NCBI GenBank assembly: GCA_947581765.1
Contig: CANPVU010000002.1
Span: 123 to 64,122, forward strand
Direction: 5' to 3'
Length of the DNA: 64,000 nucleotides
From: an uncultured Bacilli bacterium
Lineage (GTDB): Bacteria > Bacillota_I > Bacilli_A > RF39 > UBA660
Part shown: positions 1-64,000 of the stretch, in pieces
Position numbering within the stretch: the stretch's first letter is position 1
Layout: each line of letters opens with the position of its first letter
The notes under the pieces: generated by a model
Told to the model about the DNA's origin: nothing
The model's database searches: none
The model's input: the letters and a program-made list of their open reading frames with translations, nothing else
Program-made: the position numbers and the translations under genes

Positions 1-77
1 ATTTTACTTAGTTTTTGTTAGTATTAGGTTAACAAGTTATAAAACTAGAACCAACTTACTAATTTTTCAATTTTAAA

Positions 78-141
78 TTTTTCCTTATTTTATCTTACTT
101 TCCACAACAGTTTTTGTATTTCTTTCCACTTCCGCAAGAAC
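78..141. repeat. Direct repeat, left copy: degenerate duplicate of the secA 3' end including its stop codon (att-like site)
   Basis: 78-109 is identical to 3327-3358 (32 nt). Similarity with scattered mismatches continues to 141/3390. The minus strand reads SSCGSGKKYKNCCGK-stop, preceded by an in-frame stop at 143-145. Confidence 0.8.
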
Positions 142-161
142 TTTATTTTCCTATATTATCA

Positions 162-263
162 GTATTATTTGTACTTATAGTATTACTTGTATTTATTGTA
201 TTTTGGTATTAGGTATCATCTGTATTATGTGTATTTTCTGTATTATCTGTACTATAAGTATTT
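162..263. repeat. Degenerate tandem array with 9-bp period, about 12 units, core GTAYTW
   Basis: GTATTA/GTACTT/GTATTT/GTATCA cores start at 162, 171, 180, 189, 198, 206, 213, 222, 231, 240, 249 and 258. It lies just inside the left islet boundary. Confidence 0.7.
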
Positions 264-359
264 TCTAACGTGGACTTTTTGTGGACATTGACCACATTCG
301 TTCACTAATATGAGTATAACACATTTTTTATATTTTATAAAATGTGAAACTTTAAATAT

Positions 360-1082
360 TTAATAAAGTTCTTCAATAAATTGATATAGTGTATTGTATA
401 TATCTTCAAATGAAATAAATTTTAAATTAAATATAAATGATAAATCAGTTGTTTCAGTATGAATATTTAAAATTTGAGGATATTTTTTTTGAAGTTCATC
501 AAAACTTGTACCTTTTCCATGCTTATAAACATTTATAATATTTCTATACAAATCTATTTTTTCTTTAATACATTTATCTATATGTTTCCCTTCTTTTTCA
601 AGAATATCTATACATGAAAAAAATGTGCTTAAATTTTTATTTTTATATTTAGAAAATAAAAATACAGACAATTCTTTTTCAATATATAAATATATTTGCA
701 TAATAAAACTCATGATTAAATTGTATTTAATAGTTTTATATATATACAATTTTTCCCAACTTTCATATAAAAGATCTTCAACCTTTTTATCATTATTTTG
801 AATATCTTTCAAATCTATTTCTTCAATAGCACTATCCCATGCTAATAAACCATTATCAATTAACAATGAAATTTGTTTTAATGTTGGATCAAAAAATTGC
901 TTAATTACTGCATTTATATACTTTTTTTCTGATAAACTTATATTTTTTTTAGCCTTTATAGTATATGACTTTTTTAATATTGCCTTTTCATTATAATTTT
1001 TAATTATAAATTCATATTCCTTTTTTATAGTACTTAACATCTTTTTTGATTTCTTTATAAAAATATTATAATTAATTTCCAC
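360..1082 (-). CDS. Hypothetical protein, islet cargo; no family recognised
   Basis: 240-aa ORF predicted to be helical. Near the C-terminus it reads LYRNIINVYKHGKG, only loosely like an R-x(n)-H HEPN motif. Confidence 0.6.
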   Translation of the reverse strand: MEINYNIFIKKSKKMLSTIKKEYEFIIKNYNEKAILKKSYTIKAKKNISLSEKKYINAVIKQFFDPTLKQISLLIDNGLLAWDSAIEEIDLKDIQNNDKKVEDLLYESWEKLYIYKTIKYNLIMSFIMQIYLYIEKELSVFLFSKYKNKNLSTFFSCIDILEKEGKHIDKCIKEKIDLYRNIINVYKHGKGTSFDELQKKYPQILNIHTETTDLSFIFNLKFISFEDIYNTLYQFIEELY

Positions 1083-1123
1083 TACTGCTTACCTCCATTT
1101 TTAGTTATATTATACCATTTATA

Positions 1124-2346
1124 CTATTTTAGTTTAATAGTACTCTCTAATTTTTTAATTACATTTTCCTTATCTTTATTTACACTTGAAATATAATATT
1201 TTTCTGTTGTTTCAATTCTTTTATGTCCTAATATTTCAGCAATGTCTTTTATTTCACAACCACTCCTTAAACTAATAGTAGCAAAACTCCCTCTTAAATC
1301 GTAAAATCTACAATTAATTCCTAATTCGTGATGAATTATTTTAAAAGGATATCTTATAATATCAGTTCCTGAATATGTTCCATCTTTTCGAGTAAATACC
1401 AGTTGAATTTTATTATCTTTTGAATTTTTTTCTATAATTTTATATTCTACTAACTTACCATATTTATTTTTTATTTCTCCCAATACATATTGCTTATATT
1501 TTTTACTATATTCTTTTTTATAAGTATTTTGCAATTTTTTATAATCAAATAATATTGAATATAAAGTATCACATATATAAACATCTCTTTGGCTTCCTTT
1601 TGTTTTAGTTGTTCCTAAATACCATCTGCCATTTTCTTCTTTATCTTTTGCATATACGGTTTTATTTATTTTAATAATTCTATTATCTAAATCTATATCG
1701 TTCCAAGTTAATGCAAATACTTCTCCTGTTCTCATTCCAGTATAACAAGCCGTAAGAAATGCTGTTATAAATACTTTATTATTTTTAAATCTATTTAAAA
1801 TTAGTTCTATTTCTTTATTAGTATAAACATGACTTACATTGTTTTTTTTAATTCAAATGATAATACTCTAGGTATTTGTAAATCTGCTGCTGGATTATAT
1901 TTAATAAATCCAAAATAATATGTGGCATCTCTTAAAGAACTTTTTATAACTTTTTGATAATTTCTTAATGACTCTTTTTTACTTGATGTTTGATATAATT
2001 TTAACAATGCTTGATTAAGAATATATGAAGTTAAAGCCGATAATTTATAATTACCGATTTCCTTTTTTATATTACTAAAAGACTCTTTATATCTCTTTGC
2101 AGTTGAATATTTATAGTTTATTTCAAAATATTCTTTCATCCAATAATCTAAATAATCGCTATATAACATATTACATTCACTACTTGTTACTCCATTAATA
2201 AATTCATCATATGCTTTTTGTCCTGCTATATATGCTTCATTTTTAGTTCTAAAACCACTTTTTGTTATTTGTTTCCTTTTTCCATTTACCTTCCCTGCTT
2301 CAAAGCAATATTGATAAACACTACCTCTTTTTCTAATATTGATCAT
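1124..2346 (-). pseudogene. int: Tyrosine recombinase (phage/ICE-type integrase) split by a frameshift in a homopolymer
   Basis: ORF 1834-2346 has an arm-binding-type N-terminus (RKRGSVYQYCFEAGKVNGKRKQITKSGFRTKNEA). ORF 1124-1735 has the catalytic region (MRTGEV, YDLRGSFAT, LGHKRIETTEKYY). The downstream frame stays open up to 1850, and one extra A in the A8 run (T8 on plus, 1842-1849) fuses both frames. Confidence 0.85.
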
Positions 2347-2403
2347 ATTTCATTCTCCTCATTTCTTTTCTATTATATAAAAATAACTAGTATCATAAAA
2401 TAA

Positions 2404-3117
2404 CTAGTTATTTTTATCTTGTATATCTATAAATTCCAATTTTTCTAGTGTTGAAAAATTAACTTTTACTTCTTTATTATATTTATTTATGATTAAAAAA
2501 TAATCCTTTAACAAACTAAATATACTTTTAAAATATATATTATAAAAAGTTTCATCGCTTTTTGTTTGAAAAGGTAATAATTTATTTATTTGTGACAATA
2601 CGTGTATATCACCTGAAAAAAAATTATACATATAACCATATTTATATTTTCTTGCTAGTTTTCCATATGTTTTTTTATCTTTAAATATTTTTAATAATCC
2701 CTGATTACTATAATTAATGTCTTTTATATTTAAATTTGTCGCTCCTAGTTGCTTGTTATATGCCTCAATAGATGCTTCAACAATTATTTTTTCATCAATA
2801 TTTTCTTCTTCTATTTCTTTTATTAAAGAAATTTGTTCAATTATTTGCCTGCATAGCATCGATATATATGATGGATAAATTATATTGCTATTAAATTGTC
2901 TGCAAAATTCACTTGTTATATTCATTGCTAAATGAAATACAATTAAATTATTTTTTCTAATCTTTATACTTTGTTTTTCATAATTCACATCTTTATTTAT
3001 ACTTTTTAAGTAATTTACCATTGAGATTCTATATATAAGTAAACTAATCCAATATATTTTATTTTTAATATCTTTATAATTATCTAAATTAACTTTTGTA
3101 TATATCTTTTCAAACAA
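2404..3117 (-). CDS. Hypothetical protein, islet cargo; no family recognised
   Basis: 237-aa ORF starting at TTG. The frame stays open upstream to about 3195 with no ATG, so the start is uncertain. AAAGGAG lies at about 3201-3207 on the minus strand. Confidence 0.6.
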   Translation of the reverse strand: MFEKIYTKVNLDNYKDIKNKIYWISLLIYRISMVNYLKSINKDVNYEKQSIKIRKNNLIVFHLAMNITSEFCRQFNSNIIYPSYISMLCRQIIEQISLIKEIEEENIDEKIIVEASIEAYNKQLGATNLNIKDINYSNQGLLKIFKDKKTYGKLARKYKYGYMYNFFSGDIHVLSQINKLLPFQTKSDETFYNIYFKSIFSLLKDYFLIINKYNKEVKVNFSTLEKLEFIDIQDKNN

Positions 3118-3326
3118 ATTATTTTCAAAAATCTCTTTATGATATTTTTTGTCAATATCAATACCACTTATAATATTATCTAACTCTTTTATTGATGTTC
3201 ACTCCTTTAACAAAAAGGATGTCAACAAATTTATTTTTGTTAACACCCTTTATTTTAAATGGATTTTGTCCACATTTTATTTAATTGGTTGACAAACAAC
3301 AAATTTGTCACTTTTTTAATATTGAT

Positions 3327-3390
3327 TTTTTCCTTATTTTATCTTACTTTCCACAACAATTTTTGTATTTTTTTCCCGAACCACAAGGAC
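3327..3390. repeat. Direct repeat, right copy: the functional secA 3' end and stop codon (att-like site)
   Basis: Pairs with 78-141. Covers the secA stop (3344-3346) and the CPCGSGKKYKNCCGK codons. Confidence 0.8.
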
Positions 3391-5833
3391 ATGGATCATT
3401 TCTACCTATTTTATTAACTCTCTTTGGAGATGCTTTCTTCACTTTAGACTCATCTTGATTTGTTGATATATTTTTAGCTACTTCTTTACGTTCAGTATTT
3501 TGTCTTACTTCTGCTTTTAATAAGTATACAGATGTTTGTTGATCAATTTTAGCTAATAATTCATCAAATAACTCATATCCTTCACTTTTATAAGCCCTAA
3601 GTGGATTTTCTTGAGCATAACCTCTTAAATGTATTCCCTCACGTAAGTGAGACATAGTATTAATATGTTCCATCCAATATGTATCAATAACTCTTAATGA
3701 AATAGCTTTTTCAAAATCACTAACTATTTCATCAGGTAATTGTGATAATTTTTGATTGTATTTATCAAGTACACATTCATATATAACATCAGAAGTATTA
3801 TCTATAGAATTAAAATCAAAATCTTCATCATGAAGTTCAATGTTTAATTCATTTTTAAAGAATGCTTTTATTTCTTCTGCATCTTCATCATTAAACTTTC
3901 CATCTAATGTATGTTCAAATACAACATCATCTATGTAATTTTTAATACTTTCAAGTACTGTATCATGAACTGACTCACTATCAAGTATACTATTACGTCT
4001 TTCATATATAATTTCACGTTGTTCATTTATAACATTATCATATTCAAGTAATGTTTTACGTACATCATAGTTATTACCTTCAACTCTTTTTTGAGCAGTT
4101 TCAATTGATTTAGCTAATGCAGAATTACGAATTGCTGCATCACCAGCAAATCCAGCACGAGCTAACAATCCTTTAGCGCGATCTGCACCAAATCTAACCA
4201 TAAGATCATCTTCAAATGATACACAAAATTGTGAAAATCCTGGATCTCCCTGACGACCAGAACGACCTCTTAATTGGTTATCTATACGTCTTGATTCATG
4301 CCTTTCTGTACCAATTACACATAAACCACCTAATTCTTTTACACCTTCACCTAATTTAATGTCTGTTCCACGACCAGCCATATTAGTAGCAATTGTAACT
4401 GCACCTTTTTCACCGGCATGTGCTATTATTTCTGCTTCTCTTGCATGATTTTTAGCATTTAATACTTCATGTGGTATTTTAGCTTTTTTAAGCATATCAC
4501 TTATTAATTCACTTGTTTCAACAGCTATTGTACCTACAAGTACTGGTTGTCCTTCTTTATGTCTGTCTTTAATTTCATTAACTATAGCCTTATATTTTCC
4601 TTCTTTAGTTGCGAATATTAAATCTTTATAATCATTTCTTATAACAGGTTTATTTGTTGGAATACATATAACATACATATTATATATATCCCTTAATTCT
4701 TCTTCCTCAGTTTTTGCAGTACCTGTCATACCAGATAATTTCTTATACATACGAAACAAATTTTGAAATGTAATAGTAGCTAAAGTTTTAGTTTCTTCAT
4801 TAATAGTTACTCCCTCTTTAGCTTCTATTGCTTGGTGTAATCCATCAGAATATGAACGTCCTTCCATTAAACGTCCTGTAAATGAGTCTACTATTACTAT
4901 TTTATCATCTTTAACAACATAATCTACATCATTATGCATAGCATAATTAGCTTTTAATGCTTGATTAATAAAATGTACTAAATCTGTATTTTCTATATCA
5001 TATAAGTTCTTAACATTAAATGTTTTTTCTGCTTGTTCTATTCCTTTTTGATCTAAAACTGTAGCTTTAGTTTGTTCGTCATATATATATCCATCATCAA
5101 GTTTCAATGATTTTACAAATTTATCTGTTTGAATATATAAATCAGCAGATTTCATATGTCCTCCAGATATAATAAGTGGAGTTCTTGCTTCATCTATTAA
5201 TATTGAATCAACTTCATCAATTATAGCAAAATTTAATTTTCTAGCTACTCTATTTGCTGAATTTACAACCATATTATCTCTAAGGTAATCAAAACCAATT
5301 TCATTGTTTGTAGAATAAGTAATATCACAATTATATGCTGCCTGTTTTTCAGAAGTTGAAAGTTCACGTAAATTAACTCCTACTGTTACGCCTAATAATT
5401 CATAAACAGGTCCCATCCATTCTGCATTACGTGTTGACAAATATTCATTTGTAGTAATTACATGAACACCTTCTCCAGATAAAGAATTCAAATATGCTGG
5501 TAAAACTGTAGTTAATGTTTTTCCTTCACCTGTTTTCATTTCTGCTATATTACCATAATGTATTGCAAATCCACCTACTACTTGTACAAAATATGGCTTT
5601 TCTCCTAAAACTCTATATGCTGCTTCTCTAGCAGTAGCAAAAGCTTCTATTTTTATATCTTCTAATGTTTCTCCATCTTCCAATCTTTGTTTAAATTCAT
5701 CAGTTTTAGCTCTTAATTCTGCATCAGATAACTTAGAGTATTCATCTTCAAGTGCTAAAACTTGATTTGCTAATGATTCAAATTTTTTTAATTCTTTTGC
5801 TTCATGACTAAATAATCTCTTAAATATATTCAT
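3344..5833 (-). CDS. secA: Preprotein translocase ATPase SecA
   Basis: Contains MKTGEGKT, DEVDSILIDEARTPLIISG and the C-terminal zinc motif CPCGSGKKYKNCCGK. ATG at 5833 was chosen because AAAGGAGAG lies upstream; the ORF-track start is 5899. Confidence 0.97.
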   Translation of the reverse strand: MNIFKRLFSHEAKELKKFESLANQVLALEDEYSKLSDAELRAKTDEFKQRLEDGETLEDIKIEAFATAREAAYRVLGEKPYFVQVVGGFAIHYGNIAEMKTGEGKTLTTVLPAYLNSLSGEGVHVITTNEYLSTRNAEWMGPVYELLGVTVGVNLRELSTSEKQAAYNCDITYSTNNEIGFDYLRDNMVVNSANRVARKLNFAIIDEVDSILIDEARTPLIISGGHMKSADLYIQTDKFVKSLKLDDGYIYDEQTKATVLDQKGIEQAEKTFNVKNLYDIENTDLVHFINQALKANYAMHNDVDYVVKDDKIVIVDSFTGRLMEGRSYSDGLHQAIEAKEGVTINEETKTLATITFQNLFRMYKKLSGMTGTAKTEEEELRDIYNMYVICIPTNKPVIRNDYKDLIFATKEGKYKAIVNEIKDRHKEGQPVLVGTIAVETSELISDMLKKAKIPHEVLNAKNHAREAEIIAHAGEKGAVTIATNMAGRGTDIKLGEGVKELGGLCVIGTERHESRRIDNQLRGRSGRQGDPGFSQFCVSFEDDLMVRFGADRAKGLLARAGFAGDAAIRNSALAKSIETAQKRVEGNNYDVRKTLLEYDNVINEQREIIYERRNSILDSESVHDTVLESIKNYIDDVVFEHTLDGKFNDEDAEEIKAFFKNELNIELHDEDFDFNSIDNTSDVIYECVLDKYNQKLSQLPDEIVSDFEKAISLRVIDTYWMEHINTMSHLREGIHLRGYAQENPLRAYKSEGYELFDELLAKIDQQTSVYLLKAEVRQNTERKEVAKNISTNQDESKVKKASPKRVNKIGRNDPCPCGSGKKYKNCCGK

Positions 5834-5907
5834 TTGATACTCTCCTTTTGCATATAAATATATTATATCAATTATTCGTTTAAAATCATAGTAATTCAAA
5901 GAAATTT

Positions 5908-5941
5908 ACAAAAAAACAAAAAATAGGCTTTTTGCCTATTT
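5908..5941 (-). terminator. Rho-independent terminator after hpf
   Basis: Stem AATAGGC/GCCTATT (5922-5928 with 5934-5940), followed by a long T-run on the minus strand. Confidence 0.75.
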
Positions 5942-6466
5942 TGTTTCTATAATACCATAATTTCCATCTTTTCTTTGATATAATACATCAACATCTCCTG
6001 TATCTACATTTTTAAATACAAAGAATTCATGTCCTATCAAATTCATTTGAAGAATTGCCTCTTCTTCACTCATTGGTTTCATTTCTATTTCTTTTCTCTT
6101 CACAATTGTTTGCTCCGTTTCATCTTTTAAGTCCTCAAAGCTTAAATCAAAACCAATAGTTTCACTCTTATTTACACGCTTTTGCATTCTTGTCTTATTT
6201 TTTCTAATTTGTCTTTCTAACTTATCTGACACTATATCTATTGCTGCGTATAAATCTTCATGACGTTCCTCACATCTTAGAACAATTTTTTGGATTGGAA
6301 TAGTTACTTCTACAATTTGATCTCTACCAACAATTCTAATTACTACTTTAGCAGTTATATCTTCAGGATTTGATAAATATTTATCTAATTTACCAATTTT
6401 TTCCTCAATATACTTCTTTATTGGTTCAGTAACCTCAACTTTCTTCCCATGAATATTAAACTTCAT
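5936..6466 (-). CDS. hpf: Ribosome hibernation promoting factor, long form
   Basis: N-terminal S30AE-like region (MKFNIHGKKVEVTEPIKKYIEEK) and a C-terminal dimerisation region (PMSEEEAILQMNLIGHEFFVFKN). Confidence 0.9.
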   Translation of the reverse strand: MKFNIHGKKVEVTEPIKKYIEEKIGKLDKYLSNPEDITAKVVIRIVGRDQIVEVTIPIQKIVLRCEERHEDLYAAIDIVSDKLERQIRKNKTRMQKRVNKSETIGFDLSFEDLKDETEQTIVKRKEIEMKPMSEEEAILQMNLIGHEFFVFKNVDTGDVDVLYQRKDGNYGIIETK

Positions 6467-6530
6467 AATTATCATTCCCTTCCAATTACATTATATCACA
6501 TAATATGAAATTTCTTTATATAATTTTAAC

Positions 6531-6556
6531 AAAAAAATGTAGACATCATCTACATT
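6531..6556 (-). terminator. Rho-independent terminator after the cold-shock gene
   Basis: Stem AATGTAGA/TCTACATT with a 5-nt loop, followed by T7 on the minus strand. Confidence 0.7.
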
Positions 6557-6559
6557 AAT

Positions 6560-6775
6560 CTAAACTAATGTTGTTTTTATTTCTTCAACATTCTTTGCTT
6601 GTAATCCTTTAGCGGTATTAATAAGTTCAAAGTTTACATATTGACCTTCAAGTAAAGATCTATATCCTTTTGATTTAATAGCAGAATAATGAACAAATAT
6701 ATCATCTTTTCCTTCTACCTCTAAAAATCCATAACCTTTGTCATTATTAAACCATTTAACTTTTCCACTAATCAT
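6560..6775 (-). CDS. cspA: Cold-shock protein, CspA family
   Basis: Carries the RNP motifs KWFNNDKGYGFLE and DIFVHYSAI. Confidence 0.93.
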   Translation of the reverse strand: MISGKVKWFNNDKGYGFLEVEGKDDIFVHYSAIKSKGYRSLLEGQYVNFELINTAKGLQAKNVEEIKTTLV

Positions 6776-6835
6776 TTAATCATCCCTCCTAGAATAATTA
6801 TAACATGTATTAAGTCCATTGATAGAGTAAAGAAG

Positions 6836-6864
6836 TTGACAAAAATCGACATTTTTTGTATAAA
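6836..6864 (+). promoter_or_regulatory. Sigma-A-type promoter facing agrB
   Basis: TTGACA (6836-6841), 17-nt spacer, TATAAA (6859-6864). A perfect 14-bp palindrome TTTTGTGCACAAAA lies downstream at 6892-6905. Confidence 0.55.
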
Positions 6865-6978
6865 ATTATTCTTTTTAATTTAATTATTATGTTTTGTGCA
6901 CAAAATTGATGATTACAAACATATAATATTTGTTTTAAGTTAATTTAAATATATAATGGACTCATGGAGGTAAATTGT

Positions 6979-7596
6979 ATGAGAAAAAGAGTAGTAACAC
7001 TAATAACAAACTATATAAAAAAATATAAGGATTTAGATAAAGATAGCGAAGAAGTAATTATATATGGTTTAGAATCATTATATATTTTGATAACAAAGGT
7101 AGGTATGATTTTCATTTTAGCAGCAATACTAGGAATATTTAAAGAAACTTTTATATTTCTCTTATGCTTTAATGGAATTCGAGCATTTGCTTTTGGTTTA
7201 CACGCTACAAAAAGTTACATTTGCTTTATAGTTTCAACGATTGTATGTTTAGCGTTACCCTATTTAGCATCCTCTATCACAATTTTACAAATGTATAAAA
7301 TCATTATTGGAGTTATATGTACTTGTTTAATCTTTAAAAATAGTCCAGCTGATACTCATAAAAGACCAATTGTAAATCCTGTTAAAAGAAAAAAATTTAA
7401 AATAATTTCAACTTTAATTTCTATTTTTTATGTTATTTTATCACTATTTATAAATTCTTTTATAAGTAACTGCTTACTATTTAGTTTAATAGTAGAATCA
7501 ATTATAACTGCTCCTTTTACATATAAATTATTTAAGCTTCCATATAATAATTATATAAAATATTTAGAAGAGGAGGATGAAAATGTTTTTTGCTAA
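6979..7596 (+). CDS. agrB: AgrB-family membrane peptidase that processes the autoinducing peptide
   Basis: Polytopic membrane protein with FAFGLHATKSYICF, matching the conserved His/Cys pair of AgrB. GGAGGT lies 7 nt upstream of the ATG at 6979. Confidence 0.85.
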   Translation: MRKRVVTLITNYIKKYKDLDKDSEEVIIYGLESLYILITKVGMIFILAAILGIFKETFIFLLCFNGIRAFAFGLHATKSYICFIVSTIVCLALPYLASSITILQMYKIIIGVICTCLIFKNSPADTHKRPIVNPVKRKKFKIISTLISIFYVILSLFINSFISNCLLFSLIVESIITAPFTYKLFKLPYNNYIKYLEEEDENVFC

Positions 7597-7699
7597 TTTA
7601 TTAAGTGGATTTGCTACTTTATTTGCCAGTGAATGTTCTAATAAATGTTTAGTTCTTATCATTGACGAACCAAAATGTCCAAAAAGTTTAATTAAATAA
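7583..7699 (+). CDS. agrD: AgrD-like autoinducing peptide precursor; not in the ORF track
   Basis: Translates to MFFANLLSGFATLFASECSNKCLVLIIDEPKCPKSLIK. It has a hydrophobic N-terminus, Cys plus 4 residues, then an acidic/Pro tail (DEP..PKSL). AGGAGG at 7571-7576 lies 6 nt upstream, overlapping the end of agrB. An alternative ATG is at 7577. Confidence 0.75.
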   Translation: MFFANLLSGFATLFASECSNKCLVLIIDEPKCPKSLIK

Positions 7700-7703
7700 A
7701 TAT

Positions 7704-7726
7704 AACACCCTTGCTGGGTGTTTTTT
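7704..7726. terminator. Bidirectional terminator between the convergent agrBD and kinase genes
   Basis: Stem AACACCC/GGGTGTT with loop TTGCT. T-run on the plus strand and a T-rich tract on the minus strand. Confidence 0.7.
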
Positions 7727-7728
7727 GT

Positions 7729-9018
7729 TTATCTATTTATTTGAAGTACTTGAGTAAATTCATCAGAATTAATTTCATGATGGGTACGTAATTTAGAATT
7801 ATTTTTAACTAATTTTTTTACAAGTGATAATCCATATCCATGATTTCCACCCTTAGTACTAACTCCTGCTTTATATATGTCATCCTTTTTTATTGACGTA
7901 TCAAAAATATTTGTTATTAATATATTAAAAATATTATCTTCGTTATACATTTCAATTATAATATATTTCTCATTTAACTTATCAACTTCTTCTATTGCAT
8001 TATCCAAAAATATACCAATTATTTTACAAATATCCAACATAGTTTTCTCACCATAATCCAATAAATCTACTAATCTTACTGAACTAGATAATTCTAAATC
8101 ATAATCAATATTTTTATTTTTCATAAGTAACAATTTTGAATATATTAAACCTCTTAATCCACCACTTGGAATCATACTAGTTTCATGCATAATATTTTTA
8201 TCATCCTTTAGTTTATTATCCAATATAGTATCAATAAATTTAATTATTTTCTTACTAGTTGTCATATTTCTAATAGTCATAAGTTGATTTTTATTTTCAT
8301 GATTATCTATTCTATGATTAGTAAGTACATTTTCTAATTCTCTTAAGCTTACTAAACTACTATTATATTTATCAGATACTTTATAATAATCATTTTTAGT
8401 CTTAAAGAATAAACAAATAAATACAAATGAAATTATAGATATAATTAATGAAAAAATTGTTAAAAGTGATGGATTTAACAATGAAAAAGTATTTAAAGTT
8501 AAAATTCCATATATAAATAAAACAATTACAGATAAAAAAATTATAAATGTTTGATTCAATCTTTCTGTAGCATTGTCAAAGAAGTAATATAATTTTTTTA
8601 CTATTGGAATTTTAGATATTACTAATGAACAAAATGAAATTGATGTATTAGCAATAAAACTACCAAAATAATTATTGATAAATTTATCAGTATTATTTTT
8701 TAATAATATCATTAATATTAGCGCAAAAACAGATTCACTAACCATATATATTATTTGAGTAATAATTGGTCCAGTTAACGAGTTCTTTAAATTAACATCA
8801 AATAAAATTTTATATATTAAAATCAATATAATAGTTGTATTTATCGCTTTCAATGTAGCATGAATATTAAAATAGTTAATTAAAATTACTATACTAGCTC
8901 CCAAAATTATGAAAAGAGTTCTTAATTTAAACCATTTTATCTTTTCTGTTGACCAACTATTCCAAATTGTAAAAATTATTATTACCATAATAAAAGATGA
9001 AATTATTGTTCCAATCAT
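7729..9018 (-). CDS. agrC: AgrC-like sensor histidine kinase (multi-TM sensor plus GHKL ATPase)
   Basis: The N-terminal ~200 aa are hydrophobic with multiple TM segments. The C-terminus reads FLDNAIEE and STKGGNHGYGLSLVKKLV. It overlaps the upstream LytTR regulator gene by 4 nt. Confidence 0.8.
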   Translation of the reverse strand: MIGTIISSFIMVIIIFTIWNSWSTEKIKWFKLRTLFIILGASIVILINYFNIHATLKAINTTIILILIYKILFDVNLKNSLTGPIITQIIYMVSESVFALILMILLKNNTDKFINNYFGSFIANTSISFCSLVISKIPIVKKLYYFFDNATERLNQTFIIFLSVIVLFIYGILTLNTFSLLNPSLLTIFSLIISIISFVFICLFFKTKNDYYKVSDKYNSSLVSLRELENVLTNHRIDNHENKNQLMTIRNMTTSKKIIKFIDTILDNKLKDDKNIMHETSMIPSGGLRGLIYSKLLLMKNKNIDYDLELSSSVRLVDLLDYGEKTMLDICKIIGIFLDNAIEEVDKLNEKYIIIEMYNEDNIFNILITNIFDTSIKKDDIYKAGVSTKGGNHGYGLSLVKKLVKNNSKLRTHHEINSDEFTQVLQINR

Positions 9019-9722
9019 TTAACCACCATTCTCTCTATGTACTTCTTTGAAACTAATTTAGTGCTTGTCCCATTATCAAACGTTACACTCATTTCTTTAT
9101 GACTTATAACCTTTATTCTATTTTTATTAACAAAACAAGCTCGATGTATTTGAATAAATTCTTCACCTAATTCTTTAATAACTGAATTAAGATTAATACG
9201 TAATTTGTATATATCATTATCACATACAATTACAGATTGTCTACCAATTGTATCCCTAGTAACATAAAGAATATTATCAATATCAATATTATAAATGTTT
9301 CTTCCAGATTTTAAAGTAATTCTTTTTTTCTTTCCAACTAAAGATATAGCAATCGATAAACTACTAGTTAAATGTCTTTCTAAATTATCAAATTTATTTA
9401 TGAAATTTAGAATCATTAAATTTTTTTTAGCAACTATCCTAGATAAATCATCATGTGCACTCAAAAAAATAATTACACTTGTATAATCATTTTTTCTTAT
9501 TATACGTGCAACATCTATACCAGACATTGTAGGCATTTCAATATCTAAAAGATATATTTTGTTTGATATATCCGAATTCAATATTTTCATAAAATCTTTA
9601 TCATAATCATTAAATATATAAATTTTATGTTCAAAATTCTTTAAACTTTTTTTTACTATTTTTTCTACTTTATTAGCATCCCTTAAATTATCATCACAAA
9701 TTATTATGTTAATCATACACAA
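9015..9722 (-). CDS. agrA: LytTR-family response regulator, AgrA-like
   Basis: Receiver domain (IIICDDN, LLDIEMP) and a C-terminal LytTR-like region (ILYVTRD, IQIHRACFVNKNRI). The start is TTG at 9722 or ATG at 9716. Confidence 0.85.
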   Translation of the reverse strand: MCMINIIICDDNLRDANKVEKIVKKSLKNFEHKIYIFNDYDKDFMKILNSDISNKIYLLDIEMPTMSGIDVARIIRKNDYTSVIIFLSAHDDLSRIVAKKNLMILNFINKFDNLERHLTSSLSIAISLVGKKKRITLKSGRNIYNIDIDNILYVTRDTIGRQSVIVCDNDIYKLRINLNSVIKELGEEFIQIHRACFVNKNRIKVISHKEMSVTFDNGTSTKLVSKKYIERMVVK

Positions 9723-9732
9723 AAAAAGAAAA

Positions 9733-10344
9733 CTAATGATAATTTTCTTTTACCGTTTGTTTTATACGAGCGACTGCAAGAGAATTATCTGGGACATCTT
9801 CTGTTATTGTAGAACCAGCAGCTATAACAGAATTTTTTCCCAATTTTAAAGGTGCTAATAAATTTGCATTACAGCCTATAAAAGCATTGTCCAAAATTAT
9901 TGTTTTCTCACGTTCTCCTACTTTTGAATCAACTTTTTTATTTACTGTAATAACACCACAACCTATGTGGACATTATCATTTACACATGCATTACCAATA
10001 TATGACAGATGAGGGATTTTATTACCATTACCTATTTCATTTTCTTTAAATTCAACGAAACTACCTAAGCGATTATCATTACCAATTATATTTCCTTCTC
10101 TTATATATGCATATGGTCCAATTTTGTTGTTATCACCAATAGTACTACTAATTATATATGAAGTATATATTTCATTGTTTTTACCTATAATAGAATCTTT
10201 TATATAACTTCCCATATATATAGTAGTGTTATCGCCTATTATTGTATTTCCCTCTATAAAGACATTAGGATATATAGTACAATTATTTCCAATTTTAACT
10301 GTATCTTCAATGTATGTATTATTCTCATCAATAAATTTTATCAT
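9733..10344 (-). CDS. Left-handed beta-helix acetyltransferase matching only the C-terminal half of GlmU
   Basis: Hexapeptide repeats throughout. The C-terminus (IGCNANLLAPLKLGKNSVIAAGSTITEDVPDNSLAVARIKQTVKENY) resembles the GlmU tail. There is no uridyltransferase domain, and the rplQ terminator lies upstream. Confidence 0.7.
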   Translation of the reverse strand: MIKFIDENNTYIEDTVKIGNNCTIYPNVFIEGNTIIGDNTTIYMGSYIKDSIIGKNNEIYTSYIISSTIGDNNKIGPYAYIREGNIIGNDNRLGSFVEFKENEIGNGNKIPHLSYIGNACVNDNVHIGCGVITVNKKVDSKVGEREKTIILDNAFIGCNANLLAPLKLGKNSVIAAGSTITEDVPDNSLAVARIKQTVKENYH

Positions 10345-10418
10345 ACAATCACATCCCTACCATAATAAATTATACCATATAATATAACAAAATTAATAAA
10401 TAAATTTAATTAAATAAC

Positions 10419-10445
10419 AAAAAAAAGATGCTCTACTTAGCATCT
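10419..10445 (-). terminator. Rho-independent terminator of the alpha operon, overlapping the rplQ stop
   Basis: Stem AGATGCT/AGCATCT with a 6-nt loop, followed by T8 on the minus strand. Confidence 0.8.
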
Positions 10446-10789
10446 CCTTCTACTAATTCTAAAATTACCATTAATGCATCATCACCACGACGTTCAGATA
10501 ATTTTAAAATTCTTGTATATCCACCATCACGTTTTTCATAACGTTTTGCTAAATCATCAAAGATTTTACTAACTGTTTTAGCATCATTATGTAAGAAAGC
10601 TAATGCCTTTCTTCTTGAAACTAAAGATCCATCTTTACCATAAGAAATTAGCTTTTCAACAAATTTACGTACTTCTTTAGCACGAGTTTCTGTTGTTTCA
10701 ATTCTTTCGTTATTAATAACATCTTTAGCTAAATTAGCTAGCATACTTCTTCTATGTTTATTAGTACGTCCTAATTTTCTATAAGCCAT
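10433..10789 (-). CDS. rplQ: 50S ribosomal protein L17
   Basis: Begins [20 protein letters not shown]. Last gene of the alpha operon. Confidence 0.97.
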
Positions 10790-10806
10790 AATATTCCTCC
10801 TAACTA

Positions 10807-11757
10807 CTAATCGTTTTCTCGGAATTTAAGTCCCATTTCTTTAATCTTATCAATTACTTCTTTTAAAGACTTCTTACCTAAATTACGAATTCTCATCATT
10901 TCTAATTCTGATTTAGATGTTAAATCTCCTAAAGTACTAATACCAGCTCTTTTTAAGCAGTTGTAAGCTCTTACAGAGAAATCTAAATCATCAATAGATG
11001 TTTCTAACTTTTTAAGTTTACTATCTTCTTGTTTTGCATTCATAATACCAGTAATATCTGATATTTCACTTAAATTAGTAACAATATTTAAATGCTCTAT
11101 CATTATTTTTGCAGCTAAAGCCATTGCTTCCTCAGGTCTAATTGAACCATTTGTAAATACATCCATAATTAATTTATCATAATTTGCATCATGACCTACA
11201 CGAGCATTTTCTACCTCATAACTAACTCTTTCAATTGGTGAGTAAAGTGCATCAATTGGAATGAACCCTTTTTTCTCATTTTCAACAAATGATTTATTCT
11301 CTGTTGAAGGTACATAACCTCTACCATTAGCTACAATTAATTCCATATCAAGTTTTCCACCTTTTGCTATAGTAGCAATTTCTTGATCTTTAGAAATAAT
11401 TTCTACTTCACTATTACTTTCTATATCTGCAGCTGTAACTACACCTTCTTTATCAGAGTATAATTTTAATGTTTGAACTTCTTGTGAATTATTTTTTACA
11501 ACAACATTTTTTAAATTTAATATTATTGTAGTAACATCTTCAACAATACCGTCAATTGTCTGAAATTCATGCATTACACCATCAATTCTAACAGCAACAA
11601 TAGCACTACCTGGCATACTTGATAGCATAATTCTTCTTAATGAATTTCCAAGTGTTGTACCAAAACCTCTCTCTAAAGGTTCTAATTCAAATTTTCCATA
11701 GTTTTTGTTTTCAACATACTCAGTTATTTTGTATATTGGTTTCTCAAAATTTAACAT
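10807..11757 (-). CDS. rpoA: DNA-directed RNA polymerase alpha subunit
   Basis: 316 aa with [15 protein letters not shown] and the C-terminal domain [16 protein letters not shown]. Confidence 0.97.
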
Positions 11758-11777
11758 TTCCTCACTCCTTTTCTAAA

Positions 11778-12161
11778 TTATCCACGAGGACGTTTTGGTG
11801 GACGACATCCATTATGTGGGATTGGTGTAACATCAGTTATAGATGTAATCTCTAAACCTGCTGTTTGAAGTGAACGAATAGCTGTTTCTCTTCCTGATCC
11901 TAAACCTTTAACATATACTTCAACTTTTCTCATTCCCATATCATATGCTGCTTTTCCTGCTGCTTCTGCAGACATTCCTGCTGCATATGGAGTAGATTTC
12001 TTTGAACCTTTAAATCCTAATGTTCCAGCTGAAGCCCAACTAATTGCATTACCATCATTATCAGTAACTGTTACAATTGTATTGTTGAATGTTGAATGGA
12101 TATAAGCTTTACCTTCTGGTATATTCTTTTTAATTTTTCTTTTTCTTGCTTTATACGCCAT
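11778..12161 (-). CDS. rpsK: 30S ribosomal protein S11
   Basis: C-terminus [18 protein letters not shown]. Confidence 0.97.
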
Positions 12162-12186
12162 TTTATTGACCTCCTTTTAGTAACGA

Positions 12187-12552
12187 CTATTTCTTCTTAT
12201 TAGCAACTACTTTTCCTCTACCTTTACGAGTACGAGCATTTCTATTAGTTCTTTGTCCTCTTACAGGTAGACCTTTTTTATGGCGAGTTCCTTGATAAGA
12301 ATTAATTTCCATTTTTGTTTTGATATTCATACTAACTTCACGACGTAAGTCACCTTCTGTAATATATTTATTAACTTCGTCACGAATAGCATTCAATTCA
12401 TCATTTGTTAAATCTCCTGCTTTTTTATTTATATCAACTTTAGCATCTGCTAATATTTTATTTGATAAGCTTCTACCTATACCATAAATATAAGTTAAAG
12501 CTATTTCAATTCTCTTATTATTTGGTATATCTACACCTTTAATACGAGCCAT
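12187..12552 (-). CDS. rpsM: 30S ribosomal protein S13
   Basis: Begins [26 protein letters not shown]. Confidence 0.97.
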
Positions 12553-12567
12553 AAAACACCTCCTATA

Positions 12568-12681
12568 TTAACCTTGTCTTTGTTTATGTTTAGGGTTTTT
12601 ACAAGTAATAACTACTCTCCCTTTTCTTTTTGTGACTTTACAATCGCCACACATTGGTTTTACTGATGGTCTAACTTTCAT
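12568..12681 (-). CDS. rpmJ: 50S ribosomal protein L36; not in the ORF track
   Basis: Hand translation gives [37 protein letters not shown]. It sits in the canonical slot between infA and rpsM. Confidence 0.95.
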
Positions 12682-12692
12682 TAAAATCCCTC

Positions 12693-12908
12693 CTACTTTC
12701 TATAGGTTATACGACCAAGTGTTAAGTCATATGTTGATAACTCAACCATTACTGTATCACCAGCTAAAATTCGAATCATGTTCATTCGCATTTTACCTGA
12801 AACTTGAGCCGTAATTACATGCTTATTTGCCAATTCGACCTTAAATTTATAGCCTGGTAATACTTCTAGTACTTTACCTTCCATTTCGATAACATTGTTC
12901 TTCGCCAT
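12693..12908 (-). CDS. infA: Translation initiation factor IF-1
   Basis: 71 aa with an S1-like fold sequence: [32 protein letters not shown]. Confidence 0.96.
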
Positions 12909-13084
12909 ATCATCACCTCTTCATAAATTAATATTTATCATAATACTGTAGTTGCATGTATTTACAAATGATATTTAGCAAGCAATTTATTATATCATTT
13001 TAATACTAATAGTATAATCTCGAGCTAGAGTATATACTGTCTAAAATTGTAATACCTAGCTCTTATTATTATGCTACAAAATAT

Positions 13085-13744
13085 TTACTGATTATTATCA
13101 ATAATATCTGTTATTTCTTTAAATATTTCATCTTTAGATTTATTACCATCAACAACATATAATTTATGTATTGTTTGATAATAATCCAATAATGGTACTG
13201 TATCCTTCATGTATGTCTGATACCTTATACCATAAGTTGTAATATCATCATCATTTCGATGAATTAAAGTAGTACCACAATTATCACAAATATTTTCTTT
13301 TATTGGCATTGAGCCTTCAATTGAAGAGTTGTATACTGCCCCACATTTTGGGCAAGATAAACGACCACTTATCCTCTCTTGGGCTACTTCACGAGCTAAG
13401 TCAATGAAAATAACAATACCAAGCTCCATATTAATATTGGATAATATTTCTTCGTATTTTTTTGCCTGTGTAAGATTACGAGGAAATCCATCTAATATAT
13501 AACCATTTTCACAATCAAATTGTTCTAATCGTTCTTTTAATAGTTCTAAAACTAAATCATCAGATACTAATTTACCTTCACTTAGTAATTTTGAAATAGT
13601 AATAGAAAGTTCATCATCACCATTTGATGCAGCTCTAAGCAAATCTCCAGTAGAAATATGTGGAATACCATATTTTTCTGTTACCAATTTTGCTTGAGTT
13701 CCTTTTCCTGCAGCGGGAGGTGCGATAAATATTATACTTTTCAT
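13085..13744 (-). CDS. adk: Adenylate kinase with a Zn-lid
   Basis: P-loop APPAAGKGTQ and a lid with CPKCG...CDNCG. Confidence 0.96.
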   Translation of the reverse strand: MKSIIFIAPPAAGKGTQAKLVTEKYGIPHISTGDLLRAASNGDDELSITISKLLSEGKLVSDDLVLELLKERLEQFDCENGYILDGFPRNLTQAKKYEEILSNINMELGIVIFIDLAREVAQERISGRLSCPKCGAVYNSSIEGSMPIKENICDNCGTTLIHRNDDDITTYGIRYQTYMKDTVPLLDYYQTIHKLYVVDGNKSKDEIFKEITDIIDNNQ

Positions 13745-15027
13745 TATCTTCTTCTTCCTTTTCTTCCTTTAGTGTAAGTTCTACTAACCAATTGACTTTC
13801 AAGTTGCTTATATGTCTCTAAAGCAACACCGACAACGATTAATAAACCTGTACCACTAATAGAAATACTTGTATTCAACGTAGAAAATTTACTAAATAAT
13901 ATTGGTATTCCTGCTAACACAGCTAAGAATACAGCACCTACAATAGTGATTCTTTTTAAAATTATTTTTACATATTTTTCAGTGTCTTTACCAGGTCTAA
14001 TACCAGGTATATATCCACCATTTTTATTTAAATTATCTGCTAGTTCAGATGGTTTTAATTGCATAAAAGTATATAAATATGCAAAACCAATTATAAGTAA
14101 TACATATATTATGAATCCTATATTTGATGTATAAACAAGATATTTAGATACAAATATCGATACATTAGCCTTATTTATAAACTGAGCAACAATTTGAGGA
14201 ATTGACATTAATGCAGATGCAAATATTACTGGCATAACACCTGCTCCATTTAATTTAAATGGTATGTAACTTTGTTTTCCTAATACTGAAGTAGACTTAT
14301 TAGCATATTGGATAGGTATACGTCTTTCAGCACATTCCTCAAAAACAACACCAATTATAATAGCTAAGAAAACTAATACAAACAATACAAATGTTAATAT
14401 TCCCATAAAATTACTACCATTACCTATTAATTCTTTCCATAAATTAGCAAACATTCCTGGAAGTGTAGTAATGATACCAGCCATAATAATCATTGATGTA
14501 CCATTTCCAATACCTTTTTTAGTAATTTGATCACCAATCCACATAACAAGTGCAGTTCCAGCAGTTAATACTAAAGAGTATAACATATAATCTACTGCTG
14601 TTCCATTTTTAATATATGTAAATGAATACATATATCCTTGTATAAATGCCAAAAATATTCCAACTACACGAGTTATCTGATTTAATTTATTTCGTCCAAC
14701 TCCACCTTGTTTTGTTAATTCAGCTAAATAAGGAATAATATCCATACTTAATAACTGGATAATAATCGATGCCGTAATATATGGCATGACTCCTAATGCA
14801 AATATTGATGCATTTTCAAAAGCTCCCCCACTCATAGCATTTACAATTTCAAAAAACTTTAAATTTGACGTATTCAAATCAACACCTGGTACTGTTATAG
14901 TAGTACCAATTTTGAATACGAATAGGGCAGCAAAAGTAAATAATATCCTTTTTCTAATATCTTTATTCTTCGGATTAAATAGTTGCTTAATAGTTGCAAA
15001 CATATTAAACCTCCTCTGCTTTTCCAC
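13744..15027 (-). CDS. secY: Preprotein translocase subunit SecY
   Basis: 10-TM protein in the canonical slot. An alternative ATG at 15003 (MFATIKQLF) is likely the true start. Confidence 0.96.
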
Positions 15028-15448
15028 CCATTTTTTCTATTTTTTCAACTGCAGTAGCTGAAAATTTACTTGCCTTAACTGTTAATTTTTTAGTTAATTC
15101 TCCATTACCTAAAACTTTAATACCAGCTAATTGTTTTTTTACAATTCCCATTTCTTTTAATAATTCTGGAGTTACAACAGCTCCATCTTCAAAATTATCT
15201 AAATCACTTACATTAATAGTAGCATATTCAACTTTAAATTTAGCGTTAGAGAAACCTCTTTTTGGTAATCTTTGGAATAATGGTAATTGACCACCTTCGA
15301 AACCAGGTCTTACTCCTCCACCGCTTCTAGCATTTTGTCCCTTATGTCCTTTTCCTGCTGTTTTACCATTACCAGATGAAGTACCACGTCCAACTCTTTT
15401 AGGAGCACGTACAGCACCTTCTGGTTGTTCAATATTATGTAATTTCAT
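15005..15448 (-). CDS. rplO: 50S ribosomal protein L15
   Basis: Contains [19 protein letters not shown]. Confidence 0.97.
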
Positions 15449-15449
15449 A

Positions 15450-16067
15450 CTATATCAAATCCTCAACTTTCTTACCACGTAATTTAGCTACTTGTTCAGC
15501 TGTTTTTTGTGATTTTAATGCGTTAAGGGTTGCATATGCCATATTTATTTTTGTATTTGATCCTAATGATTTAGATAATATATCTTTAACTCCTGCCATT
15601 TCAAGTACTGAACGAACTGGTCCACCAGCTTTAACTCCTGTACCTTTAGCTGCAGGTTTTAACATAACTTTACTAGCTCCACATACTCCTAATGCTTCAT
15701 GTGGAATAGTTCTCTCATCTACTACAGAAACCTTAACAACATTTTTTGTAGCAGCTTGAGATGCCTTTTTAATTGCATCTGGCACTTCATTAGCTTTTCC
15801 TGTACCAAGACCAACTTTTCCTTTTCTATCTCCAACTACAACAACAGCTGAGAAACGGAAATGACGTCCACCTTTAGTTACCTTTGTAACACGACCGATA
15901 GAAATTACTTCTTCTTCATAAAGTTTCTGTTGTCTTTGTCTTGGTTGGCGTTTTTCTTTTGATTGACGTTTTGATCTATCAAGTTTCTTTGCTCCAGTAG
16001 CTCCTGTTTCAGTACCTTCTGATTCAGAAGTTTCAACAGTTTCAACCTTTTCGATTTCTTGTTCCAT
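15450..16067 (-). CDS. rpsE: 30S ribosomal protein S5 with an N-terminal extension of about 40 aa
   Basis: Core sequence [22 protein letters not shown]. An acidic/basic low-complexity extension precedes the core. It abuts rplO directly, so there is no rpmD. Confidence 0.95.
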
Positions 16068-16080
16068 CGTTATCCTCCTT

Positions 16081-16443
16081 TTAGAATTTTAGTCCGTTTT
16101 CGCGTGCTGCTTCAGCTAATGCTTGTACACGACCATGATATTGGTATCCACCTCTATCAAAAACTACTTTTGTTATTTTAGCATCTTTTGCTCTCTTTGC
16201 TAATAATTCTCCTACTTTTGTTGCTGCTTCAGTGTTACCACCATTTGTAAGTTTCAACTCTTTATCTATAGAAGAAGCACTAACTAATGTAACTTTTGAT
16301 TCATCATCAATAATTTGAGCAAAAATGTTACTATTTGATCTAAATACATTTAATCTTGGTACATCCTTAGTACCTATTACTTTAGTTCTTACACGTGCAT
16401 GTCTAGCTTGACGTGCTTCATTACGAACTACTTTTTTAATCAT
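16081..16443 (-). CDS. rplR: 50S ribosomal protein L18
   Basis: Contains [26 protein letters not shown]. Confidence 0.97.
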
Positions 16444-16465
16444 AGTTACTCTCCTTTACTCTATA

Positions 16466-16996
16466 TTAAGCAGCTTTCTTTCCTTCTTTACGACGAATAT
16501 ACTCGTCACTATAACGAATACCTTTTCCTTTATATGGTTCTGGTCTTCTTATATCTCTAATTTCAGCTGCAAAATCTCCAACTTTTTTCTTATCTATTCC
16601 TCTAACAAATAATTCTGTTGTACTTGGAGCTTCAACTGTAATACCTTCTGGTATTTTTACATTTACTGGATGAGAATATCCAGCAGTTACTACTAATTCT
16701 TGACCTTTAACTTGAAAACGATATCCAACTCCAACAGATTCAAGTTTCTTCTCAAATCCTTTAGTTACTCCGTCTATCAAATTTTTAATATTAGCATTAG
16801 CAGTACCATAATCTTTTTTATATAAATCATTTTCTCTTGTTAATTTAATTTCTGTATCGCTTAATTCAACAGTAATATGTTTATTAACTTCAGTAGAAAG
16901 TTCTCCTTTAGGACCTTTTACTGTAACTTTATTACCATCAACTGATACAGTTACACCTGTTGGTATACTTAATATTCTATTTCCAACACGACTCAT
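16466..16996 (-). CDS. rplF: 50S ribosomal protein L6
   Basis: Begins MSRVGNRILSIPTGVTV; also contains EPYKGKGIRY. Confidence 0.97.
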   Translation of the reverse strand: MSRVGNRILSIPTGVTVSVDGNKVTVKGPKGELSTEVNKHITVELSDTEIKLTRENDLYKKDYGTANANIKNLIDGVTKGFEKKLESVGVGYRFQVKGQELVVTAGYSHPVNVKIPEGITVEAPSTTELFVRGIDKKKVGDFAAEIRDIRRPEPYKGKGIRYSDEYIRRKEGKKAA

Positions 16997-17009
16997 AAAA
17001 TCATCCTTT

Positions 17010-17405
17010 CTACCAAATATAAGCTAATACCTCTCCACCTAGTGATTGTTCTCTAGCATCTTTATCTTTCATAAGACCTTTTGAGGTAGATATAATAGCA
17101 ATACCTAACCCATTCAATACACGTGGAACATCTTCAGCTTTTACATAAACACGTAATCCTGGTTTTGAAATTCTTTTAAGTCCAGTAATTACACGTTCTC
17201 TATTTTCTCCATATTTTAATGATAATACTAGAATATTTTGTACTTTATCTTCAACGATTTTATAATCTAATATAAAACCTTCTTCTTTTAAAATTCTAGC
17301 TATTTCAATCTTTATCTTTGATGCAGGCATTTCTACTTCTTTATAACGCATTTGATTTGCATTACGAATTCTTGTAAGCATGTCTGCTATTGGATCTGTT
17401 ACCAT
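17010..17405 (-). CDS. rpsH: 30S ribosomal protein S8
   Basis: Begins [22 protein letters not shown] lies 6 nt upstream of the ATG at 17405. Confidence 0.96.
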
Positions 17406-17419
17406 ATACTTCCCTCCTT

Positions 17420-17605
17420 TTACCAACTAGATTTTTTCATTCCTGGGATTTGTCCTTTGTATGCTAGTTCTCTGAAACAAATTCTACAAATTCCGTATTT
17501 TTTTAATACTGCATGTGGTCTACCACAACGACTGCAGCGAGTATATCTACGTACTTCAAATTTAGGTTCACGACTAGCTTTTATTTTCATACTTTTCTTA
17601 GCCAT
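17420..17605 (-). CDS. rpsN: 30S ribosomal protein S14, zinc-binding type Z
   Basis: 61 aa with [20 protein letters not shown]. Confidence 0.96.
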
Positions 17606-17624
17606 AATTTCCTCCTAATTTTTA

Positions 17625-18164
17625 TTATTTTTTAAATGGCATACCGAAACCTTTTAATAGGTCATAGGCTTCTTCATTTGTCTTTGCTGTAGTTACAAAT
17701 ACTATATCCATACCTCTAACCTTAACTACATTATCGTATTCAATTTCTGAAAATATTAATTGTTCAGTAAGACCTAATGTATAATTTCCTCTACCATCAA
17801 ATGCTTTATTAGATATACCTCTAAAGTCTCTAACACGTGGTAATGTAATACTAATTAATTTATCCAAGAAGTTATACATATTATTACCACGTAAAGTAAC
17901 CTTACATCCAATTGCTTGTCCTTCTCTTAATTTGAAACCAGCAATTGATTTTTTTGCTTTAGTTGCTACTGGTTTTTGACCTGTAATAATTGCCAAATCA
18001 TTCATAGCTGCTTCTAATAATTTTGAATTACTAGTTGCATCACCACAACCAATATTTACAACAATTTTTTCAAGCTTTGGTACTTCCATAACATTTTTAT
18101 AATTATATTTTTCTTTTAAACTTGGTACGATTTCTGTATCATATTTTTTCTTTAGGCGGTTCAT
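17625..18164 (-). CDS. rplE: 50S ribosomal protein L5
   Basis: Begins MNRLKKKY; also contains [17 protein letters not shown]. Confidence 0.97.
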
Positions 18165-18184
18165 ATAATATACCCTCCTTCCAA

Positions 18185-18493
18185 TTAATTAAGGCTCTCA
18201 TTAGATTTTTTACTTACTCTAATCTTATTGCCTTTTTTATCTATAGAATGTCCTATTCTAGTACGTTTTCCAGTTTTAGGATCAATCATCATAACATTAG
18301 ATGCATGAATTGGAGCTTCTACTTCAACTATGCTTCCAGAGTTTTGACCATTTGGTTTAACATGCTTTTTAACAATGTTAACACCTTCAACTACTACTTT
18401 ATTTTCTTTTCTTAAAACAGTAGTGATTTTTCCTTCTTTACCTTTATTTTTACCAGAAATGACAACTACTTTATCTCCAGTTTTAAAGTTCAT
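18185..18493 (-). CDS. rplX: 50S ribosomal protein L24
   Basis: KOW motif [19 protein letters not shown] at 18493 was chosen because GGAGGA lies 6 nt upstream. Confidence 0.95.
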
Positions 18494-18511
18494 TTTCATT
18501 CCTCCAAAATT

Positions 18512-18880
18512 CTATAACACTTCTTTAGCAAGTGATACAATTTTCATAAAATCTTTATCACGTAATTCACGTGCTACTGGCCCAAATATACGAGTTCCTA
18601 CAGGACTCTTATCATCTTTAATAATAACTGCTGCATTATCATCAAATTTAATATAAGATCCATCTTCTCTTCTTAGACCAAACTTAGTTCTAACGATTAC
18701 AGCTTTAACAACTTTACCTTTTTCAACTGAACCATTAGGTGTTGCACTTTTAACACTAGCAACCACTATATCACCAATATTACCAGTTTTTACTTTGCTT
18801 CCACCAAGAACATTAATTACTAATAATTCTTTTGCTCCTGAGTTGTCAGCAACTTTTAAACGGCTTTCATGTTGAATCAT
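18512..18880 (-). CDS. rplN: 50S ribosomal protein L14
   Basis: Begins [18 protein letters not shown]. Confidence 0.97.
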
Positions 18881-18909
18881 ATATTAATCCTCCTTCGTCA
18901 TTCTACAAG

Positions 18910-19170
18910 TTATAAAATAACTGCTTCTTCTACTACTTCTACTAAACGGAAATGTTTAGTTTTAGATAATGGTCTCGTTTGTACAATACGTACTATATCA
19001 CCTTTTTTAGCAATATTTTTCTCATCATGTGCAGTATATTTTTTAGAATATTTAACTCTTTTTCCATATAAGTTAGCATTCTTGTAAGTTTCAACTAAAA
19101 CTGTAATTGTTTTATCATTTGCATCACTTACTACTTTACCAACTAATTCACGTACTCTTTTTTCTGCCAT
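18910..19170 (-). CDS. rpsQ: 30S ribosomal protein S17
   Basis: Contains [19 protein letters not shown] and YTAHDEKN. Confidence 0.96.
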
Positions 19171-19182
19171 AAAATCCTCCTA

Positions 19183-19380
19183 TTATTTCTCAGCTAGTTC
19201 TCTTTCACGTAGAATAGTTTTCATACGTGCAACTTGCTTTCTTAATTCATTAATTCTTGAAGGTTTCTCTAGATTACCTGTAGCTTGTGAAAATTTTAAG
19301 TTAAATAATTCTTGTTTACATTCATCAATTTTTGCGATTATTTCTTCGTCTGTTAACTTTCTAATTTCTTGATTAGTCAT
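19183..19380 (-). CDS. rpmC: 50S ribosomal protein L29
   Basis: Begins [14 protein letters not shown]; also contains [14 protein letters not shown]. The start at 19380 follows the rplP stop. Confidence 0.94.
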
Positions 19381-19801
19381 TAGATTCACCGCTTTCTTTC
19401 TTTACAAATTTACATTTGACTGGAAGTTTATGCATAGCAAGTCTTAGTGCTTCACGAGCAACCTCTTCACTAACTTCTGAAACTTCAAACATAATTTTGC
19501 CTTCTTTTACTACTGCAACCCATGCATCATGAGAACCTTTACCTTTTCCTTGACGAGTTTCTAGTGGTTTTTTAGTTAAAGATAAATGTGGGAAAATATT
19601 AATAAATACTTTTCCTCCACGTTTCATATAACGTGTCATAGCAACTCTGGCTGCTTCAATTTGACGTTCAGTTATCCAAGCACCCTCCATTGCCATTAAA
19701 CCGTATTCACCAAAATGTAATTCTGTATTACCTCTTGCTTTTCCTTCATAAGGAAGACGGTGTGGATTACGGAATTTAGTTCTTTTTGGAATTACTGCCA
19801 T
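19373..19801 (-). CDS. rplP: 50S ribosomal protein L16
   Basis: Contains [19 protein letters not shown]. Confidence 0.97.
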
Positions 19802-20453
19802 CTACATTACCTCCCTTATTCTTAGAGGCAAGTATTTCACCTTTACAAATCCATACTTTAACACCAATTTTACCATAAGCAGTATTAGCTTCCTTATGAG
19901 CATAATCAATGTCAGCTCTTAAAGTATGTAGTGGAATAACTCCCTCAATATAACCTTCAGTACGAGCCATATCAGCTCCACCTAAACGTCCTGAAACTGC
20001 AGTTTTGATACCTTTAGCTCCAGCCTTCATTGTATTTCTAACAGCTCTTTTTTGAGCAATTCTGAAAGATACACGTCCTTCAATTTGTTTAGCAATATTT
20101 TCTGCTACTAATGCAGCATCTAAATCAGGATTCTTAATTTCTTTAATAGAAACTTCTACATTTTCATTAACTAATTTAGATAATTCTGCTTTTAATTTTA
20201 CTATTTCATCTCCACCGTGACCAATTACAACGCCTGGTTTAGCAGTATTAATTGTTACTTCAGTTTTCTTTTCGTTTCTTTCAATTAAAACGCTAGAAAC
20301 TGATGCATCTTTTAGTTTTTTTGCTAAAAACTTACGAATCATATCGTCATTTTTTAAATATTTTGCAAAGTTTTGTTTATCAGCATACCAATTAGATTCC
20401 CAAGTTTTATTTACACCAATTCTAAGTCCTATTGGACTAACCTTTTGACCCAC
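19776..20453 (-). CDS. rpsC: 30S ribosomal protein S3
   Basis: Begins [20 protein letters not shown]. Confidence 0.97.
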
Positions 20454-20470
20454 AAGTGTTCCTCCTTTAC

Positions 20471-20806
20471 TTAGTTTTTCTCACTTACTACTATAGTAAT
20501 GTGACTTGTTCTTTTTTTAATTGGATCTACGTGTCCACGTGAACCAAATTTCATTCTCTTTAAAGTTTGACCTTCATTAACATATGCTTCTTTAACATAT
20601 AATTTAGATTTATCTAAACTATTATTATTCTCTGCATTTGCTACAGCTGAAGTTAAGACTTTACGTATTAATCTTGCAGCTTCTTTATTTATGTTATTTA
20701 ATATTTTATCTGCCTCTACTACGTCTTTACCACGTATTAAATCTATAACTAAACGGGCTTTACGAGGGGGAATTCTAACTCCCTTTGCAATTGCTCTTGC
20801 TTCCAT
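20471..20806 (-). CDS. rplV: 50S ribosomal protein L22
   Basis: Begins [20 protein letters not shown]. Confidence 0.97.
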
Positions 20807-20831
20807 TTTAGTCCTCCTTCCTTAACTCCAA

Positions 20832-21104
20832 TTATTTACTAACTTTGTCATCGCCATGACCACCAAATTTACGAGTTGGTACAAATTCACCTAATTTGTG
20901 TCCTACCATATCTTCTGTAACATAAACTGGTATAAATTCTTTACCATTATGAACAGCGAATGTATTACCGATAAATTCAGGGAATATTGTTGAACGGCGT
21001 GACCAAGTTTTAATTACTTCTTTTTTATCAGCACTATTAATTTTTTCGACCTTTTTCATTAGACTTTCTTCTACATAAGGTCCTTTCTTAAGACTTCTTG
21101 CCAT
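20832..21104 (-). CDS. rpsS: 30S ribosomal protein S19
   Basis: Begins [11 protein letters not shown]; also contains [23 protein letters not shown]. Confidence 0.97.
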
Positions 21105-21120
21105 AATTAACATCCTTTCC

Positions 21121-21954
21121 CTATTTTACTTTACGACGACGAACTATTAAGCTGTCTGATTGTTTCTTACCCTTACGAGTTTTATATCCAAGTGCAGGTT
21201 TACCCCAAGGAGTAACAGGCCCTTTACGTCCGATTGGAGCACGACCTTCTCCACCACCATGAGGGTGATCATTAGGGTTCATAACAGATCCACGAACTGT
21301 AGGTCTAATTCCCATATGTCTTTTACGACCAGCTTTTCCTAAATTTACTAATTCGAAATCTTCATTTCCTACTTCTCCAACAGTAGCACGACAAGTACTT
21401 AAAACCTTACGCACCTCTCCACTAGTTAAACGAAGTAATGTATATCTTCCCTCACGACCTAAAATTTGAACACCAGAACCTGCTGAACGAGCCATTTGAC
21501 CACCTTTTCCAGCTTTTAATTCTACATTGTGAACAACTGTTCCTTCAGGAATATTTGCAAGTGGTAAACAATTTCCAACCTTTATATCAGCATTATCTCC
21601 ACTTTCAACTTTATCTCCTACTTTTAAACCTTTTGGAGCAATAATATATCTTTTTTCTCCATCAGCATAATTAATAAGAGCTATATTTGCACTTCTATTT
21701 GGATCGTATTCGATAGAAGCAACTGTACCTACAACACCATCTTTATCTCTTTTAAAATCGATAATACGGTATTTTCTTTTTTCTCCACCACCTTGGTGTC
21801 TTACAGTAATTCTACCTTGATTATTACGACCACCATTTTTCTTTAAAGTCACTAATAATGATTTTTCTGGTTTTACTTTAGTTAATTCGCTATTATCTAA
21901 AGTAGTCATACCACGTCTACCATTAGTTGTTGACTTATAACTTTTGATTGCCAT
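21121..21954 (-). CDS. rplB: 50S ribosomal protein L2
   Basis: Contains [18 protein letters not shown]. Confidence 0.98.
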
Positions 21955-21974
21955 ATGTATAATCCTCCTTTAGA

Positions 21975-22253
21975 TTAGTTAAGTTCTATTGAACTTCCTT
22001 CTGCTAACTTAACGATAGCTTTTTTTACTTTATTAGTACGTCCCATATAACGTCCAACTCTTTTTTTCTTTGTAGGAGCATTTAATGTATTTACGCTTTC
22101 AACCTTAACATTGAAAACTGCTTCTACTGCTTGTTTAATTTGTGTTTTATTGGCTTTTGGATCAACGCTAAATACTATAACATTCTTATCAGCTAATGCT
22201 GAGCTTTTTTCAGTAACGATTGGTCCTTTAATAATATCTCTATAACTATTCAT
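21975..22253 (-). CDS. rplW: 50S ribosomal protein L23
   Basis: Contains IKGPIVTEKS. Canonical slot. Confidence 0.96.
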   Translation of the reverse strand: MNSYRDIIKGPIVTEKSSALADKNVIVFSVDPKANKTQIKQAVEAVFNVKVESVNTLNAPTKKKRVGRYMGRTNKVKKAIVKLAEGSSIELN

Positions 22254-22879
22254 TATTTTAAAGCCTCCTCTACTGATTTAATAGCACTTTCAGTAGCAAT
22301 TAAGGCATGAGCTGATACAACATCCATTGTATTAATTTCATCAGCACTTAATAATAATACATTATTTAAATTACGTGTTGCTAAAACGATATTATCATCT
22401 AATTCATCAACAACGATTAATATATTTCTATCTACTTTTAAGTTTGCTAAAATTTCTTTCATTTCTTTTGTTTTATTTGACTCTAATTTTAATGAATCTA
22501 ATACGATTAACTCACTATCTAATACTTTATAAGATAAAGCTGATTTTAAAGCTAATCTTCTTTCTTTACGATTCATCTTCTTAGTATAATTCTTTTCAGT
22601 TTGTGGTCCGAATGCTACTCCACCATGATACCAATGTGGTGCACGAGTAGATCCTTGACGAGCACGTCCTGTACCTTTTTGTCTCCATGGTTTTCTACCA
22701 CCACCAGAAACTTCAGAACGACTTTTTACACTATGTGTTCCTTGACGAGCATTACTTTGAGCTAAACGAATAGCATCATATAACACTACATCATTTGGTT
22801 CAATATTCCAAACATCTTTATTTAATGTAATATCTTTTACTTTTTCACCTTTAACGTTTAACACATCAATTTTACTCAT
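22253..22879 (-). CDS. rplD: 50S ribosomal protein L4
   Basis: Contains SGGGRKPWRQKGTGRARQGS. Confidence 0.97.
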   Translation of the reverse strand: MSKIDVLNVKGEKVKDITLNKDVWNIEPNDVVLYDAIRLAQSNARQGTHSVKSRSEVSGGGRKPWRQKGTGRARQGSTRAPHWYHGGVAFGPQTEKNYTKKMNRKERRLALKSALSYKVLDSELIVLDSLKLESNKTKEMKEILANLKVDRNILIVVDELDDNIVLATRNLNNVLLLSADEINTMDVVSAHALIATESAIKSVEEALK

Positions 22880-22891
22880 ATGTTATACCTC

Positions 22892-23665
22892 CTAGTTTTC
22901 TTCTGTTGCAGTTTCTTCAACTTCAGTTTCCTTAGTTTCTTCTACTGCTTCAGTACTTTCTTCTATTTCAGTTGCCTCAGGTGTTTCTTTTACCTCTTCA
23001 GTAACATAGCTAACTAAATTTTCCATTTCATTAACTTTTCCATTAGCTTTTACTGCAGATTTGATAATTACTAAACCTTTCTTTGGTCCTGGCACATTAC
23101 CTTTAATTAATATTACATTATTCTCAACATCTACAGCTACAACTTCAAGATTTTGAATTGTTACTGTAAGCATACCCATATGTCCTGGTAATTTTTTACC
23201 TTTGAAAACACGCATTGGTCTCATTGTTCCCATTGAACCTGGTCTTCTATGATAATGTGAACCATGTCCCATAGGTCCTCTTGATTGACCATGTCTTTTA
23301 ATAACACCTTGGAACCCTTTACCTTTAGTAGTTCCTGTTACATCAATAACTTCTCCTGCTGTAAAAATGTCAACTTTAATCTCTTGACCAACAGTATAAT
23401 CATTGATATCTACACCTTTAATTTCTCTAAAGAAGCGCTTAGGTGTAGTGTTTGCTTTTGCTGTATGTCCAGCAGAAGCTTTAGTCGCTAACTTTTCTCT
23501 CTTTGTATCGAATCCTAATTGAATTGCTTCGTAACCATCGTTTTCTTTTGTCTTAATTTGTGTAACAACATTTGGTTCAACTTCAACAACAGTTACAGGA
23601 ATTAATTTTCCAGATTCAGTAAATACTTGAGTCATTCCAATTTTACGACCTAAGATTCCTTTCAT
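22892..23665 (-). CDS. rplC: 50S ribosomal protein L3 with an acidic C-terminal extension of about 45 aa
   Basis: Begins [15 protein letters not shown]. The tail reads [36 protein letters not shown]. Confidence 0.96.
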
Positions 23666-23683
23666 ATACATTTCCTCCTATTA

Positions 23684-23992
23684 TTATTTAACAATTTTGA
23701 TGTCTACTCCACTTGGTACTTCTAAATGAGCTAATGCCTCAATAGTTTCCTTTGTTGGATCAATAACATCAATAAGTCTTTTGTGTGTTCTTTTTTCAAA
23801 TTGCTCACGTGAATCTTTATATTTGTGAACAGCTCTTAATATAGTGATTTTTTCAACTTCAGTTGGTAGTGGAATTGGTCCACTTACTTTACCACCATTT
23901 CTTTTAACTGTTTCAACAATCTTTGCACATGCAGTATCTAAACTTTTATGTTCAAATGCTTTTAATTTGATACGAACTGTTACTTTTGACAT
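23684..23992 (-). CDS. rpsJ: 30S ribosomal protein S10
   Basis: Contains [12 protein letters not shown] and GPIPLPT. Confidence 0.97.
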
Positions 23993-24125
23993 CTAATGTC
24001 CTCCCTTCGCCTATATCTCGTATAGACTTGCTCCGTGTAAAAACCCGATTCAGATTAATTGTTATTTGACAACTTAACCTGGTGTATCGGCAACCTCACA
24101 CATCAATGCATGCCACACAAAGACA
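23993..24125 (-). ncRNA. Structured, G+C-enriched 5' leader of the S10 operon; candidate r-protein autoregulatory leader
   Basis: About 130 nt between the promoter and the rpsJ ATG. It is visibly G+C-richer than its surroundings. Hand-folded hairpins include GUCUAUA-CGAGA-UAUAGGC and UUAAGUUGU-CAAAU-ACAAUUAA. Confidence 0.45.
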
Positions 24126-24154
24126 ATTATACTAAAAAAATGTTGAAAAATCAA
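24126..24154 (-). promoter_or_regulatory. Sigma-A promoter of the S10 operon
   Basis: On the minus strand: TTGATT (24154-24149), 17-nt spacer, TATAAT (24131-24126). The palindrome TGTTGA-AAAA-TCAACA overlaps the -35 and may serve as the terminator of the upstream HNH gene. Confidence 0.7.
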
Positions 24155-24274
24155 CACTTTTTTTAGTTATTTTGCTTTTTTAGTTATCTATATACATAAT
24201 TTTTTTAATTTGATAAATTCTAATCTAAAAATATTCTAACAAATTTTTGGTAATTAACAATAAAACTGACATAA

Positions 24275-24769
24275 TTATTGATACTTTCTACATTTTTTTA
24301 TTTTTTTCTTTGGTAGTACTGGATTAATTCCATTTTGAAGTATAATTCTAAAATCACTTGGTGTTATAATCTTATAATCAGGCATAACTCTAGACAACAA
24401 CTTAATATTAATGTTTAATTTATTTATATGTGTTTTTATTTCTTTTGAATATGTACTTTCATATTGTTCTAGATATTTTAATATTTCCTCATAATCTTTT
24501 TCAGTAGCATTTTTTCTAGATTCATTTATTCTTTTTAAAACTCTATTTATTGAATTATATATATCCAAATCAATTAATTCTATTTGATGTAAATATCTAT
24601 GGCTTAGTATTGAAAGTATTGCACCATTTTCTACAGTTTCTGCTCCACCATCATTATATTTTCGTATATGATGGTATGTAATTGGATTATCCTCTGTAAT
24701 TTTAAAACCCATCCAATCATATTCGGGAGTTCCAAAAATTATTAACATATAATCTAAAACTATATTCAT
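24275..24769 (-). CDS. HNH-motif nuclease domain protein with a helical C-terminal half
   Basis: Contains ITYHHIRKYNDGGAETVENGAILSILSHRYLH, giving the HH..N..H spacing typical of HNH/His-Me finger proteins. Confidence 0.6.
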   Translation of the reverse strand: MNIVLDYMLIIFGTPEYDWMGFKITEDNPITYHHIRKYNDGGAETVENGAILSILSHRYLHQIELIDLDIYNSINRVLKRINESRKNATEKDYEEILKYLEQYESTYSKEIKTHINKLNINIKLLSRVMPDYKIITPSDFRIILQNGINPVLPKKKIKKCRKYQ

Positions 24770-24841
24770 ACAACACCACCACTTTTCTATATATTAACAC
24801 ATTTATAGAAAATTTATAACTATTAATTCATATTATTTACT

Positions 24842-25120
24842 ATGAATAACCTTCTTTCTAATATAGATACACCAACATTCACATTAAGCGCAATAGCTAT
24901 AGGATATTTGTTAACTAATGATTTATCTCCATCGGAACAAAATTCAATTGGAAATTGGTTTATGTTAATTGGACAAGTACTATGTACTAATGCAGCACAA
25001 CAACAAGTATTAAATAACAACACAAATAACAATTCTTCACCACATATAGTTAATGATATAAATATGAATATACTAAAAAAAACTGTTAACCAAATGAATA
25101 ATGAGTTAAATAAATTTTAA
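24842..25120 (+). CDS. Small hypothetical protein, Q/N-rich
   Basis: 92-aa ORF with no clear RBS. Preferred over the overlapping Cys-rich minus-strand ORF. Confidence 0.4.
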   Translation: MNNLLSNIDTPTFTLSAIAIGYLLTNDLSPSEQNSIGNWFMLIGQVLCTNAAQQQVLNNNTNNNSSPHIVNDINMNILKKTVNQMNNELNKF

Positions 25121-25171
25121 TTTAGTAAATAAAAATATATATTGCATGTTATAATATCAATAGGTGATGAA

Positions 25172-26143
25172 ATGAAAGTATGTATATTAGGTACAGGTGC
25201 ATATGGAATATGCCTTGGATTAACTTTAAACGAAAATAACCATGAAGTAGTTATGTGGACTAAATTTAGTGAAGAAGCAAATTATTTGAAACAACACAGA
25301 ATGAGTCCAACACTACCTAATGTAGTTTTAGATGATGAAATTAATGTTTCAACTGATTTAAAAGAATCTATTGAAAATGCACAACTTATTATATATGCTG
25401 TACCAGCTGGTGCAGTTAGAGAAGTAACAGACAATCTAAAAAATTATATAACAGATGAACAACATATATGTATAGCATCCAAAGGAATTGAACAAGACAC
25501 ATGTAAATTTATTACAGACATAATAAAAGAATATATTAACACTGATAGAATAAGTGTAATATCTGGACCTACATTTGCTATAGATGTTGCAAATAAAGTA
25601 CCAGTTGGTCTATCAATTGCTAGTACAAATAAAGAAACAATAGAAATAACAAAATCAGCACTTCAAAATAATCATGTTAAATTAAGAGAATGTAATGATA
25701 TAATTGGTGTAGAATTATGTGGAAGTATCAAGAATGTAATTGCTATAGCATCCGGTATATTATCTGGTATGAGACTTCCAATATCTACTCAAGCTATGTT
25801 AATTACAGAACTTGCTAATGATATTAAAGATTTAATACAAGCACTTGGTGGAGATAAAAAAACGATTACTTCATTTGCAGGATTTGGTGATATACTTCTT
25901 ACATGTACAAGTCCTAAAAGTAGAAATTTTTCTTTAGGAAACTTAATAGGTGCTAAAGCAAAGAAAAAAGAAATTAACAATTATATTAAAACCAATACTA
26001 TTGAAGGACTTTATACATTAAAATCAATATCAAAATTAATACACGAAAAAAATATAAATATGCCAATAATAGATTTATTAAATGAAATAATATATGAAAA
26101 CAGGCCAGTAGAAGATTTATTAACATTCCTAATAGAAAAATAA
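25172..26143 (+). CDS. gpsA: NAD(P)H-dependent glycerol-3-phosphate dehydrogenase
   Basis: Begins MKVCILGTGAYG (Rossmann fold); also contains GSIKNVIAIASG. AGGTGA lies upstream of the ATG at 25172. Confidence 0.92.
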   Translation: MKVCILGTGAYGICLGLTLNENNHEVVMWTKFSEEANYLKQHRMSPTLPNVVLDDEINVSTDLKESIENAQLIIYAVPAGAVREVTDNLKNYITDEQHICIASKGIEQDTCKFITDIIKEYINTDRISVISGPTFAIDVANKVPVGLSIASTNKETIEITKSALQNNHVKLRECNDIIGVELCGSIKNVIAIASGILSGMRLPISTQAMLITELANDIKDLIQALGGDKKTITSFAGFGDILLTCTSPKSRNFSLGNLIGAKAKKKEINNYIKTNTIEGLYTLKSISKLIHEKNINMPIIDLLNEIIYENRPVEDLLTFLIEK

Positions 26144-26148
26144 AAAAA

Positions 26149-26180
26149 ATTGTAAACTAAGCAATAGTTTACAATTTTTT
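26149..26180. terminator. Bidirectional terminator between gpsA and rpsR
   Basis: Stem ATTGTAAACT/AGTTTACAAT with a 7-nt loop, an A-run upstream and a T-run downstream. Confidence 0.8.
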
Positions 26181-26403
26181 ATTTAACAAATGGAATTAAT
26201 CCCATGAAACGAGCTAATTTAACTTGTCTTGCAACTTCTCTTTGATGTTTAGCACATGTACCTGTAACTCTTCTAGGTAAAACTTTAAATTTATCAGCGC
26301 TTACATATTTTTTGATTACATCTACATTTTTATAATCAACATCTTTTCCAGCGCACATTTGGCAAACTTTTTTCTTTTTACGTCCGCTATAATATTCACC
26401 CAT
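26179..26403 (-). CDS. rpsR: 30S ribosomal protein S18
   Basis: Contains DYKNVDVIKKYV..KVLPRRVTGTCAKHQR. Confidence 0.96.
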   Translation of the reverse strand: MGEYYSGRKKKKVCQMCAGKDVDYKNVDVIKKYVSADKFKVLPRRVTGTCAKHQREVARQVKLARFMGLIPFVK

Positions 26404-26419
26404 AGTTTAAATCCTCCTT

Positions 26420-26872
26420 TTAGTCTAGAAAGTTATCATCTATTGACACCGAATCGCCATATTCTGCAAAAGGATCATTTTCAACACTAACACTATCTTG
26501 GAAATCATATGGACTTGGCTCATTAAAACTTCCATCCGAATCTGATTGTGTCTTATTTTTTCCTTCAACAAATTCAAAATTATCTAATGCAACATCCATT
26601 GTATAACGTTTATTGCCTTCACGATCATCATAACTTCCTGTTTGTAATCTTCCTTCAATTGCGATTAAATTACCTTTATCAAAATACTTAGAAATAGTTT
26701 CAGCTTGTTTACGCCAAGCTACTACATTTATAAAATCAGCTTCCCTTTTTCCATCAGCACTAGTAAAATTTCTATTTACAGCTATAGTAAAGCGTAAGAA
26801 AGCTGTATTTGAACTAGTATATCTTAATTCAGGTTTAGCAGTTAATCGTCCAACTAAAACAACTTTATTCAT
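26420..26872 (-). CDS. ssb: Single-stranded DNA-binding protein
   Basis: Begins MNKVVLVGRLTAKPELRYT (OB fold). Acidic C-terminal tip DDNFLD. Confidence 0.95.
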   Translation of the reverse strand: MNKVVLVGRLTAKPELRYTSSNTAFLRFTIAVNRNFTSADGKREADFINVVAWRKQAETISKYFDKGNLIAIEGRLQTGSYDDREGNKRYTMDVALDNFEFVEGKNKTQSDSDGSFNEPSPYDFQDSVSVENDPFAEYGDSVSIDDNFLD

Positions 26873-26885
26873 ATTTCACCTCTTA

Positions 26886-27188
26886 TTAGTCTTCTTTCTT
26901 TAAAATTAAATGTCTAACGATATCTGATGAAATACCAGCTAAACGATCAAATTCCTTAATTGCTTTATCATCGTTAGCTTCTATTTGATATACAAAATAA
27001 TATCCTGACTTAAATACTTCTGAACCTTTTTTCATTTCATAAGCTAAAGTCTTTTGTCCCCATGCATCGCAACTTGTTACAGTAGCACCATTACTTTCTA
27101 ATGTTGCCTTAAAGTTATCAGCAGTTTTATTAATATCCTCTTCGCTTAATGTTGGTCTAACAATAAACATAATTTCATATTTATTCAT
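26886..27188 (-). CDS. rpsF: 30S ribosomal protein S6
   Basis: Begins MNKYEIMFIVRP. Part of the rpsF-ssb-rpsR order. Confidence 0.95.
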   Translation of the reverse strand: MNKYEIMFIVRPTLSEEDINKTADNFKATLESNGATVTSCDAWGQKTLAYEMKKGSEVFKSGYYFVYQIEANDDKAIKEFDRLAGISSDIVRHLILKKED

Positions 27189-27292
27189 TTTCTACACCTC
27201 CTTATGGTCTTTGGCTTCAATAAGAAGCAAGGAGTAAATTCATTACTCGTTTAAGATTATAACAGATAAAATTTAATTTGTAAATAATAAAT

Positions 27293-27321
27293 TTGATTAT
27301 ATATCATTTATCTGCTATAAT
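27293..27321 (+). promoter_or_regulatory. Sigma-A promoter for the 27342 gene and the acyltransferase
   Basis: TTGATT (27293-27298), 17-nt spacer, TATAAT (27316-27321). Confidence 0.65.
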
Positions 27322-27341
27322 CATCTCTACGGGGGATGGTT

Positions 27342-27887
27342 ATGAGACAAAATCAAATATTTTCTGTTTATGATCCATTAAGAGATTTTAAACAAAATGT
27401 TAGTGAATATAATAATTATTCATTTTATGAACATGATAATGGAATAAATAAAAATCTAAATATCGGTTGTGGATTTTATAATGGCACATTAGTTGAGGAA
27501 AAAATTATAACAGATGGTATTATAAATATTGTTGAAAAAAATTATAATAAACCATTTATAATATACAATAATGCTTTATTAAGTCTAGATAATGGTTTAT
27601 CCGTTTTAATTAATATTACTAATGCTAATTACTTCATAAATGTAATTAGCTATGGTAATCTTAGACAATACGATATTCATTTAGTTGAAGATAATTTACC
27701 ATTATTGCAAACTATTGTCGAAAATATATCAAGGAATAACTTATTACGAGATTCAGTAAATGTAGCATCTATTGAACATCCTGGTATTGTAACAATAGAA
27801 AGATTTAACGAAAGAAAATTAGAAGTTGAAACAACAGCATGTGTTAGTGAAAAAACAAAAGTATTAATAAAAAATAATATTAAATAA
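27342..27887 (+). CDS. Hypothetical protein
   Basis: ORF of about 181 aa with no family recognised. The second ATG was chosen because GGGGGA sits directly against the first. Confidence 0.55.
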   Translation: MRQNQIFSVYDPLRDFKQNVSEYNNYSFYEHDNGINKNLNIGCGFYNGTLVEEKIITDGIINIVEKNYNKPFIIYNNALLSLDNGLSVLINITNANYFINVISYGNLRQYDIHLVEDNLPLLQTIVENISRNNLLRDSVNVASIEHPGIVTIERFNERKLEVETTACVSEKTKVLIKNNIK

Positions 27888-27900
27888 TTAGGAGTGTTTT

Positions 27901-29034
27901 ATGCAAATGAAAATACGAGAATCAAAATTTGAATTGTTGCGTATTTTTAGCATGCTGATGATTATCTTTCAGCATGCGTTGGAAAGAAGCATCCCAGATT
28001 GGGGAATGTTAAAAGGTGCTTTTTCTTTCAATTACTGTGTTGTAGTTCTAATTGGTATATGGGGACAACTTGGGGTCATGATTTTTGTTATGATAAGTTC
28101 TTGGTTTATGGTAGACAAGCAGGGAATCCGAATGAAAAAAGTCATCGATCTTTTGCTTGAGGTCATGACATTTTGCATCGGAATGCTACTTATCTTTAGC
28201 ATCGTGTATCCAAAAAGCATAAATATAAAACTTATAGTTAAAGAATTAGCCACACCAGCATACAAACAGTATTGGTTCATTACAACGTTTCTTGCCTTCT
28301 ATCTTATTATGCCACTACTTCAAAAACTGGTATCAAGTTTAAGCAATATAGCTCTAAGAAATACTTGCATAGTTTTGACTTTGTTGATACCGATTTATAA
28401 TTATTTGTTTGTTAATGTAGGAGACACACTAGCTGATTTTTCCTATATTTTCATAATGACAGCATATTTGAAACGTAATCCCGATAATTGGTTTAAAAGG
28501 AATCATCGTATGCTACTTCTAATACTTCCTCTTATATCCGTAAGCCTTATATTGTTTAAATTGTTTGCAGAACATTATCTTGGTGAAGCTTTGCTCCTAA
28601 GAATGTTCACCATGTTAAGAGGGAGAACATTTTTGCTTTTTCTCGGTTGTGTGGGCATATTTTATACTTTTGAAAACATGAAGTCCATCCATTCATCTGG
28701 AATCAATCTTATAGGCAGTACAATGTTCGGTGTCTATCTGATTCATGAAAATATATTACTCAGAGGTGAAACAAATGGTGCTTCTCTATTGTGGAACAAA
28801 CTAATTCCAATTGGACAATCGTTTAAATCGGGGGGGGTAATGTTTTCAGTACATTACATCATATCCGTATTAGCCATCTTTGGCATATGCATTTTGATAA
28901 AACTCTTGCATAAATTTACCATCGAAAAAATCTATACAACCAATCAAGGGCTAATCCAGTTAGGAAACAAGTTGGACCTTTTCTATGGAAAAAGGCTCTG
29001 GATGACTCACGAAAATGAGAAAAAGAATGATTGA
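27901..29034 (+). CDS. Membrane O-acyltransferase, acyltransferase-3 family
   Basis: About 10 TM segments. The N-terminus reads FELLRIFSMLMIIFQHA. Composition is visibly G+C-richer than the flanks. An in-frame G8 tract lies at 28830-28837. Confidence 0.8.
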   Translation: MQMKIRESKFELLRIFSMLMIIFQHALERSIPDWGMLKGAFSFNYCVVVLIGIWGQLGVMIFVMISSWFMVDKQGIRMKKVIDLLLEVMTFCIGMLLIFSIVYPKSINIKLIVKELATPAYKQYWFITTFLAFYLIMPLLQKLVSSLSNIALRNTCIVLTLLIPIYNYLFVNVGDTLADFSYIFIMTAYLKRNPDNWFKRNHRMLLLILPLISVSLILFKLFAEHYLGEALLLRMFTMLRGRTFLLFLGCVGIFYTFENMKSIHSSGINLIGSTMFGVYLIHENILLRGETNGASLLWNKLIPIGQSFKSGGVMFSVHYIISVLAIFGICILIKLLHKFTIEKIYTTNQGLIQLGNKLDLFYGKRLWMTHENEKKND

Positions 29035-29070
29035 AGTCATCACTAATACACATGTAAATGATAAAATTAA

Positions 29071-29116
29071 ATGTAGGAAATCAATAAAAATAAATGTTGG
29101 TTTTCCTACATTTTTT
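29071..29116 (+). terminator. Terminator after the acyltransferase
   Basis: Stem ATGTAGGAAA/TTTCCTACAT with a large 21-nt loop, followed by T6. Confidence 0.6.
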
Positions 29117-29404
29117 ATAATGATACAAATATTATAAAGGCGATCGTAAAAATTGAAATAGTTGAGTAAAAAAATCTATTATTGATACGCTTAAGATTCA
29201 ACAAGAGAAATATATTTTAATAATATATAAACTATAATTATGAAAGAGAAAATTATAAGAAATTTCATAATGAAATATTTATTTATCCTAATTATAAATC
29301 CAACTGAAGTATTAGCTTATTTCTAAATTATCTATTTTGCATTCATCACAGATTCTTTTTTACATTCAATAGTTTATTGGTTTACCAAGAATTTTCCTAG
29401 TATA

Positions 29405-29439
29405 TAAAAAAGTAATTTTAAAATTAGAAATTACTTTTT
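29405..29439 (-). terminator. Terminator after ychF
   Basis: Stem AGTAATTT/AAATTACT, flanked by an A-run and a T-run. Confidence 0.7.
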
Positions 29440-30540
29440 TTATACATTAAATCTAAAATAGCAAATATCTCCATCCTGCATTAAATAATCTTTTCCTTCA
29501 AGTCTCATCTTTCCAGCTTCTTTTACTGCCTTTTCGCTTCCTAATGATTTTAAATCTTCATAACTCATAACCTCTGCTTTTATAAATCCTCTTTCAAAAT
29601 CTGTATGAATTATTCCAGCACATGCAGGTGCTTTCATTCCATCTTTAAATGTCCATGCTCTTACTTCATCTGCTCCTGCAGTAAAATAAGTTTTTAAACC
29701 AAGTAAAGAATATGATGCTTTAATTAATTTATCTAATCCACTTTCTTCTAAACCTAATTCCTGTAACAATTCTTTTCTATCATTTTCATCTAAATCTGAT
29801 AAATCTGCTTCTACTTTAGCACATACCACTATAACTTTAGAATCCTCACGTGAAGCATATTCTTCTACCTGCTTAACATATTCATTAGATTTATCAACTA
29901 AATCTGTCTCAGATACATTTGCCATATAAATAATAGGTTTCAAAGTTAATAAATTATATGGTTTTATTATTTTAAGTTCATCCTCTGTTAGTTCTATTTT
30001 ACGTATTGATTTATCATTTTCTAATGCATCTTTTAATTTATATAATATCTCTGCTTCTTTTTTTATTTCTTTATCTTTCGACATAGTTGCCTTTTTACCT
30101 ATCTTATTTAATCTATTATCAACTATCTCTAAATCTGATAAAATTAATTCTAACTCAATAGTAGTTATATCTCTTATTGGGTCTATAGAATCTTCAACAT
30201 GAATTATGTTTTTATCATCAAAACATCTAACAACCTCTACTATTGCATCAACTTCCCTAATATGTGATAAAAACTTATTTCCAAGTCCTTCACCTTGTGA
30301 TGCACCTTTAACTAAACCTGCTATATCATTAAATTCAAATGTAGTAGGAACTAAACTTTTTGGAGAATATAATTCATTTAAAAAAATTAATCTTTCATCT
30401 GGAACTTCTACTACTCCTACATTTGGTTCTATTGTAGCAAAAGGATAATTTGCAGCCAAAATATTATTTTTTGTAATAGCATTAAATATTGTACTTTTAC
30501 CTACATTAGGTAATCCTACTATACCTGCTTTTAAACTCAT
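29440..30540 (-). CDS. ychF: Redox-regulated ATPase YchF (Obg-like GTPase family)
   Basis: Contains GIVGLPNVGKSTIFNA and a C-terminal TGS-like DGDICYFRFNV. Confidence 0.95.
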   Translation of the reverse strand: MSLKAGIVGLPNVGKSTIFNAITKNNILAANYPFATIEPNVGVVEVPDERLIFLNELYSPKSLVPTTFEFNDIAGLVKGASQGEGLGNKFLSHIREVDAIVEVVRCFDDKNIIHVEDSIDPIRDITTIELELILSDLEIVDNRLNKIGKKATMSKDKEIKKEAEILYKLKDALENDKSIRKIELTEDELKIIKPYNLLTLKPIIYMANVSETDLVDKSNEYVKQVEEYASREDSKVIVVCAKVEADLSDLDENDRKELLQELGLEESGLDKLIKASYSLLGLKTYFTAGADEVRAWTFKDGMKAPACAGIIHTDFERGFIKAEVMSYEDLKSLGSEKAVKEAGKMRLEGKDYLMQDGDICYFRFNV

Positions 30541-30842
30541 AGTACCACCTCAACATATTAAATTTTACTATAATAATGATTTAAAAGCAAGAAAAATACT
30601 TTACATAAAAATATTTATTTAGTATAGAAATTCTTCGTAATAAAGTAATATTTATAAAAAATAACTCGAATTATGTAAATTGTAAATAATATATAATAAA
30701 AACAAAATAATATTTAATTTACTAATTAAAATTTTAAAATAATTACATTTTTAAAATAACTTATAGCACTATAAAAAGAATTAATAATTTATATATAATA
30801 TCAATAAGTAACATTATGCAAAATTATATGTATTTGTAAATT

Positions 30843-30870
30843 GACAAAAAAACAAGCTAATGCTTGTTTA
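30843..30870 (-). terminator. Terminator overlapping the stop codon of the transporter gene
   Basis: Stem AAACAAGC/GCTTGTTT with loop TAAT, followed by T7 on the minus strand. Confidence 0.7.
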
Positions 30871-32367
30871 CATACTAGTACTACCACCTATACCTAAAGG
30901 TAACCCTACTAATGACCATCCTATTATTACGATAATCCATGTTATAGTCATAACTAATAATACTGGTAACATCTTTCTTAATGTTCCAAAATATTTAATG
31001 TTTTCATCCTCATTATCTGCTTTATATAAGAAACCTAACATAACTATAAAAAATATATAAAATGGGCTGAAACACTTACCAATAGAATCTCCTGCTTGAA
31101 AAATCATTTGAGCATATTCTGGAGAAATATTAGCTCTAACTAAATTAGTAACTAATACTGGAGAAGCTAAAGACCAATTATTTATAGTACTTGGATTTAA
31201 TATAGTAATAAATATACAAACTATAAGTGCAAATGCTACCAAGAAGAAACCTGACATTTGTGATTGTCCAATTAATTCAACTAGGTTCAATGATAAAACT
31301 GTTGAAATATTTGTCCAATTTAATATACTCATCATTATAGATGCAAAAAATAATCCAGCAAATATAAATCCTGTATCTTGGAATGTTTTAGATATTGCTT
31401 TATTAAATTCACTACTATCTTTAATATTTCTAGATACTTTTCCATATATATAACTACATATAAGTGCTATACAAAGAATTATCAACATAAACCCTTCTCT
31501 AAAAGGAGAATTAGTTCCTAGTAACTGTTCTGTATAACCACTAGCATTTTCATCTAACATCCAACCAGATAATGGTAACCCCGGAATTATAGACCAAATA
31601 CTAATTAATAACATTATAACAAACGCTATTATAGAAGAACGAAGTGCTACATTTGATTTTATTAATTCTTCTTCTTTATTACGTTTTGTTTTAGTAACAA
31701 ATTCTTTTTCTATCATGATAGTACCTATTATCGATAACAATATCGTTGAGGTTATCATAATAAATAAAATAGAAAAAGGTCCAAAGGTATAATTTTCTAA
31801 CACATTACGTGCTGCTACTTGAGTCATTTCTCCTAGTACTATATCTTGATGATTATATACAATACCTGCACCATATCCCATAGTTATTCCTATAAATGAT
31901 GTCATTATTCCAACTTTAGGATCTCTATTTATTGATTTATACATTACTGTTACTAATGGTAATAATATACTATAACTATAATCACCAGTTATCGATGATA
32001 TTATACTTACAAATAAAACAATAAACGTAATAAAATGACTTTTTACTCCTTTAAATACTCCAAATATATGACTTAATAAGCCACTAACTTCAAGTATAGA
32101 AATAGTTATTAGTGAAACTATTATTGCTACAAGAGGTTCTATTGCCCTAAAATTTTTTAAAGAAGACCCTATAACACTACTAATTCCTTCCTTAGTAAAA
32201 ATATTATTTACTGTTATTGTTGTAGTTTCTAAAGTTTCTGGGTCTGTCATTTTACCTTTTATACTTAATTTGTTAAATACAAAACTTAAAACCATCAGTA
32301 TAATACAAATAATAACTATAATTGTAAGAGGTCCAATGTTGAGTTTTTTCATTTTCTTTTTACTCAT
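30868..32367 (-). CDS. AbgT/MtrF-family transporter (p-aminobenzoyl-glutamate transporter-like)
   Basis: 499-aa polytopic membrane protein. Size and N-terminal architecture fit AbgT. The assignment is by eye only. Confidence 0.6.
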   Translation of the reverse strand: MSKKKMKKLNIGPLTIIVIICIILMVLSFVFNKLSIKGKMTDPETLETTTITVNNIFTKEGISSVIGSSLKNFRAIEPLVAIIVSLITISILEVSGLLSHIFGVFKGVKSHFITFIVLFVSIISSITGDYSYSILLPLVTVMYKSINRDPKVGIMTSFIGITMGYGAGIVYNHQDIVLGEMTQVAARNVLENYTFGPFSILFIMITSTILLSIIGTIMIEKEFVTKTKRNKEEELIKSNVALRSSIIAFVIMLLISIWSIIPGLPLSGWMLDENASGYTEQLLGTNSPFREGFMLIILCIALICSYIYGKVSRNIKDSSEFNKAISKTFQDTGFIFAGLFFASIMMSILNWTNISTVLSLNLVELIGQSQMSGFFLVAFALIVCIFITILNPSTINNWSLASPVLVTNLVRANISPEYAQMIFQAGDSIGKCFSPFYIFFIVMLGFLYKADNEDENIKYFGTLRKMLPVLLVMTITWIIVIIGWSLVGLPLGIGGSTSM

Positions 32368-32377
32368 ATTACCTCCC

Positions 32378-32566
32378 TTAATAGTTAATTACTTTCTTTA
32401 ATTTTTTGTTAAATTCTATTCTTGGAAACATAATACTTCTACCACATTTTATACACTTAATTTTTATATCAGCACCTATCCTTGTAATTTCCCATTCATT
32501 ACTTTTACATGGATGCTCTTTTTTCATTACAACAATACTTCCAAGTTTATATAAATTATTTTCCAT
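32378..32566 (-). CDS. DUF951-family small protein
   Basis: 62 aa with KKEHPCKSNEWEITRIGADIKIKCIKCGR. This family is typically linked to ychF and parB in Firmicutes. Confidence 0.75.
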   Translation of the reverse strand: MENNLYKLGSIVVMKKEHPCKSNEWEITRIGADIKIKCIKCGRSIMFPRIEFNKKLKKVINY

Positions 32567-33362
32567 GATGTACCACCACCTGCGTAAATGGAATTTCTAT
32601 ATTGTTCTCATCAAACTTATTTTTAATTTGTTCTCTAAATTTCTGCTCATATACTATTTTATTATCGTAAGAACAATTAAATGCTACTCTAATAACTATA
32701 CCATTCTCACCAAATTCTTGAATTCCTCTTACTTCAGGTTTTTCAGATAATTTTAATTGTGTAAATATTTCTTGGCAAGTTTCATCTAATATTTCTTTAA
32801 CAAAAGAAATATTAGAGTCATATGATACTGGTATATCAATATATGAAGTACAATTTTCTAAACTATGATTTATCACTTTATCTATATTTCTATTAGATAT
32901 TATCAAGACTTCTCCAGTAAATGATTTTATACGTGTAGATTTAACTCCCAAATAAGTTACAGTTCCTTTGAAGTCTCCTATAGTAACTACATCACCTACT
33001 GCATACTGATCTTCAAATAATATACTCATTCCAGCTATTATATCTTTCAAAAAATCTTGAAGTGCTAAACCAGCTACTAAACTTACTACACCAAGTGATG
33101 CTATTAAAGACTTAGTATCTATACCATATACATCAAGTATCATAAGTAATGCTATTATAGCTATAAAATATTTAAGTATATTAGTTATAAGTCCTACAGT
33201 TGTATTATGTCTTCTATCGTTTATACGAACACCTTTTAGTTTAAAAGTAAGTATTTTTTTAATTAATGTACTTAAAGAAATATATATTAAAACAGAAAAT
33301 AAAATTATTAATAAAGGAACAATTACTTTTTTATTTAATAATACAATAATAATATCTTGCAT
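32556..33362 (-). CDS. mscS: Small-conductance mechanosensitive channel, MscS family
   Basis: Three N-terminal TM segments and the beta-domain motif GDVVTIGDFKGTVTYLGVKSTRI. Confidence 0.88.
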   Translation of the reverse strand: MQDIIIVLLNKKVIVPLLIILFSVLIYISLSTLIKKILTFKLKGVRINDRRHNTTVGLITNILKYFIAIIALLMILDVYGIDTKSLIASLGVVSLVAGLALQDFLKDIIAGMSILFEDQYAVGDVVTIGDFKGTVTYLGVKSTRIKSFTGEVLIISNRNIDKVINHSLENCTSYIDIPVSYDSNISFVKEILDETCQEIFTQLKLSEKPEVRGIQEFGENGIVIRVAFNCSYDNKIVYEQKFREQIKNKFDENNIEIPFTQVVVHHGK

Positions 33363-33363
33363 A

Positions 33364-34248
33364 CTATTCCTTTATATTCATTATATCAAGTATTCTATTT
33401 AAATCTGCAACATTTGTAAAACGAATTTCTATTTTATTTTCTTTTATTCTTACTTTAGTATCTAGTCGTTCTTTTAATAATTCCTCAACATAAAGATAAT
33501 CTGCCCTTAATGGTTTAGTATGTCTTTCTGTTTTAACTTTTTTAGCTTCATTTACTGCCTGATTTTCAATCTCCCTTACAGGTATCTTATTCTCTATAAT
33601 GTTATGTGCTAACTCTCTAATCCTATTATCATCTTCTAATTTACTTAAAACTCTTGCATGAGCCATACTTAATTTATTAGAAGTTACTAACTGCTGAATA
33701 TCTTGTGGTAATCTTAATAATCCTAATGTATTTGTAATATGACTTCTACTTTTTCCTACTCTTTGACTAAGTTGTTCTTGAGTAAGTCCTAACTTTTCTA
33801 TCATAGTTTTATATGCAATAGCTTCTTCAATAGCACTTAAATTTTCACGTTGTAAATTTTCTAAAAGTGCTATTTCCATCATTTGATTATCATTAAGATT
33901 TCGAATTATTGCAGGAATAGTAGTTTTACCTGCAATAGAACTTGCTCTAACACGTCTTTCTCCAGCTATTATTTCATACCCTTTTATACTCTTTTTTACA
34001 ATTATTGGCTGAAATACACCATGCTCTTTTATGGATGATGCCAATTCTTGTAAAGATTCATCATCAAATACCTTTCTTGGTTGATATGGATTTGCTCTTA
34101 ATTCTGATAATGGTATATCGATTATTTCTTCTCTTTTTACAGTATCATAAACTGATTTTTCAAAATTTTCTAAATCTATACTTTCATTAATAAATAACTG
34201 TTCTAGTCCTTTACCTAGAGCTCTTTTTTTATTCTCCATTTCTCTCAA
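33364..34248 (-). CDS. parB: Chromosome partitioning protein ParB/Spo0J
   Basis: Contains NPYQPRK, IIAGERRVRAS and an HTH (LTQEQLSQRVGKSRSHITN). Confidence 0.95.
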   Translation of the reverse strand: MREMENKKRALGKGLEQLFINESIDLENFEKSVYDTVKREEIIDIPLSELRANPYQPRKVFDDESLQELASSIKEHGVFQPIIVKKSIKGYEIIAGERRVRASSIAGKTTIPAIIRNLNDNQMMEIALLENLQRENLSAIEEAIAYKTMIEKLGLTQEQLSQRVGKSRSHITNTLGLLRLPQDIQQLVTSNKLSMAHARVLSKLEDDNRIRELAHNIIENKIPVREIENQAVNEAKKVKTERHTKPLRADYLYVEELLKERLDTKVRIKENKIEIRFTNVADLNRILDIMNIKE

Positions 34249-35014
34249 TCACCTCTTTGGCTAAATTTAGATATGCTTCTGTACCTCTACTTTTTGGATC
34301 ATAAGCATGTATAGGTTTTCCATGACTTGGAGCTTCAGATAATCTTACAAGTCTAGGTATTATAGTATCGTATACTTTTTCTTTAAAATAACTTTTAATC
34401 TCCTCTACAACTTCCAAACCTAAATTTGTTCTATTATCCAACATAGTAAGTAAAACACCTTCTATATCTAAATTTGGATTTAATTTTTTTTGAGCTATCA
34501 TTATTGAGTTTAATAATTGCATAATTCCTTCAAGAGCAAAAAATTCACACTGCACAGGTATTATTACAGAATCTGATGCAGCAAGTGCATTTGTAGTAAT
34601 TAATCCTAATGAAGGAGGACAATCTAGTATAATATAATCAAATAAATTTGAAACTTGCTTTAAATATTTCTTTAATTGTAATTGTGGAATAAAGTTAGGA
34701 TTTTCTCTAGACATCTCCATTAATTCCATATCAATACCTGCTAAATTTATAGTAGCTGGTATTGTATATAAATTTTTAAACTTTGTCTTAATTATAACAT
34801 CCTTTATGCTTACTTTATCCACTAATAATTCATATATACTACTCTCTAACTCACTTTTACTAATCCCTATACCCGTTGTACTATTTCCTTGAGGGTCTAA
34901 ATCTACTAGTAATGTTTTCTTTCCTAATAAGCCCAAAGAAGCTGATAAATTTATGCTTGACGTAGTTTTTCCTACCCCACCTTTTTGATTAACAAATGCT
35001 ATAATTTTGCCCAT
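34229..35014 (-). CDS. parA: Chromosome partitioning ATPase ParA/Soj
   Basis: Deviant Walker A box NQKGGVGKTT. Confidence 0.95.
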   Translation of the reverse strand: MGKIIAFVNQKGGVGKTTSSINLSASLGLLGKKTLLVDLDPQGNSTTGIGISKSELESSIYELLVDKVSIKDVIIKTKFKNLYTIPATINLAGIDMELMEMSRENPNFIPQLQLKKYLKQVSNLFDYIILDCPPSLGLITTNALAASDSVIIPVQCEFFALEGIMQLLNSIMIAQKKLNPNLDIEGVLLTMLDNRTNLGLEVVEEIKSYFKEKVYDTIIPRLVRLSEAPSHGKPIHAYDPKSRGTEAYLNLAKEVIERNGE

Positions 35015-35111
35015 TATCTCACCTATTTCTAACTTCTTTTCATAATATATTTTATCACACTTTATTTAGTATTCCAAGCTATAATAAATTTAAATAGCTA
35101 CTAAATAATAT

Positions 35112-35141
35112 AAAACAAAAGTAATATATATTGCAATATTA
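35112..35141 (-). terminator. Terminator after the 642-aa membrane protein gene
   Basis: Stem AGTAATAT/ATATTACT, followed by a T-rich run on the minus strand. Confidence 0.6.
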
Positions 35142-37067
35142 CTTTTTACTTTTTTCCATATTTTTTAATAATTTTTGTTTTTCTTTTAAAAGTCTATCAT
35201 AAAATAATTCTTTATAATCACTATACTGCTCATTACATAAGTCCATATATATATCTATTTCTTTTTCATCTAGTGGTTCTATTCTCTTATATATATATGC
35301 AACAACTTCATTTTCTAAATCCACTTTTTTTACTAATTCAAATTTATTAAATATATAATCATTATTATAAAATATATCTATTAAATTAGTTAGTAACTTT
35401 ACTCTTTCAACATCAATCCACTGTTGTATTGGTTCTAATATTACATAGTACTCGCTATTTAATGTAGCAAGTGGAAATCCTTCAGAATATAAATAACTAT
35501 TTGATGATATCTTTTTATTATTTATATTTGGTTTTGGGTAATTAATAAAATATTGGCTATCATAATTGCTACCTGCAGCATATATAATAGCTGTTTTACC
35601 TTTACTTAAATTATCGTTTAAATAATCTACTATTTGGCCTATTTTATCTAAATCATTTCTTCTAATTGGATGTAATCTAGCATTTCCATAAACTAATTCT
35701 AATGGCCTAGTTATTTGCGTTCCATTACATTTCTCTTTTATACAAATAGCTAATATCAAGGTTATTAAAGGAAAAACTATAAATAGTTGTCTTAATACAT
35801 AATTAACAATTTTATTTTTACTTAACGCTAAATATGCAGTATTAAATAAACAAAACATATAAAAGGGCATTAAAATTAATGATTGATGAACTTCAAATGT
35901 TTGAACCGTAGTAAACATTGCCATACTAAGTAAATAAGTACATAGTAATAATATAGAGTTTTTTCTATTATTTTTCTTATATAAACTAAATATTAATCCT
36001 ACAACAATTAAGAACATAATTAACATTCCAATTATAACTAATTGATTTAAGGGTTCATATAGTATACCTCCCCTATTCCAATTAGAATATATTTTTGAAT
36101 AATTTTTAGATAATATATTTTTTATCATTTGATTTGCAAATAATACTATCAAAAATAAAGAACTAAATCCAAATATCATTAAATTAGTAATTCTTTTTAT
36201 AAACAATTTTTTATCTTTTTTCATAATTGTTGATATAAATAAAACTAGTACATAACATGTATAATATGAAACAACAAAATATAAATACCATCTTCGAATC
36301 ATAATAAGTATACAAGTAATTATAAAGATTACTATCCATCTTACTATATCCTTGTTATCAAAATTATATTCCATTGTAAGTAATATTATAGACAGTGCAA
36401 AAATTAATCCAATTATATCAGGTCTACCTAATATTGTACTTTCATGTAAAGATGGAAATATTACAATAATAAACAATAAAAATATTTTAAAAATTAATTT
36501 ATCTTGTATTTTTGATTCATATTTTCTTAATATACATAATCCAAACATATACAATAATATAATAACTGGTATTGTTCCACAAATAAAATAGCACAGATTC
36601 ATCCATTGTATATCTCCTCTAAATAAAGAATAAAATGGATAAACGAATAATAATAAAAATTTTCCATAATCATCAACTAGACCAGTCTTAATTAATTCTT
36701 TATAACTTGAAAACAAATTTTTATTTATAAATCCTAATAACTCTTGCATATTTCTATAATGTAATACGTTATCCCATACATAAATCTTTTTACTATAATA
36801 TATGATAAATGAATATATTAAAAGTGATAAAGCTAAAAATATAGCCAATAATAATATATCATTTCTCTTAAATTTTATATCACATTTTTTTGCTACATAA
36901 ATTATTAATTTATATACAAGTATATTTGCTAATATTCCAGTTAAACCAAATGCTATTTTATTAAGTATTGGAATAGATAATTTCTGAGCAAATATATTGA
37001 AAATCAAGTACATAATTAAAACTAATATATACATTACTCTTCTTATATTCTTATTCACTATTATCAC
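35139..37067 (-). CDS. Large polytopic membrane protein; possibly a GT-C-type glycosyltransferase
   Basis: 642 aa with at least 12 predicted TM segments, a DD motif in an early loop (GLVDDYGKF) and a soluble C-terminal domain of about 200 aa. The family assignment is tentative. Confidence 0.45.
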   Translation of the reverse strand: MIIVNKNIRRVMYILVLIMYLIFNIFAQKLSIPILNKIAFGLTGILANILVYKLIIYVAKKCDIKFKRNDILLLAIFLALSLLIYSFIIYYSKKIYVWDNVLHYRNMQELLGFINKNLFSSYKELIKTGLVDDYGKFLLLFVYPFYSLFRGDIQWMNLCYFICGTIPVIILLYMFGLCILRKYESKIQDKLIFKIFLLFIIVIFPSLHESTILGRPDIIGLIFALSIILLTMEYNFDNKDIVRWIVIFIITCILIMIRRWYLYFVVSYYTCYVLVLFISTIMKKDKKLFIKRITNLMIFGFSSLFLIVLFANQMIKNILSKNYSKIYSNWNRGGILYEPLNQLVIIGMLIMFLIVVGLIFSLYKKNNRKNSILLLCTYLLSMAMFTTVQTFEVHQSLILMPFYMFCLFNTAYLALSKNKIVNYVLRQLFIVFPLITLILAICIKEKCNGTQITRPLELVYGNARLHPIRRNDLDKIGQIVDYLNDNLSKGKTAIIYAAGSNYDSQYFINYPKPNINNKKISSNSYLYSEGFPLATLNSEYYVILEPIQQWIDVERVKLLTNLIDIFYNNDYIFNKFELVKKVDLENEVVAYIYKRIEPLDEKEIDIYMDLCNEQYSDYKELFYDRLLKEKQKLLKNMEKSKK

Positions 37068-37117
37068 CTATATATTATTTTATAATTTATAACAATACAA
37101 TGTCAATAAAACATAAA

Positions 37118-38896
37118 CTATATCTCATTAAACATATTTAATTTTTTCATTACTTTTATTTTATCTTTATCTTTAATTCTTTTTCTAACTATACCTTCTT
37201 CTAAATAACTACTTTCATCACCACAAAAAGTAGTAAACACCATTAATATTGTTTTTAACAATTCATAATTAGATAATAGATACTGCGTTAAATCATCACT
37301 TTGTTCAATAACATCTATTATTTTTTTTGAAGTATTATCTGATAATCCAAATACTATTATTCTTTCATATACATATAAACATATTGTATTTATAAACATA
37401 TTAGTTTCTTGTTGAGAGGTTAGAAAAATTCCTTTACTATCATTTATTTTTTTCACAATATCATTTATATATTCAACACTCTTATATTCTTTTACATATC
37501 CTAATATTATTCCAACATATTTCCATATCATTAAATCATTTAATTCATTTATTTTAGATAAATTTTTATGATTATAATTATAAAGTAATGTTTTTTCCTG
37601 TTGTACTAAAGTCTCACTATTATACTCGTAAAATAAATCTAGTAATTCATAACTATTATCAAAGAATAAATTTATCATATCCTTTAAAGTATTGGACATA
37701 TTTTCTATTTTTATTTTTAACTCTTCATTCATATTTTTTTTATAGCACAAATACTCATATACTTCAGTAATAATAATATTAATCATAACATTTTTATAAA
37801 AAGACTCGAATCTTGGATCTAATCCTAATGAATATAGCAAACCATACAAGCAATTTTTTTCATCCATTAATAGGTTTTGTATTTCATTATTATCTGCATC
37901 ATTTACAAATTTAATATTCCAAAGTGCACTTTTTAATTTTGAATTTAATGTAATATCATTCATCATACTTTGAGGTTCGAATTTATTGTAGTAATATGGA
38001 TCTAAATTTTCAAAAATTTCTTTACTCTTTTTCGATTTAACTAATCTCCTAAGATCATAATCATCCCCATATTCTTCATAATTATCATATATATTCTCAA
38101 TAACAATAGCTGCACTATTCGCATCATTAAAGAAATTTTCATATAAATCTTCACCAGATTCAACCATAAGTATAAAATTTTTCTCTTCATCTATTAATTC
38201 TTCATTTGATTCTTCTTCAACTTTCAAATATGCATAAGTTAAACTATATATATAATCTATATAATTACGTATCTCATATTCGTTTGAAAAACTTTCCTCT
38301 ATATCATTTTTTACTTTTATATATAAATTTCTATAAAATTTTATATATTTTTGTTTATCTTCTAGTTTATCTTCAAAAATTAAATTCGTATTAATATTAT
38401 TTGATTTCATTATTTCTAAATACATATTAATCAATTTTTTTATTTCATACTTATATAAATTACCTGTATGTATATTTATATCATATCTTTCTTCTATAAT
38501 TTTAATATACATATTTATTAATTTGATAGGGCATAAATTATTATATTTAAATATACTCATTAAATTAGGATTACAACGTATATATTCTACAATTTCTGAG
38601 TCTAATACACTTAAATTTATTTCATCATCATCATCATTAATTTTACTTTCATAATATATAGCTTTTATATATTCATTATACCTACTAATAATGCTTCTTA
38701 GCATATTTTCTTTTTGTTTAATTAGTTCTTCTGTTGATATATTTAACTCATAACATACTAAAAAGTCCCAAGGAGATTTACTGCACAAAAAATCTCTTAT
38801 CATTAATTGATCATTTCTAAAAAATTCTATAACATATATGGAAAAATCTAAAATCTCATCTAAACTATCATAATCTACCATTTCGAAATTGTACAT
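37118..38896 (-). CDS. Hypothetical large acidic helical protein
   Basis: About 592 aa with no family recognised. ATG at 38896 has AAAGGTGA upstream. Confidence 0.6.
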   Translation of the reverse strand: MYNFEMVDYDSLDEILDFSIYVIEFFRNDQLMIRDFLCSKSPWDFLVCYELNISTEELIKQKENMLRSIISRYNEYIKAIYYESKINDDDDEINLSVLDSEIVEYIRCNPNLMSIFKYNNLCPIKLINMYIKIIEERYDINIHTGNLYKYEIKKLINMYLEIMKSNNINTNLIFEDKLEDKQKYIKFYRNLYIKVKNDIEESFSNEYEIRNYIDYIYSLTYAYLKVEEESNEELIDEEKNFILMVESGEDLYENFFNDANSAAIVIENIYDNYEEYGDDYDLRRLVKSKKSKEIFENLDPYYYNKFEPQSMMNDITLNSKLKSALWNIKFVNDADNNEIQNLLMDEKNCLYGLLYSLGLDPRFESFYKNVMINIIITEVYEYLCYKKNMNEELKIKIENMSNTLKDMINLFFDNSYELLDLFYEYNSETLVQQEKTLLYNYNHKNLSKINELNDLMIWKYVGIILGYVKEYKSVEYINDIVKKINDSKGIFLTSQQETNMFINTICLYVYERIIVFGLSDNTSKKIIDVIEQSDDLTQYLLSNYELLKTILMVFTTFCGDESSYLEEGIVRKRIKDKDKIKVMKKLNMFNEI

Positions 38897-38959
38897 AATA
38901 ATCACCTTTTTAAAAGCTATTATATACTATGATTATAAAAATTGTCAAAAAAATGATAG

Positions 38960-40768
38960 TTATTTCCTACTATCAAATTTTTTTCTTTCATTAGTATTAA
39001 GTATAGCTTTACGCATACGATAATTTACTGGAGTAACTTCTACTAATTCATCATCATTAATATAATCAAGACATACTTCAAGACTCATTTGTTTTGGACG
39101 TTTTAAGACAACAGTATGATCTTTTCCTGCACTACGTGTATTAGTTAAATTTTTTCCTTTTACAACATTTACAGCTAAATCATTTTCATGATTGTTCTCT
39201 CCAACAATCATTCCCTCATATACTTCTGTACCTGGTTCTATAAACATAACTCCACGATCTTCTAATCCACCTAAAGCATATGCTGTAGCTTGACCATTTT
39301 CCATTGATACTAAAACACCATTTTTTCTTGTTCCAACTAAATTACTAACTTTTGGTCTATAATCTTTAAATGTATGGTTAATAATACCATATCCCTTAGT
39401 CATAGTCATAAAATCAGTCATAAATCCTATTAAACCACGAGTTGGTACAATATATTGTAGTCTTGTTTGTCCTTCAACTGTATTCATATTTTCCATTATA
39501 CCTTCTCTATTACCTAATGCCTCTATTATACTTCCAACATATTCATCTGGTAAATCTATTTGTACTTCTTCAAAAGGTTCACAAACTACACCATCTATTT
39601 CTTTTTCAATAATTTTTGGCTTAGATACTTGTAATTCAAAACCTTCACGACGCATATTTTCTATTAAAATAGATAAATGCAATTCTCCCCTTCCGGATAC
39701 TATAAATGATTCTGAATCATTAGGTTGTACTCTTAATGATACGTCTTTTTCTGTTTCCTTAACTAATCTTTCTTCTATTTTACGTGCAGTAACTATTTTA
39801 CCTTCTCTACCACAAAATGGACTTGTATTGACACCAAATGTCATTTGTAATGTTGGCTCATCAATACGAAGTACAGGTAATGCCTCTTCTTGACCAACTG
39901 TACATACAGTTTCACCTACAGATATATCAGGTAAACCTGCTATAGCAACTATATCTCCAGCTTCTGCACTATTTACTTCTACTCTTTTAAGCCCAATAAA
40001 TCCATATATTTTTGCAACTCTAAATTGTTTTATACTACCATCTAATCTTACACAAGATACCATTTCATTTAACTTAATATTTCCTCTTTTAACAAGACCA
40101 ATTCCAATACGACCTACAAAATCATTATAATCTAATAAAGCAGGTTGAAATTGTAATGGCTTATCTAGTTCTACATTTGGTTCTGGCATATATTCTAATA
40201 TCATATCCAATATTCTTTCCATACCTGGTTGTTGTGTACTTGGATCAGCAGATAAAGAAGATGTACCATTAATAGCACTACAATATACTACTGGAAAATC
40301 CAAATCATCTATATCTGCACCTAATTCTATGAATAAATCCATTACTTCATCTACTACTTCTTTTGGTCTAGCACTTGGTTTATCTATCTTATTAACTACA
40401 ACTATTGGTTTTACTTTAGCTTCCATAGCTTTCTTTAATACAAATCTAGTTTGTGGCATTGTACCTTCATATGCATCAACAACAAGTAATACTCCATCAA
40501 CCATATTCATAATACGTTCCACTTCTCCACCAAAATCAGCATGTCCTGGTGTATCTAAAATATTAATACGAGTATCTTTATAATTAATAGCTGTAGTCTT
40601 AGCTAATATCGTAATTCCTCTTTCTCTTTCAATAGCATTTGAATCCATTGCTCTTTCTTGTACTGTTTCATTATCCCTAAAAGTACCAGATGATTGCAAT
40701 AATTTATCTACTAACGTCGTCTTTCCATGATCGACATGTGCTATAATTGCAATATTTCTCTTTTTCAT
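38960..40768 (-). CDS. typA: Translational GTPase TypA/BipA
   Basis: Contains NIAIIAHVDHGKTTLVD and DTPGHADFGGEVER. AAAGGAG lies upstream of the ATG at 40768. Confidence 0.96.
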   Translation of the reverse strand: MKKRNIAIIAHVDHGKTTLVDKLLQSSGTFRDNETVQERAMDSNAIERERGITILAKTTAINYKDTRINILDTPGHADFGGEVERIMNMVDGVLLVVDAYEGTMPQTRFVLKKAMEAKVKPIVVVNKIDKPSARPKEVVDEVMDLFIELGADIDDLDFPVVYCSAINGTSSLSADPSTQQPGMERILDMILEYMPEPNVELDKPLQFQPALLDYNDFVGRIGIGLVKRGNIKLNEMVSCVRLDGSIKQFRVAKIYGFIGLKRVEVNSAEAGDIVAIAGLPDISVGETVCTVGQEEALPVLRIDEPTLQMTFGVNTSPFCGREGKIVTARKIEERLVKETEKDVSLRVQPNDSESFIVSGRGELHLSILIENMRREGFELQVSKPKIIEKEIDGVVCEPFEEVQIDLPDEYVGSIIEALGNREGIMENMNTVEGQTRLQYIVPTRGLIGFMTDFMTMTKGYGIINHTFKDYRPKVSNLVGTRKNGVLVSMENGQATAYALGGLEDRGVMFIEPGTEVYEGMIVGENNHENDLAVNVVKGKNLTNTRSAGKDHTVVLKRPKQMSLEVCLDYINDDELVEVTPVNYRMRKAILNTNERKKFDSRK

Positions 40769-40882
40769 ATAAAAACTCCTTTTTAACACTTGACAGATTA
40801 TAGCACATTATAAAAAATAAGTAAAGTTTATTTTATTTCAATTTTTATCTAGTATTTTATTACATTTCTATTAAAAATTATT

Positions 40883-40914
40883 GAAAAAGTGTATTTTCCT
40901 TTTAAAATACACTT
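40883..40914 (-). terminator. Terminator after the 215-aa gene
   Basis: 11-bp stem AAGTGTATTTT/AAAATACACTT, followed by T5 on the minus strand. Confidence 0.8.
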
Positions 40915-40934
40915 CTTCACATAATTAAAATTCT

Positions 40935-41582
40935 TTATTTATAATAGTCAAGTAAAATTTTAATTTTTTGAACTTTATACTGTTTCATTAACCTCTTATA
41001 ACTATGACTACTTTTTTGATATGCATAATAGTTATATCCACAGCCATTTTTTATATCTATTGAAAACACAAAATTATAGACATTACCATTTAAATCTTGA
41101 TATATACACATAGTATTTATTACATCTTCTGCTATTTTCTCGTTTATAAATAATGAAGTTTGAACACTTTTTTCTTCTCCTGATGCTATATCAAATGTAG
41201 TATATAGTCTCTGGTTAATTTTATCAGACAATTCTTGATTACCATCGATTTCTGTTCCAGTATTTAAATCATAAAATTTTACATTGGTTGCAACACCATA
41301 ACCAATATTTCTTAATTTAATTTTTACATTTATATTATAATTTTCTTTTTCTATAGTTTTTAAATCATTATTCTTATATTTATTTTTGAATTTACTACCT
41401 AGCATAACTAAAAAATAATAACATTTATTCAATATATTTATAGTTTCTATACTTTGTAAAACTATATATGGTTTATGCTCTGCTTTAATTCTACTTGTTA
41501 CTGTATAAATAGATACTAATATAGTAGCAAACACAGGTATAACTATAGAAGCAATTGTAAGTAAAAAGGTATACGTTTCCAT
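40935..41582 (-). CDS. Hypothetical protein with an N-terminal TM anchor
   Basis: 215 aa with one N-terminal TM helix. No family recognised. Confidence 0.55.
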   Translation of the reverse strand: METYTFLLTIASIVIPVFATILVSIYTVTSRIKAEHKPYIVLQSIETINILNKCYYFLVMLGSKFKNKYKNNDLKTIEKENYNINVKIKLRNIGYGVATNVKFYDLNTGTEIDGNQELSDKINQRLYTTFDIASGEEKSVQTSLFINEKIAEDVINTMCIYQDLNGNVYNFVFSIDIKNGCGYNYYAYQKSSHSYKRLMKQYKVQKIKILLDYYK

Positions 41583-41589
41583 ACTTCAC

Positions 41590-42030
41590 CTACTTAATCA
41601 TATTATTAAGAATATAATCCATAGTTATTTTTATATCTGGAAAACAATCAATATAGTCTAATTCATCACGCGAAAACCATCTAGCCGCACTTTCTTCTTC
41701 ACTATTTTCAACAATAGTATATGTTCCAACAGGTACAGCTGCATATATAATATCAACATGAACATTTCCATCACTATGTCTATTTCTTTGAATACCTAGT
41801 GGTCTAATAAAATCATCTTCTCTTGGAAATCTATCACCAAGTAATTTTACTTTTATACCAGTTTCTTCATAAGCTTCACGTAAAGCACATTCTTCTGGAG
41901 TCTCATTATCTTCAATATGTCCACCTGGTTGAGTCCATTTTTGATTTTTTTTGTGCATAATAAGTAATATTTTTTTATTTTCTGGATTAATAATAAATAC
42001 AGATGCACAAAAATGTCTTGTCATATTCAT
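41590..42030 (-). CDS. NUDIX hydrolase
   Basis: Nudix box GGHIEDNETPEECALREAYEETG. Confidence 0.9.
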   Translation of the reverse strand: MNMTRHFCASVFIINPENKKILLIMHKKNQKWTQPGGHIEDNETPEECALREAYEETGIKVKLLGDRFPREDDFIRPLGIQRNRHSDGNVHVDIIYAAVPVGTYTIVENSEEESAARWFSRDELDYIDCFPDIKITMDYILNNMIK

Positions 42031-42071
42031 TCTATCACCAAAAAAATTATAACAAAAATTATATTTATTGT

Positions 42072-42788
42072 CTATTCTAGTATGTCAAGAGATTTTATAT
42101 TTTCATTCTCTTCATAAATAGTTATTTTATCATTTGTATCCAATGTACATAGTATTATTTTAGAAGTATCTTCATACCCTTTTACTTTTAATTCATGAAG
42201 TAACCATTCTTCTGTTTTATTTAATAGTTTTAAATTTTTTATCATTACTTTTCCATCTAATATAACATTTCCAAGTAACGTTTCTTCTTCACATTGTATA
42301 TTCATATCATTTATAGTAACTTCCTTATACTTAGATTTAGGTAAAAAACTCATCTCTCCATTTACTTCCATTATGCCAAATGCTATTTGAGATATATCAA
42401 AATATCCTTTTATTCTGCATTCTTCCAATAATTCATTCATTTCTAATCTAACCTTTTTCATATTTTTTCTAAGTATTTTTCCATCTTGAATAATAATCGT
42501 CGGTGTACCCATTATCCACCTTCTAAGGCCTATACTTTTCATTGTAATTATTGAAACAAGATAAGATATTAAACCAAATAAAATAACTGCCCAAATACCA
42601 TTTATTTCTGGAGAATCTGTATTTATAGTCATCTCTGCTGCAAAATTACCTATAGATATACCTATTACATAATCAAATAAACTTAGTTCTGATACTTGCT
42701 TTTTTCCAACTATTTTAGTTATTATAAATAAAGTAAATAAGGATATTAATGCTCTATAAGTTACTGCTCCAAAAGTATCTAAATTCAT
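42072..42788 (-). CDS. DUF421/YetF-like membrane protein
   Basis: Three N-terminal TM segments and a C-terminal soluble domain (IIIQDGKILRKNMKK), as in the YetF/YdfS family. Confidence 0.7.
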   Translation of the reverse strand: MNLDTFGAVTYRALISLFTLFIITKIVGKKQVSELSLFDYVIGISIGNFAAEMTINTDSPEINGIWAVILFGLISYLVSIITMKSIGLRRWIMGTPTIIIQDGKILRKNMKKVRLEMNELLEECRIKGYFDISQIAFGIMEVNGEMSFLPKSKYKEVTINDMNIQCEEETLLGNVILDGKVMIKNLKLLNKTEEWLLHELKVKGYEDTSKIILCTLDTNDKITIYEENENIKSLDILE

Positions 42789-42836
42789 TTATATCACCAA
42801 TATTAATATGTACAAAAAAAGATAGTTAATACTATC

Positions 42837-43049
42837 TTAAGCTTTTTTATCGAAACCATATTTACGATTAAATTGTTCTACACGTCCAGTTTTTGATTTT
42901 AATTTGTCTTTATTACCATTATAAAATGGATGACACTTATCACAAGTTTCAACATGTAATTCTTTCTTATTAGATAAAACTGTAAATTTATTTCCACAAG
43001 AACATATTACTTCTGTTTCAACATATTCTGGATGAATTCCTTTTTTCAT
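42837..43049 (-). CDS. rpmE: 50S ribosomal protein L31
   Basis: Begins MKKGIHPEY; also contains CSCG...CDKCHPFY. Confidence 0.95.
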   Translation of the reverse strand: MKKGIHPEYVETEVICSCGNKFTVLSNKKELHVETCDKCHPFYNGNKDKLKSKTGRVEQFNRKYGFDKKA

Positions 43050-43161
43050 GTTTTCTCTCCTTCCGCCATGACTAATTTTAGTCATAGAAATTCAATTCTT
43101 CCATATTGTAACAAAAAATATAGATAATTGCAAGTATAATAAAAAGCCTTTATAACAAGGC

Positions 43162-43821
43162 TTAATCTCTATTCTTACCAAATAATGATAAAAGATCCAA
43201 AAATATATTAATAAAATCTAAGTATAGTTGAAATGCACCTAATATAGCTAAAGACTCATCACTTGATACCATATAAAATTTTCTTTTTATCATTTGAATA
43301 TCAAATGCTATATATGCCATAAATATAACTAAACTTAATATAGTAATACCTAAATTTAAAGCTAACGATTTAACAAAAATACTTATTAAAGATAATATTA
43401 TTATACCAAGTATCCCCATCATTAAGTAAGTACTAATCTTAGTAAGATCTATTTTTGTTTTATATCCTAGGATTCCAAATATTAACAATACTCCTGCTGT
43501 TGCTAAAAACACATAAATTATAGAAGTTAAATCATAAAGTATAAATATCGAAGCAAATGTTAATCCGGTTAGTGCTGTATATAAAATATATAGTACAGAT
43601 GCTACTACTGGACTCATTTTATGAATTCTAGCAGATAAAACAATGGCAAGTACTATCTGTACTATCCATATAATAAAATAACTTCCATTAGAAAATAGCG
43701 TATTTAATAATGGTTCATTTCCTTGAATTGCATATCCCATTCCAAATGTTATAGCTAATCCTAAAAATAACCACATAAACATTTTGGAAAATATTTGTTT
43801 TGTATCCAACAATTTTCTCAC
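43162..43821 (-). CDS. BAX inhibitor-1/YccA-family membrane protein
   Basis: 7-TM protein of 219 aa ending in a basic tail (LFGKNRD). Confidence 0.8.
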   Translation of the reverse strand: MRKLLDTKQIFSKMFMWLFLGLAITFGMGYAIQGNEPLLNTLFSNGSYFIIWIVQIVLAIVLSARIHKMSPVVASVLYILYTALTGLTFASIFILYDLTSIIYVFLATAGVLLIFGILGYKTKIDLTKISTYLMMGILGIIILSLISIFVKSLALNLGITILSLVIFMAYIAFDIQMIKRKFYMVSSDESLAILGAFQLYLDFINIFLDLLSLFGKNRD

Positions 43822-44240
43822 CTCTTTATAATTATATCATATTTATCTTTTAATTGAAAAATCCACGAATTTATATTTTTATCAATAATAGTATTCCCTT
43901 TTCTTAAAATAATTATTATATTTTCTTTAGAATATACTCTTAGTTTATACAAAAGTTCATTTATATATCCTATGCTATACTTATTTAAATATAAATCATT
44001 TAAATCAAAATAAATATTATTTGCTTTAACTAATAAATTTTGAATATGTTTATTTTTTATAACTATATTATCATCTATATCTCGTATAATATCTTCAACC
44101 CTAGTATCTTTATATCTATATACATATTCATTTTCATAATAATCACCCATATATAAATTAATATCTGATTTATAATTAACTTTCATACTAATAATTATTA
44201 TTAATGCTAAAATAATTAAACAAAATATTATTTTTTTCAT
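43818..44240 (-). CDS. Hypothetical membrane-anchored protein
   Basis: Has an N-terminal signal/anchor sequence and overlaps the downstream gene by 4 nt. Confidence 0.55.
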   Translation of the reverse strand: MKKIIFCLIILALIIIISMKVNYKSDINLYMGDYYENEYVYRYKDTRVEDIIRDIDDNIVIKNKHIQNLLVKANNIYFDLNDLYLNKYSIGYINELLYKLRVYSKENIIIILRKGNTIIDKNINSWIFQLKDKYDIIIKR

Positions 44241-44270
44241 ATACACCTCAAAAAAAGTAGCATAAGCTAC

Positions 44271-45527
44271 TTAATTATATTCTTCTAATTCAATTTCTGC
44301 ACCAATATTTGTTAATTTTCCAATAATATTTTCATATCCTCTTAATACATGTTCAACATTATCCACTATTGTTTGACCATTAGCTATAAGCCCAGCTAAT
44401 ACTAAACAAGCACCTGCTCTTAGGTCAGTAGCAGTTACATTCATACCTGTTAAGTTTTTAGGTCCAACTACAGTTAATACCTTTTCATTTATTGTTATAT
44501 CAGCGCCCATATCTACTAAGTATTTTACATTTTGGAATCTATTTTCATATATAGTTTCTTCTAATGTAGATATTCCAGCTAACTGTGTCAATAATACTGT
44601 AAGTGGTTGCTGCAAATCAGTTGGAAAACCTGGATATCCTAATGTCTTTACATTTATTGGATTACCACGATTAATTTTGGATATTGTTACACTATTATCG
44701 TTTATTTCCATATCACATCCAATTTCTTTTAATTTATCTAAAAGAGAATTTACATGTTCTGGAATTATATTATTTACTTTAAGTTTATTTCCAATTAAAG
44801 CTCCTGCTATTATATATGTCCCAGTTTCTATTCTATCTGGTATAACTTCTGTATATCCACTACCAAGATATTCTACACCAAGTATTTTAATGGTACTAGT
44901 TCCAGCACCTGTTATTTTAGCTCCCATATTATTTAAAAACGTAGCAACATTAACTATTTCTGGTTCTCTTGCAGCATTTTCAATTATAGTTTGTCCCTCA
45001 GCTTTAACAGCACTTAATATAATGTTTACTGTAGCACCTACACTAGGCATATCTAAATATATCTTACTACCAACTAATTTTTCTGCACTTATTGTAAATT
45101 TATTACCTTCTTCTTTTACTGTTGCTCCTAGTGCCTTATAACCTTTTAGAGTTTGATCTATTGGTCTTGCACCTATTGAACATCCACCAGGGAAAAACAT
45201 TTCAACATATTTGTACTTTCCTAATAAAGAAGACATAAAATAGTAAGATGCACGTAATTTCTTTGATATTGCTTCAGGAACTTCTTTATTAATGACATTC
45301 GAAGAATCAATAGTTATTTTTCCATTTTCACGTATTACATCTGCATTTAAATATTTTAATATTTCTTCTAAGGCATCTATATCCGATATATTTGGGACAT
45401 TATCAATAGTAACTTTTTCATCTGATAATAATGCTGCTGGAATAAGTGCTACAGCACTATTTTTTGCGCCACTAATATTTATATTTCCAGATAAGCTATG
45501 TCCTCCTACTATTTTTATTCTTTTCAT
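44271..45527 (-). CDS. murA: UDP-N-acetylglucosamine 1-carboxyvinyltransferase
   Basis: Begins MKRIKIVGGHSLSGNINISGAKNSAV; also contains the active-site loop GGCSIGARPID. Confidence 0.96.
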   Translation of the reverse strand: MKRIKIVGGHSLSGNINISGAKNSAVALIPAALLSDEKVTIDNVPNISDIDALEEILKYLNADVIRENGKITIDSSNVINKEVPEAISKKLRASYYFMSSLLGKYKYVEMFFPGGCSIGARPIDQTLKGYKALGATVKEEGNKFTISAEKLVGSKIYLDMPSVGATVNIILSAVKAEGQTIIENAAREPEIVNVATFLNNMGAKITGAGTSTIKILGVEYLGSGYTEVIPDRIETGTYIIAGALIGNKLKVNNIIPEHVNSLLDKLKEIGCDMEINDNSVTISKINRGNPINVKTLGYPGFPTDLQQPLTVLLTQLAGISTLEETIYENRFQNVKYLVDMGADITINEKVLTVVGPKNLTGMNVTATDLRAGACLVLAGLIANGQTIVDNVEHVLRGYENIIGKLTNIGAEIELEEYN

Positions 45528-45570
45528 ACTTACCTCCACTATAATATATGTTTAAATTAAGTACATGCAA

Positions 45571-46419
45571 CTATATAGATTGAGTACCTAATATATTAAT
45601 TTTGTAATCTATAATTTCTTTTATAGAATTCTCTCCAGATTTTATAATTTTTCTTGGGTCATATACATTTTTATCTTCATCTAAAAATTTTCTAACACAA
45701 TTTGCCCATGCTTGTTGTAACTCTGTATTAATATTTAATTTACAAATTCCATAATTTAGCGATTTTTTTATTAATTCATCCGATATACCACTACCACCAT
45801 GTAATACTAAAGGAACATTACATTTTTCACTTATATCTTTCATTAATTCAAAATTTAAATTAGGTTGACCAATGTATGGTCCATGAGCACTACCTAAAGC
45901 TGGGGCTAATGCATCAATATTAGTTTCTTTACAAAATTTTATACATTCATCTAAATTAGCATACATAACTTCTGTATTTGTTGTATCTAAATTATTTTTC
46001 AAATATCCTACTTCTGCTTCTGTTGATACATTGTTTTCTTTTGCATATTTAACTACCGTCTTAGTAATTTTTATATTTTCATCTATTGAATATTTTGATG
46101 CATCAATCATTACAGATGTAAAACCTGAATCTATAGCTTGCTTACATACATCAAAGCTACTACCATGATCTAGATGTAAAACAACTGGTACTGACACACC
46201 TAAATATTCTATCAAATTTTCTACCATATTTGCAACTGTTTTATATCCACCCATATATTTTGCTGCTCCTTCACTTACGCCTAATATTACGGGAACTTTT
46301 AATTTATCTACTTCTTCAAGAATAAATCTAGTCCATTCTAAATTATTTATATTAAACTGTGCTACTGCATATTTTTTTTGCATTGCATCCTTTAATATAT
46401 CAGACATGTTAACTAACAT
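45571..46419 (-). CDS. fba: Class II fructose-bisphosphate aldolase
   Basis: Contains AVAQFNINNLEW, HLDHG and LVLHGGSG. AGGTGA lies upstream of the ATG at 46419. Confidence 0.94.
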   Translation of the reverse strand: MLVNMSDILKDAMQKKYAVAQFNINNLEWTRFILEEVDKLKVPVILGVSEGAAKYMGGYKTVANMVENLIEYLGVSVPVVLHLDHGSSFDVCKQAIDSGFTSVMIDASKYSIDENIKITKTVVKYAKENNVSTEAEVGYLKNNLDTTNTEVMYANLDECIKFCKETNIDALAPALGSAHGPYIGQPNLNFELMKDISEKCNVPLVLHGGSGISDELIKKSLNYGICKLNINTELQQAWANCVRKFLDEDKNVYDPRKIIKSGENSIKEIIDYKINILGTQSI

Positions 46420-46510
46420 TGTATCACCTATTAAAATAATATTATGTAAAAGAATAAAAGTCAATAAAACAAAAGATAAATACCATATTATGGACAAACA
46501 ATATACATAT

Positions 46511-47017
46511 TTAATTCATATATTTATCAATCATATCCATTACATATGATCTATACTCTACATCAGTACTTTCTTCAGCTTCCATCAAACATAGTGGAGG
46601 AAATAATACACACCACCAATTTTTGCCTAATCCATTTCCTAGTGTAATTACTAAAGATTTATATTCTCCCTCTTCATATACTAATCCTTTATATTCCTTT
46701 TCTGGAAAAAAGTTCATACCATAATCAATCTTATAATTTTGTGTATATTTAGATATAAGATTTTTTATATTTGATATAGAATTTTTAATTACAGTATCAG
46801 CTTGTTCTACATTATCTATATTTTTAAGTTGTTCATACATGTAATCTTCTACTTCATCTTTAACTTTCAATTTTAATTCTTGATCTTCTTTGCTATCTGA
46901 ATTTGCTATAACTCTTATTCTAATTGCATCCTCTGGAATAATATTTTCTTTTGTCAAATAATTAGATATTAAAACTAATGTTACGACTGCTCCAAAAACA
47001 AAAAGAATGTTTTTCAT
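46511..47017 (-). CDS. spoIIR: Stage II sporulation protein R
   Basis: Contains IRIRVIANSDSKEDQELKLKVKDEV and NWWCVLFPPLC. Confidence 0.85.
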   Translation of the reverse strand: MKNILFVFGAVVTLVLISNYLTKENIIPEDAIRIRVIANSDSKEDQELKLKVKDEVEDYMYEQLKNIDNVEQADTVIKNSISNIKNLISKYTQNYKIDYGMNFFPEKEYKGLVYEEGEYKSLVITLGNGLGKNWWCVLFPPLCLMEAEESTDVEYRSYVMDMIDKYMN

Positions 47018-47081
47018 ATATGTCATCTCCTAACATATATTGATAAACATTCTAAAAATTTATTCATTATTATAAATTTTT

Positions 47082-47417
47082 TTAAAAGATAATAGATATT
47101 ACATTAAATAAAAATGTAATACCAAATCCTATTAGAGCACCCATACCTGCTACTTTAGAATCTCCTGGTTTACTATCTTTCCAAACTAAGTACAAAATTA
47201 AACCTACTATAGGAACAAAAAATCCCAATATTCCCCAGCCTATATTTCCTTTTTGATTTTGTACTGGTTGATTATAAACAGGTTGCCCTACTGGTTGTTG
47301 ATAAACATTCATCTGTGGTTGTGCATTATTCTGCACAGTTAAATTCGTACTTCCACAATTTGGACAAGTAGTATATTGATCTGCTACTTGACTTCCACAT
47401 ACATTACATACTTTCAT
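47082..47417 (-). CDS. Zinc-ribbon membrane protein, tandem paralog 1
   Basis: Begins MKVCNVCGSQV..CPNCGS, followed by a Q/P-rich linker and two TM segments (GWGILGFFVPIVGLILYLVWKD). Confidence 0.7.
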   Translation of the reverse strand: MKVCNVCGSQVADQYTTCPNCGSTNLTVQNNAQPQMNVYQQPVGQPVYNQPVQNQKGNIGWGILGFFVPIVGLILYLVWKDSKPGDSKVAGMGALIGFGITFLFNVISIIF

Positions 47418-47437
47418 TTTCTTCACCTCTAATAAAA

Positions 47438-47812
47438 TTACATAAAATTAAAAATTAATGGCACAAGTGATATTACAAACATAAGTACAATAAATGCAAT
47501 ATATAATATGCAAAGACCCATACTTACTATTACTGATATTAAAGCACCCTTACCTGCAATTAGTGAATCTGCTGGGTTAGTATCCTTCCAAACTAAATAC
47601 ATAACTAAACCTGCAATTGGTATAAAAAATCCTAGTATTCCCCAGCCTATATTTCCATTTTGATTTTGTATTGGTTGATTATAAACAGGTTGTTGATAAG
47701 CGCTCATCTGTGGTTGTATATTATTCTGCACAGTTAAATTCATACTTCCACAATTTGGACAAGTAGTATATTGATCAGATACTTGACTTCCACATTCACT
47801 GCATACTTTCAT
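47438..47812 (-). CDS. Zinc-ribbon membrane protein, tandem paralog 2
   Basis: Same architecture as 47082-47417. Long stretches are near-identical at the DNA level. Confidence 0.7.
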   Translation of the reverse strand: MKVCSECGSQVSDQYTTCPNCGSMNLTVQNNIQPQMSAYQQPVYNQPIQNQNGNIGWGILGFFIPIAGLVMYLVWKDTNPADSLIAGKGALISVIVSMGLCILYIAFIVLMFVISLVPLIFNFM

Positions 47813-47891
47813 TTTAACACACCCTTGCTGATTTAATGATATCATAAATTAAACAAAATTTGTTGACAAACTTGTTTATTTTACACTATTA

Positions 47892-48347
47892 TTACTTATG
47901 ATAAGATTCATTGTTATTAATTTTAAAACTTCTATAAATTTGTTCAAGCAATAAAACTCTAAATAATTGGTGTGGAAAAGTAAGTTTTGAGAAAGATAAC
48001 TTGTAGTTACTTCTATTTTGTATACTACTATGTAAACCGTATGAACCACCTATCACAAAAACTAAACTTGAATTTGATAAATATAAATTATTTATTTTTT
48101 GTGCTAAATCAACAGATGATATCTCATTTCCATTTATTTCAAGTGTTATTACATAATCTTTAGGAGTTATATTTTTTTCTAACTCAATAGCTTCTTGTTT
48201 CAAAATATCTTCTACTGGAAAATTAGAATAATCCCTACACTCAATTATCTTTACTTTTTCATATTTTTGTAATCTTTTCATATATTCTTCTATAGCATCC
48301 CTATAAAATTTTTCTTTTATTTTTCCTACACATAATATCTTTATCAT
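47892..48347 (-). CDS. rlmH: 23S rRNA (pseudouridine1915-N3)-methyltransferase RlmH
   Basis: SPOUT fold, about 150 aa, with FVIGGSYGL and LTFPHQLFRVLLLEQIYR. Confidence 0.92.
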   Translation of the reverse strand: MIKILCVGKIKEKFYRDAIEEYMKRLQKYEKVKIIECRDYSNFPVEDILKQEAIELEKNITPKDYVITLEINGNEISSVDLAQKINNLYLSNSSLVFVIGGSYGLHSSIQNRSNYKLSFSKLTFPHQLFRVLLLEQIYRSFKINNNESYHK

Positions 48348-49105
48348 ACAGCTACACCTTCAGTTACCTCTTCTTGTAATGCCACTGAAATATTATCAAA
48401 TTTTATTCCTTTTCTTTTTAGTGTATTAACTAAATTATCAAGTGCTATTTCTGGTGTATTATTATGTTCACTTAAATGAGCTAAATATATTTTTTCTGTT
48501 TTATTACCAATATATTTTGCTAAATAGTTTGCAGAATCTTTATTTGATAAGTGTCCTTCATCACCTAATATACGCATTTTTAAGTAATGTGGATAATGCT
48601 CATTATTCATAAGCATTTCTACATCATGATTACTTTCCATAACATACACATTTCTATTTTTCAAAATTTTATCATACTTTTCATTTATATATCCTGTATC
48701 AGTAATATATACCATAGACTTACCATCAGCTTCAATTAAAAATCCTCTTGAGTCTTTAGCATCATGTGATGTAGGTATTACAGTTACTTTAAGTTCATCT
48801 ATCTGTACTTCTTTACTTAATTCTTTATAATTATCTATTTTTAAATTTGCTTCTTCTATAATATTTTTTGTTATATATATTGTTGGATTATACTTTTTAT
48901 AAAATACATTTATTCCTGCAACATGGTCTTTATGGGCATGAGTTACAAATACACTATCAATGTTATTAGGTTCAATACCTATCTCCTTTAATTTTTTTTC
49001 AATTTGTAATGACGATTTTCCAATATCTATTAAAATATTGTGTTTTTTAGTTTGAATAAAAGTACAATTACCTTTACTTCCACTTGCTAAAACAGTTACT
49101 ATCAT
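48344..49105 (-). CDS. MBL-fold metallo-hydrolase, YycJ/WalJ-like
   Basis: Contains the HAHKDH motif. Sits next to rlmH as in Bacilli. Confidence 0.85.
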   Translation of the reverse strand: MIVTVLASGSKGNCTFIQTKKHNILIDIGKSSLQIEKKLKEIGIEPNNIDSVFVTHAHKDHVAGINVFYKKYNPTIYITKNIIEEANLKIDNYKELSKEVQIDELKVTVIPTSHDAKDSRGFLIEADGKSMVYITDTGYINEKYDKILKNRNVYVMESNHDVEMLMNNEHYPHYLKMRILGDEGHLSNKDSANYLAKYIGNKTEKIYLAHLSEHNNTPEIALDNLVNTLKRKGIKFDNISVALQEEVTEGVAV

Positions 49106-51111
49106 TTTTTTAATAAAGGTAATGGATTAATAACATTTGCATATCTGTTTTCATGTTCTCTTATTTCAAAGTGTAAATGTGGTCCTGTTGCTGCACCACT
49201 TGATCCAACATATCCTATCTGTTGCCCACGTGAAACCGTATCACCAACTTTAAGTCCACTTACAAACCTACTCATATGTCCATATACAGTCCAATAACCA
49301 TTATTATGATCTATAATTATATGAGTACCATAATTCCATTTATCATGTTGCATCTTAACTATTGTTCCATTATTTGATGCATATACAGGTGAACCATATC
49401 CTGTTCCTGCTATATCAAGTCCAGCATGAAATTCTCTCGCACTTGGATTAAATGGATAAGATCTCCATCCAAAATATGATGTAAGTGTATATCCACTATT
49501 TGTTGGCCATCCCCAACTAGTTGTGCTACCAACATTAGGTATTTCTTTAGTACCAACTAATACTATCTCATCCTTAGAATTTTTTACAGTTTCATTACCA
49601 AGCAAATTAATATAAGAAATAGAACCATTTACTTTTTGAACTTTTTGGGATACTCTCATTAAACCATTCTCTCCCTTTTGTTCAATTTTCTCATTTCCTT
49701 TTATCATAGTATCATCATATTTTTCTACTCTTTTGTATTCTATATCTTTATCAAGCACTTGATATTCCTCTACAACCAAGTTAATCTTAGGATTTAATTT
49801 AGTTATTGTAATTGGTTGCTTATCATAAAATATATTATTTATACTATTAAAACTAGGATTAGATAAGAAAAACTCTTCTACACTTATTCCATTTTTATAA
49901 GCTAAATCCATTATTGAATCTGAACTAGATGCATATACTACACTTGTTTGTTTTTTATCACCATATAATAAGTATCCAGCTAATTCTGATGAATCATTAT
50001 ATATTTTTTCTTTAATTGATATATTTGTTTTCTTTATTGTTATATCATCTCTTAAGTATACATTATCCACCCTATTACCTGTATCTTTTATTTCCTTTTG
50101 CGTATTATTTTTATATTCTTCATATGTATCACTTCCAACAAATACAGAACTAATTTCTTCTATTGCATCATCAAATATTTCTTTTTTAGTAACATATATT
50201 ACTATATCTTCATTTGCATTTTCCTTTAATAATTTATAATCAGTAGATGCTACTGCACCTATTAATGTATTAGAAGGAGAAATACTACCACTAGATTTTT
50301 TTATTTTAAATTGATATCCCTCTATTGTACATGGTTTTTTATCAAGTATATCACTATATACTTCTTCTACTGATCTATAATTTTTATCATATGTAGATAC
50401 CTTTTTAATATTTATTCCTAATGGTTCATATATATTATCCGTATATAAATATATATTATTATCATTAACGTATTTTTTCATATATACATATTCTGTATAT
50501 CCAATATCTTCTAATTTATTAGAAACATAATCTTCTAAATTACTTTTTTCACTACTAGTTAAATTTATATTATTTCTATTACTATATAAATAATTTACTA
50601 TATTTTGTTTCCTTACCTTAATATCTTTATCTATTGATTGTTTTAATGTTTCAAAATTTTTTATTTCAGTTTCTGTTAATACTGTATTTGATTTATATTT
50701 ATCATCTAAATTTGAATAAACTGTTGCTACTGTAGATATATCAGATATTAATTTTCCATTTTCATCTACTAAAGCATTAATACTATCATATTTATTTTGT
50801 ATAAGTAGCATTTCATTGTACAATGTTGAATATTGAGTATTTTTTGAAATATATTTCTCCATTATTTCATAAACCGTATCAATACGCTCAACATCTATTT
50901 TATATCCATCTACTTGTTGTTTTACTATTTTACCTTGAGATGATATATATTTTTCTAATGTATCTTTAGACTTTATCATACCTATTTTTTCATTATCCAA
51001 ATATACTTGATATAAAGTAATAGGTTTAGTATTTTTTCTATAGTTAAATTCTAGAAAAAATACACATATTCCAATTACAATAATTGCTATATAAATTCCA
51101 TATTTTTTCAT
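49102..51111 (-). CDS. Membrane-anchored M23 peptidase with a G5-like domain
   Basis: N-terminal TM segment, a G5-like segment (IEQKGENGLMRVSQKV) and M23 motifs HAGLDIAG and GPHLHFEI. Confidence 0.85.
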   Translation of the reverse strand: MKKYGIYIAIIVIGICVFFLEFNYRKNTKPITLYQVYLDNEKIGMIKSKDTLEKYISSQGKIVKQQVDGYKIDVERIDTVYEIMEKYISKNTQYSTLYNEMLLIQNKYDSINALVDENGKLISDISTVATVYSNLDDKYKSNTVLTETEIKNFETLKQSIDKDIKVRKQNIVNYLYSNRNNINLTSSEKSNLEDYVSNKLEDIGYTEYVYMKKYVNDNNIYLYTDNIYEPLGINIKKVSTYDKNYRSVEEVYSDILDKKPCTIEGYQFKIKKSSGSISPSNTLIGAVASTDYKLLKENANEDIVIYVTKKEIFDDAIEEISSVFVGSDTYEEYKNNTQKEIKDTGNRVDNVYLRDDITIKKTNISIKEKIYNDSSELAGYLLYGDKKQTSVVYASSSDSIMDLAYKNGISVEEFFLSNPSFNSINNIFYDKQPITITKLNPKINLVVEEYQVLDKDIEYKRVEKYDDTMIKGNEKIEQKGENGLMRVSQKVQKVNGSISYINLLGNETVKNSKDEIVLVGTKEIPNVGSTTSWGWPTNSGYTLTSYFGWRSYPFNPSAREFHAGLDIAGTGYGSPVYASNNGTIVKMQHDKWNYGTHIIIDHNNGYWTVYGHMSRFVSGLKVGDTVSRGQQIGYVGSSGAATGPHLHFEIREHENRYANVINPLPLLKK

Positions 51112-51114
51112 ACA

Positions 51115-52458
51115 TCACCCATAATCTTCTATTTCATTATTTGCAACATTAACAAATGTACTAGTCGCAGTTTGAAATATTAAAGGAATATCCTTTAAAG
51201 GTCCATTACGATGTTTTCTAATAACTAATTCTGTTAATCTATCATCCTTTGTTTTCTCCTCTTCAGAACAATGAATAAATGCTACCATATCTGCATCTTG
51301 TTCTATTGCTCCTGACTCTCTTAAATCACTTAGTACTGGTTTATCTTTTCTTTGTTCAATTCCACGTGATAATTGTGAAAGTGCTATAACAGGTATTTCA
51401 AGTTCCATAGCCATTGTTTTAAGTGCTCTTGATATATCCGATACTTCTTGTTGTCTATTTTGTCCTGATACATTACTTTTTCCTGCACTTGTTATTAATG
51501 TTAAATAATCTATTATTACTACATCAAGACCTGTTGGTGAATTTTTTAATCTTCTACATTTTGCTCTTATATCTGCAACTGTTTGTCCTGCATTATCATC
51601 TATATTTATTCTTGTATTAGAAAGTCTACTTATCGCTTCATTAATTTTTTTCCAATCATTATGTTCTAAATTACCTTTTTTTAATTTATCACCAGGTATC
51701 TGTCCTACACTAGATAACATACGTGTTGCTAATTGTTCTGCACCCATTTCCATATTAAATATTGCAACACTTTTTTTAGACTGTATAGCCATATTAGTTG
51801 CCATATTAAGTGCAAAAGCAGTTTTTCCCATACCTGGACGTGCTGCAATAACTATCATTTGATGTGGTTGAAAACCACTCGTTATCTTATCTAAATCATA
51901 AAAACCACTCGGTATACCAGTTATTTCACTTTTATTTGTAGCTAATTTTTCTAAATCAGACTGCGTTTTAACCAACACATCTTGAATAGATTTAAATTCT
52001 GTTGTTTTAAGTCCTTGTGATACATCAGCTATTTTTTTCTGAGATTGATATAAAAAATCTCCTAAATCATTACTTACAGTATAACTTTGTTTAACTATAT
52101 CTGTTGCTTCATCTATTAATTTTCTAAGTAAAGATTTTTCACTTACTATTTTTATATAATCATCTATATTAGCAGTTGTTGGTACTTTATTTATCATATC
52201 AACAAGATAATCTACATTACCTACTTGTTGTAACCAATTTCTATGATTTAATTCTTCAGTAACTATAGTAATATCTACAGCCTTATTTGAGTCATTAATA
52301 AATTTTATACATTCAAATATTTTTTGATGTGAATCTAAATAAAAATCATTACTTACTAATCCTTCTAATGCTTTTTGAAGTGCAGTCTTCGTTAAAAACA
52401 TAGACCCAAGTACAGATTGTTCTGCTTCTATACTATGTGGTATTGTTTTTTCTTGCAT
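51115..52458 (-). CDS. dnaB: Replicative DNA helicase
   Basis: Contains PHSIEAEQSVLGSM and the Walker A box ARPGMGKTAFALN. Confidence 0.96.
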   Translation of the reverse strand: MQEKTIPHSIEAEQSVLGSMFLTKTALQKALEGLVSNDFYLDSHQKIFECIKFINDSNKAVDITIVTEELNHRNWLQQVGNVDYLVDMINKVPTTANIDDYIKIVSEKSLLRKLIDEATDIVKQSYTVSNDLGDFLYQSQKKIADVSQGLKTTEFKSIQDVLVKTQSDLEKLATNKSEITGIPSGFYDLDKITSGFQPHQMIVIAARPGMGKTAFALNMATNMAIQSKKSVAIFNMEMGAEQLATRMLSSVGQIPGDKLKKGNLEHNDWKKINEAISRLSNTRINIDDNAGQTVADIRAKCRRLKNSPTGLDVVIIDYLTLITSAGKSNVSGQNRQQEVSDISRALKTMAMELEIPVIALSQLSRGIEQRKDKPVLSDLRESGAIEQDADMVAFIHCSEEEKTKDDRLTELVIRKHRNGPLKDIPLIFQTATSTFVNVANNEIEDYG

Positions 52459-52468
52459 GCTTTCACCT

Positions 52469-52906
52469 CTATTTTACTAATTCAACTTTTATTGTAGCAA
52501 TAACTTTTTTATGTAATTCTATATCTACATTATGAAATCCTAAAGAAGATAATGAATCTGTTATCTTAATTTGTTTTTTATCAATATCATATTTTTTATT
52601 TTTTAATTCTGTTTCAATTTGTTTAGCACTTATACTTCCAAATACTTTATCTTGTGCTCCTGTTTTAACTTTAAATTGAATTTTTTCTTTTTCCAATTTA
52701 TCTTTTATTTTATTGCAGTCTTTAATTAATTTTTCCTCATTCTTCTTTTTCTCTTCATTTTCCTTATTTAATCTATCTACTCCTGTAGAAGTAGCTAATA
52801 CTGCATCCTTATTTTTAATTAAGAAATTTCCATATCCATCTGCTACTGTTAATATATCTCCCTTTTTACCATGCTTTTTAACGTCCTTTAATAATATTAT
52901 TTTCAT
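52469..52906 (-). CDS. rplI: 50S ribosomal protein L9
   Basis: Begins MKIILLKDVKKHGKKGDI. Confidence 0.95.
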   Translation of the reverse strand: MKIILLKDVKKHGKKGDILTVADGYGNFLIKNKDAVLATSTGVDRLNKENEEKKKNEEKLIKDCNKIKDKLEKEKIQFKVKTGAQDKVFGSISAKQIETELKNKKYDIDKKQIKITDSLSSLGFHNVDIELHKKVIATIKVELVK

Positions 52907-53001
52907 ATTTAATACACGTCCTCTCTCACATAAATATATTATACTATAAATTTTAAATATTTTCTTATAAAAAAATAAAAGATGCTAAATTGCATCTTAC
53001 A

Positions 53002-53964
53002 TTAATCTAAATATATTTTTAATTTCTTTTCAAGTGCTTTCATAGTAGTATTATCAACTTGACATGCAGCATTTGTTAAATGCCCTCCACCACCAAATTC
53101 TTCCATAATACTACACACATCTACATTTCCTAAGCTTCTAGCACTTATACCTACTGTTTTCTTTTCTAATTGTCCTATTGTAAAACTTGCTTCTACACCT
53201 TCTAGTCCTAATAATGAATCAGATATTTCTGCTAATTCTGATTGCATACATACACTAAGAGGTAATAAGCATATAGCGTATCTTTTCTTATATACATAGC
53301 TACTTTTTATAAAATCTGCTTTTCTTAAAAATTCTCTTTTTGTTTCTTTTAAAAGATTTAATTTAAGTATACTATCAGCACCCTCACTAACTAAATAAGC
53401 TGCTGCTTCAAATGCTTTTTCTGTTATCTTAATATTAAATCCATTAGTATCAATTTCTATTCCTGTAAGCATAATAGTAGATACTATTGGACTCAAATCA
53501 ACTTTTAAATATTTACTATAAAATGATACCAATTCTGTTATTGAAGATAAAGATGAATCTATATAAAATAATTCAGTATTTTTTATATAGTTTGGTCTTT
53601 TTATATGATGATCTAATACAATTATATTCTTTATATCATTTAATATTTCAGGATATTCTAATCTCTCTTGTAAATGTGTATCTAAAATAATAAGTAAGGT
53701 ATTATCACTTATTATATTTTTATAATTAGATTTATCTATGTAATTAAAATTAGGAACTAACGTTATTGATTGCTTAAGAGTAGTATCAAGTTCTTCATTT
53801 TTTATATCAATAAATATATAATTTTCTTTATGCATTGAGTTTAATATAGAACTAAAACCTAAACATGATCCAAACGAATCTAAATCAGGTTGAGTATGAC
53901 CCATTAGTATTATTTTTTCATATTTTTTTATCAGTATTGTTAATTTTTCAAATAAACTTTCCAT
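53002..53964 (-). CDS. DHH/DHHA1 phosphoesterase (NrnA/GdpP catalytic-domain type)
   Basis: Contains GHTQPDLDSFGS, LDHH and GGGGH. At 320 aa it has no TM, PAS or GGDEF region. Confidence 0.85.
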   Translation of the reverse strand: MESLFEKLTILIKKYEKIILMGHTQPDLDSFGSCLGFSSILNSMHKENYIFIDIKNEELDTTLKQSITLVPNFNYIDKSNYKNIISDNTLLIILDTHLQERLEYPEILNDIKNIIVLDHHIKRPNYIKNTELFYIDSSLSSITELVSFYSKYLKVDLSPIVSTIMLTGIEIDTNGFNIKITEKAFEAAAYLVSEGADSILKLNLLKETKREFLRKADFIKSSYVYKKRYAICLLPLSVCMQSELAEISDSLLGLEGVEASFTIGQLEKKTVGISARSLGNVDVCSIMEEFGGGGHLTNAACQVDNTTMKALEKKLKIYLD

Positions 53965-54050
53965 ATTACCTCCATTTCATAAACATTATACTATAAATAT
54001 TTTTAAAAAAGTACAAATATAAAATTTAATTTATAAATTAGACATACTAA

Positions 54051-54088
54051 TTGTAAAAAAAAAAATTAAGTCATTAATTAACTTAATT
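54051..54088 (-). terminator. Terminator after the alarmone synthetase gene
   Basis: Stem AATTAAGT/ACTTAATT, followed by a T-run of at least 11 on the minus strand. Confidence 0.7.
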
Positions 54089-54716
54089 ATTTTTTACCTT
54101 TAGAAAGAGCAAGTGATACCACATTATCTGTTGAATTACATACAGTAGCAAATGTTTCTAATTGTCCTTTTAACATTTCAGCAATCATAAGATCCTCTGG
54201 TTTATATCCAATTTTATGTTCCAATGATGCCCATGCATCCATAGCTGAAGTTCTAATTTGTATTTCTGTAGGTATTTGATATGAACCAGTTGTAAAATTA
54301 ACATCTATAAGATTTCTAATGTGCAAACTTTGATATCCACTTTTTTTGGGTTCTGCTATATAGTCTTTTACCTTAACAACTTTAAAGTTTTTATTATTAA
54401 GTATTAAATTTTTTATACACTCAACATCTCTTAAAGTTAAACAAACTATTCTTGCACCTACTATATCATGTACGTGTTCTTCTATATTTTCCATAGTAAA
54501 TTCAACATTACATTTTTCAAGTTTTCCTGCAATACTATCTATAGTCTTTATTCTATACTTTTCATTTTGTATCTCATTATATCCTTCTTGCCTTATTAAT
54601 TGTCCGTACTCAATATTAACTATACTTATTTGTGCTTTCAATATATTCAATGCTGCTTCATATATATATAAATTATTTAAAAAAGAATCTCTTTCACTTT
54701 TTGTTAATTTTGCCAT
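54087..54716 (-). CDS. Small alarmone synthetase (RelA/SpoT-homolog synthetase-only, RelP/RelQ-like)
   Basis: Contains DIVGARIVCL, DYIAEPKKSGYQSLH and EIQIRTSAMDAWASLEHKIGYK. AAAGGGGAG lies upstream of the ATG at 54716. Confidence 0.9.
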   Translation of the reverse strand: MAKLTKSERDSFLNNLYIYEAALNILKAQISIVNIEYGQLIRQEGYNEIQNEKYRIKTIDSIAGKLEKCNVEFTMENIEEHVHDIVGARIVCLTLRDVECIKNLILNNKNFKVVKVKDYIAEPKKSGYQSLHIRNLIDVNFTTGSYQIPTEIQIRTSAMDAWASLEHKIGYKPEDLMIAEMLKGQLETFATVCNSTDNVVSLALSKGKK

Positions 54717-54788
54717 TATTATCTCCCCTTTTCGAGCTAATAGTATATCAAAAAAGAATAATAAAATCAAATTAAAAAAACAGAAAAA

Positions 54789-54935
54789 TTATTCGTTATT
54801 TTCTGTTTCTTCATCCTCTTCTTTTGTATTTTTTTCTTTATTAAATTCTTCGTCTATAGCACTAAAATCTATAAATATTGAACCATCTTTAGATGTATAT
54901 GTATTTTCTAACTCTTTATCTATTTTTATTGCCAT
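54789..54935 (-). CDS. 48-aa acidic micro-protein; not in the ORF track
   Basis: Hand translation gives MAIKIDKELENTYTSKDGSIFIDFSAIDEEFNKEKNTKEEDEETENNE. GGAGGAAG lies immediately upstream of the ATG. It starts 10 nt after the upstream gene's stop. Confidence 0.5.
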   Translation of the reverse strand: MAIKIDKELENTYTSKDGSIFIDFSAIDEEFNKEKNTKEEDEETENNE

Positions 54936-54945
54936 ACTTCCTCCA

Positions 54946-56133
54946 CTATTTATTTCTTGAATATTTTTTTATTAATTCTTGTTTTGATAATCTATATGTT
55001 TCTTCAAATTGATGATTACTTTGAAAAAGTGATTTATAATAATTTTCATCTACTGTTAATCCTCTTTCTTCAGTAAAGAACATATATCTTGCATATATTA
55101 AATCTAAACTCATCATTAATTTTTTTGTATCAAATAGTACAATAAAATCAAGACCCTTACTTCTTAAATAATCTATTTTTTCTTTTAATCCACTAAATTC
55201 ATATCCATATATTGTTGGAAAGTTTAATGTCATTTGAATTATTTCATCATCTGTATACCCTAAACTCTTTAATCCATTAATATGATTTAATAATCGTTGT
55301 TTTGAATAACTATATATTGTTGGACAACCTAATGTTAATTTAATAGACTCCTCATTAGTATATCCTAACGATAATAAATCATTAAATTTATTTTTCATAG
55401 CAGATTTTTTCTTACAAAAAACTGCTGGATATGCCAAAGAAAATTTTTTTGACTGTTGTAATGTGTATCCTAGATTAACTAAATTTTGTAACTTACTATT
55501 TATTAAATTAATTGAATATGTAAACAATGATGGATTTCTTTTTTCCATTTTTATTACATTATCATAAGTAAATCCTAATTTTATTAAATCTTCTATTTTA
55601 GTATTTATATAATCTATATCATAATGTAATAACGATGGTTCAGAAGAATATATCTTTCTTACATCATTTTCTTCATAACCTAAATTTAGAAAATCTATCA
55701 TATTACTTTCAATCGTTTCTGTTGAATAACCAAATAAATTAGGACATCTTACTAACATATGTAATATTTCCTTATGCTTAAAACCAAGTATTATATAATC
55801 CTTAACTTTATTGTTAATATTGTCAATGCCATAAGTAAGTACTCTAGGAAATTTACTAATTATTTTTTTTACATCTTCAATGGATAAACCTAAAGAAATT
55901 AAATTATTTATTTTATAACTTGTAGTATCATCTTTACTAGTTATAATTTGAGGACAATTTTTAAACATTTTTATTATTTCTTGATGCGGATAACCAAGTT
56001 CTTGGAAATAATTATATGAATCTATAAATTTCATTTTTAAAGTATTATTTTTTGATTTATCAAATCTATGCGTGCTCATAAATTCATTAATTTCTTGATC
56101 ATTAAATTGAAAATTCTTTAAAAGTTCTCTCAC
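54946..56133 (-). CDS. Helical-repeat protein with about 9 tandem ~35-aa mTERF-like motifs
   Basis: Repeats follow the pattern x-I-x-x-L-x-x-LG[YFL]-x(4)-[IV]-x-K-x(3)-x-x-P-x-[ILV]-[FLY]. Examples: INNLISLGLSIEDVKKIISKFPRVLTYG and IEDLIKLGFTYDNVIKMEKRNPSLFTYS. Confidence 0.7.
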   Translation of the reverse strand: MRELLKNFQFNDQEINEFMSTHRFDKSKNNTLKMKFIDSYNYFQELGYPHQEIIKMFKNCPQIITSKDDTTSYKINNLISLGLSIEDVKKIISKFPRVLTYGIDNINNKVKDYIILGFKHKEILHMLVRCPNLFGYSTETIESNMIDFLNLGYEENDVRKIYSSEPSLLHYDIDYINTKIEDLIKLGFTYDNVIKMEKRNPSLFTYSINLINSKLQNLVNLGYTLQQSKKFSLAYPAVFCKKKSAMKNKFNDLLSLGYTNEESIKLTLGCPTIYSYSKQRLLNHINGLKSLGYTDDEIIQMTLNFPTIYGYEFSGLKEKIDYLRSKGLDFIVLFDTKKLMMSLDLIYARYMFFTEERGLTVDENYYKSLFQSNHQFEETYRLSKQELIKKYSRNK

Positions 56134-56177
56134 AGTTAATCACCAAGTACCTATTATATGATATGTATTATTATAAA

Positions 56178-57092
56178 TCAAATTTGCTTTTCTTTTATTT
56201 TACTAGCTAAAGCTTTTATTCTATTAAATCTATGATAAAGTCCTGATTTAGTAAGTGTTTCATTCGTTTCCATGCTTATAATTTCACTTAATTCTAGAAG
56301 AGAACTTTCAGGATATTTTAATCTATACATTGCTGCAACCTTATCTTTATCACTTAATAAATCGAGTCCTCCTGCTTCTTTTATAATATTGATATCATTT
56401 ACTTGATTAGTTGCGGTCGCTATTACTTTATCAACATTTGCTTGTTCACAGTTATTAAGTCTATTTGTCATATTTTTATGATCTCTATATATTCTAATAT
56501 CTTCAAAATAAAATAGTGCGTTAATAGCATTCATCATTCTAAGAAAATCTCCTATTTTTTCTGCTTCTTTAACATATATCATATATTTGTTATCTCTTTT
56601 TAACACTTTACTATTTAAATAATATTCATTTAACAAATCCTTAATAAAATTTGCATAATCAAAATTATCAACAAAAAACTCTAAATGATACCTAGATTTT
56701 TTAGGATCATTTACACTACCACATGATATAAAAAGTCCTCTAAGATATGCTCTTTTTGTTATATCATCATCTATTATAAAATTTTTAGGAATATTTGTAT
56801 CTAAACTTAAATCTTTTTTTATATCATCAATTTTTTTTGTCAATTCTATTACATATATATAATTTTTTGTATAATTATATCCATTACGTACACTAATTTT
56901 TGAAGATATATTATATAAATCTTTAATAGAACTAAATACATATCTAGCCACTGATGCATTTTCTGTAGTAATACTTATTGTTTTATCAATATTAGCACTA
57001 TTTTTTAATATCGCAGATAATTCAGCAATCATCTCTAATCTTTCATGGTTAAGTTTACTTACTTCATTTTTTACTTCACTTGTAAAAGACAT
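56178..57092 (-). CDS. whiA: DNA-binding protein WhiA
   Basis: Begins MSFTSEVKNEV; contains a degenerate LAGLIDADG-type domain (AYLRGLFISCGSV) and a C-terminal HTH. Follows yvcK. Confidence 0.92.
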   Translation of the reverse strand: MSFTSEVKNEVSKLNHERLEMIAELSAILKNSANIDKTISITTENASVARYVFSSIKDLYNISSKISVRNGYNYTKNYIYVIELTKKIDDIKKDLSLDTNIPKNFIIDDDITKRAYLRGLFISCGSVNDPKKSRYHLEFFVDNFDYANFIKDLLNEYYLNSKVLKRDNKYMIYVKEAEKIGDFLRMMNAINALFYFEDIRIYRDHKNMTNRLNNCEQANVDKVIATATNQVNDINIIKEAGGLDLLSDKDKVAAMYRLKYPESSLLELSEIISMETNETLTKSGLYHRFNRIKALASKIKEKQI

Positions 57093-57093
57093 A

Positions 57094-58044
57094 TTAACTC
57101 TCTAATAAATATGAAAAAATACGTAAACTTAACTTTATAACATCATGTCTTATTAAATTATTTGTTATAGTGAAAAAATTGTCATCTATAATTTTACAAT
57201 TTAATTTAGATAATTCATCTTTATCAAAGATGACTGGGTCTTTTTGTTCTAAAGATTCATATTTAAGTGCTATTGAATCTGTTATATTTCCTGAATTTGC
57301 TATTACAATATCTATTTTATGTTTACCTAAATATTCGTTAAGTAATTTAACATGATCAGATACTTTAAAATTATCTGTTTCTCCTGGTTGTGTCATCATA
57401 TTACATGCATACATTATTTTAGCTTTACTATTATCTAGTGCATCTATTATATCTTTACATATTAAATTAGGTATAATACTAGTAAATAAACTTCCCATAC
57501 TTAATATTACTAAATCTGCATCTTTAATAGCTTCTATTGCTTCTTTTGTAGGTGTTGCTTCTTCCTTATAGAATACTTTTTTTATTTTCTTCTTACTTTT
57601 AGTTATATTATGTTCACCTTCTACAATAGTACCATCTTCCATTTTTCCCATTAAGACAACATTATCTTCAGTAAGAGGTACTACTTTTCCCTTTAAATTT
57701 AAAACTTTACTAAGAGCTTCTATACCATCTGATAAGTTACCAGTTATCTCTGCCATAGCTGTTAGAAGTATATTTCCAACTGTATGCCCATCTAAATCAC
57801 TAGTAGTATTAAATCTATAGTTGAAAAGTTCCATTACAAGTGGTTCTGTTTCTGATAGAGAAACTAATACTCTTCTTATATCTCCCACTGCAGGAATATT
57901 AAATTCTTCTCTTAAAATTCCAGTGCTACTACCATCATCGCAAACTGATATTATAGCTGTTAAATCTATAGGAAATTGTTTTAATCCTCTAAGTAGAGTA
58001 GATGCACCTGTTCCACCACCAAGAACTACAACTTTTTTATTCAT
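57094..58044 (-). CDS. yvcK: YvcK/CofD-like gluconeogenesis factor (UPF0052)
   Basis: Contains VVVLGGGTGAST and PAVGDIRRVL. Confidence 0.9.
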   Translation of the reverse strand: MNKKVVVLGGGTGASTLLRGLKQFPIDLTAIISVCDDGSSTGILREEFNIPAVGDIRRVLVSLSETEPLVMELFNYRFNTTSDLDGHTVGNILLTAMAEITGNLSDGIEALSKVLNLKGKVVPLTEDNVVLMGKMEDGTIVEGEHNITKSKKKIKKVFYKEEATPTKEAIEAIKDADLVILSMGSLFTSIIPNLICKDIIDALDNSKAKIMYACNMMTQPGETDNFKVSDHVKLLNEYLGKHKIDIVIANSGNITDSIALKYESLEQKDPVIFDKDELSKLNCKIIDDNFFTITNNLIRHDVIKLSLRIFSYLLES

Positions 58045-58045
58045 G

Positions 58046-58867
58046 TTATTTCCTTCTTTCTTTTTTATTCTTTGATTTAATAGGTTCAAAATAAGGAACT
58101 TTCTTTATCATTGATAAAACGATAAATAATATTCCAATCAAAAACATAATAACTGATACTAATTGCGCAATTCTAATTGGTCCTAACATTAAACTATCCT
58201 GCCTTAATCCTTCAACAATAAATCTTTCTATTCCATATATTATGAAATATATTCCAACTAAAGTACCAACTTTTAATCTTTTATATAATTTTTGAAGTAA
58301 AAAAATAATTATAAAACATATAAAACAAGTAATTGATTCATATAAAAAAGTAGGATGATGATATACTCCATTTATTTTCATACCATCTATTATAAAACTA
58401 GGTAAATGGATACTTTTTAGAAAATCTAGACTTACTATTGGTCCATAAGCTTCCTGATTAAAAAAATTTCCCCATCTACCTATTGCCTGACCTAATACTA
58501 GTGATGGAACAACTATATCCATAAATCTAAATATATTAACCTTATGCTTTTTAGTATAAAAATAAGTAAATATTATTCCTGCAATTACTCCGCCATGAAT
58601 AGCTAAACCACCATTCCAAACCTGAAATATTTCTAATAAATTTTCTTGATAATAACTCCATTCAAATATAACATAATATATTCTAGCACCTACAATAACT
58701 ATAGGAATAAGATAAAAGAAATAATCATAAAAAAAACTAGGTAATATCTCTGGATGTCTTTTTAATTCTATTTTTGCAAGAAAAAATCCTACTATGAATG
58801 CTAAAAGAATACATAACGAATACCAATAAACTGAAAATGAGCCTATTGAAAAAGCAATTGGGTTCAT
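58046..58867 (-). CDS. lgt: Prolipoprotein diacylglyceryl transferase
   Basis: Contains YWYSLCILLAF, GGLAIHGGVIAG and GRWGNFFNQEAYG. Confidence 0.94.
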   Translation of the reverse strand: MNPIAFSIGSFSVYWYSLCILLAFIVGFFLAKIELKRHPEILPSFFYDYFFYLIPIVIVGARIYYVIFEWSYYQENLLEIFQVWNGGLAIHGGVIAGIIFTYFYTKKHKVNIFRFMDIVVPSLVLGQAIGRWGNFFNQEAYGPIVSLDFLKSIHLPSFIIDGMKINGVYHHPTFLYESITCFICFIIIFLLQKLYKRLKVGTLVGIYFIIYGIERFIVEGLRQDSLMLGPIRIAQLVSVIMFLIGILFIVLSMIKKVPYFEPIKSKNKKERRK

Positions 58868-59298
58868 TTTTTCTTACCTCCTTTTATTAGTCCATCAATA
58901 ATACAATTATCCATTATAGCATTCATAATAGAAATAACGATTGATACTACAATTAACCATAACAATCCATTTATCTCAAGGTGTGAGCCTAATATCCAAT
59001 CAGATAATTTTAATATAAAAGCATTAATTAATGGATAGAATAATCCGAGAGTCATTGCTGTTATTGGAATAGTTAACCAAGTTAATACTGGTTTAATAGT
59101 TCTATTTAAAATAAATATTATACATACAGCAATAAAGCCATATATAAAACTAGATATGTATACTATATCTTTAAACAATATTGATACAGTAATAAGTACT
59201 AATGTATATCCTACTAAATGAATAAATATGTCTAATCCCTTACTAATACTTTGTCTTTTATTCCATTTTTTTAAGTCCACATTCTCTTTATTTTTCAT
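58864..59298 (-). CDS. DUF360/YvlD-type (holin-4-like) small membrane protein
   Basis: Four TM segments, with LNRTIKPVLTWLTIPITAMTLGLF. The context is housekeeping. Confidence 0.7.
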   Translation of the reverse strand: MKNKENVDLKKWNKRQSISKGLDIFIHLVGYTLVLITVSILFKDIVYISSFIYGFIAVCIIFILNRTIKPVLTWLTIPITAMTLGLFYPLINAFILKLSDWILGSHLEINGLLWLIVVSIVISIMNAIMDNCIIDGLIKGGKKK

Positions 59299-59363
59299 AT
59301 TTTTCTCCTTCGTTAATTATAGCACTATTATATGTTTTATTCAAATAAAATAGTTAGCATTAG

Positions 59364-59921
59364 CTAACTATTCTTCTTTTTTCTTATTAATAAAGTTAGT
59401 AGTAATAGTACTATAATGACTATTCCAATCAATAATAGAACATTAAAATTATTTGAGTTAGATGTTTTAATATCATTACTATTTTTATCTTGTACCTCAG
59501 ATTTTAAATTTGATGTATCCATATTAGAGTTAGTTTCTAAATTATTTAAACAATTTTTTTCTTCAATAAAACTCTTAGTTTCTTCAGTAAGTTGTGGATT
59601 AAAAGTAATTGAAGTAATATCATATCCCTTTTGTTCAAATGTAGTTTTATATTGTTCTTTAAATTCCTTATAGTTTAAATCTTTATTCAAAGTTGAAAAA
59701 TCCTTTGTCTTTGTAATTACTGATTGTATATATTGTCTAGCCATCAAGTGTACATCATCAAATATTTGTGATTCCAAATCATCATTCCAAGTTAATTTAG
59801 GATTAGTTATTTTAATAGTTACCTTTCCATTACAAATTAAAGCTAATGTAAAAGATCCACAACTTTTATCAAAAAAATACATAGGACTTTGAAGTCCCCA
59901 ATTTATAGTATATTCATTCAT
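59364..59921 (-). CDS. Hypothetical tail-anchored membrane protein
   Basis: 185 aa with a single C-terminal TM segment (VLLLIGIVIIVLLLLTLLI) followed by RKKKNS. GGAGGT lies upstream. Confidence 0.6.
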   Translation of the reverse strand: MNEYTINWGLQSPMYFFDKSCGSFTLALICNGKVTIKITNPKLTWNDDLESQIFDDVHLMARQYIQSVITKTKDFSTLNKDLNYKEFKEQYKTTFEQKGYDITSITFNPQLTEETKSFIEEKNCLNNLETNSNMDTSNLKSEVQDKNSNDIKTSNSNNFNVLLLIGIVIIVLLLLTLLIRKKKNS

Positions 59922-59941
59922 ATAAATACCTCCCACTTTGT

Positions 59942-60268
59942 TTAATATTCATCACATTGCTTACTATATTGAATAGCTAAATCAATTATTTTATTAAGTA
60001 AAGACATGTTATTTCCTATATAATTAACATAATCTAGGCCTACTACTGATTCAAAATCTACTATTGCTTTATTAATACATTCCACTTTTATTTCAAATAA
60101 TTCTAAATAATTTAAAACAATATCATCTATAAAGTAGAAATTTTTATCTTTTAATAATCTATATATTTTGTCAAAGTTTTCTTGATTTAGTGAGTTTAAA
60201 TATTTTTCTTCATAATTGCTATAAAGTAAATCTAAATACGTAGAATTCAAATAGTTTTCTAAAAACAT
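59942..60268 (-). CDS. Hypothetical small helical protein
   Basis: 108 aa, spaced 6 nt from both neighbouring genes. Confidence 0.55.
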   Translation of the reverse strand: MFLENYLNSTYLDLLYSNYEEKYLNSLNQENFDKIYRLLKDKNFYFIDDIVLNYLELFEIKVECINKAIVDFESVVGLDYVNYIGNNMSLLNKIIDLAIQYSKQCDEY

Positions 60269-60274
60269 ATTAAT

Positions 60275-62041
60275 TCACATCCTCTTCTCATTATTAATAT
60301 AATATTGTTCAATTAATTCTTCTAAAGTATTACCATATTTACTTTTCATATCTAAACTACTCATATTAAATATTTCATGTAATATTCCTTGTTCATTTAT
60401 TATTGGTAAATTATTATCTAATAAAAATCTAATCTTTAATTCTAATTCTTGTATAGATATATGACTTAATATTGATATATTTTTATTATTATCTATTCCA
60501 TATTGACTACAAATTTCATCTATCATTTTTTTATTTTTTCTAATACGCCAAATCATTCCTATCTTTGAAAGAGTTTCATACCTTTCATCTTCTGGTTTTA
60601 ATCTTCTTCGTTGATTTGAAATCCATTGTCCTAAATTTACGCTACCTTCTTCATCATATGTATATCCATTATTTGTTTTAAAATTTATTGATATTTCTAA
60701 ATTTCCATGATGTTCATAATAAGTTTTAGCATACTCATACATTTCTTCCCATGTTAATGTACTTCTTATTTTTTTATAAAAATTCATTCCTATTTTTAGT
60801 AATTTTTTATATCTTTCATCTTCTGAATTTAAAGATTTTCGCTGAGTATGGATCCATCTTCCTAAATTTATATTTCCTTCTTCATCATATGTATATCCAT
60901 CATTTGTTTTAAATTTTTGAGGTATTTGTAAATTTCCATAATGTTCATAATATATTTTGGCATACTCATACATTTCTTCCCATGTTAATGTACTTCTTAT
61001 TTTTTTATAAAAATTCATTCCTATTTTTAGTAATTTTTTATATCTTTCATCTTCTGAACTTAAAGATTTTCGCTGAGTATGGATCCATCTTCCTAAATTT
61101 ATGTTTCCTTCTTCATCATATGTATATCCATCATTTGTTTTAAATTTTTGGAGTACTTCTAAATTTCCATGATGCTCATAATATATTTTGGCATACTCAT
61201 ACATTCTATCCCATTTTAATTCATCTATATTTTTAAAACACATTCCTATTTCTAACAATTTTTTATATTTTTCATCTTCTGGTGTTAATTTTCTTCGCTG
61301 ATTTAAAATCCATTGTCCTAAATTTACTCTTCCTTCTTCATCATATGTATATCCATCATTTGTTTTAAATTTTTGGAGTACTTCTAAATTTCCATGATGT
61401 TCATAATATATTTTGGCATACTCATACATTCTATTCCAGTTTAATTCATCTAATTTCTCAAAACGCATTCCTATTTCTAGTAATTTTTTATATCTTTCAT
61501 CATCTGGTTTTAATATATTTCTCTGCCTATTAATCCATTGTCCTAAATTTACGCTTCCTTCTTCATCATATGTATATCCATCATTTGTTTTAAATTTTTG
61601 AAGTACTTCTAAATTTCCATAGTGTTCATAATATATTTTGGCATACTTATACATCTTATTCCAAGATTGAATATTTAAATCTTTTTCTTTTTGATAATAG
61701 TATACATTTAAAGACTCTAATATTTTTTCTAATGATTTTGGTAATTTATTTTTTAAAATCATTAACATTGTAAATAAATGTTGTTTTCTTATTTTTAAAA
61801 CAAATGATTTTTCACAAAGTTGTATTGTGTTATATGTTCTTAAATTAATATCTTTAATAGTTTTAAACTCTTGTTCTAGAATTTTAAGTAATTCATCTTG
61901 TCCTACTATAACTTCCTTTATTTGACCATCTATTAGTACTTTAAAGCCTATATTAGTTCTATCATTTATATCTAACAATACATCATTTTTATATTGTTCT
62001 GGAATAAAAATATCAATTACTTTACCTATTAAAATTACCAT
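60275..62041 (-). CDS. Protein with five tandem helicase-associated (HA, PF03457-like) domains and no helicase core
   Basis: Five repeats of W-x-x-MYEYAKIYYEH[HY]GNLEV..KFKTNDGYTYDEEG..NLG.WI..QR..L..EDERYKKLL.IGM. Starts 23 nt after the uvrB stop. Confidence 0.75.
   Translation of the reverse strand: MVILIGKVIDIFIPEQYKNDVLLDINDRTNIGFKVLIDGQIKEVIVGQDELLKILEQEFKTIKDINLRTYNTIQLCEKSFVLKIRKQHLFTMLMILKNKLPKSLEKILESLNVYYYQKEKDLNIQSWNKMYKYAKIYYEHYGNLEVLQKFKTNDGYTYDEEGSVNLGQWINRQRNILKPDDERYKKLLEIGMRFEKLDELNWNRMYEYAKIYYEHHGNLEVLQKFKTNDGYTYDEEGRVNLGQWILNQRRKLTPEDEKYKKLLEIGMCFKNIDELKWDRMYEYAKIYYEHHGNLEVLQKFKTNDGYTYDEEGNINLGRWIHTQRKSLSSEDERYKKLLKIGMNFYKKIRSTLTWEEMYEYAKIYYEHYGNLQIPQKFKTNDGYTYDEEGNINLGRWIHTQRKSLNSEDERYKKLLKIGMNFYKKIRSTLTWEEMYEYAKTYYEHHGNLEISINFKTNNGYTYDEEGSVNLGQWISNQRRRLKPEDERYETLSKIGMIWRIRKNKKMIDEICSQYGIDNNKNISILSHISIQELELKIRFLLDNNLPIINEQGILHEIFNMSSLDMKSKYGNTLEELIEQYYINNEKRM
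60547..61689. repeat. Intragenic tandem DNA repeat: 5 units of 231, 231, 231, 225 and 225 bp
   Basis: The anchor TCATCATATG recurs at 60651, 60882, 61113, 61338 and 61563. Units starting near 60750 and 60981 differ at only a few positions over about 150 nt. Confidence 0.9.
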
Positions 62042-62064
62042 TATATCTACCTACTTTATATTCT

Positions 62065-64000
62065 TTATTCACTCTTTAACTCAAATAATGCATCTCTTAA
62101 TTCCATAGCTCTTTCAAAATCAAGATTACGTGCTGCTTCATGCATTTCATTTTCTATCTCACTAATTAATGACATCTTATCATGTTTAGACATCTTTGTC
62201 TTAGATTTACTTTCTATCCTTTTATTATTAGTTATTACTTCTCTAATAGCTTTATTAATTGTTTTAGGAATTATATTATGTTCTTTATTGTATTCTTCTT
62301 GTATAGCTCGTCTTCTATTAGTCTCTTTAATTGCCTTATCCATAGACTCACTAATTTCATCAGCATACATAATTACTCTACCATTAGCATTCCTTGCAGC
62401 TCTACCTATAGTTTGAATTAAACTTCTTTCACTACGTAAGAATCCTTGTTTATCAGCATCCATTATAGCAACCAATTCTACTTCTGGAATATCTAATCCT
62501 TCTCTAAGTAAATTTATACCTACTAATACATCATATTTTCCTGTTCTTAAATCCCTAATAATTTCTAATCTTTCTAAAGTTTTTACTTCTGAATGAAGAT
62601 AAGCAACTTTTATATCTAATTTTTTTAGATAATTAGTCAATTCTTCTGACATCCTTATAGTTAAAGTTGTTACTAATACACGTACATTTCTATTTATACA
62701 ATCATTAATATTTTCAATTAAATTATCTATCTGATTCTTTGTTGGATGTATAGTTATTAATGGATCTAATAATCCAGTAGGTCTAATTATTTGTTCTACT
62801 ACTTCATGATTTGTCTTTCCTAATTCATAATCACCTGGTGTTGCTGATATATATATTGTTTGTCCTTTTTTACTTTCAAATTCATCAAAATGTAATGGTC
62901 TATTATCAAGCGCACTTGGTAATCTAAATCCATAATTTACAAGTATTTCTTTTCTAGCTCTATCTCCATTATACATACCTCTTACTTGAGGAATAGTTAC
63001 ATGTGATTCATCTATTACTAAAAGAAAATCATCTCCAAAGAAATCAATTAATGTATAAGGTGTTTCTCCTGGACCTTTAAGTGCTAAATGCCTAGAATAA
63101 TTCTCTACGCCTCTACAAAATCCAGTTTCTTTTAACATTTCAAGATCATATTTAGTTCTTTCTTCTAATCTCTGATATTCAAGTAATTTATTTTCACTCT
63201 TAAACTTAGCTAATTGTTCTTCCAATTCCTTTTCTATATTAACTAAAGCTTTATTAAGTTTCTCTTCCGTTGTTACAAAGTGACTAGCTGGAAATATACT
63301 TATTGTCTCTTTACTACTTATAATAGCACCCGTTACTACATCAAATTCACATATCTTATCTATTTCATCGCCAAAAAATTCTATCCTAATACCTTTACTA
63401 TGTTGATTGACAGGAATTATTTCTAAAACATCTCCCTTAGCTCTAAAAGTACCTCTTTTAAAATCAATATCATTTCGTTCATATAACATATTTATTAGTT
63501 TCTCAATAATGCTATCTCTTTCAATAGTTTCACCACAACTTAAAACTAACATCATTTTCTCATAGTCTTCTTTATCACCAATACCATATATACATGAAAC
63601 ACTAGCTACTACTATAACATCTTTTCTTTTAAGTAGTGCTCCAGTAGCAGCATGTCTTAATTCATCTATTTCATCATTTATAGCAGCGTCTTTTTCTATA
63701 TATGTATCTGTTTTAGCAACATAAGCTTCTGGTTGATAATAGTCATAATAACTAACAAAATATTCTACTGCATTATTAGGAAATAACTCTTTAAATTCAG
63801 AATAAAGTTGACCTGCAAGTGTTTTATTATGTGCTAATACAAGTGTTGGTTTATTTATTTTTTCAATTACATTTGCTATTGTAAATGTTTTTCCTGTACC
63901 AGTAGCACCCAAAAGCACCTGATCTTTTTTTCCTTCTTTAATTCCTTGTACAAGTTTTTCTATAGCTTGTGGTTGATCACCACTAGGTTTATACTTCGAT
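62065..64000 (-). CDS. uvrB: Excinuclease ABC subunit B; partial, with the N-terminus beyond the window edge
   Basis: Contains [16 protein letters not shown] and the C-terminal UVR motif. The frame is open to position 64000. Confidence 0.96.

Follow-up and report, generated by a model that had tools for sequence, protein, structure and literature searches.

The 3′ end of secA in the window (the whole 64,000-nt stretch of DNA analysed here) borders a tyrosine integrase gene enclosed by two open reading frames, termed A and B below, and the question raised by this locus is what these two genes encode and whether they protect their host against phages. A first-pass annotation had read this conserved locus as an islet of three genes, an integrase with two candidate defence genes around it, and the islet itself has been borne out. 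Comparison with related loci leads us to a reading, held with about as much credence as doubt, in which A and B would be defence cassettes and optional partners on an exchangeable two-slot element at secA.

An integrative islet in the 3′ end of secA

The islet is 3,249 bp in length, lies in the 3′ end of secA and contains B, the integrase gene and A (Table 1). It is flanked by a 93-nt direct repeat (81% identity between the copies, spacing 3249), whose exact core of 31 nt includes the secA stop codon. The proximal core copy spans the last 4 codons of secA, the stop codon and 16 nt downstream, and the distal repeat copy carries a displaced secA 3′ end of 14 codons (SCGSGKKYKNCCGK*). These flanking repeats, which duplicate the secA 3′ end, are of the kind seen at site-specific integrative elements. 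Identity to a related locus, L032, rises from about 0.7 to 0.98 at approximately position 3359, a sharp boundary on the att core. Zero tRNA genes were found in the 64,000-nt window, which rules out a tRNA as the att site. The secA orthologues that adjoin related islets are annotated with SecA Pfam domains.

Table 1. Features of the secA islet in the window (strand as annotated; coordinates are positions in the window).
Feature	Position	Strand	Remarks
secA, integration target	3344..5899	-	851-aa ORF; islet within last codons
Proximal direct-repeat copy (attR-like)	3298..3390	.	Exact core 3328-3358
Backbone leader ('P arm'), secA to slot 1	3199..3343	-	Conserved; repeated TGT(C/G)(A/G)ACAAA motifs
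B, slot-1 cargo	2404..3192	-	262 codons
Perfect 15-bp inverted repeat over B stop codon	2377..2417	-	Also in L032
Tyrosine integrase, two frames	1124..2346	-	Pfam PF14657, PF14659, PF00589
A8 run, predicted -1 slip site	1842..1849	-	Same run in about 55 related loci
A, slot-2 cargo	360..1082	-	240 aa
Distal backbone ('P′ arm')	142..359	-	Conserved; 83.5% match to L005 region
Distal direct-repeat copy (attL-like)	49..141	.	Exact core 79-109

Two hairpins lie in the leader, one at 3290-3310 and another, terminator-like one of 16 bp at 3214-3251 with a U-run behind it, and the RNA fold of the leader has a computed energy of -34.5 kcal/mol (z = -4.45). The distal arm includes a tract with a 9-nt period, at about 207-266, and, near 280-300, motifs of the TGTCCACAAAA type. 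The inverted repeat over the B stop codon looks like a terminator that would separate B from the integrase. No Rfam family matched the islet, a simple terminator scan of it returned no terminators, and promoter-like sites detected in it by a promoter scan were not more frequent than in shuffled sequence.

An integrase gene in two frames

The integrase is split in two ORFs (1834..2346 and 1124..1735), a feature absent from the first-pass annotation. The upstream ORF, IntN (1834-2346), encodes the Arm-DNA-binding and SAM-like domains, and the catalytic part lies in the -1 frame, which is open from 1852 to 1124. All three Pfam domains were found, and inspection of the translation by eye shows the catalytic R, (Y)xxR, H and Y. 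An A8 run is located within GAA TTA AAA AAA ACA, and the sequence around it is GAATTAAAAAAAACA. About 55 related loci have the same A8 run and the same -1 offset. An A9 run gives one intact integrase ORF in L022 and L024, an A7 run (one base shorter) gives a +1 offset in L029, L035, L049 and L053, and a +1 offset with other run sequences is also found in L047 and L051. Judged from these alignments, the A8 run is a conserved, predicted -1 slip site that would join IntN to the catalytic domain, and the shift may be ribosomal, transcriptional or phase-variable. A pseudogene was rejected as an explanation of the split integrase because the same -1 shift is kept in all of those about 55 loci. The literature, as far as it was covered, describes no frameshifted tyrosine integrase, and the shift, if confirmed, would be an unusual instance of a tyrosine recombinase under the control of recoding or phase variation.

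Exchange of cargo among related islets

The same integrase is located behind secA in about 75 species-level gut Bacilli genomes (labelled 'Clostridium sp. CAG:417', 'Mycoplasma sp. CAG:877' and similar). The leader aligns in 20 loci regardless of the cargo after it, and the region of L005 to which the distal arm aligns lies downstream of another slot-2 cargo. Two slots flank the integrase and hold more than 40 cargo clusters, with slot-1 and slot-2 genes combined freely: A is paired with six different slot-1 families and B with five different slot-2 families. From the att core to halfway through the integrase, leader and B included, the islet shares 97-100% identity with L032, whereas the adjoining secA shares only 49-87%, and the breakpoint lies inside the integrase. 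By this measure the B-side half of the islet is a recent horizontal transfer between species, and its mosaic identity to L032 can be read as indirect evidence of islet mobility.

A and B might instead be core functions of the element, such as an excisionase or directionality factor, a regulator or a replication protein, given that the islet has no recognisable Xis or regulator and that A and B are its only other genes. Most related islets, however, lack A and B and carry unrelated genes beside the same integrase and arms, and A and B are also found away from any such integrase. The idea of core island functions, contradicted by this distribution, was rejected and is hardly tenable.

Several kinds of known anti-phage genes occupy the slots of related islets, including AbiLi (4.8e-47) with AbiLii, the PD-T4-6, Stk2 and mad6 kinases (down to 1.6e-33), PDC-M59A (1.8e-102), PDC-M59B (8.4e-38), PDC-S05 (RhuM; 2.6e-157) and a NucC-like PD-DExK nuclease (1.2e-34), together with DUF5677 (36.7 bits), DUF4365, NERD and GHKL ATPase genes. 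By our own count, 26 of 49 related islets contain at least one recognisable defence-type gene each. Other slot cargo is of a non-defence kind, namely a TrpRS paralogue, GNAT acetyltransferases, a nucleotidase/nucleoside hydrolase (NT5C) with an HD protein, a peptidase S51 and a methyltransferase, so that slot occupancy alone is not diagnostic.

Two conserved families of helical proteins

Both ORFs proposed in the first-pass annotation are present, and the start given for B has to be moved. A begins with GTG and has a GGAGG ribosome-binding site ahead of it. The N-terminus of B is at 3192, not 3117, as approximately 40 homologues of about 260 aa begin MKELDN there. In the window the B start codon is ATA, with an in-frame TGA at 3199-3201, and the same change of the conserved ATG is found in L032 and L137. 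About 10 substitutions, of which about 7 are non-synonymous, occur across these three copies of B, and the B allele of the window may be poorly expressed or recently inactivated.

The A family comprises 63 clusters, with E22, Q129, E135, E137 and the motif Y179-R-x3-N-x2-K-H-G-x-G-x-S193 invariant. The B family comprises 43-49 clusters, with S111, R115, E119, N146, N163, G165, K168, Y189, S193 and H197 invariant. AlphaFold2 models of both proteins are all-helical (pLDDT 91.5 for A and 88.0 for B). Both proteins are soluble, with no transmembrane segment, and their identity as membrane proteins was rejected on the low Kyte-Doolittle maxima over 19 residues (1.14 for A and 0.92 for B). The conserved families, invariant residues and confident models indicate that A and B are genuine genes and not chance ORFs in AT-rich DNA. 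The motifs to which the first-pass annotation had drawn attention are present, LYRNIINVYKHGKG at residues 178-191 of A, and SMLCRQIIEQISL and FFSGDIHVLSQ at residues 110-122 and 191-201 of B (262-aa numbering).

The features of B and of the integrase could also be taken as signs that the islet of the window is a decaying remnant, with a frameshifted integrase, a B gene without start codon and non-functional cargo. The integrase in two frames, the ATA for ATG in B and its mostly non-synonymous recent changes would agree with this, and other loci contain decay products, namely two B::Int fusions formed by deletion (P0065, and P0068 on 115 contigs) and truncated copies of A after a 294-aa ORF in L097, L098, L100 and L113. 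However, the integrase shift is a conserved state of the related loci, with 66-90% amino-acid identity in its halves and no further lesions. Moreover, the A ORF is uninterrupted, follows a strong ribosome-binding site and keeps every invariant residue, neither the att repeats nor the arms and leader are damaged, and the B-side half was transferred between species very recently. Decay is considered improbable.

Searches for relatives and the HEPN question

As the first-pass annotation had held, A and B cannot be placed in any family. Searches of Pfam, NCBIfam and PADLOC with the single sequences returned no family match, and in PADLOC-DB v2.0.0 there was nothing for A and only Cas5c for B (E = 0.29, noise). 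Pfam searches with every member of the two alignments (82 members) gave nothing at E ≤ 1, profile searches with A and B against PDB sequences gave no match, and the best Foldseek match of the models in PDB had E = 0.3 (TM ≤ 0.28). The profile-HMM, PADLOC and Foldseek checks that had been proposed thus identified no family or fold. An exhaustive search of 1.84 billion representative proteins with the B family profile returned 49 matches, every one a member of that family. Kinship of A and B as paralogues of each other was rejected (hhalign probability 0.1%), as was kinship of either with 35 other cassette families (hhalign).

Among viruses, a tblastn search of 50,697 phage genomes with A and B found no match, and the IMG/VR viral contigs contained distant, motif-level relatives of A only and zero relatives of B. 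The best match of A in a Foldseek search of BFVD was an uncharacterised Myoviridae protein (TM about 0.43), with nothing else of use. Residues 155-206 of A, the invariant motif region, resemble profile positions 130-182 (of 246) of the phage family PHROG 19541 (E = 2.4e-6), but the match is confined to that region. Because PHROG 19541 has no known function, this match supplies a name and no mechanism.

A loose resemblance to HEPN-like or AbiV/DUF5677-like proteins, suggested in the first-pass annotation, found no support. HEPN proteins are four-helix bundles whose last helix opens with a catalytic Rx4-6H motif. Like HEPN RNases and AbiV/DUF5677 proteins, A and B are helical, have conserved Arg, His and Glu and occur in defence islands, and genuine DUF5677 members fill slot 2 in sister islets. 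Divergent HEPN-type or AbiV/DUF5677-type abortive-infection RNases might further be suspected from a distant A relative (P0105) that touches the Csm6 HEPN model (E = 0.095, very weak), from Csx1 at Foldseek rank 24 (E = 7.2, very weak), and from other slot cassettes with R-x4-H-G motifs seen by eye or a DUF5677 match. Against this, no HEPN, Abi or DUF5677 model, PF18928 included, matches A, B or the 82 family members at E ≤ 1, and the best Foldseek matches in PDB reach only E ≥ 0.3 and TM ≤ 0.28. In hhalign, A and B reached a probability of at most 3% with the DUF5677-like and R-x4-H cassettes, and B only 1.2% with the cassette of L014. The latter is a genuine DUF5677 protein in slot 2, scoring 36.7 bits against PF18928 (cut-off 27.1), so the search could have found the family.

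Neither A nor B has the HEPN motif. In A, R180-x7-H188 lies at the C-terminal end of helix 170-188 and continues as K-H-G-x-G-x-S into a loop. Its spacing, already recognised as falling outside Rx4-6H, is invariant throughout the A superfamily. In B, R115 and H197 are on different helices. We regard membership of A or B in either group as very unlikely.

Genomic contexts and partnership of A and B

Outside the islets, known defence genes neighbour both families in independent contexts. Homologues of B adjoin a SEFIR/TIR protein gene with Phd and genes for a NERD protein, a Ser/Thr kinase, Fic and a Schlafen-like ATPase. Homologues of A occur in a conjugative element beside an AAA_21 ATPase, and distant members of the A superfamily adjoin an MmeI-type restriction-modification gene with a DEAD/ResIII helicase and T5orf172, a DUF3644-REase, or RhuM.

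Among about 55 islets, the window alone contains both A and B, which agrees with the chance expectation from their frequencies. In the fetched loci, A-like genes were present in 48, B-like genes in 19 and both in five. Elsewhere than in islets, diverged homologues of A and B are paired in tight operons in three lineages, the order of the genes varying, with B followed by A after a 1-nt gap in L090 and L124/L125, and A followed by B after a 2-nt gap in L108/L123. The lack of co-occurrence elsewhere, which the first-pass annotation had named as evidence against a defence role, is thus not observed. Independent assortment in islets together with tight operons elsewhere suggests an optional partnership: A and B occur alone with many other neighbours but, in three other lineages, form translationally coupled two-gene operons. 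The two proteins can probably act together, for example as sensor and effector, and the repeated A-B operons provide a specific hypothesis of cooperation.

Proposed role of the islet and its cargo

We propose that A and B serve as accessory cassettes on a very small integrative element, one that would insert site-specifically at the secA 3′ end and is hosted by uncultured low-GC gut Bacilli. Its backbone consists of an att core, an arm of approximately 150 nt with the leader, the integrase, a distal arm and a second att core. Variable slots lie upstream (slot 1, B in the window) and downstream (slot 2, A in the window) of the integrase, and cassettes pass from one element to another by homologous recombination within the backbone. 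A and B would most likely act in anti-phage or anti-mobile-element defence, as abortive-infection or effector proteins. Putative active or ligand sites are the invariant polar cluster E-x-E plus R-x3-N-x2-K-H-G-x-G-x-S in A, and S-x3-R-x3-E, N, K and Y-x3-S-x3-H in B. Since neither protein is homologous to characterised proteins, the argument for a defence role is one of guilt by association, and any enzymatic activity is putative. The frequent occurrence of known anti-phage genes in the same two slots makes A and B credible candidates, and the earlier guess of defence cargo therefore has strong circumstantial support, all of it from context.

A and B could also be cargo of another kind, such as an enzyme or regulator for niche adaptation, or a toxin-antitoxin-like addiction pair by which the islet is kept stable. 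The metabolic or resistance-like cassettes in other islets would be in line with the former, and tight A-B operons would fit the latter too. The neighbourhoods of A and B outside the islets, however, are dominated by defence-type genes (TIR/SEFIR, NERD, kinases, Schlafen-like ATPase, MmeI-type restriction-modification and RhuM), the two genes are usually apart, which is ill-suited to an obligate toxin-antitoxin pair, and a size of 240-260 aa is atypical for antitoxins. Non-defence cargo appears unlikely to us.

Beyond defence cassettes as such, we entertain tentatively, and with more doubt than conviction, a wider reading. A and B might be two new anti-phage families, each with a fold for which there is neither a solved nor an annotated relative, acting alone or coupled, on undescribed minimal two-slot secA islands spread through a whole order of uncultured gut Bacilli, their integrase being expressed by A8 recoding or phase variation with an IS-like split between regulator and enzyme. 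If true, the secA islands would be a ready-made discovery platform, since they hold more than 20 cassette families of unknown function. With an identical backbone, two slots and dozens of interchangeable cassettes, the islet family represents a natural experiment, in which about half of the islets have a recognisable defence gene and A and B are among many cassette families of unknown kind.

Comparison with known systems

In IS1/IS3-type recoding, a -1 frameshift or transcriptional slippage at an A-rich run fuses the DNA-binding OrfA to the catalytic OrfB. The integrase is built similarly, with a predicted slip site (A AAA AAA C), a short overlap delimited by stop codons of the two frames, a DNA-binding upstream product and a catalytic downstream domain; unlike in those systems, the place of the DDE transposase is taken by the tyrosine recombinase of an integrative island.

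To our knowledge, almost nothing is known of phage defence in small-genome uncultured gut Bacilli. Integrase-borne defence hotspots are familiar from cultured Proteobacteria, and examples include the Vibrio phage-defence elements and P2/P4 hotspot cassettes. Defence islands of this kind have been described as integrative elements at defence hotspots of E. coli (PMC10121019) and as pipolins (PMC11551731). The secA islet resembles integrase-borne defence islands in being an att-flanked tyrosine-integrase element at a conserved chromosomal site, with a conserved backbone, fast-exchanged cargo rich in known and unknown defence genes, and signs of recent transfer between hosts. It differs from them in its tiny size (3.2 kb, three genes), in having exactly two slots, one on each side of the integrase, of which slot 1 is fed by a conserved leader, in its target, the secA 3′ end and not a tRNA or tmRNA gene, in its hosts, uncultured small-genome gut Bacilli, and in an integrase that would need a -1 shift at the A8 run.

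Organization of the secA Islet

At its left end the window is strongly AT-rich (19–24% GC), and every real gene there is on the minus strand. Directly after secA we identified an insert of 3,249 bp bounded by a 93-nt direct repeat, the two copies of which are 81% identical and share an exact 31-nt core that takes in the final four codons of secA with its stop codon and the 16 nt beyond. The distal copy keeps the displaced 14-codon end of secA, SCGSGKKYKNCCGK followed by a stop. The three-gene islet proposed in the first-pass annotation proved correct: the insert encloses gene B (slot 1, between secA and the integrase), a tyrosine integrase encoded by two ORFs, and gene A (slot 2, after the integrase). 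No tRNA was identified anywhere in the window. A 9-nt periodic tract in the distal arm, ACAGATAAT ACAGAAAAT ACACATAAT ... on the minus strand, may be a row of sites for protein binding or DNA bending. Beyond secA there is an agr-like quorum-sensing locus, and the related locus L005 has the same arrangement.

Features of the secA islet and its surroundings, insert in gene order (window numbering)
Feature	Position	Remarks
secA	3344–5899	Upstream of insert
Direct repeat (93 nt)	3298–3390; 49–141	
Exact repeat core (31 nt)	3328–3358; 79–109	
Leader		~150 nt, first in insert
Gene B	2404–3192	After leader
TGA and ATA region of B	3190–3201	ATA at 3192
First canonical start of B (TTG)	3117	
Integrase ORF 1 (IntN)	1834–2346	Arm-DNA-bind_4 and SAM-like domains
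A8 run	1842–1849	Minus strand
Integrase ORF 2	1124–1735	Phage_integrase domain
Gene A	360–1082	After integrase
Distal arm		~220 nt, last in insert; conserved
9-nt periodic tract	150–270	Within distal arm
agr-like locus	6964–9018	Adjoins secA, an ORF resembling ribosome hibernation factor (HPF) by eye, and cspA
AgrB-like ORF	6964–7596	Read by eye; L005 counterpart is PF04647 AgrB
AgrD-like peptide ORF	7577–7699	40 aa
Histidine kinase	7729–9018	Strand opposite to AgrB-/AgrD-like ORFs

Homologues of B are approximately 260 aa long with the N-terminus MKELDN. The window codon aligned to their start is ATA, located 9 nt after an AAAGGAG ribosome-binding site and preceded by an in-frame TGA two codons upstream; use of the first canonical start would drop 25 residues of the predicted fold. 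The same ATA replaces the conserved ATG in two other assemblies (loci L032 and L137), and about seven of 10 substitutions among these three near-identical copies are non-synonymous. B is strongly conserved at the family level, and the window allele may be weakly translated or recently silenced. In the database protein P0027 (from L137) the upstream TGA is read as Trp, which indicates that genetic code 4 was used to call it; under code 11, secA and the other genes of the window are intact.

A Conserved Split in the Integrase Gene

Comparison of the integrase junctions (loci L001–L082) revealed that IntN terminates near GAA TTA AAA AAA AC in approximately 55 related loci, where the catalytic frame opens with a −1 offset, and that stops in both frames delimit an overlap of approximately 18 nt. 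An A9 run yields a single intact integrase ORF in two loci, and an A7 run, one base shorter, gives a +1 offset in four; L047 and L051 also have a +1 offset, but with other run sequences. Both integrase halves are 66–90% identical across loci and carry no other lesions. Because the A8 run and the −1 offset are conserved in approximately 55 loci with otherwise lesion-free halves, decay is rejected as the explanation of the split. Programmed −1 frameshifting, transcriptional slippage, and a phase-variable tract are each compatible with this arrangement; of the three, slippage would tolerate the A7, A8, and A9 variants. Recoding at the A8 run would produce free arm-binding IntN in addition to full-length integrase, and the free product is suggestive because the islet is without an excisionase gene. 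In the part of the literature that we covered, we found no described precedent for such a split in tyrosine recombinases.

Islet Family and Cargo Slots

A scan of one genome per species recovered the same integrase (55–84% identity) in 75 species, nearly all uncultured gut Bacilli or "Tenericutes"-type MAGs, including Clostridium sp. CAG:417, Mycoplasma sp. CAG:877, and Candidatus Onthousia. Wherever a flank was available, the integrase was directly downstream of secA. The leader, ~150 nt from the stop codon of secA to the first cargo gene, can be aligned across loci whatever gene comes next; it contains a 16-bp hairpin followed by a U-run, and repeated TGTSRACAAA motifs that probably serve as arm-type integrase sites. 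Conservation extends to the distal arm, which is retained behind a different cargo. Gene content between these backbone segments is swapped wholesale among related islets, and the ORFs of both slots cluster into more than 40 freely combining families.

Defence-type cargo matching PADLOC or Pfam models includes AbiLi (4.8e-47) with AbiLii; two families of Ser/Thr kinases with matches to PD-T4-6, Stk2, and mad6; PDC-M59A and PDC-M59B, which by eye resemble a RhuM-like protein paired with one of Doc/Fic type; RhuM (PDC-S05); NucC-like PD-DExK nucleases; and DUF5677, DUF4365, NERD/DUF4143, and GHKL ATPase proteins. We counted at least one such cassette in 26 of 49 related islets. Clearly non-defence cargo comprises a TrpRS paralogue, GNAT acetyltransferases, a nucleotidase/nucleoside hydrolase with an HD protein, peptidase S51, a methyltransferase, and DUF1835/DUF3658, and many other cassettes are of unknown type. 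The slots therefore constitute an accessory-gene hotspot enriched for, and not exclusive to, defence. The 330-aa tryptophanyl/tyrosyl-tRNA synthetase-family paralogue (PF00579, 5e-61) is cargo in five loci, among them L009 (5457–6449), L014, L021, and L037, where it occupies slot 1, and could be a resistance or decoy synthetase.

Mobility and Decay

In 150-nt windows, secA is 49–87% identical between the window and L032, a rabbit-gut Bacilli MAG. Identity rises sharply to 0.98–1.00 at the att core (~3359), stays at 97–100% across the leader, gene B, and the integrase 5′ half (~2000–3359), and decays to 0.71–0.84 in the integrase 3′ half. This mosaic shows a precise site-specific boundary and indicates that the segment passed very recently from one host to a different one, with a recombination breakpoint within the integrase, a pattern that backbone-mediated cassette shuffling would produce.

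Decay products were also identified. The database proteins P0065 and P0068 are B::Int deletion fusions in which the N-terminal half of B (~137 aa) runs into the C-terminal portion of the integrase; they look like the outcome of deletion between KYGKL-like stretches. P0068 is present on 115 contigs of up to 361 kb and is thus a widespread fixed remnant. Four loci (L097, L098, L100, and L113) hold copies of A truncated at residue 50–56, depending on the locus, immediately behind a 294-aa ORF (cluster C2), possibly through disruption by an insertion sequence.

Placement of A and B

The first-pass annotation could not place either protein in a family, and our searches agree: A and B had no match in Pfam, NCBIfam, or PADLOC, a Pfam scan of every member of both family alignments gave scattered noise only, and profile searches of PDB sequences were empty. 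AlphaFold2, run on 43- and 39-sequence alignments, gave confident, all-helical models of both A (pLDDT 91.5, pTM 0.87) and B (pLDDT 88.0, pTM 0.86), and no Foldseek match to the PDB was better than E = 0.3 and TM 0.28. Neither protein has a transmembrane segment, and comparison ruled out that they are relatives of each other. External signals were found for A only: its motif region matches the functionally unassigned family PHROG 19541 (E = 2.4e-6), and its best BFVD match is an uncharacterised Myoviridae protein (TM ~0.43).

A distant branch of A, covered by no Pfam model, occurs in Proteobacteria (including Bradyrhizobium), marine metagenomes, and IMG/VR viral contigs (loci L115–L122 and L128–L136; proteins P0105 and P0106). 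Its members have the same length (~250 aa) and an invariant R-x3-N-x2-K-H-G-x-G-x-S motif. Their neighbours include an MmeI-type restriction-modification gene with a DEAD/ResIII helicase and T5orf172, and further a DUF3644-REase, RhuM, or a P22-type antirepressor. Solo homologues of A follow an AAA_21 ATPase in a conjugative element, or are located directly behind secA without an integrase. Solo homologues of B adjoin a SEFIR/TIR protein with Phd, a NERD protein, or a 521-aa Ser/Thr kinase.

Association and Possible Function of A and B

The idea that the two genes recur as a pair does not hold within islets, where they assort independently; outside them, the two abut in three lineages. Islet partners of B are a methyltransferase, DUF1835/DUF3658, a DUF5677-like protein, a DUF4365 protein, and A; those of A are two kinase families, a NucC-like nuclease, two unknown families, and B. 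The window is the only islet with both, about the chance expectation, and A and B are not a pair in this setting. Among the fetched loci, profile HMMs detected A-like genes in 48 and B-like genes in 19; the five with both always have them abutting. In L090 and L124/L125, a B homologue (49–51% identical to the window protein) is followed 1 nt later by an A homologue (41–44%), and in L108/L123 the A homologue comes first, with B (58%) 2 nt later. Pairwise identities of A track those of B. This adjacency could reflect mere co-residence in defence islands; because the families are rare and tight coupling is repeated in both gene orders, accidental coupling is unlikely, and the arrangement reads as an optional functional partnership.

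Both proteins are conserved, soluble, and helical, travel as exchangeable cargo of a mobile secA islet, and keep defence-type company. A non-defence accessory role is unlikely, and a HEPN/AbiV-type mechanism highly improbable: the resemblance noted at first pass fails each applicable test, and the search used on A and B is able to find a DUF5677-type family, since it detected a genuine DUF5677 protein in a sister islet. We consider the chances roughly even that A and B are defence effectors or sensors, with invariant polar clusters serving as catalytic or ligand-binding sites, and can cooperate.

Follow-up and report, generated by a model that had tools for sequence, protein, structure and literature searches.

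A convergent agr-type quorum-sensing locus with a predicted six-residue peptide ring in an uncultured RF39-type bacterium

The 64,000-nucleotide stretch of DNA analyzed here (the window) very probably carries a functional agr quorum-sensing circuit, the signal for which would be cut from a 38-residue AgrD precursor. A first-pass annotation, made from the letters of the sequence, had called the locus agr-type, and matches to the AgrB, AgrD, HATPase_c_5, and Response_reg plus LytTR families, together with synteny, bear this out. The genes lie in the order csp, agrB, agrD, kinase, regulator, and rplQ, with agrB and agrD on the plus strand and the others on the minus strand, and about 100 related genomes share this order. 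Bacteria of the RF39 type are uncultured, have reduced genomes, and are common in the human and animal gut. That a complete agr circuit is kept as a fixed, vertically inherited locus suggests cell-density signaling matters to them.

The signal is the business of agrB and agrD. The agrB gene (6979-7596, plus strand) has GGAGG 8 nt 5' of its start and encodes a membrane cysteine peptidase/cyclase of 205 residues, which matches Pfam PF04647 with E = 1.7e-36 (125.7 bits against a cut-off of 23) and is polytopic by hydropathy, with several hydrophobic helices. In Staphylococcus aureus AgrB, residues R70, G75, H77, and C84 are essential (PMC10196373); their counterparts here, R68, G73, H75, and C82, are invariant among the 15 relatives' sequences compared. 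Overlapping the 3' end of agrB by 14 nt is agrD (7583-7699, plus strand), which encodes the precursor MFFANLLSGFATLFASECSNKCLVLIIDEPKCPKSLIK. The first-pass annotation had put an unlisted small reading frame at this spot and proposed it as AgrD, and both its position and its identity stand. Read from 7577, the frame gives MKMFFANLLSGFATLFASECSNKCLVLIIDEPKCPKSLIK. The likely start is the ATG at 7583 (MFFANLL...), because the GGAGG at 7572-7576 leaves no spacer to 7577 and 6 nt to 7583; this 38-residue form is also found in relatives and in the public protein collection (there as a predicted protein). It scores 26.8 bits against the NCBIfam quorum_AgrD model TIGR04223 (cut-off 19, E = 4e-06). 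In essentially all relatives whose contig reaches that far, agrD sits 3' of agrB. The 107 fetched stretches with this arrangement, which include some repeat fetches of one genome, yielded 82 distinct AgrD versions, and their conserved residues are kept through synonymous codon turnover (serine, for example, as AGT, AGC, TCA, or TCT). On sequence evidence, the small frame is a true AgrD gene because it matches the family model, overlaps the end of agrB, and is conserved in about 100 loci through synonymous changes. We propose that translation of the two genes is coupled.

What peptide would emerge? The family pattern, drawn from the 82 versions, is GSQA, the ring Cys, five hypervariable hydrophobic residues, and then the follower DEPECPKSLIK. 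Presumably, the AgrD precursor of Clostridium acetobutylicum has the same spacing of Cys, five residues, and x-Glu-Pro. The ring Cys is invariant, as are the Asp-Glu of the follower and its distal proline (Pro33). The five residues after the Cys have entropies of 2.4 to 3.0 bits each, and there are 70 distinct cores among the 72 peptides of this x5 type. The boundary between variable and conserved positions falls exactly before Asp-Glu. In S. aureus AgrD, it is between M32 and D33 that AgrB cuts, and D33 and E34 are essential (PMC10196373). The first-pass annotation had predicted a CLVLI ring, which now looks the less likely choice. We lean toward CLVLII because five hypervariable residues, not four, precede the invariant Asp-Glu, the pair that marks the S. 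aureus cut. With somewhat better than even confidence, then, AgrB is predicted to cut between Ile27 and Asp28, giving a six-residue ring whose codons (Cys22-Leu-Val-Leu-Ile-Ile27) lie at 7646-7663 on the plus strand. Six-residue macrocycles are proven elsewhere, an example being the CWFWSY ring of Ruminiclostridium cellulolyticum (PMC8251862).

The strongest competitor is the same system making the canonical five-residue ring, CLVLI, by a cut between Ile26 and Ile27 that leaves one hydrophobic residue ahead of Asp-Glu. Most characterized autoinducing peptides (AIPs) have five-residue rings (PMC12312760), and six residues separate Cys from Asp-Glu in one subclade of this genus, so that the distance is not fixed and ring size may not simply track it. 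Yet variability at the residue directly before Asp (2.43 bits) equals that of the rest of the core, whereas a follower residue recognized by AgrB should be conserved. Moreover, the S. aureus cut directly precedes the essential Asp-Glu, and the literature has a confirmed six-membered ring in C. acetobutylicum. We regard the five-residue ring as rather unlikely and keep CLVLII as the preferred product. A second cysteine, to which the first-pass annotation drew attention, is indeed present four residues before the ring Cys and recurs in part of the genus. The residues ahead of the ring Cys are ECSNK in the window against GSQA in the family, and leader processing here may differ accordingly from that of its relatives.

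The receiving side is encoded on the opposite strand. The AgrC-like sensor histidine kinase (7729-9018, minus strand, 429 residues) has about six membrane helices within residues 1-205, an H-box containing His240 (NHENKN), and a GHKL domain, as judged by hydropathy and sequence. It matches HATPase_c_5 with E = 2.1e-14 (53.7 bits, cut-off 22), and its only matches among solved structures are to S. aureus AgrC (4BXI, E = 4.6e-10, and 6E52). Against the staphylococcal AgrC equivalog, NF046015, it reaches 43.4 bits where the cut-off is 500; it is a homologue of the AgrC kind and not an orthologue of the staphylococcal protein. The AgrA-like response regulator (9015-9716, minus strand), whose coding region overlaps that of the kinase by 4 nt, combines a receiver (Response_reg, E = 2.9e-10) with a LytTR domain (E = 5.7e-14), each exceeding its Pfam cut-off. 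Its start is likely the ATG at 9716, the first in-frame start codon being a TTG at 9722. Its best NCBIfam model is AgrA (NF046049), at 48.3 bits against an equivalog cut-off of 400, and the solved structures that it matches include those of ComE (4CBV) and of the LytTR domain from AgrA (3BS1). The acidic pocket (CDD) and the Asp of LLDIEMP are visible in the sequence. Compared with its nearest relatives, the kinase is 37-42% identical in its sensor half and 67-70% in its catalytic half, the former diverging about twice as fast, as would be expected if it co-varied with the peptide.

The genome, which is 87% complete, has one AgrB, one LytTR regulator, one clear HPK10-type kinase, and one CPBP protease. 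The first-pass annotation had named the kinase and regulator as the cognate receptor. Domain and structure matches uphold the families, and the cognate role is plausible because this is the only clear HPK10/LytTR pair in the genome. It could be that the pair senses something else, while the agrBD peptide is detected by a different receptor or solely by other species. The two units, after all, form distinct operons, one on each strand, repeat boxes are missing from the receptor operon, and an unlinked two-component system, VirS/VirR, is reported to read the Agr peptide of Clostridium perfringens (PMC7492741). Against this, which makes the idea improbable in our view, the four genes are kept together in about 100 genomes, the pair is the sole LytTR/HPK10 system of its genome, the sensor half of the kinase is hypervariable in step with the peptide, and regulator-type repeats stand in front of agrB. 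The neighboring pair remains our candidate receptor.

The two units run toward each other into an intrinsic terminator hairpin (AACACCC-TTGCT-GGGTGTT, 7704-7722) that is called on both strands and is common to agrBD and the kinase operon. Terminator-like sites number four in 4.1 kb against an expected 0.4. In place of the canonical single operon in B-D-C-A order, agrBD occupies the plus strand and regulator then kinase the minus strand, convergently, as the first-pass annotation had described, shared terminator included. A hexapeptide-repeat acyltransferase gene (9733-10344, minus strand; Hexapep, E = 8.3e-32) lies 10 nt upstream of the regulator gene and probably heads the regulator/kinase transcription unit; a terminator follows rplQ at 10451-10420. 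The acyltransferase gene is no fixed component of the locus: only part of the genus has it, and most of the family lacks it. Related loci were found by searching genome contigs with an AgrB alignment, a single AgrB query having given none. The carriers are uncultured gut Bacilli, with named relatives in the GTDB order RF39, and the locus has the same flanks in all relatives fetched. The same arrangement in about 100 related genomes means the convergent layout is inherited and not a rearrangement. Within the literature searched, no paper connecting AgrD to RF39, Mollicutes, or Tenericutes turned up. That the small frame arose by chance, or that the locus is a decaying remnant no longer signaling, is scarcely credible: the source genome is reduced (1.22 Mb) and the kinase of one relative (G007) is seemingly split between two reading frames, but the frame scores above the AgrD model cut-off and is conserved through synonymous changes, and all four genes of the window are intact with their catalytic residues.

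Upstream of agrB is a pair of LytTR-type direct repeats (6891-6921), which read TGTTTGTAAT, 11 nt, and TGCACAAAAC on the minus strand; the plus-strand boxes are GTTTTGTGCA (6891-6900) and ATTACAAACA (6912-6921). These 10-bp repeats, 21 bp apart, are the predicted binding site of the locus's own regulator. The pair is the best paired-matrix match in the window, with a score of 16.6 where shuffled versions of the intergenic region reach 6.8 at most, and leaving the window out of the matrix still gives it 15.6. The matrix itself is rich in A and T and holds little information, and in the 1.22-Mb genome the pair ranks about 20th, the higher matches lying mostly inside genes. The genome-wide scan with this matrix predicted no regulon, sites above the agrB site being almost all within coding regions. 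The window's boxes, TGTTTGTAAT and TGCACAAAAC, fit the family consensus, TGTCTGAAAT, only moderately well. Relatives have a pair with this orientation at -86 to -99 relative to the agrB ATG, and of the 18 loci with the proximal pair, 17 have a -10-like hexamer at a distance of 29-30 nt from the edge of the box. Here, that hexamer is TATAAT (6952-6957, plus strand), 30 nt 3' of the proximal box, and with the upstream repeats it is likely to be the autoinduced agrBD promoter, judging from its motifs and spacing. Paired repeats about 21 bp apart before a predicted autoinduced promoter, as expected for AgrA-type regulators, are found at this locus, and the regulator is predicted to bind them. No repeat boxes were found in the window 5' of the regulator/kinase operon; repeats of the same score precede the regulator gene in 7 of 61 relatives' regions, spread over two subclades.

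Two other elements in this region had been singled out by the first-pass annotation. One, a 14-bp palindrome (TTTTGTGCACAAAA, 6892-6905), is real and perfect, but its significance did not hold up: perfect palindromes of 14 bp or more number nine in the window, where composition-matched simulations give 13 +/- 3.4, and this one is not conserved in relatives. It overlaps the distal box of the LytTR-type pair, and we rejected it as a separate operator. The other was a "strong promoter" at 6836. The motif exists (TTGACA, 17 nt, TATAAA; 6836-6864, plus strand), but its -10 hexamer lacks the final T, and the promoter scan did not list it (promoter-like sites in that scan came to 37 against 42 expected, no excess). 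The motif coincides in part with a conserved T(T/C)GACA repeat element adjoining csp, and in relatives TCGACA keeps its place at csp, also in loci where a duplicate of csp comes between this element and agrB. As a regulated agr promoter the 6836 site is unlikely.

The csp gene (6560-6775, minus strand; CSD, E = 1e-24) encodes a cold-shock-domain protein and is the invariant divergent neighbor of agrB, adjoining it at all loci for which the fetched DNA extends far enough 5' of agrB. A search of 5800-10600 against Rfam gave no meaningful match to any family, RNAIII included, the divergent neighbor being csp; a sub-threshold match to a coronavirus pseudoknot inside agrB was taken as chance. A second, oppositely oriented repeat pair occurs in 46 relatives at -150 to -165 relative to the agrB ATG, and in 32 of these a csp-facing -10 element (often TGnTAnAAT) sits at the same 29-30-nt offset. 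Tentatively, the agr regulator might have a second target promoter facing csp, where staphylococci have the P3 promoter of RNAIII. The direct quorum-sensing output would then be the csp RNA chaperone, perhaps together with the next gene, which is for a ribosome-hibernation factor. Joined to this possibility, and sharing its doubtful standing, is the suggestion that a sister subclade of the same genus makes seven-residue rings in a lineage that otherwise makes six-residue ones. The window's own subclade has a shorter spacer with only a weak, mis-spaced copy of the second pair (6837-6866), and it may have lost the link to csp.

Put together, the circuit we envisage is split into two convergent units, one for the signal (agrBD) and one for the receptor (regulator and kinase). 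Transcription of agrBD would start from the promoter with its -10 at 6952-6957 and repeats 30 nt upstream. AgrB, through catalytic His75 and Cys82, would cut AgrD between Ile27 and Asp28 and join Ile27 to Cys22, yielding the C-L-V-L-I-I ring. This may carry a short N-terminal tail; a tail-less form could become an all-amide ring through a rearrangement known from clostridia. The leader might be removed by the unlinked CPBP-family membrane protease, a candidate from the same family as MroQ. The receptor unit, regulator gene first and kinase second, would probably be co-transcribed with the upstream acyltransferase gene, and it is probably constitutive because no repeat boxes lie upstream. Once secreted, the peptide would be detected by the kinase through its polytopic sensor domain, and the kinase would phosphorylate the LytTR regulator via His240. 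The regulator would then bind the repeats and raise agrBD transcription, a positive feedback confined to the signal. With nearly every species having its own core, synthetic peptides could be used to probe these bacteria or help culture them, and the locus supplies a large natural series of peptide/receptor pairs along with a candidate non-RNAIII output in csp.

How does this compare with what is known? The S. aureus agrBDCA system, with its P2 and P3 promoters, has the same four protein families and matching AgrB catalytic residues. Its AgrD follower likewise starts with Asp-Glu and continues x-x-x-Pro-Lys-x-Leu, its peptide core and kinase sensor half are similarly hypervariable, and in both agrB is preceded by LytTR direct repeats whose period is 21 bp. 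In contrast to S. aureus, there are two convergent operons here instead of one, with the regulator gene before the kinase gene; the receptor genes are apparently not autoinduced, Rfam finds no RNAIII, five residues and not four separate Cys from Asp-Glu, and the kinase and regulator fall far below the equivalog cut-offs for staphylococcal AgrC and AgrA. Listeria monocytogenes agrBDCA and Lactobacillus plantarum lamBDCA are, like the present locus, single-copy systems of Bacilli without an RNAIII equivalent (PMC12312760), but they are canonical four-gene operons with five-residue rings. Nothing here is categorically new for the agr field, since separate operons and six-residue rings were already known. 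The layout is a variation and not a novelty because agrBD and agrCA can form separate units in clostridia (PMC12312760). Clostridial agr systems (C. acetobutylicum, and Rc-AIP1 of R. cellulolyticum) resemble this one in that the operons can be separate, the rings are hydrophobic, a ring of six residues is proven there and predicted here, and a tail-less peptide may rearrange to a lactam. Descriptions of those operons, however, do not have them converging on a single common terminator, and the clostridial outputs of sporulation and granulose do not apply to a non-sporulating, reduced-genome RF39-type host. Unlike its clostridial counterparts, moreover, the follower here carries a conserved Cys (DEPECPKSLIK).

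An agr-type locus, agrB followed by a small AgrD ORF, was what the first-pass annotation had proposed for this stretch, and family models agree. AgrB (6979–7596, plus strand) matches Pfam AgrB at E=1.7e-36. The small ORF, which runs on the plus strand from 7577 or 7583 to 7699 and overlaps agrB's last 14 nt, scores 26.8 bits against NCBIfam TIGR04223 (quorum_AgrD), above its curated cut-off of 19, so that NCBI's own model recognises the peptide. The locus is a genuine agr-type system, carried by an uncultured gut bacterium of the RF39 type. ATG 7583 looks the likelier agrD start because GGAGG at 7572–7576 directly abuts ATG 7577 and lies 6 nt before 7583, and because the 38-residue form is what relatives encode and what the public protein collection contains. 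Beyond a GC-rich hairpin at 7704–7722, which the terminator scan scored on both strands, come the genes for a 429-residue histidine kinase (7729–9018, minus strand; Pfam HATPase_c_5) and a 235-residue response regulator (9015–9722, minus strand; Pfam Response_reg and LytTR), overlapping by 4 nt. The other neighbor of agrB is csp (6560–6775, minus strand; Pfam CSD), encoding a cold-shock-domain protein. On the regulator's far side, also on the minus strand, lie a hexapeptide-repeat acyltransferase gene (9733–10344) and then, from 10433, rplQ followed by rpoA. The acyltransferase gene occupies this place in only part of the genus and is absent from genomes G006 and G019 and from most of the family; it is therefore not integral to the locus.

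The host assembly (1.22 Mb, 37 contigs, 87% complete) encodes a single AgrB. Homologues occurred in 23 of 41 genomes, the window's own and 40 relatives; most members of its genus and of its family have one, and elsewhere in the class they are nearly absent. Scanning GTDB species genomes by pattern, we obtained 488 stretches encoding a relative of this AgrB, of which 80 were fetched for comparison. All are uncultured gut assemblies labeled Bacilli, Tenericutes, Mollicutes or Erysipelotrichaceae, from rabbit, human, chicken, goat and other hosts. Among them is Candidatus Faecisoma merdavium, of a genus that NCBI files under Mycoplasmatota incertae sedis and that its describers placed in GTDB order RF39 (PMC8035907). 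We found no paper linking AgrD to this lineage in the literature searched. The kinase and regulator had been described as convergent on the opposite strand, regulator first, and the coordinates agree. The same order, secA< hpf< csp< agrB> agrD> <kinase <regulator (<acyltransferase) <rplQ, recurs in every locus on a long enough contig, so the layout is an old, vertically inherited trait of the lineage. G038, a more distant genome of the class, has the usual co-directional order. In the closest relative, locus L022 (G007:C7, 2955–4221), the kinase match is split over two frames at 3448/3449, a frameshift or assembly error.

Conservation of the small ORF beside agrB homologues had been suggested as a check, and conserved it is. 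Reading AgrD from 107 fetched stretches, which include repeat fetches of the same genome, gave 82 distinct C-terminal versions. The pattern is G-S-Q-A-C, five hydrophobic residues, then D-E-P-E-C-P-K-S-L-I-K-stop. The core, the hypervariable residues after the ring Cys, has an entropy of 2.4–3.0 bits at all five positions, with 70 different cores among 72. The follower, the part after the predicted AgrB cut, begins with Asp (71/72) and Glu (72/72), and its second Pro (Pro33), Leu and final Lys vary little or not at all. Conserved residues use several synonymous codons (AGT, AGC, TCA and TCT for Ser), which argues for selection on the protein. The small ORF is a bona fide AgrD. Its follower Cys (Cys32, 7676–7678; DEPE-C-PKSLIK) is found in 56 of the 72 versions, with Met in nine; we know of no such conserved Cys in characterised AgrD followers. 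A second Cys upstream of the ring Cys, also claimed earlier, is indeed there: Cys18, four residues before it, in place of the family's Gly.

How large, then, is the ring? S. aureus AgrB requires R70, G75, H77 and C84, and cuts AgrD between M32 and D33, of which D33 and E34 are essential (PMC10196373). In our AgrB, R68, G73, H75 and C82 are kept in all 15 aligned relatives. An invariant Asp-Glu after five hypervariable residues, read in the S. aureus register, places the predicted cut at Ile27|Asp28 and makes a six-residue ring, CLVLII, the likely product. The five-residue CLVLI favored by the first-pass annotation is less likely, since five residues rather than four precede the Asp-Glu where the S. 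aureus enzyme cuts. Calculated [M+H]+ values are 655.421 for CLVLII (783.516, 897.559 and 984.591 with a K, NK or SNK tail) and 542.337 for CLVLI (670.432 and 784.475 with K or NK). In one subclade of the window's own genus, comprising 10 versions, six hydrophobic residues separate the ring Cys from Asp-Glu, which by the same cut logic would predict a seven-residue ring. The subclade's members are loci L008–L014, L016–L018, L096, L115 and L119 (for example, EIGC-IFLVLL-DEPECPKSLIK), and several share the window's Gly-to-Cys change at −4 (STCEIGC).

The genome encodes a single LytTR protein and a single clear HATPase_c_5 kinase, which makes this adjacent pair the natural putative receptor of the peptide. 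The best named NCBIfam models are AgrC and AgrA, both matched far under the staphylococcal equivalog cut-offs; the kinase's solved-structure matches are to S. aureus AgrC only. Within the kinase, residues 1–205 contain about six hydrophobic segments, and the H-box His is at 240. Against the kinase's two nearest relatives the sensor half is 37–42% identical and the catalytic half 67–70%, as one would expect of a sensor that co-varies with the peptide. The regulator (9015–9716 aligned to loci L023 and L024) is 47% conserved in its LytTR domain and 70–72% in its receiver domain, which fits drift of the repeat boxes between subclades. A candidate for removing the leader is the one CPBP/Rce1-family protease (MroQ's family), whose gene lies elsewhere in the genome.

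From the csp–agrB spacers of 77 loci we derived a recurrent motif, two 10-mers with consensus TGTCTGAAAT and 11 nt between them, a LytTR-type arrangement. Across the 64 kb the top-scoring pair occupies 6891–6921 on the minus strand, in the orientation and position of the relatives' agrB-proximal pair (−86 to −99 relative to the agrB ATG). When the window is left out of the matrix, this pair's score is 15.6, which ranks about 20th genome-wide, with almost every higher-scoring site falling within a gene. The perfect 14-bp palindrome noted earlier at 6892–6905 exists and overlaps the distal box; it is not conserved in relatives, and such palindromes are no commoner than chance in this AT-rich DNA (nine in the window against 13 ± 3.4 expected). 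In 17 of 18 loci a −10-like hexamer follows, 29–30 nt past the edge of the box. The window's is TATAAT at 6952–6957, likely the autoinduced agrBD promoter, with a predicted start near 6964. The strong promoter once proposed at 6836 (TTGACA-17-TATAAA) looks weaker than claimed: its −10 lacks the final T and the promoter scan did not list it. No repeat pair lies upstream of the window's regulator gene, and a high-scoring one occurs there in only 7 of 61 relatives, so the receptor operon is probably not autoinduced. The seven form two subclades (L053, L054, L080 and L099 at −98; L055, L094 and L102 at −115 to −123), and only these appear to have acquired or retained receptor autoinduction.

Between −150 and −200 relative to the agrB ATG, another pair, in opposite orientation, turns up among loci L045–L120. 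It lies at −150 to −165 in 46 relatives, with a −10, often extended (TGnTAnAAT), facing csp at 29–30 nt in 32 of the 46. Toward csp come a conserved stretch, the element TGTCGAATTTT, likewise conserved, and the proximal promoter of csp itself; one subfamily has a conserved ATGTTTTC(C/T)TAAAG after the divergent −10. The window's subclade has a csp–agrB spacer of about 200 nt, and its second pair (6837–6866, score 9.3, 34 nt from csp's TGTTATAAT) is weak and mis-spaced. A csp link in this genome is doubtful.

The T(T/C)GACA element (TGTCGAATTTT on the csp strand; 6836–6851), one copy of which is the TTGACA formerly read as a −35, lies some 45–60 nt upstream of csp's extended −10. It comes in two or three copies with an 11-bp period, is also present in the csp-proximal spacer of L048, L050, L053, L057 and others, and keeps to csp where a second csp copy has inserted. 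Such a copy lies inside the spacer in L048, L053, L054, L080, L099, L100, L103 and L112, and the spacer is 560–570 nt long except in L048. There it is 2.25 kb and holds, beside the second csp-like stretch, an extra insert of about 1.4 kb; near-identical inverted repeats flank the insert, possibly a mobile element.

The interest of the locus lies in its lineage-wide conservation, the extreme diversification of its peptide core and a possible csp output. Its two unusual traits, split operons and a probable six-residue ring, both have precedents. [quoted passage not shown] Such rings are experimentally established in R. cellulolyticum (CWFWSY) and C. acetobutylicum, where they are tail-less and both rearrange to lactams (PMC8251862). 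In the relatives, the inverted pair and its −10 form a putative P3-like divergent promoter, and the two pairs together mirror the P2/P3 arrangement of S. aureus, with csp replacing RNAIII.

Follow-up and report, generated by a model that had tools for sequence, protein, structure and literature searches.

An accessory RelP-type alarmone synthetase and a conserved acidic microprotein gene at the whiA/DHH junction of uncultured Bacilli

In the genome of an uncultured Bacilli bacterium a gene for a small alarmone synthetase (SAS) is preceded, 72 nt upstream on the same strand and without overlap, by a short acidic open reading frame (micro-ORF). The initial annotation raised the possibility that the two form a toxin-antitoxin pair of the toxSAS type. 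Our analysis of the window (the whole 64,000-nucleotide stretch of contig CANPVU010000002.1) and of related loci favours another reading, which we hold to be probable: the SAS is a catalytically intact RelP-type paralogue carried as a cassette, and the micro-ORF encodes an independent microprotein of the whiA unit rather than an antitoxin. The features concerned are these, the promoter and terminators among them being predictions from sequence.

53002..53964, minus strand: stand-alone DHH/DHHA1 phosphodiesterase gene in the gdpP slot (Pfam DHH, DHHA1; NCBIfam PRK14538, region 360-678)
54053..54097, minus strand: terminator-like hairpin with a U10 run, overlapping the SAS stop codon (-14.3 kcal/mol, z = -4.0)
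54087..54716, minus strand: SAS gene, RelP-type paralogue of 'clade X', 209 aa (Pfam RelA_SpoT, 98 bits)
54717..54741, minus strand: SAS 5' leader with the motif CTCGAAAAGGGGAG and a Shine-Dalgarno sequence, GGGGAG, at 54728-54723; conserved in relatives
54742..54770, minus strand: promoter-like site of the SAS gene, TTGATT, 17 nt, TG-n-TATACT (extended -10); a conserved spacer block
54773..54813, minus strand: terminator-like hairpin (core ACAGAAAA/UUUUCUGU) with a U-tract (-13.3 kcal/mol, z = -4.1)
54789..54935, minus strand: micro-ORF, conserved acidic microprotein gene, 48 aa (orthologues; third-position-only changes in invariant codons)
54936..54945, minus strand: Shine-Dalgarno region of the micro-ORF, TGGAGGAAGT, directly after the mTERF stop codon (54946-54948)
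54946..56133, minus strand: mTERF-repeat protein gene (Pfam mTERF, 147 bits), between whiA and the micro-ORF, as also in lineage L069
56178..57092, minus strand: whiA (Pfam WhiA_N, LAGLIDADG_WhiA, HTH_WhiA), the upstream anchor of the micro-ORF in all lineages

The synthetase and its relation to RelP

As listed, the SAS ORF begins at a TTG codon (54087..54770, minus strand). The ATG at 54716, which gives 209 aa, has GGGGAG (54728-54723) upstream and yields an N-terminus in agreement with those of homologues (MSTITKAERSNW...). RelA_SpoT covers residues 55-173, and no second domain is found, HD and C-terminal regulatory domains included, so that the initial description of a 209-aa synthetase-only RSH starting at this ATG stands.

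Among sequence matches in the PDB, B. subtilis RelP (6fgk) scores 137 bits, S. aureus RelP 107, RelQ 84 and CapRel 30, while profile searches give 262 bits for clade X (leave-one-out), 193 for RelP and 115 for RelQ. Since the SAS reaches 109.4 bits against the NCBIfam model NF053588 (GTP diphosphokinase YjbM, the RelQ equivalog), below the curated cut-off of 320, it is not a canonical member of that family. An AF2 monomer model (pLDDT 86) has S. aureus RelP as its top structural matches, with TM scores of 0.81-0.85 over the full length. Like RelP (SAS2, YwaC; 6fgk from B. subtilis, 6ewz and 6fgj from S. aureus), the SAS has one SYNTH domain in some 210 aa, and the common fold takes in the N- and C-terminal helices, but identity to canonical RelP is only about 43%. 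Fold and active site are also the same as in RelQ (SAS1, YjbM; 5dec/5ded), although scores to RelQ are the lower ones and the G-loop proline of the SAS is of the RelP type.

Judged by alignment, the active site is intact and RelP-like. The ATP-binding and catalytic residues of S. aureus RelP, namely R78, K80, S84, K88, R91, D107, R112, Y151, E174 and H190 together with a G-loop Pro (PMC5794853), correspond to R55, K57, S61, K65, K68, D84, R89, Y128, E151 and H167 of the SAS, with P123 aligned to P146. These residues are invariant across clade X except for K68, an R to K change relative to R91 of S. aureus RelP; both the G-loop Tyr and the RelP-specific G-loop Pro are kept.

The segment before the R-x-K strand is different. 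Residues 47-57, NEIQNEKYRIK, align with NPIEHTKSRVK in B. subtilis RelP and NPIHHMERRVK in S. aureus RelP, which bears out the earlier remark that the P-I-E-H motif is replaced. The N-P-I-E-H/F segment is thus absent (N-E-I-Q-N in the SAS, [YN]-[STNK]-[EK]-[IV]-[QE] across clade X); the motif is nevertheless not strictly defining for RelP/RelQ, since S. aureus RelP itself has NPIHH. Clade X is further set apart from RelP by its long branch, by a 3-residue insertion ahead of the NEIQN segment and by a distinctive N-terminal helix, LYIYEAA. In RelQ the equivalent NPIEF segment is part of the allosteric pppGpp site (PMC5794853), and its residues E41 and F42 are replaced in the SAS.

By analogy with RelP, the SAS would transfer pyrophosphate from ATP to GDP or GTP, probably as a homotetramer, and its control would be mainly transcriptional, driven by a sigma-A-type promoter of its own that has an extended -10. 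The change from NPIEH to NEIQN and the 3-residue insertion would fall in the segment lining the central cleft of the tetramer and, because this is the segment that houses the pppGpp site in RelQ, the change points to altered or absent allosteric control with the chemistry unchanged.

In a tree of 40 sequences, clade X is monophyletic (94/87) and its sister is the whiA-side SAS of another genome, G007 (90/97). In this phylogenetic classification, as called for in the initial annotation, the two together join the lineage's own RelP (98/91), but RelP is paraphyletic to RelQ in this tree and clade X is long-branched. The same genome holds a canonical RelP elsewhere, with NPIEH kept and 175 bits to 6fgk, and a long bifunctional Rel with HD_4, SYNTH, TGS and ACT domains, which would be able to hydrolyse the SAS product. 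Clade-X SAS genes are patchy, most species of the genus having none, and in one relative two SAS units are fused in tandem. On these sequence comparisons the SAS is an extra, fast-evolving, lineage-specific RelP paralogue. The alternative of a housekeeping RelP or RelQ is right about the RelP type and the intact active site, but not about the role, the gene being a second, accessory copy of patchy occurrence at the whiA/DHH junction and the core RelP lying elsewhere in the genome.

A 99.3%-identical strain contig, at a coverage of just 1.6x, carries an in-frame 69-nt deletion in the SAS gene that removes D84 and R89, an allele that would fit counter-selection of the active enzyme. No sign of clade X being carried by phages was seen, tblastn of phage records returning mostly chromosomal RelP/RelQ fragments filed as phage, and the inserted genes have no foreign base composition (G+C 22-27%, GC3 about 10%, the same as the flanks). 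The phage-record matches also held one CapRel-like mycobacterial prophage gene.

The micro-ORF and the spacer

The micro-ORF starts ten bases past the mTERF stop codon. Its product has 16 D+E against 6 K+R and a pI of 4.2, and the initial description of a strongly acidic 48-codon ORF with a good Shine-Dalgarno sequence is confirmed; a GGAGG/AGGAG-type sequence lies upstream of every orthologue. A metagenome scan was the source of these orthologues, which are 40-48 aa long and occupy the same position in about ten lineages. Their core, Y13-T-S-x-D-G-S-I-F-I-D-F24 (YTSxDGSIFIDF), is invariant and their acidic tail variable. Across the 11 invariant codons no site varies at the first or second codon position and five vary at the third; this restriction of core substitutions to synonymous ones, together with the relatives at the same position, places the micro-ORF far beyond chance. 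The ratio dN/dS is mostly 0.07-0.5. It is near 1 at the N-terminal codons in pairs with the copies of lineages L069 and L071, which have no SAS, an estimate from 30 codons that is very noisy and that may be a sign of constraint relaxing once the SAS was lost. From these substitution patterns the micro-ORF is a genuine protein-coding gene under purifying selection, with the SAS present or not, and since that selection holds in either case the microprotein would be an independent, lineage-restricted small protein.

An AF2 model of the microprotein comprises a β-hairpin, a helix and a disordered tail, and we tentatively suggest, with little confidence, that the microprotein binds protein as an accessory of the whiA locus. 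It has no match in Pfam, NCBIfam or PADLOC. A word-indexed protein search retrieved one 98%-identical copy only and an exhaustive profile search 2 representatives among 1.84 billion proteins, and the micro-ORF was not found in a scan of 185,579 species genomes or in 40 relatives. In the whiA-DHH spacers without a micro-ORF (60-110 nt, with a terminator and a promoter) no proto-ORF for a de novo origin is recognisable.

The hairpin at 54773..54813 holds the micro-ORF stop codon in its loop; it was missed by a G+C-based terminator scanner, being too A/U-rich. A hairpin and U-run occur at the equivalent place in six other loci, seven in total, with a different stem sequence; lineage L115 has no hairpin at the micro-ORF stop codon. 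The promoter-like site is the sole conserved spacer block in all five SAS-bearing loci, G007 with no micro-ORF included. Such motifs are common in a genome of 26% G+C, and the scanned region has 34 promoter-like sites against 33 expected from shuffles. The SAS leader motif is kept as CCTCGAAAAGAGGGG in L004 and L007 and as CCGAAAAGAGGGG in G007.

Gene content of the whiA/DHH junction

On its downstream side the junction is anchored by the DHH/DHHA1 gene followed by rplI and dnaB. On the upstream side the micro-ORF always comes after whiA, or whiA and mTERF: in L116 it starts 2 nt past the whiA stop codon, and in L069 the order is whiA-mTERF-micro-DHH. In most genomes of the same genus, as in the majority of 40 named relatives that were surveyed, whiA directly abuts the DHH gene. 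The arrangement whiA-micro-DHH without any SAS is seen in L069, L071 and L115, with the microprotein core fully kept; G007, L008 and L010 have an intact clade-X or sister SAS and no micro-ORF; and the two genes stand together at the junction in four lineages, having perhaps arrived there together. The conservation of the micro-ORF, raised at the outset as a question about SAS orthologues, is real across some ten lineages but bound to whiA, the micro-ORF being missing beside some SAS genes.

In a tree of the DHH protein the lineages with the micro-ORF, the SAS or both all fall in one subclade, and parsimony explains the distribution of the micro-ORF with 2 changes and that of the SAS with 3. 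Gene order and tree indicate an insertion of the micro-ORF and the SAS cassette in an ancestral whiA/DHH-rplI-dnaB junction, within a single subclade of an uncultured Bacilli genus from gut and rumen. The surroundings preserve two clusters known from Bacilli: the lgt-cofD(yvcK)-whiA order of the yvcK-whiA cluster upstream, and gdpP(yybT)-rplI-dnaC downstream in the form DHH/DHHA1-rplI-dnaB, although the local DHH protein is missing the sensor domains of GdpP. Inhibition by (p)ppGpp has been reported for GdpP of B. subtilis. What differs is that in the present lineage the two clusters adjoin directly and their junction is a slot for accessory genes (micro-ORF, SAS, mTERF and others). We propose that the SAS gene is a promoter-to-terminator cassette at this junction that has since been lost repeatedly, and that the upstream whiA(-mTERF) unit would end with the micro-ORF.

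Toxin-antitoxin pairing and other possible roles

Because the micro-ORF travels with whiA and persists where the SAS has been lost, the two genes are better seen as neighbours than as toxin and antitoxin. In a toxSAS pair the SAS would be growth-inhibitory, the microprotein its type II antitoxin and the SAS-less loci orphan antitoxins left after toxin loss. Several observations could be accommodated in this way: the genes adjoin on one strand only 72 nt apart, co-occur in four lineages and are accessory and patchy within the genus, and the SAS has been lost repeatedly, with one possible active-site deletion allele; antitoxins are, moreover, non-homologous between families and SAS toxicity has been described as a continuum (PMC7229694). 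The established modules (FaRel2/ATfaRel2 of Coprobacillus sp. D7, PhRel2, PhRel, FaRel and CapRel; PMC7229694, PMC10565793) likewise consist of a small synthetase beside a small, unannotated, same-strand ORF and are patchy. There, however, the partner is co-inherited in a conserved bicistronic and often overlapping operon, whereas here the micro-ORF is not co-inherited with the SAS. Intact SAS genes occur without it in three lineages and its core is fully conserved in three that have no SAS; it is always attached to whiA or mTERF. The genes show neither overlap nor translational coupling and are separated by the terminator-like hairpin and the conserved promoter-like site, and the neighbourhood is one of housekeeping genes.

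Nor does the SAS have any particular affinity to the toxSAS enzymes compared, which were FaRel2, a CapRel-like protein and CapRel 7ztb. It is RelP-derived, and RelP/RelQ were non-toxic in a published assay (PMC7229694). Against any SAS profile FaRel2 scores 16-22 bits and the CapRel-like protein 67-82, neither doing better with clade X and the latter doing best with canonical RelP. FaRel2 matches the SAS with 27.7 bits by BLASTP (24% identity over 102 aa) and is not among the PDB sequence matches even at E <= 10; CapRel 7ztb has 30 bits and a TM of 0.58/0.37. A placement of FaRel2 and the CapRel-like protein inside clade X was rejected as long-branch attraction, given branches of 8.8 and 5.0 substitutions per site and the missing profile affinity, and both were removed from the final tree. 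ATfaRel2 (its sequence and that of FaRel2 taken from PMC10565793) is a basic DNA-binding protein of 74 aa, unlike the acidic microprotein of about 45 aa, and PADLOC gives the micro-ORF no match. The initial suggestion of a toxSAS pair is thus not upheld, and we consider it most improbable.

The microprotein might instead be a non-essential modulator of the SAS, for example with its polyanionic tail occupying the tetramer's basic central cleft or its nucleotide site, and have at least one other partner through which selection on it continues once the SAS is gone. Both genes have shared the junction since the ancestor of the subclade, the cleft segment of clade X is remodelled (NEIQN and the 3-aa insertion), and the authors of the RelP structure left possible an unknown factor binding the cleft (PMC5794853). 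An acidic disordered tail joined to a short structured element is typical of fold-on-binding peptides, and dN/dS is slightly higher in the SAS-less copies. Such a role seems unlikely, however, when the invariant core is identical with and without the SAS, when SAS genes elsewhere exist without the microprotein, and when the tail is poorly conserved in sequence and partly dictated by the terminator stem. The terminator itself suggests a chiefly cis-acting role, whereby ribosomes at the stop codon would melt the hairpin and let whiA-operon transcription continue into the downstream SAS or DHH gene, with the acidic run perhaps serving as a translation-sensitive element. In six or seven loci the stop codon does lie in the loop or 5' arm of a hairpin, GAA-rich codons of the acidic tail form that arm, and the next gene downstream always encodes a nucleotide-signalling enzyme (the SAS or the DHH protein). 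Yet it is an N-terminal peptide core, not the tail, that is conserved and under selection at the amino-acid level, the downstream gene is preceded by a conserved promoter-like site of its own, and in L115 the hairpin is lacking. Since stop-overlapping terminators are the local norm, following whiA in relatives without the micro-ORF and the SAS gene alike, we have down-weighted attenuation and regard it as decidedly unlikely. There is a similarly slim chance that the microprotein is a recently born regulator which tunes the adjacent nucleotide-second-messenger enzymes, the SAS where present and the GdpP-like DHH/DHHA1 protein everywhere, one possible mode being insertion of the polyanionic tail into their nucleotide or cleft sites. 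If true, alarmone and c-di-AMP signalling would be under a new class of microprotein control that is distinct from antitoxins and tied to the whiA cell-cycle operon.

The reading we prefer, of an accessory RelP paralogue beside an independent microprotein, amounts to a negative result for a fashionable interpretation: the presence of a small ORF next to a small RelA/SpoT synthetase does not by itself make a toxSAS module, and the question is decided by gene order compared among relatives more than by adjacency in any one genome. What is new is a RelP-derived subclade and an orphan microprotein family, and current understanding is not overturned. The subclade, with its remodelled cleft segment and a tandem-fused form too, could shed light on the regulation of RelP-type enzymes. 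The microprotein family is clearly under purifying selection, is confined to a single subclade of uncultured gut Bacilli and escapes standard annotation. The whiA/gdpP-like junction, finally, serves in these reduced genomes as a slot that accessory signalling genes enter and leave.

Layout of the locus

The genes concerned all lie on the minus strand. The features described in the initial annotation, a 48-codon ORF (micro-ORF), its Shine-Dalgarno region and a small alarmone synthetase (SAS), were all found in place.

Table. Genes at the locus (window coordinates)
56178-57092, minus: whiA
54946-56133, minus: mTERF-repeat protein gene
54789-54935, minus: micro-ORF, 48 codons
54087-54716 (counted from the ATG), minus: SAS, RelA/SpoT domain
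53002-53964, minus: stand-alone DHH/DHHA1 gene; rplI next

Upstream of the micro-ORF lies TGGAGGAAGT, ten bases past the mTERF stop codon; upstream of the SAS lies GGGGAG. With 16 acidic against 6 basic residues, the microprotein has a pI of 4.2. The mTERF gene separates whiA from the micro-ORF here and in locus L069 (L069:3806-4987) and is absent from other micro-ORF lineages. The DHH/DHHA1 protein, in the gdpP slot, has no TM, PAS or GGDEF modules and matches residues 360-678 of PRK14538 (the 'bifunctional signalling protein/L9' model); c-di-AMP, pApA and nanoRNA are candidate substrates.

The synthetase and its origin

Among solved structures, the SAS sequence matches B. subtilis RelP (6fgk) with 137 bits, S. 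aureus RelP with 107, RelQ with 84 and the toxSAS CapRel with 30. Crystal structures of FaRel2 are published (PMC10565793, PMC11782079); none was identifiable among these matches even at E <= 10, and the FaRel2 sequence given in PMC10565793 scored 27.7 bits in a direct BLASTP comparison. An AlphaFold model (input, nine clade members; pLDDT 86) fits RelP of S. aureus and of B. subtilis most closely, over the full length (TM 0.81-0.85), then RelQ, with CapRel far behind. In S. aureus RelP the ATP/Mg2+ ligands are R78, K80, S84, K88, R91, D107, R112, E174 and H190, and the G-loop contains Tyr151 and a RelP-specific proline (PMC5794853). The aligned SAS residues are, in the same order, R55, K57, S61, K65, K68, D84, R89, E151 and H167, with Y128 and P123 in the G-loop; all but K68 are invariant in the nine clade members. 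Because of these structure matches and the retention of active-site residues, the enzyme looks fully competent and built on the RelP rather than the RelQ design.

The altered motif noticed initially is borne out by alignment: NEIQNEKYRIK in the SAS stands opposite NPIEHTKSRVK in B. subtilis RelP, with a three-residue insertion just before NEIQN. The equivalent RelQ stretch contributes E41 and F42 to the allosteric pppGpp site, which lies in the tetramer's central cleft (PMC5794853), and the NEIQN segment is predicted to be a regulatory surface outside the active site. In L072, a contig 99.3% identical to the window, the region L072:619-1179 has an in-frame 69-nt deletion (window 54418-54486), with 7 nt of microhomology at its edges, that removes EHVHDIVGARIVCLTLRDVECIK, including Mg2+-binding Asp84 and Arg89; as contig coverage is only 1.6x, the deletion may mark a truly inactive allele or have arisen in assembly.

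The window's genome (1.22 Mb, 37 contigs) encodes three RSH proteins.

Table. RSH genes of the genome
Rel, 723 aa: domains HD_4, SYNTH, TGS, AH/RIS, ACT
SAS, 190 aa: contig C9
SAS of the window: 54087-54716

The C9 protein retains YNPIEHIKTRIK (the NPIEH motif), scores 175 bits to B. subtilis RelP and, judging from its sequence, is the genome's canonical RelP; in this region (L030:414-2082) its gene follows a 321-aa ORF at a distance of about 130 nt. Among 5.8 billion proteins searched, only about a dozen close relatives of the window's SAS turned up (41-53% identity), sharing the motifs LYIYEAA..., EGY[ST]E[IV]Q and HD[IV]VGxRIVCLTL, followed by canonical RelP proteins (39-44%). Profile scores are 262 bits for its own clade (leave-one-out), 193 for RelP and 115 for RelQ. 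Maximum likelihood recovers the clade as monophyletic (94/87), with the very divergent whiA-side SAS of a related genome, G007, as its sister (90/97); the two join the canonical RelP of their own lineage (98/91). That divergent copy aside, none of 19 other species of the genus has an orthologue, and most lack any SAS whatsoever. The SAS is a RelP-derived accessory synthetase. The suggested housekeeping RelP/RelQ identity thus stands as to type, RelP by scores and fold, and falls as to role, this being an accessory copy with the canonical RelP on C9.

A close relative, whose DHH protein is 78% identical, has at the junction a SAS of 463 aa (L070:5219-6610) with two tandem RelA/SpoT synthetase domains, reading EIQVKT in the first and EIQFRT in the second. 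We know of no tandem-fused SAS described previously.

The microprotein and its relation to the synthetase

A 44-aa gene had already been called between whiA and a SAS (only 51% identical) on a metagenome contig; its product and the microprotein of the window share 66% identity. More copies were recovered by scanning metagenomes and by an exhaustive profile search. In an alignment of eight microproteins, M1 and Y13-T-S-x-D-G-S-I-F-I-D-F24 are invariant and the acidic tail after them varies. All five variable nucleotide sites in the eleven invariant codons are third positions, most pairwise dN/dS values for the first 30 codons lie at 0.07-0.5, and a GGAGG-like site precedes every copy. AlphaFold predicts, with modest confidence (pLDDT 66), a β-hairpin (12-22), a helix (24-38) and a disordered tail. 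The family has no match in Pfam, NCBIfam or PADLOC and no copy in 185,579 species genomes; of the 1.84 billion cluster representatives covered by the exhaustive profile search, only two belong to it. The 48-aa product suspected at the outset is evidently that of a real gene, an orphan but genuine microprotein, with its conserved core, third-position-only changes and upstream GGAGG-like sites.

Table. Gene contexts of the micro-ORF
whiA-micro-SAS-DHH: L004/L067/L068, L007; also L070 (463-aa tandem double SAS)
whiA-mTERF-micro-SAS-DHH: window; L072 (covers end of upstream gene, micro-ORF, SAS)
whiA-mTERF-micro-DHH, SAS absent: L069
whiA-micro-DHH, SAS absent: L071, L115
whiA-micro, then unrelated gene: L066
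whiA-micro, 2-nt gap, then contig end: L116

The initial annotation had raised a toxSAS pair. Conservation of the micro-ORF upstream of SAS orthologues does hold in L004, L007 and L070, but in G007 (whiA-SAS-343-aa gene-DHH), L008 and L010 an intact SAS gene, of the clade or of its sister, stands without it, and L069, L071 and L115 carry it without a SAS. Each occurs without the other across lineages and, judged by gene contexts, the micro-ORF does not belong with the SAS. The toxSAS reading is unsupported; with these contexts in disagreement, and the invariant core identical in lineages with and without SAS, a toxin-antitoxin pair is highly improbable. That the micro-ORF is a leader peptide is very doubtful, and a role for its product as a modulator of the SAS is unlikely.

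Transcription units and history of the junction

A hairpin with a U-run behind it closes the micro-ORF at seven loci (z = -1.8 to -4.9; in the window 54773-54813, -13.3 kcal/mol), its position kept while its stem sequence varies; L115 has no hairpin at this position. Promoter-like TTGATT, 17 nt, TG-n-TATA[CG]T lies 3' of the hairpin and is the spacer's sole conserved part across all five loci with a SAS, micro-ORF-less G007 among them. The SAS has a terminator-like hairpin and U10 run of its own. From these three elements, at motif level in a 26% G+C genome, we predict that the micro-ORF closes the whiA unit and the SAS forms a separate promoter-to-terminator cassette. The SAS leader (window 54717-54741; L004:3975-4000; L007:475-500) has a conserved CCTCGAAAAGAGGGG-like motif whose CCTC could pair with GAGG of the Shine-Dalgarno sequence, and which may form a small sequestering hairpin.

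Most genomes of the genus, and most of 40 named relatives ('uncultured Bacilli' MAGs from the gut of rabbits, ruminants, chickens and humans, Candidatus Fimihabitans among them), have the DHH gene directly after whiA, across roughly 10-110 nt filled by terminator and promoter. With the DHH-protein tree as host marker, all micro-ORF-bearing and SAS-bearing lineages fall in one subclade (92/92). Parsimony requires two changes for the micro-ORF (one gain, and loss in G007) and three for the SAS (gain and repeated losses, one in L115, the window's closest relative). Inserted genes have the same composition as their flanks. Accessory genes seem to use the whiA|DHH junction as a slot. Other cargo includes, in L066, the gene that follows the micro-ORF and, in G007, a 343-aa protein (L031:2263-3294; no Pfam match) between the divergent SAS and the DHH gene; in genome G019 a 427-aa ORF (L040:81-1364) lies upstream of the DHH gene, with whiA not found upstream there.

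The SAS would synthesise (p)ppGpp as RelP does, with Rel providing the hydrolase side; its control would probably be mainly transcriptional, possibly also through a ligand of the altered cleft. Tentatively, the microprotein would serve the whiA locus as a small factor that binds proteins, acting independently of the SAS. B. subtilis GdpP is reportedly inhibited by ppGpp, and the placement of the SAS directly upstream of a GdpP-like phosphodiesterase gene is, by analogy, suggestive.

Follow-up and report, generated by a model that had tools for sequence, protein, structure and literature searches.

The 395-residue protein encoded at positions 54,946 to 56,133 on the reverse strand of the 64-kb stretch of DNA analysed here (the window) almost certainly belongs to the mTERF family. 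Its gene is an accessory one, restricted to its clade and evolving fast, that is inserted between whiA and a conserved 48-residue ORF. Its adjacency to whiA is a positional, clade-specific accident and not a functional link. We think it somewhat more likely than not that the product is, taken as a whole, a cytoplasmic protein of the prokaryotic mTERF (pTERF) type, encoded by an accessory gene with its own promoter, that wraps double-stranded DNA as a regulator or roadblock.

Family assignment and fold

The gene was delimited from the ORF list and the Pfam match, with a GTG start and the stop codon included in the coordinates. The protein matches the Pfam mTERF model PF02536 with 147.2 bits (E = 6.9e-43, cut-off 23.1) in three matched stretches, and two relatives, the ortholog at locus L036 and the protein at locus L003, score 109.6 and 170.7 bits, respectively. 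A phmmer search against the PDB returned MTERF3 as the best match (2.4e-9), MTERF1 (~1e-7) and then MTERF4. The AF2 model is confident (pLDDT 90.6, pTM 0.79), and helices of about 10, 5 and 13 residues repeat throughout it. According to Foldseek, the eight top matches of this model are MTERF1-DNA complexes (E ~2e-9, TM-score to the target 0.51-0.62), followed by MTERF3 with the highest TM-score to the target (0.75); the Foldseek probability is 1.00 for MTERF1, MTERF3 and MTERF4, with TM-scores to the target of 0.51-0.75. Also matched with confidence are MTERF4, as part of assembly intermediates of the mitoribosome, and a Tetrahymena mitoribosomal mTERF protein, and designed left-handed α/α toroids match the model as well. 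The three-helix motifs, which in this family have two α-helices and one short 3-10-like helix, are predicted to stack into a left-handed superhelix as in the solved structures of MTERF1 and MTERF3, the handedness being taken from these structural matches.

The earlier note had read mTERF-like repeats from the letters, and had named assignment to another helical-repeat class such as TPR, PPR or HEAT as the outcome that would speak against them. The profile score, the PDB matches and the confident model bear out the mTERF identity, and structure prediction, which the note had suggested as a check, agrees, with MTERF1-DNA, MTERF3, the mitoribosomal mTERF protein and MTERF4 as best structural matches. 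No TPR, PPR, HEAT or Armadillo family was found in Pfam even at E <= 1, and none is among the 50 Foldseek matches listed. No NCBIfam model matches the window protein. Pfam also listed UBA, RuvA_C and the like, none with a passing stretch; we take these for low-complexity echoes that the ‘LGYS..E.I’ helix produces, rather than for domains.

The nuclear encoding and organellar targeting of classical mTERF proteins do not apply here, the contig being bacterial and the gene having whiA on one side and DHH-rplI-dnaB on the other. Nuclear encoding and organelle targeting describe the distribution of the family, not its fold or homology. The literature does describe the family as overwhelmingly eukaryotic, as the earlier note had put it, but a prokaryotic mTERF-like family, pTERF, was already published in 2024 (PMC11417379).

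Repeat architecture

The ORF is as the earlier note described it, and all four peptides quoted there are present in the translation. Residues 1-37 (56,023 to 56,133, reverse strand) form a degenerate N-terminal capping repeat, with AF2 helices at residues 2-7, 12-21 and 29-45; its aligned counterpart in homologues is the ‘LGYTxEExxEIL’ N-cap. The following eight canonical 35-residue repeats (residues 38-317; 55,183 to 56,022, reverse strand) were delimited by the LG[YFL] spacing, the periodicity and DSSP of the AF2 model. Each consists of a ~13-residue helix, an LG[YFL] turn, a 10-residue helix, an invariant proline, which is present in 8/8 repeats, and a short 5-residue helix. The L-G-[YFL] anchors fall at residues 46, 81, 116, 151, 186, 221, 256 and 291, an exact 35-residue period. 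The BLOSUM62 autocorrelation of the protein peaks at lags 35, 70 and 105, and the lag-35 value is 0.71 compared to an all-lag maximum of -0.53 ± 0.06 in 1000 shuffles (z = 22), although the repeats share only 14-51% identity with one another (mean 27%). The regular repeat of about 35 residues proposed earlier is thus exact over residues 38-317, and “about nine” was a fair count for eight canonical repeats with one degenerate unit at each end.

Residues 318-395 (54,949 to 55,182, reverse strand) comprise, according to our family alignment A1, the degenerate last repeat (318-352) and a conserved, family-specific C-terminal tail that reads KKLMMSLDLIYARYMFF...ELIKKY. Invariant or nearly invariant columns at this end of the alignment are L339, Y347, R349, Y350, F352, L369 and F370, and in an exhaustive search the match extends through residue ~392 in most of the best 150 hits of 1444. 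At the other end, homologues have their Met1 in line with the N-terminus, in favour of the GTG start; because the N-terminus is itself the repeat N-cap in the alignment, there is no room for a presequence. With a pI of 8.8 the protein is mildly basic; the median of long family members is 8.5. In composition the gene is indistinguishable from its neighbours; it was found on at least nine contigs from several samples, and an error of assembly can be set aside for the junction between whiA and the ORF, which recurs in contigs of three or more independent samples.

Genomic neighbourhood

As stated in the earlier note, the gene starts 44 nt downstream of whiA (56,178 to 57,092, reverse strand; Pfam WhiA_N, LAGLIDADG_WhiA and HTH_WhiA), which serves here as context only, and is followed by a micro-ORF and an alarmone synthetase. 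The micro-ORF, of 48 residues and acidic (54,789 to 54,935, reverse strand), begins 10 nt downstream with a GGAGG Shine-Dalgarno sequence, and has no family match in Pfam, NCBIfam, PHROGs or PADLOC. Its orthologs (NTYTSxDGSIFIDFDAxD and an acidic tail) occur at loci L035, L036 and L038, and it is called as a gene at L033; its position near whiA is conserved in the clade, with or without the mTERF gene. The small alarmone synthetase (54,087 to 54,716, reverse strand; RelA_SpoT in Pfam at 5.8e-28, 209 residues from its ATG, GGGGAG Shine-Dalgarno) is variably present, and among close relatives is found only in the window and L035, with a 209-residue gene called at L033. Leaders and synteny in the window are of Firmicutes type, consistent with an origin in Bacillota.

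The backbone of this region is lgt-yvcK-whiA-(DHH)-L9-dnaB, in which the interval between whiA and DHH/L9 is a variable slot where the alarmone synthetase is also gained and lost. We surveyed 80 metagenome loci anchored on WhiA (53-82% identical). Besides the window itself, just L036 and L037 have the mTERF gene after whiA, and 78 of the 80 lack it; at L035 and L038, which are as close to the window as the carriers, whiA runs straight to the 48-residue ORF. Presence and absence therefore vary among genomes whose WhiA proteins are 79-82% identical. The ortholog at L036 aligns without gaps over 393 residues with 48% identity and 70% positives, compared to 82-86% identity for WhiA, YvcK, L9 and DnaB (86% for L9). 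The LG turns, the prolines, the hydrophobic core and the C-terminal tail are preserved between the two. A survey anchored on the mTERF gene instead covered 31 homologous loci from GTDB species representatives, and at not one of them did whiA, yvcK, DHH, L9, dnaB or the alarmone synthetase gene lie 6 kb away or less. The role in nucleoid or transcription control that the earlier note drew from the placement next to whiA does not survive these surveys, with whiA and yvcK near 0/31 homologous loci and the mTERF gene at only 2/80 WhiA-anchored ones; a lack of whiA linkage among homologues, which the note itself had named as a refutation, is what the 31 loci show. The locus is a caution that a neighbouring whiA is no basis for assigning function.

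Promoter and terminator

A generic scan for promoters and terminators is uninformative at 25% GC, and we therefore relied on an alignment of the spacers and on direct RNA folding. The consensus scan marks a promoter-like element, TTGATT-17 nt-TATAAT (56,153 to 56,181, reverse strand), whose -35 hexamer overlaps the whiA stop codon, and a GGTGA Shine-Dalgarno sequence lies 7 nt before the GTG start. Such a hit alone is not significant in AT-rich DNA (45 promoter calls versus 49.7 expected at 25% GC), but the spacer alignment shows the same arrangement, TTGATT/TTGCTT-17-TATAAT with GGTGG, upstream of the L036 and L037 orthologs. Folding of the spacer gave no stable hairpin between whiA and the mTERF gene. 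Downstream, a 15-bp A/U-rich hairpin with a U tract (54,773 to 54,813, reverse strand) overlaps the stop codon of the 48-residue ORF and is a probable intrinsic terminator; it has a folding energy of -13.3 kcal/mol (z = -4.9), and 0/200 shuffles were as stable. The consensus scan missed it because it demands at least three G-C pairs. Both elements remain putative as to activity. Because all three orthologous spacers hold the promoter-like element, the gene need not belong to the yvcK-whiA transcription unit, as the earlier note had it, although read-through could make it a member.

Distribution of the family

An exhaustive search found 1444 representative relatives at E <= 1e-3, of which 495 reach E <= 1e-10, where a word-indexed protein search had returned only 13-14, without names. 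Similarly, a genome scan of GTDB representatives with the single protein gave no locus, and an alignment-based scan gave 31. All 31 lie in uncultured gut MAGs, 28 labelled Clostridia, Bacilli, Firmicutes or Clostridium and three Muribaculaceae; five are in ruminant RGIG MAGs, the source catalogue of pTERF1. One RGIG relative, MBQ3475117.1, belongs to the same accession series as pTERF1 and is annotated as ‘hypothetical protein’ in NCBI. The family comprises several hundred clusters at 50% identity from uncultured gut Bacillota and is essentially unannotated.

At other loci, family genes often stand in tandem arrays of paralogs, and in about 24 of the 31 an acidic (pI 4.3), strongly conserved mini-mTERF of 131 residues and three repeats lies beside the long members, which suggests heteromeric complexes. 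Neither this partner nor a second mTERF gene is present within the 64-kb window; a tblastn hit at 60,656-61,360 (E = 0.026) is noise inside a helicase-associated-domain repeat protein. Long relatives (594-1589 residues) owe their length to additional mTERF repeats alone and carry no other informative domain. At four related loci, which share other flanking genes too, mTERF genes adjoin a SpoU/TrmH-type RNA methyltransferase, rimM and trmD, and at L030, on a complete MAG chromosome, the homologous region is broken into ORFs of 61-96 residues.

The 904 repeats that we extracted from 220 proteins have a period of 35 residues, and the positions most variable within a protein are 22, 23, 25, 28 and 29, around the invariant Pro24. 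The regular expression used for extraction fixed G10 and P24; among positions free of it, L9 is found in 78% of repeats, and positions 3, 6, 16, 17, 19, 26, 27, 31 and 34 are hydrophobic. PHROGs gave only hits of E >= 0.003 with no passing stretch, PADLOC gave none, and searches of IMG/VR contigs, phage genomes and plasmids turned up no relatives; these results speak against a phage, plasmid or defence-system gene.

Possible functions

Could the protein recognize DNA as its best structural matches do? In the reading that we prefer, its roughly ten 35-residue three-helix units would stack into the left-handed mTERF superhelix, and the concave face would, by analogy with human MTERF1 and with pTERF1 and pTERF2, wrap one particular site in double-stranded DNA, ~10-20 bp long. 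The role of the protein would be that of a site-specific regulator or a transcriptional roadblock, and the hypervariable residues flanking the invariant proline of each repeat probably set its specificity. The gene would have its own sigma-A-type promoter and would probably be co-transcribed with the 48-residue ORF up to the terminator hairpin. Nucleic-acid binding, the preference for double-stranded DNA and the regulatory role are those that we infer for the window protein from its characterized relatives.

Co-transcription with whiA as a functional partner of WhiA or YvcK, acting in nucleoid, cell-division or transcription control, would be suggested by the gap of 44 nt on the same strand with no intervening terminator hairpin, an arrangement that recurs at L036 and L037. 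We regard it as highly improbable and largely refuted, given that neither whiA nor yvcK lies within 6 kb of any of the 31 homologous loci, that 78 of 80 WhiA-anchored loci, including L035 and L038, do without the gene, that the spacer holds a conserved private promoter-like element, and that other genes also come and go in this slot, the alarmone synthetase among them. An RNA-binding or ribosome-biogenesis factor, whose solenoid would bind rRNA or another structured RNA and aid its assembly, modification or splicing, is possible, if on the unlikely side. Several mTERF proteins do bind RNA, such as MTERF4 on rRNA, plant mTERF4 on introns and the mitoribosomal mTERF subunits. Models for such a factor are MTERF3, MTERF4-NSUN4, plant mTERF4/9 and mitoribosomal mTERF subunits. 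MTERF3 is the best PDB match by sequence and has the highest TM-score, the Tetrahymena mitoribosomal protein and MTERF4 in mitoribosome intermediates are among the confident structural matches, and the RNA methyltransferase, rimM and trmD stand beside mTERF genes at four loci. That neighbourhood, however, is confined to these four related loci, where other flanks are shared as well. Moreover, a housekeeping ribosome gene would not be expected to come and go among genomes with WhiA 79-82% identical, or to diverge to 48% identity where L9 keeps 86%, and the sole bacterial relatives assayed bind double-stranded DNA sequence-specifically with nanomolar affinity (PMC11417379).

The acidic mini-mTERF beside long members, together with a conserved C-terminal tail that could serve as an interaction module, might instead point to a protein-protein scaffold with no nucleic-acid ligand, comparable to MTERF4-NSUN4, for which the mini-mTERF may be the partner elsewhere. 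This seems to us quite improbable: the window has no partner gene, the window protein is basic overall, pTERF1 and pTERF2 are described as binding DNA alone (PMC11417379), and a protein partner and DNA binding can coexist. A patchy phyletic pattern, fast divergence and the broken region at L030 would fit a decaying, functionless relic of horizontal transfer, for instance from a gut eukaryote, that is still open by chance. We find this scarcely credible for a reading frame of 395 codons in DNA of 23% GC, where stop codons are frequent, with a gapless L036 ortholog (393 residues, 70% positives) that keeps the structural positions, a conserved promoter-like element and Shine-Dalgarno sequence, a composition like that of its neighbours and no relatives in phage, plasmid or viral collections.

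Beyond the site-specific DNA binder that we prefer, the bacterial mTERF expansion might represent modular, rapidly re-targetable, sequence-specific DNA binders with a recognition code in the hypervariable residues flanking the proline, the organellar fold might have a prokaryotic source or have passed between eukaryotes and gut bacteria, and the copy beside whiA, with its own promoter, might be a roadblock or insulator against read-through into genes downstream. We consider this extension speculative and unlikely. If true, re-targetable recognition repeats would bear on the evolution of organellar gene-expression factors and on the search for DNA-targeting tools.

Comparison with known systems

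Structurally, human MTERF1 (PDB codes: 3MVA, 3N6S) comes closest (Foldseek E 2.4e-9, probability 1.0, TM-score to the target up to 0.62), with ~19-20% identity in structural alignments. Common to both are the left-handed superhelix of three-helix mTERF motifs, predicted in our case, and the conserved proline. MTERF1, however, is nuclear-encoded and mitochondrially targeted with eight interspersed motifs, whereas the window protein has strictly tandem 35-residue units and a C-terminal tail specific to the bacterial family; MTERF1 terminates transcription, for which it unwinds the DNA and flips out three bases. MTERF3 (3M66) and MTERF4 (4FP9, 7O9K) have the same fold, and MTERF3 is the closest by both PDB sequence search and TM-score (0.75), but they act in mitoribosome biogenesis and bind rRNA or, in the case of MTERF4, NSUN4. 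The variable, accessory distribution of the window gene does not indicate a bacterial counterpart of this role.

TALE and TALE-like proteins are similar in having tandem helical repeats of ~33-35 residues, a DNA-wrapping superhelix and within-protein variability at few positions per repeat, and 4HPZ is a weak structural match (E 3e-3). Their repeat fold is different (TM-score 0.25-0.27), there is no sequence relationship, the window protein has no secretion signal, and no one-repeat-one-base code is established for mTERF repeats.

The nearest known kind are the prokaryotic mTERF-like ‘pTERF’ proteins reported in 2024 in Nucleic Acids Research (PMC11417379), although a plant mTERF paper of 2026 still calls mTERF proteins absent from prokaryotes. 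According to the 2024 report, pTERF1 (MBQ3414883.1) has a 35-residue period and annotated mTERF motifs and binds ACTNNNAGTC with a Kd of 1.87 nM, while pTERF2 binds a different motif; both are described as binding double-stranded DNA specifically in vitro, on their own and with nanomolar affinity (PMC11417379), and DNA binding is demonstrated there for these two only. The likeness of the window protein to them is circumstantial and drawn from the published description, not from sequence: both come from uncultured gut Bacillota MAGs, the ruminant RGIG catalogue that yielded pTERF1 also holds homologues of the window protein, and both are built of tandem 35-residue three-helix mTERF units (3-11 as described, ~10 in the window protein). 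The window protein differs in keeping the canonical proline and heptad features, both of which pTERF1 is stated to be without (PMC11417379), and its repeats (mean 27% identity) are far more irregular than those of the regular pTERF-like relatives. Its gene also stands alone, whereas most related loci have tandem paralogs or the 131-residue partner. Prokaryotic mTERF-like proteins are already known as a kind from this report, to which the window gene adds one member; as a clear bacterial member, at 147 bits on a Pfam model derived from eukaryotes, it supports and extends the single report of 2024. Beyond that report, as far as its text was available, our analysis adds that the family is sizeable, that its presence varies even among close genomes, and that its genes frequently form tandem arrays with an acidic mini-mTERF partner.

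Repeat architecture and fold of the mTERF protein

The mTERF gene (54946..56133, minus strand) starts with GTG and encodes 395 residues, in which an L-G-[YFL] anchor recurs at residues 46, 81, 116, 151, 186, 221, 256 and 291, an exact 35-residue period. In a BLOSUM62 autocorrelation, lags of 35, 70 and 105 stand out, and at lag 35 the signal exceeds the best lag of shuffled sequences (n = 1000) by 22 SD; the periodicity is therefore far beyond chance, with a pairwise identity among the repeats of only 14-51%. The mTERF-typical proline is found in all eight canonical units. Because these are flanked by degenerate units at residues 1-37 and 318-352, the latter followed by a conserved tail, the estimate of about nine repeats in the earlier note is a fair one, and the four peptides quoted there are all present in the translation.

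Pfam assigns the protein to the mTERF family (PF02536; E = 6.9e-43), its score of 147 bits exceeding the curated cut-off of 23.1 bits. The TPR, PPR and HEAT families, considered as competing assignments, are absent from its Pfam matches even at E ≤ 1, and NCBIfam has no model matching it. Among solved structures, a sequence search retrieved human MTERF3 (2.4e-9), MTERF1 (~1e-7) and MTERF4. An AlphaFold2 model built from 19 sequences is confident (mean pLDDT 90.6, pTM 0.79) and consists of repeating helices of 10, 5 and 13 residues. In Foldseek the top matches are MTERF1-DNA complexes, with E 2.4e-9, a probability of 1.0 and a TM to target of at most 0.62; next come MTERF3 (TM to target 0.75), an mTERF protein of the Tetrahymena mitoribosome and then MTERF4, with a TALE and designed left-handed toroids far behind. 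By sequence and by fold, the window protein is thus a member of the mTERF family, as had been proposed.

Relatives and accompanying genes

The closest sequence found overall, the ortholog at metagenome locus L036, is 48% identical, and none of the matches listed by two protein-database searches exceeds ~40%. Despite this lack of close relatives among the listed matches, the bacterial family is sizeable: among 1.84 billion cluster representatives searched exhaustively with HMMER, 1444 match at E ≤ 1e-3, 495 at ≤ 1e-10 and 92 at ≤ 1e-30. A profile-guided scan of GTDB species representatives yielded 31 loci, all in uncultured gut MAGs (goat, water buffalo, rabbit, human and others), of which 28 are labelled Clostridia, Bacilli, Firmicutes or Clostridium (including Clostridium sp. 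CAG:433). The remaining three (L024, L026 and L029) are labelled Muribaculaceae (Bacteroidota). Since the flanks of L029 share SpoU-type methyltransferase, rimM and trmD families with the Bacilli-labelled L008 and L018, misbinning or mislabelling seems a likelier explanation than a real occurrence in Bacteroidota.

The bacterial proteins have in common an N-terminal cap, a variable number of 35-residue repeats and a family-specific C-terminal tail (…LMQSxxLxYARYxF…ELLxKY). In a set of 904 repeats from 220 proteins, units are most often spaced exactly 35 residues apart, with the consensus QKIEDLxSLGYSKEEVIKMTKxLPxIYGYSIENIK, and within-protein variability is highest at repeat positions 22, 23, 25, 28 and 29, clustered round the invariant proline. 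Relatives of 594-1589 residues are longer repeat arrays only, in which no extra domains were found. In L030 (CP091739.1, a 1.53-Mb MAG chromosome) an mTERF-homologous region at 6031-8292 is split into ORFs of 61-96 residues, reflecting either pseudogene formation or frameshifts introduced by misassembly.

In the related loci, long mTERF genes often stand in tandem, in arrays of up to five or six. Beside them, in about 24 of 31 loci (within L002-L032 and L034; e.g. L032 6987-7382, L018 5570-5965, L034 6445-6843), lies a strongly conserved, very acidic protein of ~131 residues (pI 4.3). This small protein also consists of mTERF repeats, three of them (Pfam mTERF 3.7e-11), and could act as either partner or antagonist of the long ones. 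An ORF of 150-165 residues (…YSIAYSEVLEILKHISQEDYEKIP…), without a match in Pfam, PHROGs or PADLOC, is repeatedly found directly 3' of mTERF genes, in 11 loci (L003, L004, L005, L006, L009, L011, L012, L014, L016, L022 and L028; e.g. L016 7040-7537). The window contains neither of these, nor a second mTERF gene.

The interval downstream of whiA

The local layout is as described earlier, with a 44-nt gap after whiA and the 48-residue ORF (orf48; 54789..54935, minus strand) and a RelA_SpoT-domain synthetase downstream; the whiA-mTERF junction is also recorded on contigs from several independent samples. The earlier note had read a role in nucleoid or transcription control from this adjacency. 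We surveyed the linkage in both directions and found none conserved, so that this reading is not supported: none of the 31 mTERF-anchored loci has whiA, yvcK, alarmone synthetase, DHH, rplI or dnaB within 6 kb, and of 80 metagenome loci with WhiA 53-82% identical to that of the window, only L036 and L037 carry the mTERF gene.

The WhiA-anchored loci share a stable backbone, lgt-yvcK-whiA-(DHH)-rplI-dnaB-M23. After whiA, the window has mTERF, orf48, alarmone synthetase and DHH; L036 (WhiA 82%) has mTERF, orf48 and DHH without the synthetase; L037 (81%) has the mTERF N-terminus before the contig ends; L035 (82%) has orf48, synthetase and DHH without mTERF; and L038 (79%) has orf48, again without mTERF, before its contig ends. 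In 75 more distant loci no mTERF gene follows whiA. The interval 3' of whiA is therefore a variable slot, in which the mTERF gene and the alarmone synthetase are gained and lost independently, and it is orf48, not mTERF, that is the conserved neighbour of whiA. The mTERF gene is accessory and evolves fast, yet under structural constraint: its L036 ortholog can be aligned over 393 residues with no gap but is only 48% identical, whereas WhiA, YvcK, L9 and DnaB are 82-86% identical between the two genomes.

The small orf48 is a real, conserved gene that always directly follows either whiA or, where inserted, the mTERF gene. It encodes an acidic protein of 48 residues behind a GGAGG Shine-Dalgarno sequence, and its orthologs in L035 (5947-), L036 (7162-) and L038 (3926-) share NTYTSxDGSIFIDFDAxD followed by an acidic tail; Pfam, NCBIfam, PHROGs and PADLOC gave no family match. 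The small alarmone synthetase is likewise accessory in this slot. It occurs in the window (54087-54716, minus strand) and in L035 (6113-6787; 52% identity), only these two among the 80 WhiA-anchored loci, and at 109 bits the window copy falls far below the NCBIfam YjbM equivalog cut-off of 320.

The whiA-mTERF spacer holds a promoter-like element (TTGATT-17 nt-TATAAT), whose -35 hexamer overlaps the stop codon of whiA, and after this element a GGTGA Shine-Dalgarno sequence. Taken alone, such a scan hit is weak evidence in DNA of 25% GC (45 sites found vs. 49.7 expected). The same arrangement is conserved upstream of the L036 and L037 orthologs (TTGATT or TTGCTT, 17 nt, TATAAT, then GGTGG). Folding of the spacer gave no stable hairpin, and therefore read-through from whiA is also possible. 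A 15-bp A/U-rich hairpin leading into a U tract overlaps the orf48 stop (-13.3 kcal/mol, z = -4.9; none of 200 shuffles folds as well), which suggests that the mTERF-orf48 unit ends here and that the synthetase is transcribed separately.

Other genes of the window

The stand-alone DHH/DHHA1 protein (53002-53964, minus strand; 320 residues) lies upstream of rplI-dnaB, where Firmicutes usually carry the longer GdpP. Only some relatives in the clade have this gene; in others rplI directly follows whiA. Immediately upstream of lgt, a 144-residue membrane protein of the Phage_holin_4_2 family (58864-59298, minus strand) belongs to the chromosomal core and not to a prophage, because it is kept beside lgt in many related loci (38-83% identity). 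A second tandem-repeat protein, ~4 kb upstream of the mTERF gene (60275-62041, minus strand; 588 residues), has at least five ~70-residue 'helicase-associated' repeats (HA, PF03457; E = 2.7e-61) and is followed by a 108-residue ORF (59942-60268) with no family match. Rfam detects an S10-Clostridia ribosomal-protein leader (24007-24114, minus strand) and an L31-Firmicutes leader (43057-43087, minus strand), consistent with a Bacillota origin.

Possible function and relation to pTERF proteins

A plant paper from 2026 still describes bacterial genomes as lacking mTERF genes. Prokaryotic mTERF-like 'pTERF' proteins were described in 2024 in Nucleic Acids Research (PMC11417379), the only paper on bacterial mTERF proteins that we found. 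In that study, members have 3-11 units and come mostly from Bacillota MAGs; pTERF1 (MBQ3414883.1), with a 35-residue repeat period, stems from the ruminant RGIG catalogue, from a MAG named 'Clostridia bacterium', and binds ACTNNNAGTC with a Kd of 1.87 nM, and pTERF2 binds a different motif.

Could the window protein be a site-specific dsDNA-binding regulator or roadblock? We consider this somewhat better than an even chance, by analogy, since nanomolar binding to specific dsDNA is known from the sole tested bacterial relatives, the pTERF proteins, and since DNA-bound MTERF1 gives the best structural matches. Specificity would then be carried by the variable residues round the repeat proline. 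The protein is mildly basic (pI 8.8) and lacks a signal sequence, and searches connected it to no phage, plasmid or known defence system. The good matches to MTERF3 and MTERF4 would also suit RNA binding or a role in ribosome biogenesis, although a housekeeping function is hard to square with a gene that near-identical genomes may have or lack, and we regard such a role as rather unlikely. A protein scaffold is more doubtful again, and a partnership with WhiA, its neighbour in the window, is very improbable. Least probable of all is a functionless relic, which is opposed by an ortholog alignment that has no gaps and preserves the structure, and by the conserved promoter-like element.

As a 'whiA operon' feature the gene is ordinary; its interest lies in its family. 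From the matching descriptions we strongly infer that this is the pTERF family. The RGIG catalogue is the origin of five of the 31 mTERF loci, and one of their proteins, annotated 'hypothetical protein', is MBQ3475117.1, from the same accession series as pTERF1. The window gene is a new, irregular-repeat member of a recently described and still poorly known prokaryotic mTERF-like family. One point at odds with the pTERF match is that the canonical proline and heptad features, absent from pTERF1 by the account in PMC11417379, are present in the window protein and its relatives.
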